The notes beneath the pieces were generated by a model, which was given only the letters and a program-made list of their open reading frames with translations, had not been told where the DNA came from and made no database searches. This document shows positions 1 through 64,000 of a DNA stretch of 64,000 nt, one piece after another. Position 1 is the first letter of the stretch, and each line of letters opens with the position of its first letter. Source of the DNA: Octopus vulgaris (lineage: Eukaryota). Both the position numbers and the translations under genes were made by a program. The stretch lies in contig OX597834.1 in the NCBI GenBank assembly GCA_951406725.2, positions 28,086,001-28,150,000 of the forward strand, in the 5' to 3' direction.

Positions 1-571
1 CTTAAAGGTTAAAAAATATATATATTTGCGTCAATATGTCTGAAGAATATTAAAAAAAAATTTTTTTTCCTTACAATGACATAATTTAGAAGAAAGACCG
101 GTTTCGCGTTTAGCTTTTCAAATTTCTTACGACGTTATATATATATATGTATGTATGTAAACGAACTCACACGCGCGCACGTGTCTGTGTGTGGAGACGC
201 ATGAGTTGATAGTTAGAGTGTTGGACTCATAATCGTAAGATTGTGATTTCAATTCCTGGACCGGGTGACGCGTTGTATTCTTGAGCAAAACACCCCATTT
301 CGTGTTACTCCAGTTCACTCGGCAGCCAGAAATGAGTAGTCCTGCAACGGACCTGCGTCTCGTCCAGGAGGTGAATATATTGTTTGTTCCTTCTCGAGCC
401 ATGCCTGGATCATTGGGCCGGTTTCCCGGTTTCATTGGCGTATAGGTTCCCCACCTGGACGGGACACCAGTCCGTCGCAGGTGAGCTGCAAAATGTAGGA
501 GGAAAGAGTGAGAGAAAGTTGTGGCGAGAGAGTCAGCAGAAGTTCGCCATTACCTTCTGCCGGAGCCGCAT

Positions 572-1135
572 AAACACACACATCGCCCAGTCTGAGATTC
601 GTACCCGCGATCCCTCGACCACGAGTCCGCTGCTCTGACCACTAGGCCATGTGCCTCCACCTAGGTGAATATATACGCCACCGAAATCGAGAAACTGGCA
701 CTATGAGTCTATATGACTCGGAAGTCCATTCGTTGCAAGCATTTAGGCCTGGTATTCGGTTCGAGGAGGCCTGGCTTGCTTCTTTCCACCAATCATGGAG
801 GTTATGCAAAAGTTATGGGCACTGCCCTTCCTTCCTAACAAAGATAAAAAAAGAGTGAACACACACACATCGCCCGGTCTGAGATTCGAACCCGCGGTCC
901 CTCGACCACGAGTCCGCTGCTCTGACCACTAGGCCATGTGCCTCCACCTAGGTGAATATATACGCCACCGAAATCAAGAAACTGGCCCTATGAGTCTATA
1001 TGACATGGGAGTCCATTCGTTGCAAGCATTTAGGGCTGGTATTCGGTTCGAGGAGGCCTGCCTTGCTTCTTTCTACCCATCATGAAGGTTATGCAAAAGT
1101 TATGGGTACTGCCCTTCCTAACAAAGATAACAAAA
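572..1135. repeat. ~287-bp composite tandem unit (SINE head plus unique sequence), repeated again at about 2605-3150
   Basis: ctaggtgaatata at 661, 948 and 2868; the shared body occurs four times. Confidence 0.85.
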
Positions 1136-1145
1136 ACAAACTTAC

Positions 1146-1353
1146 CTCAACAAGAAGGGCAGCGGTAGAAGATAGAGTTGGTAATTTCAAAGACACGTTT
1201 TCAATGCTCATTTTCTGTAGAGGGACGGGACACTTAATATTGATATTCTCTTGAGACAACAGAGATTCGAGTTGGATAACGACGTCAGCCACTTTGCCTC
1301 CCCAATTCTCCTTCTTCAACCGACTGAAAAGGGTGCAGGAGTCATGGTATGTG
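1146..1353 (-). CDS. GM2-activator-like gene, exon 3: TYHDSCTLFSRLKKENW...NIKCPVPLQKMSIENVSLKLPTLSSTAALLVE; remainder of the gene presumably left of the window
   Basis: tttaaccttgcag acceptor in phase 2 completes the Cys codon TG|C; GAG|GTAAGT donor; C-T-Y-x-D-x-C and CP motifs align with GM2A. Confidence 0.88.
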
Positions 1354-1559
1354 CTGCAAGGTTAAAAGAAGACATGCATGAGATGAAGGGCGAATAAAGG
1401 CGAAGGTCAGGGAAAAAAACTGACAGTGGGTTACTTCGGTAAAATGGGATTTGGTAAATTATTTAACACACTCACAGGTAAAATTTCCACTTATTTCTTA
1501 TTTGAGTCAAGACTATTGGAAAGGTTGCAAGACGCAACGAAAATTTTAGAAAATAAAAA

Positions 1560-1957
1560 TCTTTATATATAAAAGTCAAGTTGTGTGTCTGTCTCCTACG
1601 ATTTAGATTCCTAACTACTCCCACATTTTGCGGTGCAGTGTAACCAAAACCGGGATTCTTATAGTCGTGATTCATATCGAGCCCTTCTTGGTATTAGCGC
1701 GCGTCTACGATGAGTCTACGATTTTTAAAAAAATTTACCATCATTTTTTTCCATGTTAATGCATTTTTTCGCTATTATATAAGGGAAGTAACTCTCTAAA
1801 AATGTCTACGATGAGTCAACGATTTTTTTAAAAATTTACCATAATTTTATTTCCATTTTTAATGCATTTTTTTGCTATTTTTTGGCTATAACTCTCTAAA
1901 AATGCTTATATAGTTATTTCCCTTACAAACCCGAGCAACGCCGGGCGATACTGCTAG
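1560..1957 (+). mobile_element. Non-autonomous Helitron
   Basis: A|TC start and CTAG|T end, subterminal GC hairpin cccgagcaacgccggg, no TSD; same family as 11996-12508. Confidence 0.85.
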
Positions 1958-2107
1958 TAAGAAATAAGTGGAAATTTTACCGGTGAGTGTGTTAAATAAT
2001 AAGGCACTAAAAGAGAATGACTCTCCCCAGACACAACAGAATATGCTTCAACACACGAACTCATATAAAGAATCTTGCAAACCAAATCCAAAAACGAAAC
2101 TTTAACT

Positions 2108-2531
2108 ACGTAAAGTATACTAGCCATCTTAATATGGCTAACCACTAGGGGTGGGGGGTGATACTATAGCTTTTTAGCCCCAGGAGATCATCGTCTCCAG
2201 CTGGCTTTAGACACAATCCTGTGCCCTTTAATGATATTCGCAAAGGGAGGTCATCCCCTCTCGAAAACCTAAGTGATACGCATGGACTGCAGTTTCGAGA
2301 TTATTGTCTCTTGTAGCGTGTGTTGACAAGAGACAATAATCTCGAAACTGCAGTACATGCGTATCACTTAGGTTTTCGAGAGGGGATGACCTCCCTTTGC
2401 GAATATCATTAAAGAGCACAGGATTGTGTCTAAAGCCAGCTAGAGATGATGATCTCCTGGGGCTAAAAAGCTATAGTAACACCCCCACCCCTAGTGGTTA
2501 GCCATATTAAGATGGCTAGTATACTTTACGT
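2108..2531. mobile_element. Fold-back copy of a related hammerhead element: ~205-bp arms, 13-nt spacer
   Basis: Arms 2108-2313 and 2327-2531 are reverse complements with few mismatches; homologous to the 352-bp family; direct repeat aaactttaacta at 2097 and 2574 may be a TSD. Confidence 0.8.
2316..2362 (+). ncRNA. Minimal type I hammerhead, U3-A8 variant core
   Basis: GCGUGUG UUGACAA GAGA CAAUAA UCUC GAAAC UGCA GUA^ CAUGCGU; stem III ACUGCAGU is palindromic; stem I relies on G-U pairs. Confidence 0.7.
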
Positions 2532-3195
2532 TGTCGAGCGTTTACTGTTTACATCTCGCTCAGAGATTTATTAAAACTTTAACTAGTTTTCCTCAAAACA
2601 CTGTCAATCGAGAAACTGGTCCTATAAGTCTAAATGACTCGGAAGTCCATTCGTTGCAAGCATTTAGGGCTGGTATTCGGTTCGTGGAGGCCTGGCTTGC
2701 TTCTTTCTACCCATCATGAAGGTTATGTAAAAGTTATGGGTACTGCCCTTCCTTCCTAACAAAGATAAACAAAGAGTGAAACACACACATCGCCCGGTCT
2801 GAGATTCGAACCCGCGGTCCCTCGACCGCGAGTTCGCTGCTCTGACCACTAGGCCATGTGCCTCCACCTAGGTGAATATATACCCCACCGAAATCGAGAA
2901 ACTGGCACTATGAGTCTATATGACATGGGAGTCCATTCGTTGCAAGCATTTAGGGCTGGTATTCGGTTCGAGGAGGCCTCCCTTGCTTCTTTCTACCCAT
3001 CATGAAGGTTATGTAAACGTTATGGGTACTGCCCTTCCTTCCTAACAAAGATAAACAAAGAGTGAAACACACACATCGCCCGGTTTGAGATTCGAACCCG
3101 CGGTCACGCGACCGCGAGTTCGCTGCTCTGACCACTAGGCCATGTGCCTCTACATGCCACAACTATACGCTATATGAAATGCCAAAGTGACTTAC

Positions 3196-3388
3196 CATGA
3201 TCCGAAATGAAAAACACACGGAAGTGGGATCCATCCAAGTAAGGTACTTCTAGAGATGTCTAGTTTCACATCAGAGCCATTGAGGACTTTCAAAGTTTCT
3301 GCGTTGATTGTTAACGAGATGGCTTTTCCCATTACGACTGGATTTGGACTAATGTCAAAATCATGCATCACAATTGTGTCTTGACCTC
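3196..3388 (-). CDS. GM2-activator-like gene, exon 2: (G)GQDTIVMHDFDISPNPVVMGKAISLTINAETLKVLNGSDVKLDISRSTLLGWIPLPCVFHFGS(C)
   Basis: tattttatacag acceptor, GTAAGT donor, open frame; SPNP and W-I-x-x-P-C-x4-G-S-C motifs match the GM2AP/ML family. Confidence 0.9.
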
Positions 3389-4231
3389 CTGTATAAAATA
3401 TACGAATACATTGATATATGTGAATGTGCGTGCATAGATATAGGTGTATAAAAATGCATGTGTATATATATATATTTCTTAACTACCCACAAGGGGCTAA
3501 ACGCAGAGGGGACAAACAAGGACAGACAAAGGGATTAAGTCGATTACATCGACCCCAGTGCATAACTGGTACTTAACTTATCGACCCCGAAAGGATGAAA
3601 GGCAAAGTCGATCTCGGCGGAATTTGAACCCAGAACACTTAACGGCAGACGATATACGGCTACGCATTTCGCCCGACGTGCTAACGTTTCTGCCAGCTCG
3701 CCGCTCTGCATGTGTATATATATATGAGTATACTCTTTACATTTTTACTCCTTTACTTGTTTCAGTCATTTGACTGCGGCCATGCTGGAGCACCGCCTTT
3801 AATCGTGCAACTCGACCCCGGGACTTATTCTTTTGTAAGCCCAGGACTTATTCTATCGGTCTCTTTTGCCGAACCGCTAAGTGACGGGGACATAAACACA
3901 CCAGCATCGGTTGTCAAGCAATGCTAGGGGGACAAACACAGACACACATACATACATATATATATATACACATATACGACAGGCTTCTTTCAGTTTCCGT
4001 CTACCAAATCCACTCACAAGGCATTGGTCGACCCGGGGCTATAGCAGAAGACACTCGCCCAAGATGCCACGCAGTGGGACTGAACCCGGAACCATGTGGT
4101 TGGTTAGCAAGCTACGTGCCTGTCTGTGTAAATGTGTATATCGTTAAAGGTGTGAAATTGCTACAATCCTTTGGGCGATAACTGAAGGGGATTTAGCGAT
4201 GTTCTATGTTTATATTTTACGTTTGTTTGTA

Positions 4232-4296
<65 letters not shown>

Positions 4297-4354
4297 TTTT
4301 ACTCTTTTACTTGTTTCAGTCATTTGACTGTGACCATGCTGGAGCATGGTTCGA

Positions 4355-4434
<80 letters not shown>

Positions 4435-4437
<3 letters not shown>

Positions 4438-4990
4438 GCCCTGATGCAGTACCAGGCAGTGGCTCTCATGGCTTCTGATCTTAACTGATTGGAAGTGTTA
4501 TCATGTACATTGTTTTGTCTTGGTATAAAAGATGGGACACAGCAAATATTCTGCTCAATACCACAGTTTGCTTGTCAGTTGTTTGACCTTAACCAGTTGA
4601 GCATGTCCCTTAGTGGCTGACGATATGTGCATCTCTGATCACGAGCAGAAGTAGTGGGGGAGCATCATAGCCGTGTGTTGAAAGGAATTCTCTGGGGTTT
4701 GAATAATTCACCTCTGGAAACATGGGTGGTTCTTTCAATATCCTTAAACAACCCTTATTCAGGGACCTTTTGAGCGGGATGGGCTACTCAACCTGAAGAA
4801 AATTCTAACTGAGCCCCACCTGCAAGGTCATGTGCTGTTTATCTTGATATGAGATCACCATGTCGCGCACATATGGTTGTGATGCATGTGCCTGGTGTAC
4901 CCTTATCAGACGGGTAGTCATGATGGGTATATTGGGCTTCGTATATTTTACTCCAGTGTCACTTTGATGGCATGAACTGCTCTGTCACTC
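4435..4990 (+). mobile_element. Non-coding ~555-bp interspersed repeat embedded in (AAT)n
   Basis: (AAT)n on both sides; further copies at 17319-17460, 17526-17940 and 25027-25510. Confidence 0.7.
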
Positions 4991-5025
<35 letters not shown>

Positions 5026-5080
5026 CAACAATACCTAAAAATACCTTAGGAATGAGAACCCAGGTTCGAAATTTCCCCAA

Positions 5081-5126
5081 GACGCCTGATGAAGGCTGGA
5101 AGGTATATCAGCCGGAACGCTGTGTT
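5081..5126 (+). ncRNA. Degenerate type I hammerhead in a pLTR-like fragment (about 5030-5200)
   Basis: GACGC CUGAUGA A GGCUG (loop) CAGCC GGAAC GCU GUGUU; GAAA and the cleavage triplet are mutated. Confidence 0.55.
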
Positions 5127-5248
5127 AACAAACAAGATGAGGACAAATATCCGTCAAATGTAAATAATGTAAATAATTCCTCATCTCTTAAATATAGAAC
5201 TGACTTACTCCAGCCTCGAAATTTCTGGCCTTGTACCATTATTTGGTA

Positions 5249-5315
<67 letters not shown>

Positions 5316-5318
<3 letters not shown>

Positions 5319-5985
5319 TAGTTTTATTTTTATAGCGTGCTTTCACTTCACTACCGAGCACAGCTCTGTGTGCCTTGGGTATGTGCTGTCATTTGTTGTG
5401 ATGCTCTGATGGTTATTGTATGGAAAGTGTTCTGCGTAGGATGTGTGCAGTGCCTAGTAGTGCAATTTTCTGTATGTTATATGTGTTTGTAAGTCCTGGT
5501 GTTTTTGTTATGTATTTGTCTGAATATTTTTTTATCATGCCTAATGCACCTACTATGATAGGAATTGTTTCTGTTTTCAGATTCCACATTCTAGTTACCT
5601 CTATTTCCAGGTCTTTGTATTTTGAGAGTTTCTCCATTTCTTTTAGAGACACGTTGTCATCAGCCGGTATTGATACATCAATTAGAAAGCATTTTTTTCT
5701 TCATGATCTCTGACAACTATATCTGGTCTGTTGGCCTTAATTTCTCTATCTGTGTGTATCGGCATATCCCAGAGTATGGTTGCTTTCTCGTTTTCTGTGA
5801 CCTTTTCTGGTGTGTGCCTATACCATCTTTTTTCTGTTGTTATTCCATAATGTTGGCATAGCTTCCAATGTATGTAGGTTCCAACTCTGTCATGTCTGTG
5901 AATATATTCCTTCTTAGCCAAGACTGGGCAGCTAGAGATAATATGATTTATTGTTTCTTGTCCATCTCCACATATTCTGCATGAT
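5316..5985 (-). mobile_element. 5'-truncated RLE-type non-LTR retrotransposon (R4/Dong-like): C-terminus and 3' UTR
   Basis: CRICG..HIISSC zinc finger, RHD, PDIVV and KLSKY restriction-like endonuclease motifs; one frameshift near 5690; ends in (AAT)n. Confidence 0.85.
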
Positions 5986-6237
5986 CGTGATGTTCCACGC
6001 ATGTTTACATGTGTTGCGTTAGAGGCGGAGATGATATCGAGTCAAAATACATCATTTCGTTTCGAAAAATAGTAATAAATTTCAATTAGTATTACTTACT
6101 CGGATACAGTCCAATTCTTTGTTAGTAAAACTTTGGCTCCATAGGATGTCCTTGTTTTCGATGTTTGTGGATAGATTTCGGAGCTCTGAATTTTCCTTCT
6201 TACATCTTAAACGTCCCCGGTGTTCTTCTTCTTCTTC

Positions 6238-6370
<133 letters not shown>

Positions 6371-7321
6371 GGCGGCGAGCTGGCAGGATCGTTAGCACAC
6401 TGGGCGAAGCGCTTAGCAGTATTTCGTCTGCCGCTACGTTCTGAGTTCAAATTCCGCCGGGGTCGACTTTGCCTTTCATCTTTTCGGGGTCGATTAAATA
6501 AGTACCAGTTACGCACTTGGGTCGATATAATCGACTTAATCCGTTTGTCTGTCCTTGTTTGTCCTCTCTATGTTTAGCCCCTTGTGGTTAGTACAGAAAT
6601 AGGTATTTCGTCTACCGCTACGTTCTGAGTTCAAATTCCGCCGAGGTCGACTTTGCCTTTCATCCTTTCGGGGTAGGTAAATCAAGTACCAGTTACGCAC
6701 TGGGGTTGATGTAATCGACTTAATTTCTTTGTCTGTCCTTGTTTGTCACCTCTATGTTTAGCCCCTTGTGGGCAATACAGAAATATGAAACTTAGTTTGT
6801 TTTGTTAACCACAGATTTGGTGTCTACCAATACCTTGTGGATGTAATTTTGTCAGAAATATCCCGTTCAGAGACCACACCTTTCTCCTCCCCTTCTCCGA
6901 CTCTGTTCTCTTTACTCGGTGGTACCTTTAATCCCAGGTTAGGGTCAAAGCCGCTGCTACTGACATCTTGGGTACGTTTAACAAAGTTCACACTTTGGCC
7001 AACACTCGAGTTAATTCCCCAAACTGAGGTCCGAACCTCATAGCTTTCGTCCACTGGTTTTAGACGACGCCCCGAAAGATCACCTTCGCTTTCCTTAATC
7101 CTTTGATGTGGAGACATTATCAGAACAATAAAAAAAAAAGAAGAGAAAACTAAATAAATTATAATAATCATTTCTAAATTTAAAGAAGAATGTGTTAGTC
7201 ATATATATATATATTAAAAAGCTTGGATATTAAAATAAAAATTTACGTTTTATAGTTGCAGTGACGTTAACAATAGCACCTAATTACCACGAATCATTTT
7301 CATGACAACTACTTGAGAAAA

Positions 7322-7382
<61 letters not shown>

Positions 7383-7667
7383 TTCTTCTCTACTTTCAAG
7401 CCATACATAAAAACAACGGCACCGGGGTTTTTTTCTTATTTTTTTTTGTTTCTGTTAATTTTATTTTTTTGTGTTGCTTCATAGAAATACTTCTTTCTCT
7501 AATTCCCCTCTCGTTACGGAAACAAATTGATCTCTATTTTTTTTATTCAGATTTATTTTTGTTCTTCATCTGGTATTTTTTTTTCTTCTTTTTATTGCAA
7601 AAATTTTTTATTTCAAATTATCTTTCATTTCTCTACGTGTGTTGTGAAACAGAAATACAAAAAAAAA

Positions 7668-7702
<35 letters not shown>

Positions 7703-8936
7703 CTGACGAAATGAAATGGAACTTGTAAACTGAGGAATTGGTCCATTTCTGCAGACATGGTCTACTGCAGAGTAGTCTGCCGCTAACGAACTCATAGAAA
7801 CTATCCTGAAGAGTAAATGATTATCGAAGTTCCATATCAGAGATTTTAAAGGACGAGAAACGAATTGTTTGTTATTGCGGCTGTTGTTTAACTATAGGCC
7901 AACTCTGATCGAGCAGGACTACAATCAAATCCTTTGACCACCCTAAAGGTACGCCTAGGACTACATTGTCCAATATTTTGTTTTCAGACATTGGACTGCG
8001 GCCATGCTGGGGTACCACCTTGAAGTGTTTGTTTGTTCCTTCTCGAGCCACGCCTGGCTCATTAGGGCCGGTTTCCCGGTTTCCTTGGCGTATAGGTTCC
8101 CCATCTGGACGGGACGTCGCAGGTGAGCTGCAAGATGCAGGAGGAAAGAGCGAGAGAGAAAGTAGTGGCGAAAGAGTCAGCCGGAGCCGCATGGAGCTTA
8201 GGTGTTTCGCTCATAAACACACACATCGCCCGGTCTGAGATTCGAACCCGCGATCCCTCGACCGCTGCTCTAACCATTAGGCCATGTGCCTCCACACTAC
8301 TAACAAGAATAATAATAATAATCCTTTCTATTATAGGAACAAGGCCTGAAATTTAGGGGAAGGGAGTAAGTCAACTGCATCGACCCGAGTGCGTAACTGG
8401 TACTTAATTTATCGACGCCGAAAGGATGAAAGGCAAAGTCGAACTCGGCGGAATTTGAACTCAGAGCGCAGCGACGGGCAAAATACCGCTAAGCATTTCA
8501 TCCAACGTGTTAACGACTCTGCCAGCTCGCCGCCTTAATGATTATTTCAATTTTTTGCCACAAGGGCAGGAAAGTGGAGATGAGACTGAAACAAGTAAAA
8601 GAGTATTCAATTTATCATCGGTCATTTTATATACCTAATTCGAAAGACCATTTTTAATCGATTAAAGTTTCGAGGTTTTTCTCCCTTGTCTCCCTTTGAT
8701 GAGATTTGGTCTTTAATCACATCACTCTTCTTCCTCCTCGTCTGCACGAGTAAGACTAATGACTAGTTGATTAATTAAAATATAACTCCTTGGGTTTACT
8801 ACTACAATTAGTACATTAGCACCAAACTTGGAGATAATTTGTTAGTTTACTTTCCGATGTTACCCATCTATACCTTTTACTACAATTGAATTAAATATAT
8901 TATTGTTTAAACTAAAATCGAAAGGGAGAAAATACA

Positions 8937-9018
<82 letters not shown>

Positions 9019-9349
9019 CACTCATTCTCTCTTATAAACCGAACGTTAGAAAAAGAATAATAAATTTGATCTTGAGATTGCGTAGATAAAGAAAGGACAA
9101 AAATAAATGGATATTAGCATTGTTATTCTCTCCTCTGATATATCTTTATCTTCTACGTATCGCTTTGTTTAAACGCAAACAATAAACATGGAAGAAGAAC
9201 TATTGTGGTAGCCATTTTGAAAAAAAAAAAAAAAAAAACAAACACACACTCAGACACATAATGCGTTTATGTGCGCGGGCGAGTGTGTGATACGTGTGTG
9301 TCGTGTGTATAGAATTGTTTGTGTTTTTTTATATATAATTGTTTGTATA

Positions 9350-10520
<1,171 letters not shown>

Positions 10521-10915
10521 ACATACACAGTTATGTATGTAAATATATTTATATATATATATGCATATATCAGCTATATAAACATTTGTTTAAATGCATA
10601 TATTTGGATGTGTGTGTGTACACACAAATATACATAGTCTCCTAACACTATTTTTCAACTATTCGAAACATTAACAATACGTACTTAATATTACAAATTG
10701 TGAACAAGTTGTAAAGATTTCATCGACAACAGAACAACTTAAGTACGTTGTACAATTTTTACATGAGAATATACTGCAGAACAACACACATTATTAGCAA
10801 TTAAAAAAAGAAACCAAACTACCTAACAAATACTCTCTACAATAAGCCCAATGTTTCATTCTCGCAGCTCATGTATTGATTTCATTCATACAAAGACACA
10901 GCTACATGCACACAC

Positions 10916-11017
<102 letters not shown>

Positions 11018-11021
11018 AACA

Positions 11022-11460
11022 ATTTGCCATTTGAATATGGCTAACCCCTAAGGGTGGATGCTACTGTAGTTTGTAGCCCCAGGATGTTATCTCCTCCAGC
11101 TGGCTATAGACACACTATCTGTGTCCTCTCTCAGTATTTGTGAAGGGGAGTCATCCTCCCCGTCTTCAACTCATGATACACACGGACCCGAGTTTCAAGG
11201 TGTTTACCTTTCATCAGCGTGTGACAATCATGGTTGTCGACGAGAAGTCAGCTCCCTTCACAAATACATATACTTTTTCCAGTGTCGATTGACACTGATA
11301 TTGAAAAAGTGAAATCAAACAATGATAAATCTCAGAGCGAGTTATAAACAGTAGCGGTAACACATCGTGACGCATATTTGCCATTTGAATATGGCTAACC
11401 CCTAAGGGTGGATGCTACTGTAGTTTGTAGCCCCAGGAAGATATCTCCTCCAGCTAGCTA
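11022..11460 (-). mobile_element. Hammerhead-bearing retrozyme/Penelope-pLTR-like element, ~1.25 copies of a 354-bp monomer
   Basis: atttgccatttgaatatggc recurs at 11022 and 11376; contains a hammerhead; next to (TA)n. Confidence 0.75.
11179..11223 (-). ncRNA. Type I hammerhead ribozyme, canonical core
   Basis: CACACG CUGAUGA AAGGU AAAC ACCUU GAAAC UCGG GUC^ CGUGUG: perfect stems I and II, short quasi-palindromic stem III. Confidence 0.9.
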
Positions 11461-11727
11461 TTTTTAAAAATGAATAAATGAAAGAATGGAGTCGAACGAA
11501 GATTTTAACAAAATTCCTTTACTTTCAACACATGTTTCGAAGACTGCATATTCTTAATTCCGAAGGAATAAAGGGTGCATTATGCCGTCTTCTCATCATT
11601 TATTCATGCACCCTTTATTCCTTTGGAATTAAGAATATGCAGTCTTCGAAACATGTGTTGAAAGTAAAGGAATTTTGTTAAAATCTTCGTTCGACTCCAT
11701 TCTTTCATTTATTCATTTTTAAAAATA
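11459..11727. mobile_element. Fold-back pLTR-like element (122-bp arms, 25-nt spacer) with a truncated hammerhead-like motif on the minus strand
   Basis: Arms 11459-11580 and 11606-11727 differ at one position; minus strand reads UGAUGA GAAGAC...GUCUUC GAAAC AUGU. Confidence 0.65.
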
Positions 11728-11865
11728 CACAAATTACCACACAAGAACACGGGGTTTCTACCCTTGGCATGTAGCTACAACCGTGTTTTCTGACGTGAAT
11801 TTGCTACCCAGGTATCGATTAACCGAATTATCAATACTAGGATAATTCATTCACCTACTTATATT

Positions 11866-11918
<53 letters not shown>

Positions 11919-11995
11919 GCGTATGTATGTATGTATGTATGTATGTATGTATGTATGTATGTATGTATGTATGTATGTATATGTAAATGTGTATA

Positions 11996-12508
11996 TCTAT
12001 ATATTTAAAACTGTAGTTGTGTGAGTGTCTGTCCCCTTCGATTTAGATTCCTAACTACTCCCACATTTTGCGGTGCAGTTTAACCAAATTCGGGTATCTT
12101 ATAGTCGTGATTCATATCGAGCCCGTCTGAGTATTAGCGCGCGTCTACGATGAGTCTACGATTTTAAAAATAATTTAACATCATTTTTTATTCCATTTTA
12201 ATGCATAATTTTTCGTGTGTCGATGGCGGCGGAGTTGGCGTCCATAGTCACACCTGCAGCTGTTTGCTTCTCCCCCTTCTTCCCTCCCTCGTGAAGCTGT
12301 GGGGAAGGGAGTGTAAGGAAATCAACGTCGTAAAGCGTTGCCAAGGAGACCAGCGTTCTTTTAGAACAACGACTTCATGGCTTGAAGACACCGAAACAGA
12401 AATGGCTAAGAAAGCCTGAATTGGCATCTATAAGGGAAGTAACTCTCTAAAAATGCTTATATAGTTATTTCCCTTACAAACTCGAGCAACGCCGGGCGAT
12501 ACTGCTAG
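11996..12508 (+). mobile_element. Non-autonomous Helitron with a different internal segment
   Basis: A|TC...CTAG|T with 3' hairpin; ends homologous to 1560-1957. Confidence 0.85.
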
Positions 12509-13476
12509 TATATATATATATATATATAGTAAGAAAGAATTTCGTTGAAGAGATTTTCCCCACGTGGTTATTTGTGGGGAAAAATATATAATAAAAGAAG
12601 GAATATGCATACAATCTATATATTTTTAATATATTTTAGAGAATATAATATTATGATAATCGACCGGTATGTTGCAATTTCGTATTTTCCTAAGCTTTAG
12701 TATGTATGAGTTGGTAAGTGAATCATGTAGAAAAGATCTAAGGGGGGGTAACTGGTGATTGCTATTATTCGAGACAAGTTGGAGGTAATTGGACCTTTGG
12801 GATGGTGGTTACTCATTTTTGTATGGTAAACGTTTTGGGGAGGATAAATTTATATAAACTCATGAGTCTTAAGTAGCGAGATAAAATATGAATAGTGTTG
12901 GTTACGCGTTCAGAAATTAAATTATTCACAAAAACCAATATCCAAATTTGGGGGTTTTTTTTGCTCCAAATGACGTATTCCAACTTGTAGCGACTGCGCA
13001 CGTACGCACATACAGAAGATTTATTTCCCTCAAACACTGTGAAATAATTGGTTTTTAATTTCCACACAAGGCCAACAATTTTCAGAGGTGGAATTAGTCG
13101 ATTGCACCTAGAATGTTTCCCTCCAAGGTACAAGTCCGGACAATTTTGCTTATGAAAGACCAGCAGTCGCCTATGCATGCCATCCTCTCGTCTCGATGCC
13201 ACTGTTGTTATCCAAGGAAAAGGCAAAAGCAGATACAGCTTGGCACCAGTGACGTCGCAGTTCATTTCTACAGCTGAGTGAAATAAAGAGTCTTGCTCAA
13301 GAACACAATACACAGCTCGATCCTGGAATCGAACTCACTATCACATGATTGTGAGCCCAATGCTCCAACTATTGAGCCATGCGCCTTCACAATGTGTGTG
13401 TGTGTGTGTGTATGTATGTACGTATGTATGTATGTATGTATGTATGTATGTATGTATGTATGTATGTATGTATGTA

Positions 13477-13513
<37 letters not shown>

Positions 13514-14322
13514 ATATATGATGATTGATTGATTCTAGTTTCAGCTCATGAGCTACCCCAGACGCCATGTATCGCTCTATGTATATGTACACACATGTAA
13601 TAGAAACAAAATTGATTGCCATCTCGATAATGATTAAGCGGCACGGTGGAAGAATAGTTAGCACGTCCGATGAAATGCTTAGCGACATTTCGTGCCTTTA
13701 CGTTCTGAGTTCAAATTCCGCCGAGATCGACTCTGCCTTTTATCCTTACGGAGTTGGTAAAATAAGTACCAGTTGAATACTGGAGTTGATGTAATCGACT
13801 TATCCGCTCCTTGAAATTCCTGGCCTTGTACCGAAATTTAAAACGAATACATATGATGATTGTTTGCTTCCATCATTAAAAACCGACCTCTTAACACAGA
13901 TGGAGTAACACAAATGTAAATGGCGTAACATCCAAGCGTTGGCTAAAAAGGGAGATAACACGAGGTAACTGTTGCCGTTCTATGCAAAGTGTGTAAAATT
14001 AAGGTGCATTTCACCATATAGTAGGTAACATTTGATGGTCGCCCTCCAATGACTGAAATTTATAAACAGAACAAAGTAACATGTAGGTACGTGTGTATGC
14101 ATGTGTATCGGCCGAAATTGCGAGGATAATCTGGTGCTTGACTGAGGATAGAGGGCTTCGGATGACCCGTCCTTGTTTTTTTTGCATCGTCTATTTGGAT
14201 GTTTTGTTGTCTCTTTTTGTTTCACCTAGTTGTCCGGAAGTTTTGCGTTCTAGTCCCATTTTGTATTTTATATATATATACATACATATATATGTGTGCG
14301 TTTGTATATACGTGTGTGCGTT

Positions 14323-14362
<40 letters not shown>

Positions 14363-14404
14363 CATCGATAGATAGATATGTACATTCATGACTATATATA
14401 TATA

Positions 14405-14863
14405 GTGACGCATATTTGCCATTTGAATATGGCTAACCCCTAAGGGTGGATGCTACTGTAGTTTGTAGCCCCAGGAAGATATCTCCTCCAGCTGGCTATA
14501 GACACACTATCTGTGTCCTCTCAGTATTTGTGAAGGGGAGTCATCCTCCCCGTCTTCAACTCATGATACACACGGACCCGAGTTTCAAGGTGTTTACCTT
14601 TCATCAGCGTGTGCCAATCATGGTTGTCGACGAGAAGTCAGCTCCCTTCACAAATACATATACTTTTTCCAGTGTCGATTGACACTGATATTGAAAAAGT
14701 GAAATCAAACAATGATAAATCTCAGAGCGAGTTATAAACAGTAGCGGTAACACATCGTGACGCATATCTGCCATTTGAATATGGCTAACCCCTAAGGGTG
14801 GATGCTACTGTAGTTTGTAGCCCCAGGAAGATATCTCCTCCAGCTGGCTATAGACACACTATC

Positions 14864-14864
<1 letters not shown>
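14405..14864 (-). mobile_element. Same family, ~1.3 copies of a 352-bp monomer embedded in (TA)n
   Basis: gtgacgcata recurs at 14405 and 14757; nearly identical to 11022-11460. Confidence 0.78.
14569..14613 (-). ncRNA. Type I hammerhead ribozyme, canonical core (identical to 11179-11223)
   Basis: Same 45-nt motif in a second copy of the ~352-bp repeat. Confidence 0.9.
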
Positions 14865-14922
<58 letters not shown>

Positions 14923-15285
14923 TCTTTTACTCTCTCTCTTTACTCTTTTACTCTCTCTCTTTACTCTTTTACTTGTTTCAGTCATTTGACTGCGGCCATG
15001 CTGGAGCACCGCCTTTAGTCGAGCAAATCGACCCCGGGACTTATTCTTTGTAAGCCCCAGTACTTATTCTATCGGTCTCTTTTGCCGAACCGCTAAGTGA
15101 CGGGGGACATAAACACACCAGCATCGGTTGTCAACCAATGCTAGGGGGACAAACACAGACACACAAACACACACATATATATATATATACATATATACGA
15201 CAGGTTTCTTCCAGTTTCCGTCTACCAAATCCACTCACAAGGCATTGGTCGGCCCGGGGTTATAGCAGAAGACACTTGCCACACA

Positions 15286-15346
<61 letters not shown>

Positions 15347-15422
15347 TATGGTGATATTAAGTTAGACATGGCCTGGACCAAATTTTGTTCGAAACATATC
15401 TAAATTTATCTAAATTTATCTA

Positions 15423-15465
<43 letters not shown>

Positions 15466-15506
15466 AATGAATAAAAGAGGTACATTTTTTTCCGTTTCCC
15501 ACTTAC

Positions 15507-15582
15507 CACATTGGCTCCACTTCAGTGATTCCACATAAGATACCAACAACAACAGAGAGAAACTCAACCAAATTCTCGACAT
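15507..15582 (-). CDS. GM2-activator-like (ML domain) gene, coding exon 1: MSRIWLSFSLLLLVSYVESLKWSQC(G)
   Basis: ATG, hydrophobic signal peptide, W-x-x-C motif like GM2A FSWDNC, GTAAGT donor in phase 1 that joins the 3196-3388 exon in frame (G+GA). Confidence 0.8.
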
Positions 15583-15619
15583 CCTGTCTTTTTTTTACAA
15601 ATTGTCTTCTGTATCGTGA

Positions 15620-15654
15620 GACTGTTCAGGACGCCGTGAACGCCGTTATATATA
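15620..15654 (-). promoter_or_regulatory. Candidate TATA box (TATATATAA) plus Inr-like CAGT for the GM2A-like gene
   Basis: TATA about 30 nt upstream of ACAGTC, which is about 40 nt upstream of the ATG at 15582. Confidence 0.5.
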
Positions 15655-15803
15655 CATGTAACGTATGCTATGTGCCACATATAAACAAACATAAATACAT
15701 GTGTGTGTGTGTGTGTGTGTCTGTCTGTGTGTCTGTGTACTTTTATTTTTTTTTTTGCTTACGTATTTAGATATATTTTGTTTCACATATAACTCTGTGT
15801 TAT

Positions 15804-15839
<36 letters not shown>

Positions 15840-15864
15840 CATATACATATATATATATACATAT

Positions 15865-16029
<165 letters not shown>

Positions 16030-16176
16030 TACATGTGTGTGTGTGTGTATGTGTGTGTGTGCGTTTATGAATATGCATGTATTTGCTTGCAACAGATGTG
16101 TCCTATTCATAAATCTCCCACGAATTTCGTTTAATTTGGCGATGACGGCCATAACGGTAGCAGCGGTGGCTAATAT

Positions 16177-16255
<79 letters not shown>

Positions 16256-17219
16256 TGATAATAGTGGTGGTGGTGGTGGTGGTGGTAGGAGATATTAGTT
16301 ATAGTGGTTGTGAGAGGGGCTATTCATTAATGCTGGTGATGAGGGTTAGTGAGAGGTAATATTAGTAGTGACAGTGGGGGGGCGCGGTACCTGATATTAG
16401 TTAATGGAGAGGTGGGTGATGGTAGTTGTGATGGTTGTGGTAGGAGGATAGGAGTTAATCTTCGTGATGGTAATACTAGTGGTAGGAGGTACTATAAGTA
16501 ATGGTGGTGGTGGTGGTGGTGGTGGTGGTGGCGGCGGACGTGATTCTGGCATTGAAAGTGGGTGTGCTTAAACGTTGGGGGGGGGGGTTGTGTTGATGAT
16601 GATTATGATGGTGGTAGTGATGATGATGATGTTGATGGTGGTGGGCGTTGACGATGATGATGAGGAGGAGGTCTTCTCAATTAGAAACTGTAATGAAAGT
16701 GTGGGGTACAGAAGGACGAGGAATGAGTGATAGGTGCGAAGAGTGGCGGAGGGAGCAAGTAGTGGGGGAAGAAAGATCGGTGTGGTGAGGTGATGTGAAA
16801 TGTTGGGGGTACGGTTCATTAATAAGGCTACACAACACAAAACCTATTTTTCTCCCCAATTATGAAAATTTTATCGAGGCTTTTGGCACCTCTCACTCGC
16901 AATATCTTGATAATCTTTTTTTTCTTTTTTTACTTTTTCATCTTTTGTTTCTTTCTTTCTTTCACTGGGCTGCGGCCATGCTGGGATACCCGCCTTAATG
17001 GGTTTTTAGCCGAACAAATCGATATCCAGTCCTTAATTTTAATTTGTATATATATATATATATATATATATAGCAACAATAAATTTCTGAGCGAGACATA
17101 AACAGCAGCAGCACGACATCGTGAAGAACACCTGCCACCCAAATGTGGCCGACCCCTAAGGGCCGATGCTACTGTAGCTTGCAGCCCCAGGAAGACATCT
17201 CCTCCAGCTGGCTTTGACA

Positions 17220-17318
<99 letters not shown>

Positions 17319-17460
17319 TTGAGATCACCATGTCGCGCACATATGGTTGTGATGCATGTGCCTGGTGTACCCTTATCAGACGGGTAGTCATGATGGGTAT
17401 ATTGGGCTTCGTATATTTTACCCCAGTGTCGCTTTGATGGCATGCACTGCTCTCTCACTC

Positions 17461-17527
<67 letters not shown>

Positions 17528-18189
17528 GATTTGCTCATCAGTTGCTTGACCTTAATCAGTTGGGCATGTCCCTTAGTGGCTGACGATATGTGCATCTCTG
17601 ATCACGAGCAGAAGTCTTGGGGGAGCATCATAGCCATGTGTTGAGAGGAATTCCTTGGGGTTTGAATAATTCCCCCCAGCAAACATGGGTGTCTTGCTCA
17701 TCCTTAAACAACCCTTATTCAGGGGCCTTTTGAGCGAGATGGGCCAGTTGACTCGAAGAAAATTCTAACTAGGCCATAGCTCCAAGGTTATGTGCAGTTT
17801 ATCTTAATATGTTGCGCACATGTGATTGCGATGCATGTGCCTGGTGCACCTTTATCAGACTGATAGTCTTGACCGGTATATTAGGTTTCGTATATTTGCG
17901 CCCCAGGGTCACTTTGGTGGCATGTGCTGCTCTCTCACTCGGTAATAATAATAACACTTTCTACTATAGGCACAAGGCCTGAAATCTGGAGGAGGGATAT
18001 AGCAGATTACATCAACCCCAGTGTTCAACTGGTACTTATTTTATCGACCCTGAAAGGATGAAAAGCAAAGTCGACCTCGGCGGAATTTGAACTCAGAACA
18101 TAAAGGCAGACAAAATGCCGCTAAGCATTTTGTTCGACGCGCTAACGATTCTGCCAGCTTGCTGCCTTAATAATAATAATAATAACTTC

Positions 18190-18760
18190 TTTATTAACCA
18201 CAAAGGTTAAGTAAAACATTGTGGACAGCACAGGAGAAATAGAATGTTGATTTATATGATAGTTGCGTAAACAATGAAAAACAATCAATTATAACAGCAA
18301 AATACCACCCCAAAAGAGGGAGACCTCCCTGGACTGCTCGTGGAAACCCAACAAATCCATGACAGTCCTGACCACCAGGGTAAGCACTCTCTCCACTTTA
18401 TCTACAAGCGCATGCTTGGAGTACGCCCAATTACTCAAACCGTTCTTCCTACATTCAAAATTGCTAAGGGGCAAAATTTTCCTCTCCACCCTCGCTTTCC
18501 TTTTCAAGTGAAACTTGAAAAAGTTGATGAGGGCTTGGCCAAAGAGTGAAGAATCTGTCTTCAGCCCTTTCAGTCTGGACCACCACATAACCTCTTTCGC
18601 TAAAGCCCACCCAGCAAAGGAAAACAGCCTGCCCTTCCCGGCCAAAGGAAGGCGGCGGGACAATCTCCACGATGGACTCAGCCGATTGCCCGATTTGTCC
18701 CACACGTCAGAAATATTCCACAAATCAGAAATATTCGGGCACTGGGCGAGAGCGTGAATA
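18190..18760 (-). pseudogene. 3' end of a Tx1/L1-type LINE ORF2
   Basis: HALAQCP...LW zinc-finger-like motif and a W-x-x-R C-terminal motif; (AAT)n/SINE flanks. Confidence 0.5.
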
Positions 18761-19682
18761 AGCCTTTCTACTAAAGGCACAAGGCCTGAAATTCTGGGAG
18801 AGGGGACTAGTCGATTACATCGATCCCAGTGTTTCAACGGTACTCAATTTATTGACCCCAAAAGGATGAAAGGCAAAGTCGACCTCGGCGGAATTTGAAC
18901 TCACAACGTAAAGACGGACGAATGATAATAATAATCCTTTCTACTATAGCTACAAGGCCTGAAATTTTGAGGGAGGGGGGGCAGTCGATTACATCAACCC
19001 CAGTGTTCAACTGCTACTTACTTTATCGATCCCGAAAGGATGAAAGTCAAAGTTGACCTCGCCGGAATTTGAACTCAGAACGTAGCGGCAGACGAAATAC
19101 CTATTTCTTTACTACTCACAAGGGGCTAAACACAGAGAGGACAAACAAAGACAGACAAACGGATTAAGTCGATTATATCGACCCCAGTGCATAGCTGGTA
19201 CTTATTTAATCGACCCCGAAAGGATGAAAGGCAAAGTCGACCTCGGCGGAATTTGAACTCAGAACTCAGACATTGCTTGTCCGGGGACTTTTTGTTTTTT
19301 TTGACATCCTAACAGTGTTTACACTATACTTCATAAAGGGTACGGCTGGACATGACAAACGGGTACGCTGAAAGTAAAAACACGCGGAGACCCTGCTACA
19401 GATGTTCGTTGGGCGAATGTGTCGGCATTCTGTTCGTGGTTTCTGTAGGCGGAATGATATGAGTAAACAATCCGTCGGATCACTGGCCTTCACGTCGATC
19501 AGACGGCTGGGAAGGTGCGCATACTGTACAAGTACTATCGGTTCTCTGATTATGATATAACGGCCTCCGATGTTCTAGATAAAGGTTATTGATATTGACA
19601 GCCCTATCTGGAAGGCGAAAGGTTTTGATGTGACGTAATTCCAACCATATGCTGCTGTTCCCGTCCTACTCTCTTTTTCTTC

Positions 19683-19752
<70 letters not shown>

Positions 19753-19891
19753 TTGTTTTCTTCCTCGGTGTCTGTCTTCTGATTCTGGCCATGCTGAGAT
19801 TCCTACTTTGCTTTTGTTTTTTGTTTTTTTTCTTAATATTATTTTCGTTTACATCGACCCGAGTATTTTCCATGTTATATATTTTATCAGA

Positions 19892-20276
19892 GGAGGCGCA
19901 ATGGCCCAGTGGTTAGGGCAGCGGACTCGCGGTCATAGGATCGCGGTTTCCATTCCCAGACCGGGCGTTGTGAGTGTTTATTGAGCGAAAACACCTAAAA
20001 GCTCCACGAGGCTCCAGCAGGGATGGTGGTGATCCCTGCTGTACTCTTTCACCACAACTTTCTCTCACTCTTTCTTCCTGTTTCTGTTGTACCTGTATTT
20101 CAAGGGGCCGGCCTTGTCACTCTCTGTGTTACGCTGAATATCCCCGAGAACTACGTTAAGGGTACACGTGTCTGTGGAGTGCTCAGCCACTTACACGTTA
20201 ATTTCACGAGCAGGCTGTTCCGTTGATTCGGATCAACCGGAACCCTCATCGTCGTAACCGACGAAGTGCTAGAGAG
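19892..20276 (+). mobile_element. tRNA-derived SINE (family A)
   Basis: A box TGGCCCAGTGG and B-box-like sequence; TSD attttatcaga at 19881 and 20277; near-identical to 61119-61502. Confidence 0.9.
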
Positions 20277-20287
20277 ATTTTATCAGA

Positions 20288-21180
20288 ATAGGTCAACGTT
20301 AATGTGAACGAACGTAACTGGACGCATCGATCTAAAGGCAACCTTCGCCACACACGCCCCCGCGCGCGCGAACGAGGGCCGGAACGCAGGTTGAACTTCA
20401 ATGCCTACCCCCAAAAGTGTGTTGCGCCTTTGGGAAAGCGAGGAGGAGTGTTGCGAAAATCCGATAACTGTCACTGAAATATGGCAAGCGATGCTTAATT
20501 GTACATGAGGCAAATCGCCTGGTTTTGATGATCTACCATGCGAACTTTTCGCTTTTATACTAAATTTCTAAGCCAACGTCTTGACATATATCTACTGCAA
20601 CTGGTAGCAAAACGGGAGAACCTGCCAGTTCAGTGGCTTTGCTGTGAAAGGAACCGAATATAGAGAATGTGGAGGACATAGCCTAGTGGTTACAGCAGCG
20701 GACTCGCGGTCGAGGGATCGCGGGTTCGAATCTCAGACCGGACGATATGTGTTTATGAGCGAAAACATCTAAACTCCACGTGGCTCCGGCATAAGGTAAT
20801 AGCGAACTTCTACTGACTCTTTCACCACTACTTTCTCTCACTCTTTCTTCTTGCATCTAGTAGCTCACCTGCGACGGACGGGCGTCCCGTCCAGGTGGGG
20901 AACCTATGCGCCAAGGAAACCGGGAAACCGGCCCTTATGAACCAGGTGTGGCTCAAGAAGGAACAAAACAATATAGAGAATACATTGAGAGTTTTCGTCC
21001 CTATAACTCTGCTAAACGCAGATTTCAAGATTTTTCCCAAAATAATAGCGAAAAGGTTGACGCTTTTCATCAGTAGTCTGGCTGGTGTTGTACAAATACG
21101 CAACATCCCAAACAGGTCCGTTCACGACGTATTCCGCATCATCCCATACATAATAGAAAGGACGGGGGCGAGGAGTCTGG
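20288..21180 (+). pseudogene. Decayed Tx1/L1-type reverse transcriptase fragment interrupted by a SINE
   Basis: KSPGFDDLPCE and PITLLNADFKIFPKIIAKRL motifs; stops and frameshifts. Confidence 0.75.
20669..20969 (+). mobile_element. tRNA-derived SINE (family A head, different tail); relatives at 381-660, 8030-8295 and 54012-54318 on the minus strand
   Basis: GGTTCGAATC B box; TSD aatatagagaat at 20657 and 20970. Confidence 0.88.
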
Positions 21181-21452
21181 TATGAGTGAGGTTCTAGTGA
21201 CAATAACTCTGAGCACCTGCGGCGAGCTGGCAGAAACGTTAGCACACCGGGCGAAATGCATAGCAGTATTCCATCTGCCGTTACGTTCTGAGTTCAAATT
21301 CCGCTGAGGTCGACTTTGCCTTTCATCCTTTCGGGGTCGATAAATTAAGTACCAGTTACGCACTGGGGTCGATATAATCGACTTAATACCTATGACTGTC
21401 ATTGTTTGTCCCCTCTATGTTTAGCCCCTTGTGGGTAATAAAGAAATAGGTA

Positions 21453-22673
21453 CTACGGACCTATTCTAGCTCGCGTGACGCCATCGCCCTCTTCGACAAG
21501 GGTATTATTAACAAAGAGCTGGCAAAATGTTTGCCAGCTAAAAATTATTATGTGACCAGGGGTGTCAAATACGCCACGGTGTGGCTACTTTTCGACACTC
21601 CTGAGGAGGTTTGCACTGTGGAAGGCCAGGCCTGGAAGGGGAGGAGATTTTGTTTCTTCCCACATATCGTGGAAAGAAGGTGATAAGGGCCCGGGTATGT
21701 GGTCTTCCCCCGGGCACCGGAGCGGGGCGAATTGCAGATGCCATCCGGCGAGGCCTGGGGGATAGCGGGCCCAGGCTTTTAAATACAGAGATAAAGCCTG
21801 CGGTCGACTGGGAGGGTGCAAAGGCAACTTTGACCCTATGGAGCCCAGTGCCCGCGGGGGAAATGACTTTCTCCGACTTTTTAAAAATGGATGGCTCAAG
21901 GTATCCAGTGATACTTGAGGGTCGCCCCCCCCCACCACCAATGTGTCACTCGTGCCTGGAGTCAGGCCACATTAAGAAGGACTGCCCTGGGGGCCGTGGT
22001 AAGGTCCCGGAACAGGGAAAGATGAAGGTGTCCTCCGCTCTCCCATTGCAGGGAGAAACGGCGGAAGTCGTTGAGGTATCGGCCCCAAAAAGAAGAAAAA
22101 GAAAGGTGAGCAACAATGGTTGCTCACCAACAGACGCGCAGGTTGCGGGAGACGAAGAGGACCCGCCCCCGGGTGTGCCGGTGAAGGCTCCGACTCCCGC
22201 ACCCGTAAGAAGGAAAAAGAGAAACGGGAGACGGTCGGCGGATAACGCTGTGCCGTCGACTAAATCCGATGCTCCTCCGGTGGAAGGTGTGCCACCAGGA
22301 GCGGGAGGCTCTGTCAGTGGGAATTGTGCCACTGACAGAGCGTGCTGAGGCCCCTCCCTGTGAGGAGGACGTGAAACCCGTCGTTTTCTATCTCAGGGAA
22401 GGGTCTCGAGAAATGCTTGGACGGTCTTCCAGGCCGAGAACGATTGGATTCGGTTTGTATACACTGTCCAGACTGGCCTCCGCAGGTGGCTGCGGACGTC
22501 GTGAGTCAGAAGGAGCTGTTCGAGGTCATGGTGACCTTGTAATAAGGAAGATTTTGCTTTCCTCTTTCCGGGCCCCGACCTGCCGATGCAGGCTTTCCTG
22601 CAGGCGGCGTGGCATTTGCTTGGGGGCTCCGATGAAGAGGATTGATCTTAAAGATTGTCTGTGTTTTGAATAA
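21453..22673 (+). pseudogene. Decayed ORF1 (gag-like) of a Tx1/L1-type LINE
   Basis: GC-rich 245-aa ORF with zinc knuckle CHSCLESGHIKKDC followed by a basic, Pro-rich tail; frameshifts upstream. Confidence 0.7.
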
Positions 22674-23193
22674 TATATATATGGGGTTTATTAACAGCTT
22701 TTATTGAAGAACTCAAAAGAGTTGTCTCCCCTTATTCACAACACAGGAACTGAAGAACCACAATTACTACTACTTCCTGTTTTGCCAACATCCTCAATTA
22801 AACCAAACAACACATGCTCTTAATCCCATTGGATCCTAATACCTCAAGGTAATTTTTTCGTGAACAATCATTAAACTCAAGATACACAACGAACTCACAA
22901 TGTATCGGAGTACTTATTTTTTAATTTTTGTACATATTTATTATTATTCTTTTGCAAAAATCAATGCAATTTTCTTTTTTTCCCCTTTCTAATTTTTAAA
23001 AAACTTTTTCACCTAAATATTCTTGACAAGTCATACAATGACGAAAACCGGTTTGAATAAATATATATTTATATATTTTATCAATTTCTCATTTCATTAA
23101 AATTTTCTTTCATTTGAGCATTCTGCATTTTTACAATTTTTCCTTGCTTATCATTTCTCCACGTGCGGTCAACACAACCCCACCATTTATTGA

Positions 23194-23234
<41 letters not shown>

Positions 23235-23826
23235 ATATTATTATATATATTTGTAATGGACTATTAAGTCCAATAATTGTCGTTTTTGATAGAAAAAAAA
23301 AAGAACAATGTTTTAGAGAAGCAGAAAATCGGCGGGCGTTTTCTGCCTTCTCTCATCAATATCATCCTTGTTTCATCATTCACCTCATCAATGGATATGT
23401 CCAGCCCGCAAGCTGCTCTTTGTAATGCCTTTATGGCAAATCTTAATAAAATAAAGTAGCTTGCTTACCAACCACATAGTTCCGGGTTCAGTCCCACTGC
23501 GTGGCACCTTGGGCAAGTATCTTCTACTATAGCCTTGAGCCGACCAAAGCCTTGTGAGCGGATTTGGTAGACGGAAACTGAAAGAAGCCCCTCATACATA
23601 TGTATATACTCTCTTTTACTCTCTTTTGCTTGTTTCAGTCATTTGACTGCGGCCATGCTGGAGCATCGCCTTTAATCGAGCAACTCGACCCCGGGACTTA
23701 TTCTTTTGTAAGCCCAGTACTTATTCTATCGGTCTCTTTTGCCGAACCGCTAAGTAACGGGGACATAAACACACCAGCATCGGTTGTCAAGCAATGCTAG
23801 GGGGACAAACACAGACACACAAACAT

Positions 23827-23923
<97 letters not shown>

Positions 23924-24933
23924 TACGACGGGCTTCTTTCAGTTTCCCTCAACCAAATCCACTCACAAGGCTTTGGTCGGCCCGTGGCTATAGTAGAAGA
24001 CACTTGCCTAAGTTGCCACGCAGTGGGACTGAACCCGGAACCATGTGGTCGGTAAACAAGCTACTTATCACACAACCACTCCTGCGCCAATATGTGTGTG
24101 TGTGTGTTTGTGTGCCTGTGTTTGTCCCCCCAACATCACTTGACAACCGATGCTGGTGTGTTTACGTCCACGTAACTTAGAAGTTCGGCAAAAGAGAACC
24201 GATAGAATAAGTACTAGGCTTACAAAGAATAAGTCCTGGGGTCGATTTGCTCGACAAAAGGTGGTGCTCCAGCATGGCCACAGTCAAATGATTGAAACAA
24301 ATAAAAGAGTACACAATTCGATTACTACTTTGGATGATAAAATTTCAACGAACTTAAACACTTATGATCAAGGGAATTAACTCTTCACAAAAGGTGTAGA
24401 GTTACTTCCCTTAAAATCTATATCAGAGGGCAGCTACTTCGAATGGCAAGATTTTCAGTACTTGATCATTCGCAACTATCTCATTTATATTTGTCCTCTA
24501 CTCAGGAAATTTAACCTACAAATGTCCTGGTCCACTGGGCGAGTACAACGCCGTAACAATGAAAACTTTATAAAGATGTGGCGACCGTTGTTTAGCCCCA
24601 GGTAAAGTCTGGTTAAGCAGACTTGTCATCAAGTTTATCTTATTTATTGGTGAGACGTTCTTCTAAGCATGATTGTTTTGTTGTGACTACGCACTACAAG
24701 ATCCAATCCCACTGCCCAGTGCAACATATTGATCAACTTTTCTTTATAGATAATTTTAATGTCACCGTCGTTAGACTGCGGCCATGCTGCAGCACGGCCT
24801 TGAGGAATTTTAGTCGAGCGAATCGACCCACTGTACTTATTGTTTTAAACTTGGTAATTCTTCTATCGGTCTCTTATGCCAAATTGCTAAGTTATGGAGA
24901 CGTACACTCACCAACACTGTTTATCAAGAAGGG

Positions 24934-24976
<43 letters not shown>

Positions 24977-27774
24977 TACATACATATATACATGCATGCA
25001 TGTATGCTTGCTTGCTTACATACGCACGCAGTACCAGGCAGTGCCCTTCATGGATTTTGATCTTAACTGATTGGAAGTGTTATCATGGACGTTGTTTTGT
25101 CTTGGTATAAAAGATGGGCTACAGCAAATATTCTGCTCAAGGCCACAGATTGGCTTGTCAGTTGTTTGACCTTAATCAGCTGAGCATGTCCCTTAGTGGC
25201 TGAGGATATGTGCATCTCTGACCACGAGCAGACGTAGTGGAGGAGCATCATAGCCGTGTGTTGAAAGGAATTCTTAGAGGTTTGGATAATTCACCTTTGG
25301 AAACATGGATGTTTCGTTCGACATCCTTAAACAACCTTTATTCAGGAACCTTTTGAGGGAGATTGGCTACTCGACTAGAAGAAAATTCTATCTGGGCCCC
25401 CACCTGCAAGGTCATGCGCTGTTTACCTTGATATGAGATCATTATGTCGCGCACATATGGTTGTGATGCATGTGCCAGGTGAACCCTCATGAAGCGGGTA
25501 GTCATGATCGGTACACTACTTTCCATTGCTACATATCAGTCATCAGATATGATTCTTTCTTTAGCTAAGAGAAATAAGTGTACCGAGGAAAGCATTATTC
25601 AATCTTTCGGTCATTAGACTGTGGCCATGCTGGGGCACAGCCTTCAAGAGCTTTTAGTCAAATCAACCGATCCCGGTACTGTTTTTTAAAGCCTGGTACT
25701 TATCTGTCGATTTCTTTTGTCGAACCACTAAGTTACAGGGACGTAAAAACATCAATACCGGTTCTCAAGTAAGGAGAGGGGTATCATGGGCCCAAAGACA
25801 CACATACACATATACGTCGGGCTTCTTTCAGTTTCCGTCTACCAAATCCACTCACAGGGCTTTGGTCAGCCCGAGGCTATAGTAGAAGGCACTTGCCCAA
25901 ATGCCATGCAGTGGGACTGAACCCGGAACCATGTGGTTAGGAAGGAAACTGCTTACCACAGAGCCACGCCTACGGTGTACTCTTTTACTTGTTTCAGTCA
26001 TTTGACTGCGGCCATGCTGGAGCACCGCCTTTAATCGAGCAACTCGACCCCAGGACTTATTCTTTGTAAGCCCAGTACTTATTCTATCAGTCTGTTTTGC
26101 TGAACCGCAAAGTGACGGGGACATAAACACAACAGCATCGGTTGTCAAGCAATGTTGGGGTGACAAACACAGACACACAAACATACACGCACACATATAT
26201 ATATACATATAAATACATACGACGGGCTTCTTTCAGTTTCCGTCTACCAAATCCACTCACAAGGCTTTGGTCGGTCCGAGGCTATAGTAGAAGACACTTG
26301 CCCAAGGTGCCACGCAGTGGGACTGAACCCGGAACCATGTCGTTGGTAACAAAGCTACTTACCACCACAGCCACTCCTGCGCCTTTTTTTTTTTTTTTTT
26401 TTTTCTCTGAAGCGATAGCATGTGATATGAGACTGGCTTATTTGGTTGAAGTTCTCTGATTAAAATCTCTGTTGTGCAGTTTACTTCGGTTACAAGGGGA
26501 AAAAACTGCACCAAGTAGATGTCTTCCAGGAACTACGAGATAAGAAGGGAGTGAACTCTGCATGATCTTACACCGTAATTATATTTCCAATGGTTTGCCA
26601 TCGCGGAAATATGACATCATATGTATTTTATCTTTATCTTGTTGCAATCATTAGATTGCAGCCATGCTGGAGCACCGCCCCACAGACTTTCAGTAGAACG
26701 AATCGACGACACTACTTTTACGGTCAGATACTTATTCTGTCGGTCTCTTTTGCGCAAACCGCTACATTACGAAGACACAAACACACACATACATATATTA
26801 CTCTCTTTTACTTGTTTCAGTCATTTGACTGCGGCCATGCTGGAGCACCGCCTTTATTCGAACAAATCGACCCCGGGACTTATTCTTTTGTAAGCCCAGT
26901 ACTTGTTCTATTGGTCTCTTTTGCCGAACCGCTAAGTAACGGGGACGTAAACACCACAGCATCGGTTGTTAAGCAATGCTAGGGGGATAAACACAGACAC
27001 ACACATGCATATATATATATACATATATACGACGGGCTTCTTTCAGTTTCCGTCTACCAAATCCACTCACAAGGCTTTGGTCGGCCCATATAATTTTTCT
27101 TTGCATTTAGATTTTATCCATGCTGGGATACCGCCTTGAATTTCTTTTTTAGTTGAATGAAACGACCATAGTATCTGAATGGTGTTTGGTGAGTACAGTG
27201 ATAACTCTGAACATATTCCAGTCTTATTAAACCTTGTCAGTGAAGTATAATCACCCCAATACTTACCAGAGTTTAGGTAACAAAGATATATAAACATTTT
27301 GAGTAGGAGTGGCTGTGTGGTAAGTTGCTTGTTTACCAACCACATGGTTCCCGGTTCAGTCCCACTGCGTGGCATCTTGGGCAAGTGGCTTCTACTATAG
27401 CCCCGGGCCGACCAAAGCCTTGTGAGTGGATTTGGTAGACAAAAACTCAAAGAAGCCCATTGTATATATATATATGTGTGTGTATGTGTGTGTTTGTGTT
27501 TGTCCCCCTAGCATTGCTTGACAACCGATGCTGGTGTGTTCATGTCCGTCACTTAGCAGTTTGGCAAAAGAGGCCGATAGAATAAGTACTGGGCTTACAA
27601 AGACTAAGTCCCGGGGTCAATTTGTTTGACTAAAGGCAGTGCTCCAGTATGGCTGCAGTCAAATGATTGAAACAAGTAAAAGAGTAAAAAAAGAGAGAGA
27701 ATATATATATGTATCTAACTATATGTATATATATGTATTAACATGAGTGTGTTTGTGTGTATATATATATATCA

Positions 27775-28072
27775 CATGATCACGTGACCGACCAGACCAT
27801 CAGATTTGTTACACATCGCTGGTCACAATGCGTTCGCATTGTTTTAGCCTTCGAATGATGCCACCCCGCTGGCTAAGCGAGCAGGCCAACAGAAGAAAGA
27901 GTGGGAGAAAGAGTGGTGAAAGAGTACAGCAAGGATCACCACCCCCTGCCGGAGCCTCGTGGAGCTTTTAGGTGTTTTCGCTCAATAAACACACACAACG
28001 CCCGGTCTGGGAATCGAAACCGCGATCCTGCGACCGCGAGTCCGCTGCCCTAACCACTAGGCCATTGCGCCT

Positions 28073-28075
<3 letters not shown>
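27775..28075 (-). mobile_element. tRNA-derived SINE (family A head, third tail type)
   Basis: Same head as 19892 joined to an unrelated 3' tail. Confidence 0.8.
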
Positions 28076-28136
<61 letters not shown>

Positions 28137-28421
28137 TCATATATAGAGAGACATGTGCCTGTGTATAGATGTGTGTGCTTGTGTGAGTATAATAGCAGAG
28201 TGTCAGTGTGTGTGAGAGACAGACAGAGAAATTATGAAGCAATGAAAACAACTCAGACGATTAGTTGAAGGTTTTAATGTAGAAAAATACAAGAGCTAAA
28301 TTTGAAGGGGAAAAAAAACAACATCCTCTTCATCATTTCACATAATCTTCACCATCTCTTTCGTCCTCATTTGAACACATAATAACAAAAAACGTTTCTT
28401 TTCTTCTTCATCTTCTTCTTG

Positions 28422-28477
<56 letters not shown>

Positions 28478-29999
28478 TATATATACATATATATATAACT
28501 CATTTTCTTTTCGTTAATTTTTTTTCTTTTTTATTTTTAGTTTGTCTCATTGGAACATGATTTTTTTTTTTTTTTTAAAGAGAAGATCGGTAAAACATTT
28601 GCAAAATTTGTAATTCTTCCTTCATTCCAGCCCCCAGATTCAAGAGTGAGTGTTCGGTTTTTCTTCATTTTATTTATATATATTCACTTTATTTTATTTT
28701 ATTTTATTTTATTTCGTGTTTTCGTGTGTTGTTTGCTTCCTTTTTGGAGAGATAGAGAGACAGATATGTGTGTGTGTATGTAAATCTATGAAATTTCACA
28801 CACATACACACACACACACACACACACATAAACGTGTGTGTATGGCTTTGTATATATAATATGTGGTTTTTGTCTAATTTATATATAAATATATATATAT
28901 AAATTAATATATATATATATACATATATTTATACATATATACATATATTTATTATATATATATATATATATTTATACATATATACATATATTTATATATA
29001 TATATATATTTATACATATATACATATATTTATATATATATATGTATATATAATATATATATATATGGGTAATCATATAATGATTTACTATTACAATGAT
29101 TTAATATTATAGGATATAAAATTCAACACGTGTGTGTGTGTATATATATATGTATATATATGATTTAAATAAAAGGTGAGAGTTACATTAAAGTTTCACT
29201 GTGCATTAACCCTGACCCCTAACTTCAAAATTGAAGGATCAAGGTGTCTTTGTTTTATAGTGTGTTCACAAAGAGGTTTGATCAATTTCATGGGATATTA
29301 AGGTATCTTTCGGGGATTAGGAAAGGGACACTATAGGGGCAAGTACATAAAAAAAAAATATAGAAAAACAAAGCCATTGCCTTTAATTCTACAAAAGAAA
29401 CGCAGGGTGAAACTTAATCAAGTAGCTGTCACTTTTTATGATCCATCATCGTATGAAAGGGGATCGATTTAGTTTTGTTTTTTTTTTTTGTTTTTTTTTT
29501 AACAAAAACCTTGTTTTAATGTTCTGACCGTTAATGGAATATGGTAAATTTGACCAAAATGACATAAAATCACAATTAAGGAGAAATATTCTAAATCTAA
29601 CATTGATTACAAGCAAAACTCCACTAAGGAGTTTATTAAGGATTAATAATAATAATAATAATATAATATAATATATATTTTTTCTTTGCGGAAAAAAAAA
29701 AAAATAGAATTATAAATGCAACTGAAATCAACATTTCTGATCGTCATAAAATGGTAGAGCAAGCAGCTTCATATTTTAATTTCGCATTCAACGATCCGTA
29801 AAACATAGAAAAATATTAGCTGTTCGGTCAAGAAATGTGTACGTGACCAACGTGGGTATTGGAGGAGGGTGTTCAAACATTGATTGTTAAGTGCATTTAT
29901 AAGAAATGTTCTAACTACGATGATGTTCTTGGACAATTCTGCTTCAATACTCGTTTAACAATATATGTTCATGTCATCATATAGAGTGCGGTATATGAA

Positions 30000-30040
<41 letters not shown>

Positions 30041-30270
30041 TATACAAACACATGTATATAGTGTGCGTATGAGCAACTATATATGCACGTGATTGTATAT
30101 ACAAGCATATATGTGTATACATGTGTATATATATTCATAATGTGTGTGTGTATATATATAATGTATGTTTATATATATATTCACAATACGTGCATGTGTA
30201 TGTGTATATATATATATATAATGCATTTATATATATAATCATGTGTATGATTATGTATATATAAACACAT

Positions 30271-30304
<34 letters not shown>

Positions 30305-30430
30305 TTATATATACATAATCATAATACGTGCATGTGTATGTATGTATGTATATATAAATATATACATATATATAATGTATGTTTATATATATATATATAT
30401 ATATATATATTCATAATACGTGCATTTGTA

Positions 30431-30478
<48 letters not shown>

Positions 30479-30983
30479 GTGTCATAATACAACCAGTATA
30501 TATTCTTGGCTAGACCATTCCACATCTAGTCTTGCATCATAATAGAACCTTTTAACCAAGAACAGAGAAGATATACTCAGAAAGAAAGGACGACGGGGAA
30601 TGGGGATGTGGGCAGTAAATTAGAAAGAATAGGCAAAAAAAAAAAAACCGAACCTAAAATTTGACCTCCGACCCAATAATTAATGAAGTCACCCCCTACC
30701 ACCACCACCACCACCACCACCATGAACAATTTAGAAAGTGAAGTGGATGGGGCAGTGGCTACTAAGTATCCATGCTTGAACTAGTTCCAGGTTCGTTATT
30801 GCTGTTGTTAATTAAGCCAACGTCAACCCCTCATCTCGCAACAGACCTTATCAATAATGACATGCCAGTCTGACCACCTCATTTGTTTTAATGATATCTA
30901 GCACATTTTTGTGACCCCATTTTTCTTAACGGAAAAATATATAGCGTAAAAGAAACAAAGACTCTATGTATGTGTGTGTATGT

Positions 30984-31015
<32 letters not shown>

Positions 31016-34000
31016 GATATGAGGGAAATTTGGCTGCTATTTCTAACAATTTTTAGTGACCATGTAACTGCTCCTTTGATGAGAAGAATTCATCTTAAGA
31101 TTTCAGGGTATTGTAGAAACCCCACCCAACCACCCTGATCTTCTGGTAGCTATGATATTGTGCAACACAGTGTTAAAATGAAACGACCATGCGCATACAA
31201 TAAAATAGCCCACAAGTACACAACACAAAACACCCTACAGAAGGGTTTGAACATCAAGAACAACCGATTAGCTGTTAAGCCAGCACTTTCTCCACACAAC
31301 CAACCGCTCGTCGAGGAGGAAAATAGTTCTAAAAAATGAAAATAGCAGAACTGAGAAAACAGTGATGAGCTATGGGGCAGGGTGAAGAATATATGTTCAT
31401 ACCTGAATCCAAGAATTACTTTGGATCTCAAAGAAAAAGGGTTTGCAAGCATTTGAAGCCTTGCACTCATAGAATTAGGGAAGGAGTGCCCAACAAAAAA
31501 GAGAAAAATGAAAAGAATTCCTAGTAACTTGATAAGATTTTTCTCAGAGACCCCAAGAACCATTGTTGGGGAATAGTAAATTTAAAGATTTCCACTAAGT
31601 GAAAGTAAGTTAGTGTTCCTTAAAGCGGGTAAAACCTTTCATGTAGAATAATAATAGTAATAATAATCTTTTGTACTATAGGGACAAGGCCTGAAATTTG
31701 TGGGGAGGGGATAAGTCGATTGCAAAGACCCTAGTGTTCAAATGGTGCTCATTTTATCAACCCTGAAAGGTTGAAAGGCAAAGTCGACCCCCGACAGGAT
31801 TTGAACTCAGAACATGAAGGCAGACAAAATGCCGCTAAACATTTTGCCTGGTGTGCTAATGATTCAGCCAGCTTGAACGGTTTCTGCTTTTGGCATAAGG
31901 CCAAAAATTTCTGAAGAGAAGAGATTCATTGATTACATCCACTCTAGTTATATGCCTGGTACTAAATTTTTATCGACCCCCGAAAGGAAGAAAAGGCAAA
32001 CTTGACCTCAGCAAGTCAGAAGAAATGTTGCTAAGCATTTTATCCGATGTGCTAAGTTCTACCATCTTAGTAATGATGATAATGGTTTCAAATTTTGGCA
32101 CAAGGCCAGAATCTTCATGGGGGAAGGGTGTTAGTCAATTATATCAGTCCCAGTACTTGACTGGTACTTTATTTCATTGACCTCGAAAGGATGAAAGGCA
32201 AAGTCAACCCTTGGCAGCATTTGAACTCAAGACATAGAGAACTGGAAGAAATGCTGCTAAGCATAGTCCCAGGCGCTAAAGATCCAACCAACTCACTGCC
32301 TTAATAATAATAATAATAATGATTCTTTAAGAATTTTCTAAAATAGGTGCCAGGCCAAAAACGAGGGGTGGAAGAAGAATCCATTATAATAATCTCAGTA
32401 CTGGACTGGTATTTTAATTTGTCACACACACATCACCAACCATGAGCGATGAAAGACAAAAGGTGACCTTGGCAAGACTTGAACTCAAGGAAGTAGAGAG
32501 CCAGAAACAAATACCACAAGGTATTTTGCTTGATGCACCACCAATCCTGCACAATTTTAATTTACTGCCTCCAAATAATCCTTTCTATTATAAGCAAAAG
32601 GCTTGAAATTGTTAGGGGAGGGGGCTAGTCAATTACATTGACGCCAGTACTCAACTGGTACTTATTTCATCAACCCAGAGAGGATGAAAGGCAGAGTCGA
32701 CCTCAGTAGAATTTGAACTCAGAACATAGAAACAGACGTTCTAAGCATTTCACAATAATAATTTCTAGCGTAACTAACTACAAGGCCACAAATTTGGGGC
32801 AGGGGTAGATACTTGATATTACTGACTCTCCCCAGTATATAACTGGTACATTATATTGTTGATTCCCTCACCACCACCACCATCAAGAAAGAATGAAAAC
32901 ACAAAGTCTACTTTAGGCTAAATTTGAACTCTGGTCCAAGAAGGGCCACACATTTGCAAAGGAAAGAAGATTGGGGTGTGGGGATGGGTCTAAAGATGCC
33001 TAGTAGGGATGTGTGTAGATGTGTATGTGAGGCAGGATATTAGCCCTTGAGGATTAGGGTTAGCGGGGAAAAGCAACAGCTCTGTATACCAGGCAGCATT
33101 CAGAGTACAAAGTAGAGTACAGAAAAACAGACGCACAGACCAACAGACCAAGGTGATAATTAACAACAGCCTTAATTACAAAATATCAAACATGAAAAAT
33201 AACCAATGATGTTATAACGACCGAATCAGAGATATAACAAAATGGAATAAAACAAAAACAAACAAGAACAACAGTAAACAAAAACAATCTATTCCCAGTA
33301 TTTAAAACAAAAATACTGCAAAACAAAGCAACAAATACTCCAGCAACATTTAAACAAAATAATAATAATATTAATAATAAATCCTCTGAAACCAAAATGT
33401 GTCGGATAGGACGGGAAATGATGATAAAGATGGGGTAAATTAACTGGGTTTTTTTATGAACCTATAACAACAACAGTAGAAGGAAAAAAAAATTTTTTAT
33501 CAAAAGTTATCCCACTATCTTCTCTCTGTCCTCCCCCATATCCATGTAATATAACTACATATGTATATATACATATTTCACCTAGGCATTGTAAGACTAC
33601 AAACTTAGTGTAGAACTCGATATACATATGCTTTAGAACAAAGTGTTAGTCAAGTACAGAGCGACACAGACACTCAACTATGAGTCCACTGCATTTATAG
33701 CAGAAACAACTGTAAGCTAATGAAGTTCATACGATCATCATTTATTCCTTTGTCATCTCTCTTTCTTATATATATATGAAAGAGAGAGGAAAAGATGAAA
33801 AACAGTGATTAAAATATCCATGCAGATATCAATAAAGCACTCAAGTTTTAAATGAATTAGATTTTTTAGTGTCTGATTGTTGGATATTTTTAATCCAAGT
33901 CAAATAAACATCATAAGGTAATTCCTCATTTAGAAGAATTTTGAGAAATTCAGAAAAAATACGTGTATATGGCTTTGTAAGGTGAGTTCTACAATTAAAG

Positions 34001-34451
34001 AAGCAATGCTTTTCAATACGTATTTTTGTTACACACACACACGTGTGATAGAGAGATAGATGTATTCATGTTTCAAGTCACACACTCAACTCCTAAATCT
34101 CCTGGACTGTTTTGTAGTTGAGGGCTTAAGTATGATCAGGAAGATTGTATCACAAAACCAGGGCTGGTCCTCAGGCTGGTTAATGTTAAAAGGGTCTTGT
34201 TGTCATCATTTGATAATTATAACTCATCTTCTAGAAACACGAGATGGTTTTTAATAAATCATGAAATTATATTGCATGGTACACGACACACTTGTATTTG
34301 TCCCTATATCATCATCATCATCATCATTTAGCATCCATTGTCCATGCTGGAATGGGTTGGATGGTTTGGCCACAGCTGGGGAGCTGCACCCGACTCCAGT
34401 CTGATTCAGCATCGTTTCTATGACTGGATGCCCTTCCTAACACCAATCACC

Positions 34452-34484
<33 letters not shown>

Positions 34485-34614
34485 CATATATATATATATA
34501 TATACATGTATGTACATATATATATATATACATGTATGTACATATATATATATATACATGTATGTACATATATATATATATACATGTATGTACATATATA
34601 TATATATACATGTA

Positions 34615-34656
<42 letters not shown>

Positions 34657-34667
34657 TATATACATAT

Positions 34668-34716
<49 letters not shown>

Positions 34717-34727
34717 TATATACATAT

Positions 34728-34768
<41 letters not shown>

Positions 34769-34779
34769 TATATACATAT

Positions 34780-34822
<43 letters not shown>

Positions 34823-34833
34823 TATATACATAT

Positions 34834-34876
<43 letters not shown>

Positions 34877-34931
34877 TATACACATATATATATACATATA
34901 TACATGTATATATATATATATATACATATAT

Positions 34932-34971
<40 letters not shown>

Positions 34972-35556
34972 GTACATACACACACACACAAACATGCATA
35001 GAGACTCTGATTTCTCTTGGATTCCCAACCAAATTTGAAATTCCACTTAAATACACTAGAATCGTACTTCAAACAACAGCAATAAGTTTGGTGGTGGTGG
35101 TGGTGGTGGTGGACTGTTCAACAAGCATAGAGTCGGGGATGGCTATCAATGCTTAAGTAAAATAGGAATGAGAAGCTACAAAAGAAACGGTAGCAAATTA
35201 AAACTGGAACCAAACGAAAACCAAAAAAAAGCCATCGGAGAATGCAGAATTTTTGCGTTGATACAACAGTATAAAAGAATAATAGGGTTGAGGCTGTTTT
35301 CTTGTGTTGAATAGAATCAAAAATAAAATAAACTTCCTCAAAATTATGTCTCGGAGCCCAATGAAATATATGCATATGATATATATGCATATGTGTGTAT
35401 ACATGAATGTATATATATATACATACATATATATATATATAGAAACACACATGTATATATAAAGACATATGTATACATATATGTTTGTGTGTGTGTGTGT
35501 GAGTGGTATATATATATATATGGAAGTATATATACGTATTCAATGTGTGTACATAC

Positions 35557-35604
<48 letters not shown>

Positions 35605-37048
35605 CACACACATGCATTTGTAAAAACGACTAACTAACACTTACAAAATTATGCTTTGGCTAAATGTCTTGAAAAACATAGCTGATAATGAGAGGGTGGT
35701 GAGTGGAGGTGATGGAAGCATATGCCTTTTTATGCAATCAAACATAGACACAATTATACATACATATATATATATATATAATTTTTGAATAGATCAGGGC
35801 TTTGAAATTCACAAAGGAAAAACAAGAGCTTCGGTAACAGAGTAGCCTCCCTTTAAATACTGCCGGACAGCAGTAAATCCTTATTTTATATATATATAAT
35901 ATATATATTTAAATAATAAGGGGGTGGTTCACTTAGTGGTCATACCCCTTATATGTATATATATATATATTTTTTTTTTCCGTTTAGTGTTTGTTTATTT
36001 TCAGTCTTTTTTTTTTCTCGGTTATTTTTGTATTTTTATTAAAAAAGAAAATCACAAATTTTCTTCACTCGCAGTTTCTACAAAACAACCTCCCCACCCA
36101 CCCGCCCAATTGTTTTGTTTTTGTATACATTATTGGATATTTGTTTTTGTTTTTTCACTTTTTATATTCTTTGAGTCAAAAAAAAAATCTTCCCTCCCCC
36201 ACCCTGTCAATCACAACAACAACAACAACACTAATAACCATTTCTTAAATAGGCACAATGCCATACGTGGATTTTAAGAGAATAAAGAGTATCATAGTTT
36301 ATTTATAATATTAACTGCGGTGCTTGGCCGATCCTTCATTTTATCGATTCCAGCACTCCACCAATTCTTCCAGTACAGCACCATGACAATAATAACTGTT
36401 TCTACAATAGGAAAGGAGGGGGGGCCCTAGTCAATTACATCAAACCTGATAGATTTGAACTCAAAGTCGGAAGAAATGTTGCTAAGCATTTTATCCGATG
36501 TGCCAAGTTCTACCATCTTAATGATGATGATGATGATGGTTTCAAATTTTGGCACAAGGCCAGAATCTTCATGGGGGAAGGGTGTTAATCAATTTACATC
36601 ATTCCCAATACTTAATTGGGACTTTATTTTATCAATCCCACAAAATGATGACAGTATTTTGCCCAGCGTGCTAATGATTTTGCCATCTCACCGCCTTAAT
36701 GGTTCTTCCTGTCAGCTCGACACCTCAATCAGTTGATTCTGTCAGCTCGACACCTCAATCAGTTGAGTTCAGCATAAAGATTGCCCCCAACTATAACCAT
36801 CCCTTGGTAGGGAAGAACAGCAAGGTGGGGGGAAGAGGTCAGTTGTTCTGCGAGGGTGAAAGCAGGTAGTGTAGTGGACAACACTGAGAAAGGATGAAAG
36901 ACAAGGTTTCTCCTTCACCAAACCCTCAGAAATATATTGAGTCTGACTTTTGAAGAGGAAAGTGAGGGTGAAAAGGGAAATGCAAGGGGAGGGTGCAGAG
37001 CTTCCAGTAAAATTGGCAAAAGGGGTCAGAGAGCGTGTAAAGTATAGA

Positions 37049-37407
37049 TTGGGTATGTGGAATTGATCTGAATATATACAGGTCTTGAAAGTAATTAGGG
37101 GATGTGAGAATGGGGACACTTGCTCTAGTACTTAGGGCACTCCAGTTCAGGAACTTAATTGTAGGGGGTAAAAGGTTTCTCTGAATGGCTCTGGGTAACT
37201 GTCTTCTTTTTAGGGAACATACGTACATTGGGTATGTGGAACTGATCTGAATATATACAGGTCTTGAAAGTAATTAGGGGATGTGAGAGTGGGGACACTT
37301 GCTCTAGTACTTAGGGCACTCCAGTTCAGGAACTTAAGTGTAGGGGGTAAAAGGTTTCTCTGAATGGCTCTGGGTGACTGTCTTCTTTTTAGGGAACATA
37401 CGTACAT
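37049..37407 (-). repeat. Tandem duplication of a 179-bp unit, probably a decayed LINE 3' end
   Basis: Two near-identical copies give the duplicate ORFs 36926-37228 and 37210-37407. Confidence 0.8.
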
Positions 37408-37689
37408 ACATCTGAGATGTTAAGTACACACACACACACAAGTTCACTCCATATCACATTGTCTATATTTCCTTTAAAACTTTTCTCCAACTAACAGCCC
37501 TGCAGCAACAAAAGAAATCATTATCACTGTTGTTGTTGTTGCCGTTGTTATAGTTACCAGAATAATTTCACGTCATTGATTTTGTTCTCTCTTTTAAAAA
37601 AGGGAAATTAAACGAAGACAATAAAATAGATACAAGCGAGGCTGAGCATAAATCTGTTCAAATTGCTTCCAGGTCTTGGTATGTGTATA

Positions 37690-37721
<32 letters not shown>

Positions 37722-37789
37722 CACCGGAGTAAACACATAAATGTGAAACAAGGTGGAAAAAAGAGTACTCAAATACCAGTGGTAGAGTA

Positions 37790-37974
37790 ATATGCTTTAT
37801 TTAAAGCAGCAGAAAATTCAACAAAACCTATTACTCCGAGTTTCCCCATTTCCGTTCGTCGGACAGTTTTTGCTAGCAAAAACTGGGATTTTTGCTAGCA
37901 AAAACTGTCCGACGAACGGAAACGGGAAACTCAGAGTAACAGGTTTTGTTGAATTTTCTGCTGCTTTAAATAAA

Positions 37975-37980
<6 letters not shown>
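37790..37980. mobile_element. Fold-back pLTR-like element with a hammerhead-like motif in each arm (37905-37942 +, 37828-37866 -)
   Basis: ~90-bp inverted arms; CUGU CCGACGA ... GAAAC UCAGA GUA ACAG; stem II is poorly paired. Confidence 0.55.
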
Positions 37981-38016
<36 letters not shown>

Positions 38017-38093
38017 ATAAATATTAGGGAATGAATCCAAAATTACAGGGAAAAATCAGATTTAGGGTTGAATCCAATTTTATAGTAAAATAT

Positions 38094-38269
38094 TATATAA
38101 TATAATTCGAAACAAAACCACTATTTTAAAACCAAACAAGGAAAGACTTAATCAATACATAAAATTTTAATATAAATTAAATAAAATAATTATTTAATTT
38201 ATATTAAAATTTTATGTATTGATTAAGTCTTTCCTTGTTTGGTTTTAAAATAGTGGTTTTGTCTCGAAT

Positions 38270-38280
<11 letters not shown>
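38094..38280. repeat. AT-rich near-perfect palindrome (~90-bp arms) between (TA)n tracts
   Basis: aattcgaaacaaaaccactattttaaaacc... mirrored as ...ggttttaaaatagtggttttgtctcgaatt. Confidence 0.85.
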
Positions 38281-38310
<30 letters not shown>

Positions 38311-38338
38311 CACAAATAATAATATGCATGCATGTGTT

Positions 38339-38392
<54 letters not shown>

Positions 38393-38423
38393 CACAAATA
38401 ATAATATGCATGCATGTGTTGGC

Positions 38424-38454
<31 letters not shown>

Positions 38455-40000
38455 CACAAATAATAATATGCATGCATGTGTTGGCTGCACAATGTGTGTG
38501 TGTGTTTGTGTGTGAAACAGTTTTAAGAAAACATATTTGCTATGCAGTAAGTCTTCAAGAAGTTCTTTTGCCTGCGCATTGCCCATCACTCACCATTTCC
38601 TGGTGTGGTTTCCTTCTTCTCCGAAGTCAATACCCAGTGGGTAACATGAGGGTGAAGGGAGGGAAAGGGAAAGAAGGACAGGGCTGGGATCCTGCACTCA
38701 ACACACACACACACACACACACACACAAAGAATCTTTTTTTCTTTGCAGAAAAGAAACTAAACACATAACAACAACAACAACAACAAGAAGATGTTGCAA
38801 CACAGCACCTCACTCCTAGACCCAAACACCAAAGAGAGGGCTTGAAACCAGAATTCTATTTTTGTTTTTGTTTTTTTCTTCTTCCTGGTGCGGTAGGGAG
38901 TGGGAGAGGACTGCTGGAGTAAACAGGAAGAACCGATTCTTAACGAATCTACCCAACCCTCCAATCTTGACCAGTAACTGTTTTTTTAGTTGGTTTTATT
39001 TTTTTTTGGTTTTTTTTTTTATCACAAATGAAATGACTATTTCTAAGACATGCACAAGAGACACTCCGCCCAACCCAAATAATTTTGTGGGGTGAGAGGG
39101 AACGGTCAACAGTCAATCATGTACATTCAAGATTTTTTTTTTTTCGGTCTTTCTACCTTTCTTTTAAGCTTTCAAGCCCACCCCACCCCACCTCTGAAAG
39201 GATGAAAGGCCAAAAAAAAAAAAAAAAAATTAACCACTGCTTCACATTCACAGGGATTTGAACTCCACACATAGAGGATCGTAACTAAATACAAGCATTT
39301 AGTTCAAAGCTCTACATCAATTCTGCTCAATCCACATTTCCCTACTAAAAAAACTAATAACCCTTTCTACTTATAGACACAAGGCCTGAAATTTGGGGGA
39401 GGGGGATAATTGTTTACATCAACCCCAGGATTTAACTGGTACTTAATTTATCAACCTCAAAAGGATAAAAGGCAAAGTCCACCTTGGCAGAATTTGAACT
39501 TAGAACGGACGAAATACTGCTAAGCATTTTGTCCAGCGTGCTAACAATTCTGCCAGCTTGCCACCTTAATAATAATAATAATAATAATAATAATGGCATC
39601 TGATTCAGGCACAAGCCCAGAAAAATTTTAGGGGGAGAGGCATGTCGATCCCACTGATTCCAGTACATCAATCATTGACCCCAAAACGATGAAAGGCAAA
39701 ACTGACCTCAGTAGTATTTGAACTCAGAACGTGAAGAACCAGAACAAATATTGGTTTCTAATTTTGGCACAAGGCCAGTAATTTCGGGGGGAAGGAGAGG
39801 CAAGTCGATTACATTGACCCAAGTGCTTAACTGGTACTTACGCCATTGACCACCCCCAGAAGGATGAAAGGCAAAGTCGACCTTAACCTGGATGAAATGA
39901 CACTCAGCATTTTGCCCCAGCATGTTAACCATCCTACCAGCTCACCACCTTATCCAGAACAAATATTACAAACCATTTTGTCCAGCTCACTAATAATAAC

Positions 40001-40042
<42 letters not shown>

Positions 40043-40239
40043 CCTTACTACTATAGGCTCAAGGCCTGAAATTTGTGGAGAGGGGTTAAGTCAATTACAT
40101 CAACCCCAGTGCATAACTGGTACTTATTTCATTGACCTCCCAAATGGATGAAAGGCTAAGTTGACCACAGGATGTAAAACCAGAAGAAATGCATGTAAGC
40201 ATTTTATCTGGTGTCCTAACGAATCTGCCAACTCACCAC

Positions 40240-40272
<33 letters not shown>

Positions 40273-42490
40273 CCTTTCTACTAAAGGCACAAGGCCTGAA
40301 ATTTGGGGGGAGGTGACTAGTCGATTATATCAACCCCAGTGTCTCACTGGTACTTAATTTATCAACCCCAAAAGGATAAAAGGCAAAGTCGACCCTGGCG
40401 GGATTTGATCTCGCAACGTAAAGACAAATGAAGTGCCACTAAGCATTTTGTCCGGCATGCTAACGATTCTGCCAGCTTGCCACCTTAATAATAATAATGA
40501 TAATGGAAATAATAATAATAATAATATACACTACTGGATTGGGTTCAAAAGGGAACACACACACACCATCCCCACATCATGATACCCCTTTTTTAAAATT
40601 CTGGACCCACCCTTCCTACAGAAGTTTTTCCATTTTACTTTTAGTTTATTGGTTTGTATTTTCTTTTCTTTTTTTTTTTGTTTCCAGACATGATTTTTTA
40701 CGTCAGTTTTAGCTGGGCCGACCGACCGGCAAGATGATGTGTAACAAATGGGGAAAAAAAAGAAAAACACACATGCATGCATACACACACACACATACAC
40801 ACAAATACTCTCTCTCTTTTTTTCTCGGTGTCTGAGCAAAATCTTTATAACTCCAAACTCACAAAAAAAATATCACCCACCTTTCATCCTTTCTCCAGAA
40901 ACTTGTCCCATTCTATGAGATGAAAAAAAGCAGGCAAAAAAAAACAAAAAATAATTAAAAAAAAACAATGTAATTTTTTAAAAATAATACGGTAAAAGTC
41001 CGTATTTCGTTTCATTTCATTTCATTTCATTCCATTTCGTTTTGTTTCGTCGGTAATTCATTTCGCAAGGCCTTCACGAAGAGGTTTACAACAAATATCG
41101 CTTTTAAAAAGTTCGTCAATTCCAATCGTAGTAATTCTTGTAGCTATTGTTCTTGTTGCAGTTGTTTAACCTCCATCCCAGGAACACCTTGATTAAATAC
41201 ACACACACAAGCAATCAAAGGCGTTCCAACTACGACCAACCTGTCTGGGCTTTTCTTTTCTTTTCTTTCTTTATGTTCATTTTTGCTTTCTTTTCCTAGG
41301 TTTAGAATATATTTCTCTACAACTACATCCATTACCAAATATGTCCTTCATTCCTTCTTTAAGACAAGTGTGATATGGCTGCTATTTCTAACAGGCCGAG
41401 CAATCACGCACTATACACCAGTTTGGTCCAAGAGAGGTCTCTCATCTGTTTTTAAGTCCAACATCTTTTAAAGTAGAGGGATGGGTCTTCTATCAATACA
41501 TTTTTGCTTTTCTATTTTTTCCCTTTCATCTCTTAATTCCATCAACACAGTTGTTGTTGTTGTTGCTATCATCATAATCGTTTTTGTTGTAGTCTTCATA
41601 GATATTGTTGTTGCTGCTGCTGTTGTTGTTGTTCTAATCATTTTTTTCCCCATTCAACGCTTTTGATGATTGTTTTTTTGTTTTTTGTAGAATATTTTTT
41701 TTTTCCCAAATTTTTTTTTTTTTTGCTTTTGTGTTGTATTTTTTTATTAGTAAATTTTACATTTTAGATATTAAAAATTTTTTTTTTCTTTTAAAAAAAG
41801 AGTAAGGAGGAGAGGGAAGAGGAAATATTAATTTCCCTGAAAGAGGTGGTGGTGGTGGTGGTCATTCATTGCCAAATGTAAAAACTATTACTATTTTCAA
41901 TTCAAAGTTCCTTGCATATACTTTGATATCATATACATATATATATATATACACACATACATACATATATATATTTATACAATGTTGCGTATATGCATGT
42001 TTGGGGGTAGTGTGTTTATGTGTATGTATGTGTGTGTGTGTGTGTGTGTGTGTATGAATGACAGCTGTCCAAGACCTTGTGTTTTCTGTCACACGGCTAT
42101 AGTCTCGAACCAGCTAAGTAGTAAGGTCCAGCTGACCATTCATACAACAGTCTGTCTTTCTGTCGGTCAGTCATACTGTACTTGAGAGAGAGAGAGAGAG
42201 AGAATGAATGAGTAAATGAGAAAGAGAGAGAGAGGAGACAAAGACAGGAGCATAAAAAAGTGGGGGAGTGGGAGAGAATTTAGGGAAGGGAAATGGGGTT
42301 ATAAAGAAGGATCAAGAAGGGAAAGATCGGGAGGGGGGCGGGGGGTGTTATCATCATCATCATCATCAAGAAGCAGTATGCATGGGTATGATAGTATTTC
42401 TCCAACAGCAGGAAGGGTTAGCAATGGAAAAAAAAAAAAACAAAAAAAAACAAAGGTTCTGTGTCCGTAGGGGCTGGTTAATGGGTAGTG

Positions 42491-42631
42491 TTATGTCGCT
42501 TCAACCGGTGACATCTGTGCGGTCCTACCCATGCTGTATACACTTTCTAGGTTGGCCAAGTTCTCAAAGTAAGGGATGAGGTCGTACAGTTCCCGGTCTT
42601 CTTCATCGTCGAACCATGAACTGACTGGAAC
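42491..42631 (-). CDS. CTDSPL: CTD small phosphatase last coding exon: [46 protein letters not shown]
   Basis: Polypyrimidine tract plus cag acceptor; VPV-x-SWFD-x3-D-x-EL motif; TAA stop at 42491-42493. Confidence 0.95.
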
Positions 42632-42748
42632 CTGGAGGGAAAGAAAGACAGTGTTAGAACATTGAAATATTTTATATGAAGAATCAGATACAAACGTGTG
42701 TGTGTGTGTGTGTGGTTGCTGTTTGTAGTGTTGTTTAGCTCCATATCT

Positions 42749-42980
42749 ATTTCTTTACAACCCACTAGGGGGCTAAACACAGAGAGGACAAACGAGGACA
42801 GACAAACGGATTAAGTCAGTTATACTGACCCCAGTGCGTAACTGGTACTTATTTAATGGACCCCGAAAGGATGAAAGGCAAAGTCGACCTCGGCCGAATT
42901 TGAACTCAGAACGTAAAGGCAGACGAAATACGGCTATGCATTTCGTCCGGCGTGCTAACATTTCTGCCAACTCGCCGCCT
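42749..42980 (-). mobile_element. SINE family B (GTCGACTTTGCCTTTCATCCTTTCGGGGTCGAT core); many copies, e.g. 3475-3703, 6371-6785, 21220-21452, 59050-59278
   Basis: GAGTTCAAATTC B box; 18-bp TSD ttgtttagctccatatct at 42731 and 42981. Confidence 0.9.
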
Positions 42981-43590
42981 TTGTTTAGCTCCATATCTGA
43001 CTTGGGTCAGCAGATCTATGACCAAAGATAGTCTCCAGCCTTGACCATCCCATCTCCCATAGATTAGGCACTTAATAATAATAATAATAACCATTTAACT
43101 TTCATTTTCCATGCTGGCATGGGTTAGACCACTTGACAGGATCTGGTCCGCTGAAGAGCTGCCCTGGTTCCATGTCCGTTTTGGCATGGTTTCTACAGCT
43201 GGATGCCCTTCCTAATGTCAACCACTTTACAGAGTGTACTGGGTGCACTGATGGGTGCTTTTTACATAATGCCAGCACCCACGAGCCTGCAAGGTTGGGA
43301 ACACTCAGCTCAAGAGGGATGCAGGGGACATGCCTGTATGCAAGGACAACCACGTATTTACTTAGCTTGACATGTCTTCTCAATCACAGAAAACCACCAG
43401 AAGTCCCGGTCCTTTGTCATCCCCTCTGTGAGGCCAAACATCTCAAGATCCTTTCTCACCACTTTGTCCCACGTCTTTCTGGGTCTACCTCTTCCAACAA
43501 CCACAACAACAACCACAACAACAATAACAATAACAATAACAATAACAATAACAATAACAATAACAATAATAATAATCAGTAACTACTTAC

Positions 43591-43677
43591 TGCATTTTGT
43601 GGATGGAAGATATAAGAAGCTGGTGAGTTGTCCACAATCACCACTTGTTCAAGTTCTCGCCCTAAACGACTCAAATC
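43591..43677 (-). CDS. CTDSPL: CTD small phosphatase exon: [29 protein letters not shown]
   Basis: 87 bp, tttgcag acceptor and GTAAGT donor; DNSP motif. Confidence 0.96.
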
Positions 43678-43907
43678 CTGCAAATAGTAAAAGAGAAACA
43701 CTGGTTAAATTTCTTAAATGGTGGCAGTTGCTGTTTAATTTGTAGTTTAGCCCTGGGTCAACACTGATCAAGCAGATCTATGGACCACGTAGCATTTCTT
43801 ACCCTACCTATCCTGTCTTATATACACATATGTGTATGCATGCCTGTATGTATATATATGTATATACATATCTACATATATATGTGTGTATGTGTGTACG
43901 CATACCT

Positions 43908-43942
<35 letters not shown>

Positions 43943-44214
43943 AGATAATGGTGTCATGGAGACCCAAAAGTGTCAGGTAATGCTGAATAAGTGCTATAGA
44001 CAGACCATAGTTAAGTTCCAGATTCAGTAATATTGCGAATAAAGGGTTCAACGTTGGTATATAAGAATATATATATAAGAATTTTCTGCGTAATAAGATA
44101 CAAAACCAATGCTGTATAGATATTAGAGCATTTACACCTCACTCTTTCCTCCACCTTATTCTCTATTTTGTATCACATCTAAACTAACTATGACTTAACT
44201 TTTCCTCTCACACC

Positions 44215-44269
44215 GTCTCCGATGAAGGGATATTATTATTAATTAATATTCTAGAAACAGCTGTAAGAC
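44215..44269 (+). ncRNA. Minimal type I hammerhead, U4C core
   Basis: GUCU CCGAUGA A GGGAUAUUA..UAAUAUUCU A GAAAC AGCU GUA^ AGAC; stem III ACAGCUGU is palindromic; lies inside an inverted repeat (44068-44134 / 44277-44345). Confidence 0.7.
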
Positions 44270-44332
44270 CTATCTATAAATGCTCTAATATCTATACAGC
44301 CTTGGTTTTTTTATCTTATTATGCAAAAAATT

Positions 44333-44375
<43 letters not shown>

Positions 44376-44470
44376 CGGGAAGGTTTACAAAAATAAACAA
44401 AAGACGAAGGCAGGTGGAGTACAAACAAATAATGTATTAGTATGGCACTCAGGAAGAGAAATAAAACAAG

Positions 44471-44508
44471 TCTTTTACGTTTCGAGCCTACGCTCTTCAA
44501 CAGAAAGA
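44471..44508 (-). ncRNA. Minimal type I hammerhead-like motif, A6U core
   Basis: UCUUU CUGUUGA A GAGC GUAG GCUC GAAAC GUA^ AAAGA; perfect stems I and II, loopless ACGU stem III. Confidence 0.65.
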
Positions 44509-44606
44509 TACACAGAAAAGAAACAAGGAGAGAAAAAAATTATTAAGTGTCTTCTATACTGAGAATCTCCGGATCTCATCTGTAGACAATACATATATAT
44601 ATACAT

Positions 44607-44655
<49 letters not shown>

Positions 44656-44678
44656 AAGAGAGAGAGAAAGAGAGAGAG

Positions 44679-44735
<57 letters not shown>

Positions 44736-45344
44736 AGTACTGATGCAGATAAATATGACTAGGCTGGATAGATAGAGAGATATGTTTCTTTATTAGCCAC
44801 ACAGGGCTGCACACAGACAGAACAAATTACAAGGTAGAGCTTTTCTTTTGGGGTAAAAAAGAGGGGGTTGGTTTTCGATCAAAAGGGATCGTAAAAGGAA
44901 AGAAAGAGGACAAAACAAAGGGGAGGATTTTTAAAAAAAGGGGGAGGGGAGAAAAGGGGAGAGGAAAAAAAACTGGATCAATAGGGATCGTAATCACAGA
45001 AATGTCAATATGAAGTGTAAAGGGGAGGACAGGTGAGGTTTACCCGTGGAAAGAAAAGCCTACGGAAAAGACCACGGTAACCTCGGTCGATGAAGTCATG
45101 TTATAGATAGATAGACACATATATCTACATATATTCAGAAAGATACACACACACACACATACATACATACATACATACATACAGATATATTTATACAGAG
45201 CATAAAAAGTACAGAATATTATTAAGAAGGGGCTACATTAATTTATGTACGATATATATGTATTTACATGAATGTATGTGTATATGTATATATGTATACA
45301 CACACACGCAGGCAGAAAAGAAATTACGAAAGATCCAAACTTAC

Positions 45345-45443
45345 TTTAACATAATTTCCGCGATGAAAGACACAAGATTCCCTGAAGAGGCGAGCTCTGA
45401 AGACGTCCCATTTGTCCAGAAGATCGGCAACTGGGTCAGCATA
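45345..45443 (-). CDS. CTDSPL: CTD small phosphatase exon: [33 protein letters not shown]
   Basis: 99 bp, cag acceptor and GTAAGT donor; near-identical to the SCP1 motif. Confidence 0.96.
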
Positions 45444-45846
45444 CTGTGGGAAGGAAGATAAAGCAATAGAGAATATTGTCACCATAAACACCCAGGTGTC
45501 TTGTGCACAACATATTATTAATGACACAAAGTATCACACATCACAACATAGTAGGATATATCTCCACTAACAACACAAAATACCAAAAACGTTCAGATTT
45601 CAACAGCACAACTTTATGTTTAGTATTTCACGCTGTACACACTTACACAGATACATTTTACCATCTACACATCATGTTTCAACTAACACTGTAACCCTGC
45701 CAACATGATCTAACTCTCACACTGTAACCTTCTCCACTGTACCACCACTAGTGTTCAGACTTCTGCACTGTATCCCATTAACCTGCTCTAACTCTAATAC
45801 TGTACCCCATCACATATGTTCAGACCGTTATTTTGAACACTTGTAG

Positions 45847-46425
45847 ACACCCGTGTACATATTTACAAAGTCAGAAAACAGCATAGCTCCCATGACTTTA
45901 GGAAACATTTTTTTCAGGCTGAGAGTTGAAGCATGGAACAAACTGTCGGCATTAGTTGTTAGTTGTTGGAGCACTGCATCCTTCAAAACTTCCATGCTTC
46001 CTGAGATTCGCCAACACTACACCTGATTGACTTTCAGAAACATTTTTTTCACACTAAGGGTTGCTGAAGTATGGAACAAACTGCCAGAATCAGTTGTTAG
46101 TTGTCGGAGCACTGCATCATTCAAAACTTCCATGCTTCCTGAGATTCGCCAACACTACACCTGATTGACTTTCAGAAACATTTTTTCACGCTGAGGGTTG
46201 CTGAAGTATGGAACAAACTGCCGGAATCAGTTGTTAGTTGTCGGAGCACTGCATCATTCAAAACTTCCATGCTTCCTGAGATTCGCCAACACTATACCTG
46301 ATTTCCTCCCCTCCATACACACACTGTTCGCTTTCCAGACATTTGTACATTACTGCATAAACTTTATACGCACTTTCTGACAAGTTGTGGTGCACCTGAG
46401 CACTGTATACAATAATTTCATTATC
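45847..46425 (+). mobile_element. CR1-like LINE 3' end with a triplicated ~138-bp unit
   Basis: RKHFFTLRVAEVWNKLPESVV-type CR1 C-terminal motif repeated three times. Confidence 0.65.
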
Positions 46426-46942
46426 ATACTATAGTAAGGTTCTCACATGCTACCACCCAGACAACATGTCCACACTTCAACACTAACCCTTGCAACATAT
46501 ATTAGCATTCACAGTGTACCCCCATCAACATGTTCTAATTCTCACACTGTATCACCCACTGGTGTTTAGACTTCTGCACAGTACCCCACCAACCTGCTCT
46601 AACTCTTACACTGTACCCCCCATCACATATGTTCAAACTGTTAGACTGTCAACATATTAAGACTCCCACACTGTTCCACCTAGACATGTCTACACTTATA
46701 TACTACCCCAGCAGCATATTTGAACTTCCACCCTGTACCACAAACACATGTTCACGCAGTCACACTGTACCCTTATGGACGTGTCTAAACTTCCACAGTT
46801 TATCAACCACATATAAACTTCCACAGTATCTGCCACACAAACTATCTCGATTTCATGTACACTGCACATACACTTATTACACACCAATACACTTATTTAC
46901 AGATGCACAGAAAATGAAAAGAAGAGTGAATCACTGATTTAC

Positions 46943-47035
46943 CTTAGCTAAGCTGGCAGTAAATAAAACACACTCATAAAGTTCTCCCATTTTCTGGAGA
47001 AACTCATCAACATAAGGCCGCTTTAAAACGTAGAC
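46943..47035 (-). CDS. CTDSPL: CTD small phosphatase exon: [31 protein letters not shown]
   Basis: 93 bp with canonical splice sites; KRP and FTAS motifs; not listed in the ORF track. Confidence 0.96.
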
Positions 47036-47114
47036 CTAGAAATGAAACAAGACAGAAAAAGAAAGAGAAGTGAGAGGTAAACTTACATAGAGATATATGC
47101 ATGTACACACTGTA

Positions 47115-47174
<60 letters not shown>

Positions 47175-47326
47175 CACTCATGAATTTCATTACAAACAAC
47201 ATGGACCAAATTTCTTCTTAAGAAAAAAAATATATTCATATAAATTAAACATTATATCATGAATAGCGATTGCGAAACCGGTCGATATATTAAAAATTAT
47301 ATTAAAACCATGTAAGTGTGCGTGTG

Positions 47327-47369
<43 letters not shown>

Positions 47370-49576
47370 AGAAAGTGAGAGTTGTATTTTAATGTAGAGG
47401 TGTACATGTGCAATCAATGGATTATGTATACATCTACATAAAGGTAACCTAGTCTTGTTTTTTAGGAACGTATCTGGGACTACATTGTCTAATGTGTTAT
47501 TCCAGTTTTTACACAGTACAGTATGTGTATAAAATCAGAGAATTAGGCTGTTATTTCTAGCAGATAAAGATACCACATAGGGGTTCACGTGTATGCACAA
47601 ATTGTAGGAATTAGACTATTATTTCCAGCAAGGCTGAGGTACCGAATGAGAGTTACCTCACTGGCTTGTGAAGGTAGTAGTGTGTGAAGTCACAGATGCT
47701 GGACGAGTTAATAAAGTGTTAAAGAGTTGTTTCCCTTGCTTCAAATTTTTTGTTTTTTTTTTAGATTTCGAACAACTTGGTCTTTGGAGAAAGCTTTTTG
47801 TCTACTAATAACATAAATAATCTCATCATATGAGACAGGCAGAAACGTTACAGTGTTGGGTAAAAAGCTTCTACAGTATTTATTCAAGCACTCAGCGCTA
47901 CGAGTTCAAATCCTACCAAAGTCAAATTTTATTTTTTGTCCTTTCAGGAACAATAAAATATAGTACCAGCCAAAAACTAGACTCAATAGAATCAATTAAA
48001 CCCTTGCTGGAACATTCTTGGCCATATACCAACCAATACTAGAAACAAACCATGTGGTTTCAGGTTCAGTCCTGCTCAACATCACATCACCTTGGGCATG
48101 TATCTTCTACTGTAGATCCAGGCTAACAGATGCCGTGTGAGTGAAGGTTGTAGATGGAAACTGTGTGGAAGCCCATCACGTGTGTGTGGGGGGGTGAGTA
48201 TACACCTGTATTTGTGTTTGAATTTGTCCCCCATCATCACCACCACCTGACAACTAGTGTTGCTTTGTTTATGTCCTTATAACTTAACAATTCAGCGAAA
48301 GAGACCAATAAAATAAGTACAAGAGCTGACTGGTTCAAACTAAGCCCTCCAGTGCTCCAGTACGGCTTCAGTGCAATGACTGAAACAAATAAAAGATAAA
48401 TATAAAGCCTTGCTAAACTTGTTATCAACAGCCAAGTCCTAGGTCTACAGTTAAAATCCTGCAACCAGCACCTCTCAGTGTCCTTGAGCTAAATAGACTT
48501 ACCGCTCCCTCACTTTGCTACCATCATCATCATCGTTTAACGTCCATTCTCCATGCTAGCATGTGTTGGACAGTTCAACTGCGGTCTGGGAAGCCAGAAG
48601 GCTGCACCAGGCTCCAGTCTGATCTGGCAGTTTTTCTACGGCTGGATGCCCTTCCTAACGCCAACCACTCCATGAGTGTAGTGGGTGCTTTTTACGTGCC
48701 AGACGAGGCTGGCAAACGGCCACGATCAGATGGTGCTTTTTACGTGCCACCGGCATGGAGGCCAGACGAGGCTGGCAATGGCCATGATCGGATGGTGCTT
48801 TTTACGTGTCACTGGCACGGAGGCCATTCAGAGCGGCGCTGGCAACGGCCACGTTCGGATGGTTCTCTTACGTGCCACCGGCACTGGTATCACAGCTACA
48901 ATTTCCATTGATGTTGATCGATTTCGATTTTCGCCTTTCATTAACCCATAGGCATAGGGAGTGGCTGTGTGGTAAGTAGCTTGCTTACCAACCACATGCT
49001 TCCAGGTTCAGTCCTACTGTGTGGCACCATGGGCAATTGTCTTCTACTATAGCCTCAGGTCAACCAAAGCCTTGTGAGTGGATTTAGTAGACAGAAACTG
49101 AAAGAAGCCTGTCGTATATATATATATATATATGTATGTATATGTGTGTGTGTGTGTATGTTTCTGTGTCTGTGTTTGTCCCATCAACATCGCTTGACAA
49201 CCGTTGCTGGTGTGTTTACATCCCTGTAACTTAGCGGTTCAGCTAAAAGAGACCGATAGAATAAATACTAGGCTTACAAAGAATAAATCCTGGGGTCGAT
49301 TTGCTCGACTAAAGGCGGTGCTCCAGCATGGCCACAGCCAAATGACTGAAACAATTAAAAGAGTAACCCTTTTAGTGGCACTTTATGATATGCAGTGATG
49401 CAGTCTGGCCCATTCTAAAACCTGTGCTCGGGTTTGTAAGGGAAATAACTATATAAGCATTTTTAGAGATGTAAAGTATAATAGCCATCTCAATATGGCT
49501 AACCACAAAAATGCTTATATAGTTATTTCCCTTACAAACCCGAGCAACGCCGGGCGATACTGTAAGTCTCTATATA

Positions 49577-49652
<76 letters not shown>

Positions 49653-49911
49653 TATGTATCAGTAAAAAAAAAATGTATGCATCAAAAGAGGGAAAAAAAC
49701 CCAGTGTTTTGAAACAAAAATAACCTTTGTGATAATTGTTCTGCCCTGTTTTAGCCATTTCCTTATATCACTGTTTGCCACCAGAAATGGAAATAAACCA
49801 ATGATTCTGCCCATTAGAATCGTATGACCAATAACATTCATTATTCACCAAAGTAACAACAAACAAGTCAAGGGGAAAAAACATAACAGAGGAGGAGGAG
49901 GAGAAGAAGAT

Positions 49912-50064
49912 TAATAATAATAATAATAATAAATAATAATAATAATAATGATAATAATGATAATAATAATAATAATGATAATAACAATAATAATAATGAT
50001 AATAACAATAATAATAATGATAATAACAATAATAATAATAACGATAATAATAATAATAATAATG

Positions 50065-50101
<37 letters not shown>

Positions 50102-50109
50102 TAATAATG

Positions 50110-50150
<41 letters not shown>
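49912..50150. repeat. (AAT)n microsatellite starting about 10 nt into the intron after the 57-bp CTDSPL exon
   Basis: Seen directly; similar tracts at 4340-4435, 5250-5315, 6238-6369 and 16178-16262. Confidence 0.95.
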
Positions 50151-50153
<3 letters not shown>

Positions 50154-50161
50154 GCACTTAC

Positions 50162-50218
50162 TTGATGTGTAGTACCCTCGATTTCCACAGGAACAATAAA
50201 ATCTGCATTGTCTATAGG
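50162..50218 (-). CDS. CTDSPL: CTD small phosphatase exon: PIDNADFIVPVEIEGTTHQ
   Basis: 57 bp with canonical AG/GT; matches SCP family PVNNADFIIPVEIDG. Confidence 0.95.
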
Positions 50219-50910
50219 CTGAAAGAGAATAAACAGTCTGTTATTCTTGGCCAATTCCTGAATTTGGAATTTCATAAATGATAAAACAGTCACACATTCT
50301 TTGCTTGACCAGCAGAGATATCTGTCAGCTGGACAAAGCAGGCTTTGATATTTTGGTTTCTGTTGCTGTTTGTGAACACAGGAGCTACTTTGTGCAGAGA
50401 GGCACAAAGAGACTTGTTCTTCAATTAAGCCTATCCATCGTTAGACACTACAAGCAGTGTTGTTCTTAATCAAAGACGCTACTGAGCGGATGGCTCCGGG
50501 AGAGAGTGCAGGGGTGCAATGGTATGGGAGAAGGTGAGCAACCATACAAAGCAACCACTGAATCACAACATCAAATGATTATTTACAGCAGTGCCAAACT
50601 AACCATCCAGCCACTGTGCTTATTCACACCTCTCAGCTTTCAGGATTGAGAGTTTGGTTAGTTAATGCTACTGGAACTTACTAGTAATGCCACACGTTCC
50701 GTGTGTTTTTTCTCTCGGTGAAACAAGTTATAACAGAAGGAGGCAAGTGTGTGTTCCAATTTCATGATTAAACTTTCATATTTAGCACTCGTCAATAAAA
50801 TAATTACTGGTTGAATGTAATTGACTTACCAACTCCCTCAAAATTGCTGGTCCCATGCAAAAATTTGAAACCAATATTTAGCACTCATCATCATCATCGT
50901 TTAGCATCCA

Positions 50911-51095
50911 CTTTCCATGCTAGCATGGGTTGGACAGTTCAACTGGGGTCTGGGAAGCCAGAAGGCTGCACCAGGCCCAGTCTGGCATTAGGAAGGGCAT
51001 CCAGCAGAAACATTGCCAGATCAGACTGGGCCTGGTGCAGCCTTCTGGCTTCCCAGACCCCAGTTGAACTGTCCAACCCATGCTAGCATGGAAAG
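50911..51095. repeat. Fold-back of a (GAT)n-tailed retroposon 3' end; perfect 74-bp arms
   Basis: 50911-50984 is the exact reverse complement of 51022-51095; the ORF track gives matching peptides on both strands. Confidence 0.9.
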
Positions 51096-51284
51096 CGGAC
51101 GCTAAACAAAGATGATGATGATGATGATGATGATGGCCATGGTCCACTGACTGAACCAAATAAAAGATGAAAGACTCCATCATTGAATAAGGATGGATTC
51201 CTTTGGGTAACGTAACTTTAGAGATGTACACAAGACCATGATGCTCATGGTAGGAACATCTTTGATTGCAGGCCTGAAAAAGCT

Positions 51285-51507
51285 TTAACCCATTCGTTAC
51301 CAACCTGGCTGAAACTGGCTCTGAGGTACAAATGCCTTGTTTTCAGAAGTTTTGAATTAAAATCTTCCACCAAACCTTAGTCACAATTTATGTTCCTAAC
51401 ACTAGCTTAATGATAACGAAGTTGTTTTACTAAATTCTTTGTTATATTTGAAGTAATTGAAAGAAACACAGAGCATCTCAAAAGAAATACAGCAATGAAA
51501 GGGTTAA
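51285..51507. mobile_element. TTAA-flanked MITE (piggyBac-like)
   Basis: TTAA-CCCATTCGTTAC ... GCAATGAAAGGG-TTAA; a partial copy lies at about 51700-51815. Confidence 0.65.
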
Positions 51508-52035
51508 GAGGAGCATTTGGTTGTAAAACACTCTCTTGAAAAAGCTGTCCAACTCATTCCAGCATGGAAAAACAGATGTAAGAATGATGACAAATGATGG
51601 CAGGAGAAAGGCAAATTCTTTAGGATAGAATTGAGATCCTCTGATAACTCATGGATGGTTATATCAAAATTTCATGTAAATTTACGTTCCAAACACCAGC
51701 TTAAACCTTTCGTTCCTAACACTAGCTTAATGATAACTAAGTTGTTTTACTATATTCTTTGTTGTATTTGAAGTAATCGAAAGAAACACAGAGCATCTCA
51801 AAATATATACAGCAATATACTAGCACGACACTAGCACGACAAGAGAAGTCAGTTTGTAGCTGTAATAAACCCAATTCTTAGATATGACTGTTCAACAAGG
51901 AGTGTTCAACAAGATGTTTGACTGTGTGCAAGACATCAAGGACAGCAATGCCATCGATAGTAAGAGTACAGGGGTGCCCAATCTGGGTAGATAAGCTGAA
52001 AGAGTCAGCAATCAATGTTTAATATATATATAATA

Positions 52036-52637
52036 TAATGAAATTATTGTATACAGTGCTCAGGTGCACCACAACTTGTCAGAAAGTGCGTATAACGTGT
52101 ATGCAGTAATGTACAAATGTCTGGAAAGCGAACAATGTATGAGTCAGATACATGCTTGTGTGTGTATGGAGGGGAGAAAATCAGGTGTAGTGTTGGCGAA
52201 TCTCAGAAAGCATGGAAGTTTTGAAGGATGCAGTGCTCCGACAACCAACAACTGATGCCGGCAGTTTGTTCCATGCTTCAGCAACTCTCAGTGTGAAAAA
52301 ATGTTTCTGAAAGTCAATCAGGTGTAGTGTTGACAAATCTCAGGAAGCATGGAAGTTTTGAAGGATGCAGTGATCCGACAACCAACAACTGATGCCGGCA
52401 GTTTGTTCCATGCTTCAGCAACCCTCAGCGTGAAAAAATGTTTCTGAAAGTCAATCAGGTGTAGTGTTGGCGAATCTCAGGAAGCATGGAAGTTTTGAAG
52501 GATGCAGTGCTCCGACAACTAACAACCGATGCCGGCAGTTTGTTCCATGCTTCAGCAACCCTTAGCGGGAAAAAATGTTTCCTTAAAGTCATGGGAGCTG
52601 TGCTGTTTTCTGACTTTGTAAATATGTCCACGGGTGT
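52036..52637 (-). mobile_element. Second copy of the triplicated CR1-like element, inverted relative to 45847-46425
   Basis: Reverse complement with the same three-unit structure. Confidence 0.7.
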
Positions 52638-52705
52638 TAGACAGGTGGAGTTTGAAAAGGTGCTCGGATCACCAATGATAACAACAACAACAACAAGCAG
52701 CTTAC

Positions 52706-52807
52706 CTTAAAAGAACTATGCACAAGGGTTTCATCCAGGTCTATTACCATACATTTCCTGAAAGGATGGTTGCTGTTAAGGGCAGGTAATAAATATCGCT
52801 CTCCTGG
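52706..52807 (-). CDS. CTDSPL: CTD small phosphatase exon: [34 protein letters not shown]
   Basis: HAD/FCP1-type DLDETLV catalytic motif; ttccag acceptor and AAG|GTAAG donor; 102 bp, phase 0. Confidence 0.96.
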
Positions 52808-53017
52808 CTGGAAGAGAAGAAAAAGCAGACACAAAAATTAAACACATGAAACTCCTAGCAGCAAAACGGGTTGTTTTTTAATTTTATTTTCCGAATCATG
52901 AATAATTAAAAGTCTAGATGCCTTTATCATTAGCTAACAAGATGACCTACCCCCATCATTTAAATATTTTTTCTCTAACTCACCCATAAAAATAAGGGGA
53001 TGGTAGGTTTAAGTACC

Positions 53018-53251
53018 TATTTCTTTACTACCCACAAGGGGTTAAACACAGAGGGGACAAACAAGGCCAGATAAAGGGATTAAGTCGATTATATCGACCC
53101 CAGTGCGTAACTGGTACTTATTTGATCGACCCCGAAAGGATGAAAGGCAAAGTCGACCTCGGCGGAATTTGAACTCAGAACGTAACGGCAGACGAAATAT
53201 GGCTACGCATTTCACCTGGCATGTTAACGTTTCTACCAGCTCGCCACCTTA
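53018..53251 (-). mobile_element. SINE family B nested in an older family-B copy
   Basis: 16-bp TSD ggtaggtttaagtacc at 53002 and 53252. Confidence 0.88.
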
Positions 53252-53886
53252 GGTAGGTTTAAGTACCAGTTACACACTGGGGTCGATGTAATTGACTAGC
53301 CGCCTCCCACAAAATTTCAGGCCTTGTGCCTATAGTAAAAAGGATTATTATTATTATTATTACAATTTTTTTTTATTTTCTAAGGCTGCAAGCTCGTAGA
53401 ATCTTAAGACTATTGGAAAATATGCTTTGCAGTATTTGTTCCAGTTCTCTGCACTCTGAATTCAAATACTGCCAAGGTCAACTTTGCCTTTCATCTTTTC
53501 AGAGGGAATAAAATGAGATTCCACTCAAGTATTAAGCTGGTGGAATCAACTTGCGCCCTGCTCCTCGACATCATTGGCCTTGTGCCAAAACTTGGAAGAA
53601 TTCATATTCCAAGTCCAACAGGACCAAAGCATGATGCCATGACGAAGAGAGGAAGAGAAATATCAAAAAGTAAAAATGGGAATGTTGGGGTGGGGGGTGG
53701 GATGAAAGGGGGCGTCATTACCATAATAAGCCTACATTATTCAAGGTGAACATGGAAATAAATGGAACTAAAAGAAAAACAATAAACAGCTTTCAGTGAG
53801 GGGGGGGTGATGGAGAAGAAATAAGCTATCTCCAAGGAAACAGCAACTCATAGGTAATGATAACAAAAGGGGAATGAAACCTAAGA

Positions 53887-53917
<31 letters not shown>

Positions 53918-56900
53918 GGCAGCAGTGGTGATGGTGATGGTGGTTTCAAGGGTGTGAATGTAGGAAATTCTAACTAATTCTAATTGGAACTCTATCAGTT
54001 ATGACAATGTTGCTGTTTGTCCCTTCTCGAGCCATCCCTGGCTCATAAGGGCCGGTCTCCCGGCTTCCTTGGCGTATAGGTTCCCCACCTGGACTGGACG
54101 CCGGTCCGTCGCAGGTCACCTGCAAGATGCAGGAAGAAAGAGTGAGAGAAAGTTGTGGTGAAAGAGTCAGCAGAAGTTCGCCACTACCTTCTGCCCGGAG
54201 CCGCGTGGAGCTTAGGTATTTCGCTCATAAACACACACATCGCCCGGTCTGAGATTCGAACCCGCGATCTCTCGACCGCAAGTCTGCTACCCTAACCACT
54301 AGGCCATGTGCCTCCACTATAACAATGTGGCTTCCAGTTAATCTGATCAAAGGAACAGCTGGCTCTTGAAATTAACATGCGAGTGGTTTAGCATTCCACA
54401 AACACACCGTACCCTTAATGTGGTTCTCAGGGAGGTTCAGTATGACACAGGATGTGACATGTCTGGCCCTTTGGCCCTTTGAATTACATGAACTACTCAT
54501 TTTTGCCAGATGAGCCAGACTGAAGCAACATGAAATGAAGTGTCTTGTTCAAGGACAGAACATACTCCCAGGAATTGAACTCACAACCATACGATCACGA
54601 GCCAAATACCTTAAACTATTTCTTTACTACCCACAAGGGGCTAAACACAGAGAGGACAGACAAGGAGATTAAGTCGATTACATCGACCCCAGTGCATAAC
54701 TGGTACTTAATTTATCGACCCCGAAAGGATGAAAGGCAAAGTCGACCTCAGCGGAATTTGAACTCACAACGTAACGGCAGACGAAATACGGCTACGCATT
54801 TCGCCCTAACCACTAACCCAAGCACCTCCACAGAAACTAGCATCCTGTAAAATAGATGCTAATGTCTTACCCCCACACCATTCTACACCACTCGACCTTT
54901 GTCCAGTTGCTCCCACCATTCTACACCAAGCACTATTAGAACCACCACCATCATCATCATCATCATCATCAGCATCGTCACCACTACACCTACAAAACAA
55001 CTTGTTGCAGTTACAAACATGCAAAAAAGAGGTGGGTGGGTGGGTGGGTGAGCGGAAAGAGTGCAAAGGCAAAGATATAACATAATAAAAATTTAAATAA
55101 AATCAAAATGGGGAACAATGAAAAGACAAGAGGGGGGGTATACAAAATGGGTATTGTAAAAAAAAAAAAAAAAAAAAAAAGGAGGTGGCTCAGATTGAAA
55201 TAAGAACCTTGATGGAGGTGTAAATATTTATAAAGATGGCCAAGCTGTGTAACAAAGTTTAAAACAAAAAGAAAATACACTTAAGATAAAGGGTGGACTC
55301 CCTTTCTTTCTATTTGTCCTTCCCTCCTTTCTATTTATCCATTCATCCTTCGTTATTTCATTCCTTCCTTCCTTCCTATCTATCCTTCCTTTTTTACTTC
55401 CTTCCTGACTTTCCTTCTTTAATTATAAAGTATATATATATATATGTGTGTGTATAGTTGCCAATCTTTGCCCACAGAAGATGTAGGTTGGCTTTACAGT
55501 ATGTTTATATGCATCCACTATTGACTGCATACACAAGACGTTTTGCACACTCCATCTGCCAACGTTACAACTATTACATAATTCTGAGCCCCCAGAAACA
55601 GCTGTCGAGCCTGAAATACCATACCCTCTACCCTTATGTTTCTGTATTTTTTTTGTATTCCACGTAAATTTATTCCATAAATATATATATATAAATATCT
55701 TTATGCTTATACACAAGTGTTCATCTGATGACTATTTTCAGTTTTTGCTTCTCTCTATATATACCCCTATATATATTTACATGTGTGTATGTATAGCATA
55801 TATTTTATGTATCAAGCCCAAGTGTGTTTATTGACATTACTATCTCTCTCTGTCACTGTCAAGATCTTCTCCATAAAATTTTAATAAATATGTCCTCTAC
55901 CAAAAATATTGAGTAAAAACCTTTATTTTAATGTTAAATTGTTTTTATACATAATTTGATATAAAAACGAACATTAACATATATGTGTGTGTATCTGTTT
56001 GTTATTGATGTGGTAAGAATTTAGTAACTTCAAGAACTTGAAATAATTCCGTTTTGGAACAGTGAATCCTGAAGGAGAATAAAGCTATAAATAATAGTGT
56101 GTGAATACCAAGTTTAAAAAATTCTCTTTGGAATAGAAAAAGTCAAAGACTTGTTGTTCCATAATAAACATATCATTTAATACATACAATATAAAGATAT
56201 GATCTACTAAGAGTTTCATGCCATGGAAACAGAATAATTCAGCAAACACCTTCTGTCTCCAAGCGATCCTTCAGGCTCAATATACATGGTTGGGTTTAAT
56301 TGCATAACATGATACTGATCTATAAATCTGCCAAATTATTGTGTTTCCATGACATGAAACTATTAGTAGGCTCTTGTTTAAATACAGCATATATTAAATG
56401 ACATCTATCTCTCACTGGTGCTTTTGTTTTTGCTGATCCTAACAATAACAGAAAAGTAAACCCTGCCACACACACTTAAACACATACTCAAAAATTAAAT
56501 AAACTCCAGGCGTGGCTGTGTAGTAAGTAGCTTGCTAAACAACCACATGGTTCCGGGTTCAGTCCCACTGCATGGCATCTTGGGCAAGTGCCTTCTGCTA
56601 TAGCCCCGGGCCGACCAATGCCTTGTGAGTGGATTTGGTAGACGGAAACTGAAAGAAGCCCATCGTATATGTGTATATATATATATATGTGTATGTGTGT
56701 TTGTGTGTCTGTGTTTGTCCCCCTAGCATCGCTTAACAACCGATGCTGGTGTGTTTACGTCCCCGTCACTTAGCGGTTCGGCAAAAGAGTCCGATAGAAT
56801 AAGTACTGGGCTTACAAAGAATAAGTCCCGGGGTCGATTTGCTCGACTAAAGGCGGTGCTCCAGCATGGCCGCAGTCAAATGACTGAAACAAGTAAAAGA

Positions 56901-57572
56901 GTAAAAGAGAGAGAGTAACACATGTACCATAACTAGCAGAACCGTGGCAGTAGTAAACAGAGGTGTAGACCGCAAGCTACACTTCAGGCCAAGGACATCT
57001 TGATTGTATGAAGTCTACATTGTTGTAACGAGATCTCGTGTAAACTCGTTAGGGAGTTGATCTCCTAAAAACAATGTAAGCTTTATATAACCAAGGTTTC
57101 CTTGGCCAAAAGAGCAGCCTGCGGTTTACCCCTAATTTGGATAATTTACTACTTCCAAGTTTCCACTAGCTATGAAGCATATGTAGCCTGGATTTTATCT
57201 ACTCCATTCCCTAATTTTGGAATATCTATCTGCATATACAACAACCCCTGTTGCTATCCGTGAACTAAAAAATAAACTTTCGTCAGCTTATTGTACTTCA
57301 ATACGGGGAAAATTCACAATCTTCTGCGACAATAAACCACTGTTGTTCCTGAATGTTGTTCTTTATATATTCTATAAATTGCTTGAAGCTTACTAACTTC
57401 CTACACCTTGACCCTTGGATCTTACATATATATATATATAAATATATAAAATTCATTTTTGGAATAGTGGGTTCCTGAAGGTACAAATATTTACATGCCG
57501 TTATTTATAACTTTGTGTGCTTCAAAAAAAACTCTAATTCAAAAACAATTATTCCATGTTCTTGCAAACCTT

Positions 57573-57633
<61 letters not shown>

Positions 57634-57858
57634 ATAGAAATATTAAAATAACTAGTCTCTCTAAAAGGAACAGCGGCAGCGTTCCGGAAAATAATAGTTA
57701 TCGCCATATAATATGGCATTCTTATAAAAATAAGAAAAAAGCTGTCCGCTTATTAGCTCCATGAAGCCATCGCCTTAAGTTAGCTATTTGATACACAAAC
57801 TGTATCCATATAACCTTCGAACAAGGGAGGTCAGTCGCTCCACACTACTTGACCGGCA

Positions 57859-57900
57859 GCTACAGACGCGTTTCGGGGTATTGCCCCTTTTCAATGCAGC
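57859..57900 (-). ncRNA. Minimal type I hammerhead, U3-A8 variant
   Basis: GCUGCA UUGAAAA GGGG CAAUA CCCC GAAAC GC GUC^ UGUAGC; stem III ACGCGU is palindromic. Confidence 0.78.
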
Positions 57901-58019
57901 GTAGCCAGCCAGTAGGTGTCGCTTCCGACAATCTCTGTTCGATGGTTTTATTTACCGAAACTAGGTAAATAAAACCATCGAACAGAGATTGTCGGAAGCG
58001 ACACCTACTGGCTGGCTAC

Positions 58020-58060
58020 GCTGCATTGAAAAGGGGCAATACCCGAAACGCGTCTGTAGC
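58020..58060 (+). ncRNA. Minimal type I hammerhead, U3-A8 variant (one C missing in stem II)
   Basis: GCUGCA UUGAAAA GGGG CAAUA CCC GAAAC GC GUC^ UGUAGC; predicted cut after 58054. Confidence 0.72.
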
Positions 58061-58379
58061 TGCCGGTCAAGTAGTGTGGAGCGACTGACCTCCCTTGTTC
58101 GAAGGTTATATGGATACAGTTTGTGTATCAAATAGCTAACTTAAGGCGATGGCCTCATGGAGCTAATAAGCGGACAGCTTTTTTCTTATTTTTATAAGAA
58201 TGCCATATTAGTATGGCGATAACTATTATTTTCCGGAACGCTGCCGCTGTTCTCTTTTAGAGAGACTTAGTTATTTTAATATTTCTATTATTGAAAACAA
58301 GTGGATGTATTCCACCGAAACTAGGTAAATAAAACCATCGAACAGAGATTGTCGGAAGCGACACCTACTGGCTGGCTAC

Positions 58380-58421
58380 GCTGTATTGAAAAGGGGCAAT
58401 ACCCCGAAACGCGTCTGTAGC
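58380..58421 (+). ncRNA. Minimal type I hammerhead, U3-A8 variant
   Basis: GCUGUA UUGAAAA GGGG CAAUA CCCC GAAAC GC GUC^ UGUAGC; predicted cut after 58415. Confidence 0.75.
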
Positions 58422-60395
58422 TGCCGGTCAAGTAGTGTGGAGCGACTGACCTCCCTTGTTCGAAGGTTATATGGATACAGTTTGTGTATCAAATAGCTAA
58501 CTTAAGGCGATGGCCTCATGGAGCTAATAAACGGACAGCTTTTTTCTTATTTTTATAAGAATGCCATATTAGTATGGCGATAACTATTATATATATATAT
58601 ATATACACATACACACACACACATTGTTTTAATTGGCAGAAGTTGCTAAGTGACTTAAGGGCCAAGAGTTTTGAGCAGTATATGTTTATATATATATATA
58701 TAAATAATGGCACTCTGTCGGTTATGACGACAAGGTTCCAGTTGATTTAATTAACAGAACAGCCTGCTTTTGAAATTAACATGCATGTGGCTGAGTACTC
58801 CACAGATATGTGTACCCTCAACGAAGTTCTCAAGGAGATCCAGTGTGACACAGAGTGTGACAAGGCTGGCCCCTTTGAATTACAGGTACAACTCATTTTT
58901 GCCAGCTGAGTGGACTGGAGTAACAAGCAATAAAGGGTCTTGCTCAAGGGCACAGTGTGTCGCCAGGAATTGAACTCAGGACCTTATGATCGTGAGCTGA
59001 ATACCCTAACCACTATACCACACACCTTCACATATATACATATGTATAACTATTTCTTTATTACCCACAAGGGGCTGAAAATAGAGGAGACAAACATGGA
59101 CAGACATAGGTATTAAGTCGATTATATCGACCCCAGTGCTTAACTGGTTCTTAATTTATCGACCCCGAAAGGATGAAAGGCAAAGTCGACCTCGGCGGAA
59201 TTTGAACTCACAACGTAACGGCAGACGAAATACCGCTAAGCATTTCGCCCGACGTGCTAACGATTCTGCTAGCTCGCCGAACAGCAAAAATTAACCTACA
59301 ACAATACATAACATTTTATCAAAGAGAAAATGGGAATGAAAAGATTGTGAAAAAAATCAGGGTGGATCTGTGCAATACATAAGGAAATCAGGGTGGATCA
59401 GTGCATGACTTGATAATAAACCGGGTAGAAAGAAAGGGGTGGAAAAATTAATAAAGAATCAATAACGAAACAATCGAAAATAATTAATGAATGAAAAGCA
59501 ATCAGTAAATAGGGTTGGTTATTAAAACGTGTGTGCGGAGAGTGTTGGTGAGGGTTTTAAAAAAAACACATACATAACAAAAAATAAAACAAAAAGTGGC
59601 AACAGCAGCAGCAACAGTGGCAGCAAGGTTAAAGGTTACAAACAACATCAGTTAAAATAAAAAGGGTTAAAAAAACAAAAAAATTTAGATAACAAAAATG
59701 CGTAAAAGCTGCGGGATAACAGACATTAAAAAAAATAGGAAAAACAAAAAAATTTAAAAAGTTAATTAAATAAGAATAAGTTATAACTTGTTTAAGAAAG
59801 CCGAGAAATTTCATTTTCTGTCCAAATTTCGCATTTCAAAAAACAAAATACAATTTTTAGATTTGGACCCTTTTTTTGAAATAAGTGGTGTTAAAATGAA
59901 AAGAAGTTTACTACTACAACTACCAATGCTACTAGTGTTACTAATAACTACTGATATTAATATTATTATGACAAAGACTACGACAATAGTGAATACGGAT
60001 ACCAAAATGCAAAAAATATAGAAATATTTTCAAAAATATTGTCATCATCTTCATTTTGCATTCGCTTTCCAAACAACCATGGGTTGAACTGGTTGCTGCA
60101 GTCTGAACCAGTTCTTAAGTTTTTGAGTCAGTAACTGTCTTCGTAGACAAGTCAGAGGGCAATGCTGTGCTAACCCATCTTAGACAGTAGTAATTCCATA
60201 ATAAAGAACTGATCCAGACCAACCAAGATCCCTTATCTGATCCCATACAATCACAGAAGGCAGTCAAAAAATGATGACAATGGTGATGAAATTTCAAAGA
60301 AAAAATATTGTACGAAAATAAAATGGTTTTGTAACTAAATGTATTTTTTGCATACGTCTCATAATTTCTAAGTGTTTCACACTTGGAACAATTCT

Positions 60396-60635
60396 TTAAC
60401 CCTTTTCATACCAAACCAACCTGAGACAGTTCCTTGTTCTATGACAAAAACTTCCAGTTTTAAATAATCTAAATCAAAACCTTCCATCGAAATGACTTGG
60501 TAATTTATGCTCAAAACATCAGCCTAATTGATGCTAATGACTAAGTTTATTTTACTAAATTCTTCGTCCTTTTCGAAAATTAATTGCAACAAAGGCAGGG
60601 TATTTCAAGAGGAATATGGCTAAGAAAAGGGTTAA
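60396..60635. mobile_element. TTAA-flanked MITE related to 51285-51507
   Basis: TTAA-CCCTTTTC ... GAAAAGGG-TTAA with internal similarity to the 51-kb copy. Confidence 0.6.
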
Positions 60636-60842
60636 AAACAAGACGATGATACTACTACAACTACTACTACTAATACTAATAAAATTACTATTAGAATCTA
60701 ACAACAACAGTGGAACAAATAGGGTACTATGAACAACTAAATCAGGAAAGGTACTTCTGTCGGTCAAGTTGGCACTAGCATACATAGATATTTATATATA
60801 AAGCCTTGCAAGTAGATTTGGTACATACACATGCGTTTGCAC

Positions 60843-60878
<36 letters not shown>

Positions 60879-61118
60879 AAGGTAAACTTCTTTGAGTTTC
60901 TGTATCAAATCCAGTCACAAGTTTTGATCAGTCCAAGGCTACGGTAGGAAACACTTGCCCAGGGTGCCATGCTGTGGGACTGAACCTGAAACCATGTGGT
61001 TGAAACTTCTTGAGCACACAACCACACCTGTACCTTATGATCATATGACGTAAATAATGACTGTTCCGTATTCTAAGCAGTAGAAGGACTTTGTTCTTAC
61101 TCCATGCATTGTACTGAT

Positions 61119-61502
61119 GGAGGCGCAATGGCCCAGTGGTTAAAGCAGCGGACTCGCGGTCATAGGATCACGGTTTCGATTCCCAGACCGGGCGTTGTGA
61201 GTGTTTATTGAGCGAAGACACCTAAAGCTCCATGAGGCTCCAGCAGGGGATGGTGGTGATCCCTGCTGTACTCTTTCACCACAACTTTCTCTCACTCTTT
61301 CTTCCTGTTTCTGTTGTACCTGTATTTCAAAGGGCCGGCCTTGTCACTCTCTGTGTCACGCTGAATATCCCCGAGAACTACGTTAAGGGTGCACGTGTCT
61401 GTGGAGTGCTCAGCCACTTACACGTTAATTTCACGAGCAGGCTGTTCCGTTGATTCGGATCAACCGGAACCCTCGTCGTCGTAACCGACGGAGTGCTTCC
61501 AC
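61119..61502 (+). mobile_element. tRNA-derived SINE (family A)
   Basis: A/B boxes; TSD cattgtactgat at 61107 and 61503. Confidence 0.9.
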
Positions 61503-61751
61503 CATTGTACTGATATGTTTCCATAGATTGATTAGAATATTGAGCTGTGGTCCAGAGTAAGACTAAGGAACAAGAGATCCCTACAGCAAATTTTCTTTCC
61601 CTTTCTACACAAAAATCTATGCCTCTGTAACACTGCAAGGAGTCAACAGTGGCTAATGGGAGAAGAGACAGAGGAACGTAACTAAATGATAAGAAACCAA
61701 CTTTTGCTATTTCAGTTTCACTTATATTAACTTTTCAAAGTATTTCCATAA

Positions 61752-61912
61752 GGCGCAGGAGTGGCTGTGTGGTAGGTAGCTTGCTAACCAACCACATGGT
61801 TCCAGGTTCAGTCCCACCGCGTGGCATCTTGAGCAAGTGCCTTCTGCTAAAGCCCCGGGCCGACCAATGCCTTGTGAGTGGATTTGGTAGATGGAAACTG
61901 AAAGAAGCCTGT

Positions 61913-61950
<38 letters not shown>

Positions 61951-62175
61951 TGTATGTGTGTGTGTGTTTGTGTGTCTGTGTTTGTCCCACTAGCATTGCT
62001 TGACAACCGATGCTGGTGTGTTTACGTCCCCTGTCACTTAGCGGTTCGGCAAAAGAGACGATAGAATAAGTACTGGGCTTACAAAGAATAAGTCCCGGGG
62101 TCGATTTGCTCGACTAAAGGCAGTGCTCCAGCATGGCCGCAGTCAAATGACTGAAACAAGTAAAAGAGTGAAGAG
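61752..62175 (+). mobile_element. SINE family C with an internal (TA)n(TG)n tract; copies near 3745-4110, 14960-15280, 23455-24310, 25980-26381, 27305-27690, 48950-49365 and 56507-56912
   Basis: TGGCTGTGTGG A box, GGTTCAGTCC B box, shared body and (AAAAGAGT)n tail. Confidence 0.88.
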
Positions 62176-62447
62176 TGTAAGTCTGTCCTAAAAGCCCATG
62201 CTTGTTTTCAACTAGCCTTTGTTTCACACACTCTGAGCTAAAATAAAGCTTTCTTTTCATAACTCCTTAGTTACTCTGGCGGTTTGGAAAAAACCCAGGT
62301 ATTTGTATCATATATAATGCATGGATACTAAGGAAATGTTTACAGACTTTAAGTTGGCCCTCGTTTCCAGGGTTAATATAAAGCTTTCCTTTCCTATGTC
62401 TGAAGTTACTCTGGTGGTTGGAAAAAATTAGGTATGTGTATCATATA

Positions 62448-62849
62448 CTAGCAGCATAGCCCGGCGTTGCCCGGGTATGTAAGAGCCCCTAGTAGGCAAC
62501 GACTAATCCCAATCTAGTTCTTTCCCTCCAGGGAACGAAGGCACATGTGTAGGTTGCAATGTCTTCTCTTCACTCGAATACTTCTATGTATACGATGTTC
62601 CTAGCTGTCTCCCGACAGAAAATGTGTTGCATATAAAAAGCTTAGATTCTAGACCCCATGTCGAATTTACCGATTTTTTTCAGAACTGGGGGAACTTTTC
62701 AAAATTTTTGCTGCGTTAGTTTTGAATTATGACATTGGGCTATGTGTGTGTCAAGTTTCATCAGAATCGGTTGAAAGCCGTGGTCAGGGTGAGGGTACAA
62801 CCTGACAGCCACACAGACAGACAAACTGCCATTTACATATATATAGAGA
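62448..62849 (-). mobile_element. Non-autonomous Helitron inserted in a ~135-bp tandem duplication
   Basis: Minus strand TC...cccgggcaacgccggg...CTAG, inserted between A and T. Confidence 0.8.
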
Positions 62850-63360
62850 TGATATACGGATGCCAGGAGAATGTGTCCTGTTGTAGTACATCTGACACAC
62901 AGAATAGGCAAGGGGTTAACAAACTAAATTTGCAAGACTTTTAGACATAACGAATATATATATAAAAAATAAGATGTTACAAGAATTAGAAAAAAGAAAA
63001 TTTAATTATTAAAATATGAAAAAATGAAATAGTTAAAAAAAAAACAGTTAACAAAATTAATGTTTTGACAAATAATATAATTAGTTCATTGAATAATTAT
63101 ATAAACTTAAGATTAAAATTTCAAGTTGAAATACTTTTTAGTGATTTTTTGGTTAATTTTACTGTTAATTATATTTTAGAGTTTCTAATGGTTTATTTAG
63201 ATTTTAATTTTATTATTTTAAACTTTTAAAAGTAAGCAACAAAATCAGGTTAACGAACCAGATTGAAATAAAAACCCAAAGAGTGTTTCAATAAATGGTA
63301 GAATTCTTAAGAATTCACTGAAGAATCATTTGTGTTTTTGATTTCTTACAAAGACTAAGA

Positions 63361-63403
<43 letters not shown>

Positions 63404-64000
63404 ACGTGCACGCGTGCATACTAAAATCACAAGGTCCACCGGATTGGACATGTAAGGTTTAACAGACAACAGGTTGGCCTGTGTAATTGCCAAGTGGTAT
63501 CCAAGAGATTGGAAGAGACCATTTAGAAGAGCTCCAGTACGGGGGTGGGGGGGGCTGATATAGTTAAACGATTTAGACCAAGATTGAAAAGAGGGGCAAA
63601 TCAAGAAAGAATTAGAAACACATATTGATCAGCAGTGAATAAAAACTTCTGATCATCATCATTGTTCGACCGTGGTCGAGACTTTCATAGTCTTTTCAAA
63701 TGGCTAATAATGTGTGCGCGCGCCACTACTACACAGATTGGAAAGCATTGTACAACCAAGTACTATAGAAGATCTTTCCTCCTCCATGAAACAAAGCTGT
63801 TCCCACTGGATGTCAACCCAGTATTTCTAAGCTACGGACCCAGTGATTTATTGTAAGGTTATCTCCCTAGACAGATTGCCTTCACTACGGCTAAGGAGCC
63901 CTTTCTACCCCATAGCCTGATAGCCTGGTCAATACAAGTGATGTACTATTTATATATGTGTGTATATATAAATATGGATTTCAGTAAAGTATAAGGTTTC

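Follow-up and report, generated by a model that had tools for sequence, protein, structure and literature searches.

Animal non-LTR retrozymes, described from coral, mussel and axolotl (PMC7229834; this and the other reports cited below are drawn on in part), are built from self-paired units of about 170-400 nt with a GC content below 45%, each bearing a type I hammerhead ribozyme that has a 2-bp stem III and a tetraloop. The units are repeated head to tail with at least two hammerheads, contain no ORF, and occur in genomes that also harbor Penelope-like elements (PLEs). Their dependence on PLEs was proposed in the same work, and later work, mainly on vertebrates, argued for it on the strength of pLTR homology and co-occurrence, with the mechanism left open (bioRxiv 2026.07.22.740005). 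In the portions of both reports considered here, the enzyme that spreads animal retrozymes and the use of circles as templates are likewise left open.

PLEs have been characterized from their insertions and biochemically. Their hallmarks include partial tandems, an inverted 5'-truncated copy, and a one-sided tail of 30-40 bp (bioRxiv 2021.04.23.441226). In an anole PLE, this tail equals the distance between two internal reverse transcriptase (RT) start sites, and the protein, modelled as a dimer, introduces nicks into AT-rich DNA on both strands and extends each of them. In vitro this element works mostly on uncleaved RNA, and its hammerhead mutants still transpose (PMC11167929).

The window analyzed here, a 64,000-nt stretch of the Octopus vulgaris genome (GCA_951406725.2, contig OX597834.1, forward-strand positions 28,086,001 to 28,150,000), contains two copies of a 352-nt element that belongs to the known class of animal non-LTR retrozymes. 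This retroelement is non-autonomous and young, bears a hammerhead and is highly structured. Like its described relatives (PMC7229834), the 352-nt unit is self-paired and repeated head to tail, has a GC content of 44% and no ORF, bears a type I hammerhead with a 2-bp stem III and tetraloop, and resides in a genome with PLEs; its length, GC content and pairing all fall within the range of the class. Taken as a whole, the analysis makes it probable that this is a dispersed, non-coding hammerhead retrozyme copied by a Penelope-like enzyme from internal starts, and that the template was a 352-nt circle.

Two retrozyme insertions and their hammerheads

Both insertions lie on the minus strand. The longer, here called copy 2 (14405..14864, 460 nt), holds 1.3 units, that is, unit positions 63-352 followed by 1-170, where position 1 is the first base after the hammerhead cut; it is flanked by (TA)n on both sides, and its 3' end falls at a fixed site, site A. 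Copy 1 (11022..11461, about 440 nt) holds 1.25 units (positions 76-352, then 1 to about 160); its 3' end lies beside (TA)n some 10 nt short of site A, and its 5' end abuts a long inverted repeat. The original prediction had described longer-than-unit, almost identical copies of a young family with periods of 352 and 354, and this was borne out: the repeated segments of copy 2 (14405-14512 and 14757-14864) are 98% identical, the period of 354 in copy 1 stems from a 2-nt insertion, and the two insertions share 97.2% identity over 461 nt. The unit is non-coding and 65% paired (GC 0.44), and among the window ORFs none of at least 150 aa overlaps either copy. Each copy carries a single hammerhead, so neither is able to excise a monomer; these 1.3-mers are single-arm products, and end products rather than sources of circles.

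Several other features of the window deserve mention. The two hammerheads share an orientation and lie 3390 nt apart (11185-14574), and cleavage at both could release the intervening part of a read-through transcript; for a family of a few hundred, such proximity of two young copies is unusual. A 266-bp MITE-like element with long inverted arms and TA on either side (11462-11727) abuts the 5' end of copy 1. The window also contains a sister-family insertion (2117..2571) that is 74-77% identical and has two inverted arms and a hammerhead core with the U3-A8 variant, as well as a 5'-truncated, minus-strand copy of another sister family (17079..17222; 81%, unit positions 68-212) lying between microsatellites. 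A sister retrozyme family with a period of about 356-358 and a U3-A8 core (L153-L182) numbers 3455 first-look candidates in the genome. Other short tandem units occur at 574-1119 and 2606-3150 (286-287 nt, twice) and at 45893-46303 and 52179-52591 (137 nt, three times), and the motif scan found no hammerhead in either kind. An ORF at 21605-22348 has a zinc-knuckle-like motif and resembles LINE ORF1, with no Pfam match. Motif matches on the minus strand at 42600-52750 mark exons of what is probably a small CTD phosphatase-like gene; the one piece sent to Pfam gave no match. The retrozymes lie about 28 kb beyond the last coding exon of this gene, on the same strand. Generic repeat finders run on the window missed the unit, their output being swamped by microsatellites.

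Scanned for the motif on both strands, the window yielded exactly two type I hammerheads, both on the minus strand, at 14568..14614 in copy 2 (core CUGAUGA at 14607, predicted cut 14575|14574) and at 11179..11223 in copy 1 (core CUGAUGA at 11217, predicted cut 11185|11184). Each comprises a stem I of 7 or 6 bp (7 bp in copy 2), a 5-bp stem II, GAAA, and a predicted cleavage at GUC^CGUG. The earlier description of a perfect canonical hammerhead held for the intact core and for GUC^CGUG, but not for stem III, which has only 2 bp with a UCGG loop and is predicted to be unformed in the monomer (p about 0), nor at the level of Rfam, where the hammerhead models gave no gathering-score match in the window and only two chance matches at E up to 10. 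A 2-bp stem III is the usual animal form and not a self-sufficient hammerhead. The stem III 8-mer is self-complementary or near-palindromic, with a duplex energy of -10.3 kcal/mol, and a self-complementary arrangement of this kind works as a dimeric hammerhead. In sister families the stem III loop varies yet stays palindromic or nearly so, and some of these families have the known U3-A8 core swap.

Stem I is extended by a predicted rod (14524..14657, minus strand) that is closed by a 14-bp stem (14524-14537 with 14644-14657) and derives from both minimum free energy (MFE) and covariation. The pairings foreseen for the unit, namely the 14-bp stem (11134-11147 with 11254-11267 in copy 1), catgat/atcatg, caac/gttg and the hairpin cagtgtc-gatt-gacactg, were all located and form in the circular MFE structure. 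That the unit is highly structured was likewise confirmed by its circular fold, at -130.3 kcal/mol versus -87.4 +/- 5.8 for 60 dinucleotide shuffles (z -7.4, 0/60 as low); the circular fold of the opposite strand gave z -5.4. Two-sided changes affect 20 of 46 pairs, a count that 0/500 shuffles reached and that compares with 2-9 in slid controls; the set consisted of nine hand-picked related sequences from several families, one of which supplied the structure, and the covariation is to be read as support for the putative rod, not as a probability.

Insertion ends across the family and the search for a Penelope partner

The assembly as scanned (2.8 Gb, 227 contigs) holds 239 exact hammerhead matches, which form three subfamilies; a 24-mer close to the unit 3' end has 629 exact matches. 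Insertions were mapped at 135 places, and four were dropped for want of a 50-nt, 88% segment; the 131 analyzed were partly selected for length, with two segmental duplicates and two LINE-split insertions counted twice. The original prediction had read the end points of the copies as those of a circular or tandem template, and had looked to a comparison of genomic copies for circularly permuted ends. That argument fails. The ends of the window copies differ slightly (3' at 170 and about 160; 5' at 63 and 76), but across the family 195 of 211 outer 3' ends fall at two fixed internal sites, 97 at site A (about 170) and 98 at site B (about 215-219), with 16 elsewhere, and random circular permutation of the ends was rejected. 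Only the 5' ends vary, and these are scattered. Most of the site A or B ends (161/195) run into at least three TA units.

Two inverted arms are present in 80 of the 131 insertions. Among these, 67 combine an A end with a B end, one has two B ends, none has two A ends, and 12 have an unclassifiable end; where both ends could be classified, one end of each kind was therefore present in 67/68. No target duplications flank the retrozyme copies. In copy 2, the interval between site B (unit 215-219, about 14712-14708) and site A (unit 170, 14757) is the approximately 45-nt "tail" (14708..14757, minus strand). Sites A and B would be RT initiation sites: one A and one B end per two-armed insertion is what a Penelope tail derived from internal RT initiation would leave, and fixed two-site 3' ends beside (TA)n make copying by a Penelope-like RT/GIY-YIG enzyme likely. 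The family shares with EN+ PLEs (PMC11167929; bioRxiv 2021.04.23.441226) the partial tandems, the inverted 5'-truncated copy, the one-sided tail, AT or microsatellite targets, and a hammerhead upstream of the start sites. It is thus very probable that the retrozyme copies were made by PLE-type integration, and the 67/68 end pairing is genomic evidence in favor of the two-site, two-strand model that the anole PLE displays in vitro.

The genome contains a young autonomous PLE (L064:244-5460; G000:C6:133.34 Mb) with an intact 781-aa RT and GIY-YIG ORF that includes a CxxC linker, an upstream ORF of about 460 aa, a pLTR with a minimal U3-A8 hammerhead-like motif, and a (TA)n target. Its copies have two end classes about 40 nt apart in (TA)n, with one of each in 3/3 inverted copies; the tail of this candidate is thus about 40 nt versus about 45 nt in the retrozyme. 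No sequence common to the unit and this PLE was found, and in tblastn searches its protein matched nothing in the window; among 102 retrozyme loci it matched 3, in no case as a pLTR. A PLE similar to the unit was found at none of 50 GIY-YIG loci, 150 of 6136 GIY-YIG candidates having been scored, and 0/16 PLE 3' regions were clearly above shuffles against the unit. One candidate partner, L034, was not accepted: its alignment was diffuse, and its score of 56 compares with a maximum of 54 among shuffles. Three loci at which the unit runs into a longer body were also rejected as partner PLEs, the body having proved to be a LINE insertion. The retrozyme copies do not have the architecture of an autonomous PLE, namely an RT and GIY-YIG ORF between pLTRs. 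According to the original prediction, copies always ending in fixed termini attached to a coding PLE would have spoken against it; fixed termini were found, and attachment to a coding PLE was not.

A Tx1-like LINE in the retrozyme unit

At three loci the unit gives way to a different sequence, a 5.3-kb LINE. It encodes a CCHC ORF1 and an APE-RT-zf ORF2 (zf-RVT), and it may be called Tx1-like from its 35% identity to the Xenopus Tx1 149-kDa protein. Its 19-bp target (unit 294-312) is unoccupied in both window copies, at 14615..14633 in copy 2 and 11225..11243 in copy 1 (minus strand), and is duplicated in occupied copies elsewhere. A search with the LINE 3' end gave 547 candidates, 40 of which were scored and 30 fetched; the query came from a retrozyme-embedded copy, so the result describes one subfamily. 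The 21 closest of the 30 fetched copies run into unit position 294 in 19 cases, into the target and a second LINE in one, and into unrelated DNA in one, while three of the nine more distant copies precede sister-family hammerheads and six do not. Complete reading of 23 LINE loci placed the LINE 5' end at unit 312, with the 19-bp duplication, in 13 of them and at the matching site in families of about 70% identity in three; two are truncated LINEs in a host, four have odd structures, and one is off-target with its own 13-bp duplication. At L231, a tandem LINE insertion occupies the same site.

The hosts belong to different subfamilies and are built differently, and in three cases the opposite arm spans a LINE-free target; the LINE insertions are therefore independent. 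The LINE lacks poly(A) and terminates behind an AATAAA just ahead of the hammerhead, whose intact cut site follows 59 nt later; the hammerhead may serve as its 3' cutter. At L228, positions 243-305 upstream of the LINE carry the alleles of another subfamily while the rest of the host does not, which suggests one case of a co-transcribed retrozyme leader, with about 70-100 nt of imported upstream sequence. A more distant branch of the same LINE (L210-L212) is followed by another common sequence and likely uses a different fixed target.

The RNA template, its alternatives, and comparison with known systems

The form of the template was approached through an unbiased set of 71 insertions picked only by the 3' 24-mer, comprising all listed matches on C1, C2 and the first 73 Mb of C3. 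Here arms are truncated at a more or less constant hazard of about 0.09 per 20 nt, which does not jump at the cut site; 4 of 52 arms stop 8 nt or less from it, and 21 of 106 are longer than one unit. The hazard rises in the second round, about three arms being expected beyond 700 nt in this set and 0-1 seen. The longest arm measures 823 nt (2.3 units), and none passes three cut sites. All 125 junction crossings are free of indels. Tandem units differ at 7/226 subfamily sites (null 31%) and paired arms at 18/357 (null 38%), so low an arm-to-arm difference that both arms usually come from one RNA or subfamily. Contigs of four runs guessed to be RNA (X1, X3, X9, X10) cover 30/30 bins and the unit-to-unit joint, with depth lowest over the hammerhead, although the joint is also present in DNA and such contigs carry no strand, ends or level. 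A circular RNA is the best reading of the template, and one that we favor with moderate confidence; a circle would be a competent template because internal initiation needs no RNA 3' end. What had been proposed as a candidate circular retrozyme is thus a structured hammerhead retroelement, with the circle as its best-supported reading only, and on grounds other than end points.

The same PLE-driven element could instead be copied from linear, uncleaved read-through RNA of a few multi-unit masters, circles being absent or a by-product. This is a serious alternative, if a rather unlikely one. Indel-free junctions and agreement between units would follow from it equally well. The one PLE examined in vitro acts mainly on unprocessed RNA (PMC11167929), stem III is weak, cleavage in vitro failed for 8 of 9 dimer retrozymes from Xenopus (bioRxiv 2026.07.22.740005), no arm exceeds 2.3 units, and two hammerheads occur in 9/195 arms. 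It also demands, however, that each of the three subfamilies have its own master of at least 2-2.4 units, and at most two same-strand hammerheads in a row, hence no array, were seen among the 100 listed of the 239 exact matches. A transduced 5' flank was not found, since among 48 flanks the shared sequence was limited to a single segmental duplicate, the LINE, and a repeat match of 49 nt. Moreover, 5' truncation would shorten the family in every generation, and the covarying core and rod imply selection on cleavage. Were the template instead a series of linear cut-to-cut monomers, with the RT jumping from one to the next, arms would be expected to begin at the cut; a few do start within a few bases of it (L003, L020, L092, L141, L150), but there is no excess of ends there (4/52), the 125 junctions lack indels, and alleles are common within an arm (219/226). 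Monomer jumping is already largely refuted and is very improbable.

The two other alternatives concern what moves the element. If the unit were the pseudo-LTR of an unfound autonomous PLE, the copies would be truncated PLE ends; all end features are indeed PLE features, and the GIY-YIG candidates scored amount to 150 of 6136. Arms longer than one unit nonetheless always run into another unit and never into an ORF, and the only coding inserts found are the LINE with its target duplication, which leaves this reading just as improbable as monomer jumping. Least probable of all is mobilization of the retrozyme by the Tx1-like LINE rather than by a PLE, in SINE-like fashion or as a composite of the two. 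The association is close (19/21 nearest LINE copies), and odd structures occur at 4/23 loci, among them a LINE in both arms (L219) and a truncated LINE without upstream host (L220, L222, L225). Set against these are retrozyme copies with no target duplications and no 3' tail common with the LINE, a 19-bp LINE duplication that lies inside differently built hosts, and opposite arms that cross the target without the LINE in L228, L229 and L232. Occasional PLE-driven carriage of a LINE-retrozyme composite is possible (L219, L225, L220, L222).

Under the preferred reading of PLE-type copying, probably from a circle, rare two-hammerhead copies would be transcribed and self-cleave, probably as dimeric hammerheads via the palindromic stem III, and the monomers would be ligated into circles. 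By analogy with PLE biochemistry, the PLE protein would then nick both strands of a (TA)n tract, and cDNA would start at unit positions of about 170 and 215, needing no RNA 3' end. Each arm would run backwards through the cut site without a scar and stop at a variable point, the pattern displayed by the copies, which would yield partial tandems along with two-armed inverted insertions whose two ends differ in class. The Tx1-like LINE has inserted many times independently at unit 294-312, with an intact hammerhead just 3'. It is tempting to go further, although we regard this extension as doubtful, and to propose a three-tier system in which a Penelope dimer copies a ribozyme circle from two internal sites, one per nicked strand, while the LINE homes into DNA copies of the circle, borrowing upstream sequence as promoter or leader and the hammerhead as a 3'-end cutter that replaces the poly(A) tail, much as R2 uses rRNA co-transcription. 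Such a system, if true, would explain the retrotransposition of an RNA without a 3' end. The family yields predictions at the nucleotide level, namely that synthesis starts at about 170 and 215, with one start on each strand, that a single RNA supplies both arms, and that the ligation site is read through, and a young PLE with intact 781-aa ORFs is at hand for testing them.

Among known systems, plant LTR retrozymes have a type III hammerhead in LTRs and a 4-bp duplication, whereas the octopus unit has a type I hammerhead and a terminal repeat whose length varies with truncation. The animal retrozymes of PMC7229834 are much closer, and in one octopus subfamily the basal pair of stem II is U-U, as it is in axolotl HHR_Amex2. 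Unlike these, the octopus copies are dispersed and mostly shorter than two units, with no arrays seen among the matches listed; repeats with at least two hammerheads exist at the level of the family (the 9/195 arms), the window copies having one each. Circular RNA, a feature of animal retrozymes, is in the octopus family a predicted product. No cephalopod retrozyme was found in the literature searched, and in an octopus repeat paper (PMC13282606) a term search of the text and one supplement found hammerhead, ribozyme and retrozyme absent. The literature searched likewise gave no tail analysis of a retrozyme and no Tx1 element targeting one.

Tx1 families that target other transposons and satellites are known, including Tx1L in Tx1D, Tx1-Mar and Keno (PMC4494074). 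The guest LINE resembles them in its two ORFs, its fixed target in another repeat and its tandem same-site insertion (L231), and differs from those described there in having a hammerhead retrozyme as target, no poly(A) tail, and the upstream import of L228; it extends the range of Tx1-type targets to a ribozyme element and offers for study a site-specific integrase system that is new. In contrast to EN+ PLEs (PMC11167929; bioRxiv 2021.04.23.441226), the retrozyme is non-coding, carries its hammerhead complete and within a long rod where they have a minimal motif, has a tail of about 45 nt rather than 30-40, and has no sequence in common with any PLE examined. The fixed two-site 3' ends and inverted arms belong to the octopus family and are not described for animal retrozymes in the portion of PMC7229834 considered here. 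The conclusion of PLE dependence is the same as in bioRxiv 2026.07.22.740005, but the evidence in octopus is insertion anatomy, pLTR homology being absent. The family is of value for this anatomy, a link between retrozymes and two-site initiation by PLEs, and as the target of a LINE.

Follow-up and report, generated by a model that had tools for sequence, protein, structure and literature searches.

The 960-base element at 57631-58590 of the window (the whole 64-kb stretch of DNA analysed here) is most probably a many-copy, non-autonomous insertion of the metazoan non-LTR retrozyme type that is moved in trans by a Penelope-like element (PLE). It is not an autonomous PLE. By the sequence-level definition it is a metazoan non-LTR retrozyme that works like a non-autonomous PLE, and it represents no new class. 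The mobiliser of animal retrozymes was left open in 2020, with LINEs or PLEs as candidates (PMC7229834), and Li, Clavereau and Pollet have since argued that retrozymes are non-autonomous PLE derivatives (2026, bioRxiv 10.64898/2026.07.22.740005). As presented in that preprint, the argument rests on co-occurrence and pLTR similarity, and the mechanism is called unresolved. The present locus adds another kind of evidence on which autonomous element moves animal retrozymes, namely an insertion footprint, from which precise start positions for the RT and a domain that binds it can be predicted. It also shows that an abundant ribozyme family can escape Rfam and CUGAnGA descriptors.

The window is AT-rich animal DNA that is dense in repeats and microsatellites and has many short interspersed repeats; its SINEs presumably resemble octopus SINEs. 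The element is non-coding and is set between (TA)n tracts. Its parts are listed below, with direct copy d1 (57954-58313) serving as the unit reference.

57575..57630, no strand: left target flank, (TA)n microsatellite
57631..57956, minus strand: inverted arm, a 5'-truncated copy (unit positions 11-338) whose outer end is the long 3' terminus
57631..57690, minus strand: tail, an extension at the arm end that is missing at the right end and equals 58230-58291
57859..57900, minus strand: hammerhead 3 (predicted fold), U3 at 57894, C17 at 57865
57954..57966, plus strand: apex, a native 3-bp ACC/GGT stem with a 7-nt loop at 57957-57963
57954..58313, plus strand: direct copy d1, one full unit, 360 nt, 41% G+C
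58020..58060, plus strand: hammerhead 1, type I (predicted fold), U3 at 58026, cut after 58054
58055..58415, plus strand: predicted unit-length RNA, 361 nt, strongly self-paired
58108..58217, plus strand: structured non-ribozyme domain common to three families, ending in the hairpin 58202-58217
58230..58291, plus strand: stretch between the short (58229-equivalent) and long (58291) termini, 62 nt
58314..58590, plus strand: direct copy d2, 277 nt (unit 1-277), ending at the short 3' terminus
58380..58421, plus strand: hammerhead 2 (predicted fold), U3 at 58386, cut after 58415
58591..58623, no strand: right target flank, (TA)n then (CA)n microsatellite

The preliminary description had reported a ~326-bp inverted arm with a 7-nt loop followed by ~1.8 direct copies, and this architecture is confirmed. 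The arm is 326 nt long and 98.5% identical to unit 11-338, with 81 perfect pairs counted from the apex, and the direct copies total 1.77 units of 360/361 nt, with 98.9% identity between d2 and the d1 unit. Among the three copies, three substitutions and four single-base deletions account for all seven differences, and the arm and d1 differ at five places. The three bases that close the loop are native to the unit, as seen at the d1/d2 joint. A deletion in d1 at 58041 is a minority form in the sequencing runs discussed below, where most of the depth has an extra C, so the family unit is 361 nt. The longest stop-free stretch is 59 codons in the element and 55 codons on the circularised monomer. 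The absence of an ORF, which had been set against the Penelope-like structure, is therefore real, but it is no surprise because metazoan non-LTR retrozymes are by definition without one (PMC7229834). Among 50 scanned window ORFs (66 listed), none matches PLE RT or GIY-YIG families as an autonomous partner.

Element anatomy also constrains the template. Because the cDNA runs for 637 nt across two cut sites that are both intact, it was copied from a circle or an uncut multimer and not from a cut linear monomer. Two fold-backs are present in the window, with loops of 7 nt (this element) and 11 nt (a relative described below), which favours cDNA snap-back over two independent truncations; the 3-bp apex stem is weak (-0.2 kcal/mol).

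Three hammerheads had been proposed, and all copies fold as type I with C17 at 58054 (+), 58415 (+) and 57865 (-); the predicted folds support plus-strand cut sites after 58054 and 58415. The folding register consists of a 6-bp stem I, UUGAAAA (U3-A8), a 4-bp stem II, GAA, the palindrome ACGCGU and a GUC triplet. U4, G5, A6, A9, G12, A13, A14, the A15.1-U16.1 pair, H17 and a Watson-Crick 3-8 pair (U-A) are present in 3/3 copies. The core is UUGAAAA and not the canonical CUGAnGA, a point missed in the first reading. An alternative register with C3-U4-G5 and insertions was rejected, being 4-8 kcal/mol worse with a pair probability of at most 0.03. Hammerhead 1 combines the U3-A8 core and palindromic stem III with an unpaired U1.7 at 58061 and a 6-bp stem I that extends to about 58006-58072; its stem II has 3 bp compared to 4 bp in the other copies. 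Stem I pair probability is 0.94-1.0 in d1 and the arm and 0.43-0.91 in d2, and a private C>T in hammerhead 2 weakens its stem I.

The stem III palindrome ACGCGU is poor in a monomer, and two copies are predicted to form a 6-bp duplex (-7.5 kcal/mol), in agreement with the suggestion that it suits dimer activation. A dimer arrangement with shared stem III is known for animal hammerheads (PMC4209133). All 6/6 aligned ribozymes have an invariant, unpaired U1.7, and the last base of loop 2 is A; the loop 1-loop 2 tertiary contact described in PMC11875169 pairs an unpaired U1.7 with the last A of loop 2. The U3-A8 pair is a rare natural covariant described as active in vitro (Perreault et al. 2011, PMC3088659), with about 1,300 hits in Schistosoma PLE ribozymes (Cervera and de la Pena 2014, PMC4209133). 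A dimer of the 361-nt family would cleave in vitro with fairly good probability. In other systems, 1/9 Xenopus retrozyme dimers cleaved in vitro (bioRxiv 10.64898/2026.07.22.740005), and the Anolis PLE ribozyme required protein for cleavage (PMC11167929).

A loose hammerhead descriptor detected seven motifs in the 64-kb window compared to a mean of 0.06 (maximum 1) in 100 shuffles; a strict descriptor, which was set after the hits had been seen, gave 6 versus 0 in shuffles. Rfam returned no match at the gathering threshold over the whole window, and the 18 matches to E 10 were hairpin look-alikes that included no hammerhead model; the C3-G8 family described below was missed too. In a metagenome scan with a 19-nt motif, all 7/7 loci proved to be chance hits that matched over 19-23 nt and had no other part of the ribozyme, and scans of viral and prokaryote genomes with a 22-nt motif gave 0 and 0 matches.

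The element, here termed family A, has homologues within the same window (families B and C). Family B comprises two ORF-less insertions at about 11020-11461 and 14402-14864 (-) with ~1.3 units each and a 352-nt period; it has a canonical C3-G8 hammerhead, adjoining TA tracts and a monomer fold z of -9.0. An older family B remnant without a ribozyme at ~17060-17225 (-) lies between microsatellites and ends at the long terminus. The two insertions and this 17-kb remnant have 5' ends within about 15 nt of each other, all of them where the conserved domain begins. The identical C3-G8 ribozymes at 11217 and 14607 were considered as flanks of a full PLE and rejected as such: they belong to two separate ORF-less insertions with no PLE ORF between them. 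Family C (2105-2620) is a fold-back with arms ~95% alike and an 11-nt loop. Its hammerhead at 2323 has a U3-A8 core and a GUA triplet, and the family is ~76% like family B. Behind the cut site, 101/161 aligned positions of family B and 105/166 of family C are identical to family A (z 7.0 and 8.3, respectively, versus 500 shuffles).

Over six ribozymes from three lineages, ribozyme pairing holds in 110/110 cells compared to 30-47% in slid controls. Covariation affects 13/20 ribozyme pairs, which are changed on both sides and include the 3-8 pair (U3-A8 versus C3-G8); this count has a base of three lineages only, and the structure was drawn from those same sequences. Palindromic stem III and the unpaired U1.7 are kept in all families. 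Outside the ribozyme, 10/21 predicted pairs of the shared domain are changed on both sides (5 sequences), and the terminal-hairpin motif has 10 matches in the window versus 0.01 expected. The 58108-58217 domain is a candidate RT-binding and boundary element.

Behind the conserved hairpin, six 3' ends are found in the window at distances of 4, 12, 13, 15, 61 and 70 nt. This count excludes the direct arm of family C, which is interrupted by another repeat, and fragment 49470-49507, which lies inside a different palindrome. In family A, each of the two termini comes after a CTATTAT heptamer, of which the unit has no others, and they lie 175 and 237 nt behind the cut site. One end in six (family C inverted arm) has no TA tract beyond it. 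Related copies are dispersed and mostly TA-flanked. No target-site duplication is readable at 57631-58590, where both flanks are (TA)n microsatellites.

The unit was found in 20/24 listed sequencing runs (10 studies, 8 organism labels) at 75-81% of unit words, and one of these 20 runs may be the source of the window. Contigs of 4/20 runs (4 studies) were aligned to a single unit only, at a likeness setting of 85; in three DNA-like or unlabelled runs, 2143, 1615 and 997 contigs aligned. The 361-nt unit family is many-copy. No RNA run is among the listed holders of the unit; run X13 is RNA by guess only and is not counted as evidence of transcription. The head-to-tail joint 58313>57954 occurs in 4/4 runs, with short sides of 26, 37, 25 and 41 letters, that is, at least 30 letters in only 2/4 runs. 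Loose ends at 58291 that continue into TA repeats occur in 16 and 12 contigs (two runs). The short terminus is not among the loose ends listed, beyond which there are 238 more, so that recurrence is seen for the long end only, and no strand-change joint (the apex junction) is listed among contigs of the 4 runs. None of the 10 listed substitutions (at least 5%) falls within 57995-58078, and none touches the ribozyme core or stems I-III. In one run, five contigs have loose ends at 58011 that lead into a diverged ribozyme region with a different core, which hints at a further subfamily.

The 361-nt monomer that had been predicted holds in one respect, because 58055-58415 spans 361 nt, but its release from this copy is doubtful because an arm-containing transcript loses stem I of ribozyme 1. 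The monomer is strongly self-paired compared to shuffles (z -7.5 and -7.7; opposite strand -5.2). Folding of a transcript that includes the arm is predicted to form 324-325 arm:d1 pairs. In plus-strand read-through RNA, stem I of ribozyme 1 has a probability of 0.0, and in minus-strand read-through RNA stem I of ribozyme 3 is abolished and paired into the long hairpin. Both plus-strand ribozymes fold in RNA that starts at 57960, and stem I of ribozyme 1 has a probability of ~0.4 in RNA that starts at 57900. The predicted 324-bp hairpin blocks ribozyme 1, so monomer release from this locus would need an internal start. Because read-through RNA would form a ~325-bp hairpin, the copy at 57631-58590 is probably self-silencing, and it is rather unlikely that the locus yields 361-nt RNA in cells.

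Metazoan non-LTR retrozymes are described as ORF-less head-to-tail units of 150-450 nt that have no LTR, PBS or PPT, with 350-390 nt in mussel (Cervera and de la Pena 2020, PMC7229834). Family A resembles them in having an ORF-less head-to-tail unit of matching size, one type I hammerhead per unit, G+C contents below 50% (41%), a self-paired monomer and many copies. It differs in its U3-A8 core, which occurs across the family, and in its insertion features, where an inverted 5' copy, a tail and a preference for TA tracts take the place of a target-site duplication that can be read; when present, the target-site duplication of retrozymes is longer than 4 bp. The term 'inverted' is absent from PMC7229834. 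Circles and cleavage have been demonstrated for the retrozymes of that study and are predicted for family A.

Known traits of PLEs include inverted 5'-truncated copies, one-sided tails of 30-40 nt and a bias towards microsatellites (Craig et al. 2021, PMC8557442; the same traits also in PMC8969392). The Penelope insertion signature that had been noted is supported: the inverted 5'-truncated copy and the partial tandem are present, together with microsatellite bias and a one-sided extension of 62 nt (PMC8557442). For a PLE of Anolis, reverse transcription was found to begin past the hammerhead at either of two internal sites that lie close together, and what separates these two starts becomes the tail; the enzyme cuts at ATT, and insertion can proceed without ribozyme cleavage (Frangieh et al. 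2024, PMC11167929). Like endonuclease-positive PLEs, family A has a partial tandem with an adjacent inverted 5'-truncated copy, a one-sided extension, microsatellite bias and a hammerhead upstream of both a structured region and two internal 3' ends. Unlike them, it has no RT/GIY-YIG ORF, a 62-nt tail compared to 30-40 nt, and a ribozyme of canonical rather than minimal build. It shares a compensated 3-8 pair with other U3-A8 hammerhead variants (PMC3088659, PMC4209133), although the Schistosoma U3-A8 form is a minimal PLE ribozyme that is mostly single, whereas family A has a canonical build in a tandem unit and occurs beside a homologous C3-G8 family. Non-autonomous Chlamys PLEs (e.g., MRC1) are likewise non-coding, pLTR-forming, head-to-tail and PLE-driven, but as described they are green algal and most are without canonical hammerheads (PMC8557442). 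Our literature search, which had subscription journals, Repbase and supplements outside its scope, found no U3-A8 core in a canonical tandem ribozyme, no PLE footprint on a retrozyme and no shared domain of this kind.

Truncated PLE copies leave an identical footprint (PMC8557442, PMC8969392), and close opposite-strand ribozyme pairs in Schistosoma have been ascribed to truncated PLEs (PMC4209133). The element could thus be debris of an autonomous PLE in which several 5'-truncated pseudo-LTR fragments were co-inserted with no independent monomer or circle cycle. We consider this quite unlikely: the unit end joins its own start in 4/4 runs, the listed loose ends appear to lead into diverged subfamilies or TA repeats with no obvious unrelated internal region, and the entire 361-nt unit is self-paired as one piece. 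The 6-bp/4-bp canonical ribozyme build is also that of tandem repeats and not of the minimal PLE type (PMC4209133).

It is very improbable that the tandem and palindrome arose at the DNA level, by satellite expansion, fold-back repair or as a MITE-like element, with the ribozyme as a passenger. DNA snap-back can produce a near-perfect palindrome, and unequal crossover has been discussed for local tandem growth of retrozymes (bioRxiv 10.64898/2026.07.22.740005), but the arm stops exactly at the recurrent 3' terminus of the family, the ends of three families cluster behind one RNA hairpin, and relatives are dispersed and mostly TA-flanked. An inverted arm created by assembly or library preparation from a fold-back read would fit the lack of a strand-change joint among those listed, and the single-base deletions that make up 4/7 inter-copy differences are like long-read consensus error. 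Such an artefact nevertheless has only a very low probability because the arm is no mirror of the sequence past the apex: its outer limit is unit 338, a point at which independent contigs end as well, it departs from d1 at the places noted above, and it borders a flank of its own; family C, too, has the same build.

Under the preferred reading of a retrozyme moved in trans by a PLE, transcription of a tandem master copy would yield paired hammerheads that exchange stem III strands and cleave behind their GUC triplets; the 361-nt RNA set free in this way may then be closed into a circle by ligation. A PLE RT/GIY-YIG protein would bind the structured domain behind the ribozyme and nick a (TA)n tract, with reverse transcription starting at either of two sites just 3' of the conserved hairpin. 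The cDNA end would then fold back on the 3-bp stem and be extended, and resolution of the product at the second start site would give an inverted arm with a 62-nt tail. We tentatively propose, at slightly less than even probability, that a conserved structured domain of ~110-170 nt in these retrozyme families recruits the PLE RT and fixes starts 4-15 and 60-75 nt behind the terminal hairpin, with the arm formed by cDNA snap-back and resolved at the second site. If so, the locus would preserve a direct footprint, at nucleotide resolution, of a circular RNA being copied by PLE enzymes. It would also give the mobiliser of retrozymes, as yet without a name, a defined cis-element, carried by families that standard ribozyme searches overlook because of their U3-A8 core.

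Several other features occur in the window. A G+C-rich broken ORF at 21450-22650 (+) has a CCHC zinc knuckle, no Pfam match at E 0.01 and no ORF2 behind it; it presumably resembles a LINE ORF1. It was rejected as a PLE because it is a zinc-knuckle, ORF1-like remnant. An isolated hammerhead-like motif at 23017-23060 (+) has a U3-A8 core, palindromic stem III and a UUU triplet; it lies ~130 nt ahead of a TA tract and could be either chance or a fourth family. In family B at 14515-14650 (-), CUGA faces GAUGA in an internal loop of the long stem beneath the ribozyme, an arrangement that we take to resemble a kink-turn and that is not clearly kept in family A. A head-to-tail repeat of ~287 nt occurs at 572-1134 and 2606-3153 with about two units each; it has a tRNA-like SINE head on the minus strand and no hammerhead by descriptor, and the 2606-3153 copy abuts family C. 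Copies of an array with a 138-nt period lie in opposite orientation at 45847-46424 and 52035-52637. Palindromic elements occur at 11459-11727, 50885-51121, 49425-49546 and 44058-44354, and within the one near 49.5 kb, 37 nt correspond to part of the hairpin that families A-C share.

Follow-up and report, generated by a model that had tools for sequence, protein, structure and literature searches.

The window, the whole stretch of 64,000 nucleotides (64 kb) of Octopus vulgaris DNA analysed here, is AT-rich eukaryotic DNA with many microsatellites and short repeats and a G+C content of 27-50% in 2-kb steps. Scanning of the 64 kb for hammerhead ribozymes with positions 3, 7 and 8 of the core left unconstrained retrieved nine motifs, which are referred to as family A (the 58-kb repeats), family B (the 2.3-kb repeats), family C (the 352-nt repeats) and the solitary motifs D, E and F:

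57859..57900, minus strand: hammerhead of family A copy 1, core UUGAAAA (U3 at 57894, A8 at 57889), predicted cut after C17 at 57865
58020..58060, plus strand: hammerhead of family A copy 2, core UUGAAAA (U3 at 58026, A8 at 58031), predicted cut after 58054
58380..58421, plus strand: hammerhead of family A copy 3, core UUGAAAA (U3 at 58386, A8 at 58391), predicted cut after 58415
2316-2362, plus strand: hammerhead of family B, core UUGACAA at 2323-2329, A17 at 2355
11217-11211, minus strand: canonical core CUGAUGA (C3-G8) of the hammerhead in the first family C insertion
14607-14601, minus strand: canonical core CUGAUGA (C3-G8) of the hammerhead in the second family C insertion
23018..23059, plus strand: motif D, solitary and hammerhead-like, core UUGACAA from 23023 (U3-A8)
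47253..47289, plus strand: motif E, solitary and hammerhead-like, core AUGAAUA from 47259 (A3-U8), helix II of 2 bp
90..128, minus strand: motif F, core UUGAAAA from 121 (U3-A8), one extra U preceding the core

The cores UUGAAAA of the three 58-kb copies and UUGACAA at 2323-2329, which a sequence-only reading of this DNA had reported, were recovered by the free-position scan, and the limits 57859 and 58421 given there coincide with the 3' ends of helix I of copies 1 and 3. Motifs D, E and F, two with U3-A8 and one with A3-U8, are additions to that list, such that seven of the nine motifs in 64 kb possess a non-canonical core; the U3-A8 copies are indeed missed by a search with the string CUGANGA, as had been pointed out.

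Throughout the eight motifs parsed, U4, G5, A6 and A9, G12, A13 and A14, the A15.1-U16.1 pair and H17 of the type I hammerhead core are present, with a helix II of 2-5 bp and a palindromic helix III of 6-8 nt. Three helices surround the core, with helix I open and helix III consisting of the palindrome only, which requires a second copy. In families A, B and C, helix I comprises 6-7 bp and helix II 3-5 bp, and A15.1-U16.1 closes the palindromic helix III; the helix sequences vary from family to family, yet pair within each. The motifs of families A and B have in common a helix I of 6-7 bp, a helix II of 3-4 bp starting with G10.1-C11.1 (in family A copy 2 short by one C), GAA-A15.1, U16.1 and H17, with the palindromes ACGCGU and ACUGCAGU as helix III. 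By anatomy, these hammerhead-shaped motifs are to be considered real type I hammerheads, with cleavage as a prediction. Thresholds chosen after the hits were known (palindromic helix III of at least 6 nt, helix I of at least 5 bp) left the shuffled windows with about 0.01 motifs each: four motifs were encountered in 400 block-wise dinucleotide shuffles versus eight in the real window if no slip was permitted, and six in 400 shuffled windows versus one in the real window with one slip allowed. Two further scan hits on the minus strand, at 61738 (U-A) and 48079 (U-C mismatch at 3/8), were weak, had no palindromic helix III and were dropped. Rfam models at E of at most 10 gave no hammerhead match in 58230-58580 and equally missed family C with its canonical core, so the models are non-discriminating here; over the whole window at E of at most 1, the best 150 of 208 matches are microRNA-type hairpins or microsatellites only.

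The hammerheads of families A, B and C are embedded in the following repeat copies:

57631..57956, minus strand: family A copy 1, inverted and 5'-truncated, placed head-to-head against copy 2 and meeting the (TA)n of 57575-57633 at its 3' end
57956..58315, plus strand: family A copy 2, one complete 360-nt unit
58316..58590, plus strand: family A copy 3, a partial unit terminating in (TA)n
2105..2314, minus strand: family B inverted partial copy, which begins at core A6 and so has A8 but no U3
2315..2571, plus strand: family B forward copy
11022..11461, minus strand: family C insertion with a 354-nt unit
14410..14864, minus strand: family C insertion with a 352-nt unit

With 98.5-99% identity and (TA)n at both flanks, the three family A copies form one insertion; the earlier statement that all three copies read UUGAAAA is correct for each of them, but the observation counts once. 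The ends of the A and C insertions adjoin (TA)n; family B is situated outside any microsatellite. Inverted copies are part of the A and B insertions, and complete hammerheads in two consecutive units are found in copies 2 and 3 of family A, with one hammerhead in each of the B and C insertions. Tandem repeats of 286-287 nt at 574-1119 and 2606-3150 include the right-hand neighbour of family B; on the minus strand this repeat has, by eye, a tRNA-like start, in which ARAGORN finds no tRNA. Considered as a family member, the 287-nt repeat next to family B proved unrelated to A and C.

Relatedness of the families was assessed in the region 3' of the ribozyme. Pairwise identity is 66% for A with B, which agree at 94 of 143 aligned sites, 62% for A with C and 77% for B with C, with none of 1000 shuffles matching the score in any of the three comparisons, and a multiple alignment gives 60-62%, 56-57% and 69-71%, respectively, with the same ranking. 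Furthermore, one degenerate motif of 41-44 nt has seven matches covering all three families, with none expected; in family A its location is:

58447..58487, plus strand: motif shared by A, B and C, 3' of the ribozyme, followed by a shared terminal hairpin at about 58562-58578

These alignments together with the shared motif show that A and B are relatives, and A, B and C are homologous families, not the 'two independent families' that had been proposed for the 58-kb and 2.3-kb elements. The proposed kinship of the 2.3-kb element with the canonical 352-nt family, on the other hand, is borne out, as family B resembles canonical C more than it does A, and the swap accordingly falls within one lineage. 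Two ribozyme-less 3' fragments of the superfamily, at 17079-17222 and 49471-49506 on the minus strand, bring the total to six insertions in 64 kb. Alignment detected no homology of motifs D and E to A, B or C; D is located about 350 nt downstream of a LINE-like remnant. E and F have an 11-letter stretch in common, which with one mismatch has two matches in the window versus 0.34 expected, and because 4 of 100 shuffles reach two matches, kinship of E and F is only suggested. Both motifs are AT-rich with a 2-bp helix II, an identical helix III and shared letters over helices II and III, and both adjoin AT microsatellites. Metagenome contigs held no match to the shared A/B/C motif; the 21 matches to the E/F motif, none of which has a helix I of at least 5 bp, were taken as chance, and four matches of the U3-A8 pattern in viral contigs, judged by eye to have an unconvincing helix I, were left unused.

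Beyond the window, the family A stretch was found in 20 of the 24 public runs listed, representing 10 studies and 7 organism labels. Contigs of four runs (2286, 1813, 1115 and 35) were placed on one permuted unit, 58230-58590, at a likeness of at least 80%, a placement that excludes families less than 80% alike, with contigs losing rare variants. In all four runs no alternative letter reaches 2% at U3 (58386) or A8 (58391), and U3-A8 accounts for at least 98% of the depth; as no other letter attains this level at either position, U3-A8 is the fixed state of family A. In one run (X12), two contigs span both positions with a single other letter, which is necessarily at 58384, and these contigs therefore carry U3 and A8 in phase. 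Differences of at least 2% amount to 26 rows over 356 sites with none at the 12 core sites, an outcome that is not significant given 26 variable sites (P ~0.40). The folded part contains 24 variants, of which 11 fall at unpaired sites, nine keep and four break a pair; pairing is thus kept in 9 of 13 paired-site variants versus 0.54 expected for transitions, three of the four pair-breaking variants resting on at most four contigs and one pair-keeping variant being the private letter of the window. Among the loose ends listed, divergent contigs read UUGAUAA (X2, three contigs) or end in UUGAC (X4, one contig), with N7 altered and U3 kept, five divergent X3 contigs read UAGAGAA with U4 lost, and others enter (TA)n at 58291. 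Depth in X3 drops to about 1,500 immediately upstream of the core, and many contigs stop near there. At 58251 and 58589, many contigs have a different segment in place of 58230-58250, which points to further subfamilies of family A. No run with family A is recorded as RNA and one is guessed to be RNA (35 contigs); contigs cannot show circles, strand or RNA ends. The joints that go back within the unit were discarded as evidence for circles, as they merely close the permuted reference stretch.

Each unit of about 350-360 nt contains one type I hammerhead, and two features of family A concern its predicted RNA:

58055..58415, plus strand: predicted cut-to-cut RNA monomer, 361 nt, 41% G+C, 64% paired if folded as a circle
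58329..58473, plus strand: long helix I extension enclosing the ribozyme, fold z -4.7

Helix I of family A extends into a long stem with internal loops, and family C possesses an equivalent long helix I fold with another sequence (z -7.3). The unit sizes (361 nt in A, 352 and 354 nt in C) and the 41% G+C of family A lie within the approximately 170-400 nt and below the 45% G+C that delimit retrozymes. The palindromic helices III are predicted to self-pair as duplexes with -7.5 to -11.1 kcal/mol; ensemble folding of a family A dimer gives the dimeric helix III a probability of less than 0.1%, and cutting might accordingly be slow or require assistance. No Pfam family was detected in the four frames of at least 75 aa overlapping A, B or C; of 102 filtered frames of the window, three have any Pfam hit, all elsewhere, with neither a Penelope-type domain nor an autonomous partner, and no window frame for a reverse transcriptase or GIY-YIG endonuclease adjoins the repeats. 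Starting from anatomy, homology and the fixed U3-A8 of family A, which are directly supported, we consider it very probable that A, B and C have diverged within a single superfamily of non-autonomous Penelope-type retroelements that lack coding capacity (non-LTR retrozymes), with a proposed cut-and-copy cycle.

Known non-LTR retrozymes have a G+C content below 45%, in mussels possess units of 350-390 bp expressed as circles (Cervera and De la Pena, 2020; PMC7229834), and derive from Penelope-like elements (Li et al., preprint 10.64898/2026.07.22.740005). Common to them and to the octopus repeats are one type I hammerhead per tandem unit, here of 350-360 nt, the G+C content below 45%, the non-coding nature and the strong self-pairing; the octopus repeats differ by the U3-A8 pair of A and B, unmentioned in the portions of these two sources covered here, and by the inverted truncated copy, with circles being a prediction here. 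In Penelope-like insertions, too, tandems are partial, a 5'-truncated copy lies inverted beside them and microsatellites are favoured as targets (Craig et al., 2021; PMC8557442); this resembles the tandem with its inverted 5'-truncated copy and the microsatellite targets of A and C, whereas a reverse transcriptase or GIY-YIG frame beside the repeats is missing here. Another comparable system is the Cercyon group of Penelope-like elements of Schistosoma mansoni, in which U3-A8 replaces C3-G8 and whose approximately 1,300 hits a first descriptor had missed (Cervera and De la Pena, 2014; PMC4209133). As in the octopus window, U3-A8 occurs there beside C3-G8 kin in one genome, with paired motifs on opposite strands. 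In contrast, in Cercyon hammerheads helix II measures 7-8 bp and helix III is nearly absent, while the octopus motifs combine a helix I of 6-7 bp, a helix II of about 4 bp and the palindromic helix III of 6-8 nt with no coding element seen; a minimal hammerhead, defined by a helix II of 7-8 bp and an absent or vestigial helix III, therefore differs from the motifs with their 2-5 bp and palindromes of 6-8 nt. Penelope-type minimal hammerheads show low cleavage in vitro, and a dimeric arrangement via helix III has been described for animal type I hammerheads (PMC4209133).

By analogy with these elements, the cycle would begin with a transcript through two tandem units, in which the palindromic helices III of the two motifs would pair and the RNA be cut after H17. 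The cut would release a monomer of about 360 nt able to circularise, which an autonomous Penelope-like element might copy back by means of its reverse transcriptase and endonuclease, and this copying back would give tandem and inverted 5'-truncated insertions in (TA)n. Since U3-A8 would preserve the tertiary Watson-Crick pair of the core, the ribozyme is proposed to stay usable, although perhaps slower.

Alternatively, the ribozyme might be a relic, with U3-A8 inherited and family A spreading with or without cutting, in which case the fixed core would reflect recent amplification of one master rather than present selection. The frequency with which an unvaried core is expected among the 26 variable sites listed, the unfavoured dimer fold in the model and the contig group with a broken U4 (UAGAGAA) agree with such a scenario, and Naiad-type elements spread without canonical hammerheads (PMC8557442). 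Against it, the core, the palindromic helix III and the long helix I have been retained in all three families, although identity between them is 56-71% and the helix letters differ, and the better-supported stem variants mostly preserve pairing, which makes a relic unlikely compared with the retrozyme reading. Equally, selection on catalysis, which had been derived from the double change, can reasonably be assumed between families, but within family A the data give no proof of it, as the 12 unvaried core sites have P ~0.40.

Between families, the covariation of positions 3 and 8 is genuine. The pair is Watson-Crick in nine of nine motifs, which represent six sequence types, compared with 39 of 112 chance hits from shuffles and 6 of 21 unrelated metagenome contig matches to the E/F pattern, and this difference marks the family-level covariation as real; the compensatory nature of the swap had thus been recognised correctly. 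U-A is found in A, B, D and F, C-G in C only and A-U in E, the latter being a candidate for a natural A3-U8 pair based on a single copy. Any Watson-Crick pair at positions 3 and 8 may be able to retain hammerhead cleavage. The C3-G8 pair of the hammerhead core has been confirmed (PMC3884650), and its covariation to U3-A8 has been observed in several natural hammerheads, with such pairs being active in vitro (Perreault et al., 2011; PMC3088659). The same U3-A8 covariation is seen here, while A3-U8 as in motif E is unlisted in the section on core variants of that work.

At least one double change at positions 3 and 8 has occurred inside the A/B/C superfamily. Two gains of U3-A8, in A and B, and one gain with a reversion to C3-G8 in C are of equal cost with two double changes each. 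More tentatively, and with some doubt on our part, the hammerheads of this genome might mostly use non-canonical 3-8 pairs, with the superfamily, a very abundant one, having switched between U3-A8 and C3-G8, possibly with reversion, and a second lineage between U3-A8 and A3-U8, such that active ribozymes with three kinds of pairs would coexist, largely missed by canonical searches. That two unrelated families arrived at U3-A8 separately, as in the sequence-only reading, seems very improbable: A stands furthest from the other two (56-62%), two gains are as parsimonious as gain and reversion, and motif D, which has U3-A8 but could not be aligned as a homologue of any of the three families, leaves room for separate origins in this genome, but the homology of A, B and C (0 of 1000 shuffles for each pair, shared motif) speaks against it and the U3-A8 common to A and B may be inherited. 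Least credible of all is that U3 and A8 are ordinary transitions in dead canonical copies or AT-rich chance matches. Both changes are transitions, an ancestral C7-G8 in B would be a CpG, B has position 3 in one copy only, each of D, E and F is solitary and rich in AT, and helix II of E has just 2 bp (the single copies B, D, E and F belonging to families outside the public-run sample). However, the depth of U3-A8 in four runs refutes decay for A, the inverted copy of B likewise carries A8, and none of nine motifs has a 3/8 mismatch at a chance level of about 0.01 motifs per shuffled window.

Both the U3-A8 variant, in print since 2011, and the element type are already known, and as U3-A8 is known the mechanism is unchanged; what stands out in the window is the high non-canonical share of seven in nine motifs together with the candidate A3-U8. 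Octopus vulgaris Penelope-like families have been counted in a work whose main text is without the terms hammerhead, ribozyme and retrozyme (PMC13282606), and a literature search covering few subscription papers, with supplements outside its scope, gave no description of these octopus families or of a natural A3-U8. One search in a study of Penelope-like elements used the literal cuganga string (PMC8557442); if the proportions of the window hold genome-wide, CUGANGA censuses would undercount hammerhead repeats several-fold in this animal group. Sister families with C-G, U-A and A-U in similar scaffolds might furthermore serve as a natural series to relate the 3-8 pair to cleavage rate and retroelement success.

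Other features of the window are of a different kind. A tRNA gene search of the window found none. LINE-like remnants, recognised by eye, extend over 20817-22673 on the plus strand with a reverse-transcriptase-like stretch at 20817-21185 and a zinc-knuckle-like frame at 21605-22348 that has no Pfam hit, and 5685-6041 on the minus strand, with a weak zf-RVT Pfam match (E 0.00011), is likely another LINE remnant. A probable host phosphatase exon is located at 42494-42754 on the minus strand (Pfam NIF, E 0.00027, slightly below the curated cut-off), and a second probable exon of this gene at about 50150-50440 on the same strand was recognised by eye alone. The near-perfect inverted repeat of 115 nt at 50946-51060 is matched by microRNA models below their cut-offs only. 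Finally, two 137-nt tandem arrays at 45893-46324 and 52158-52591, with three copies each and about 5.8 kb apart, are 93% mutually complementary.
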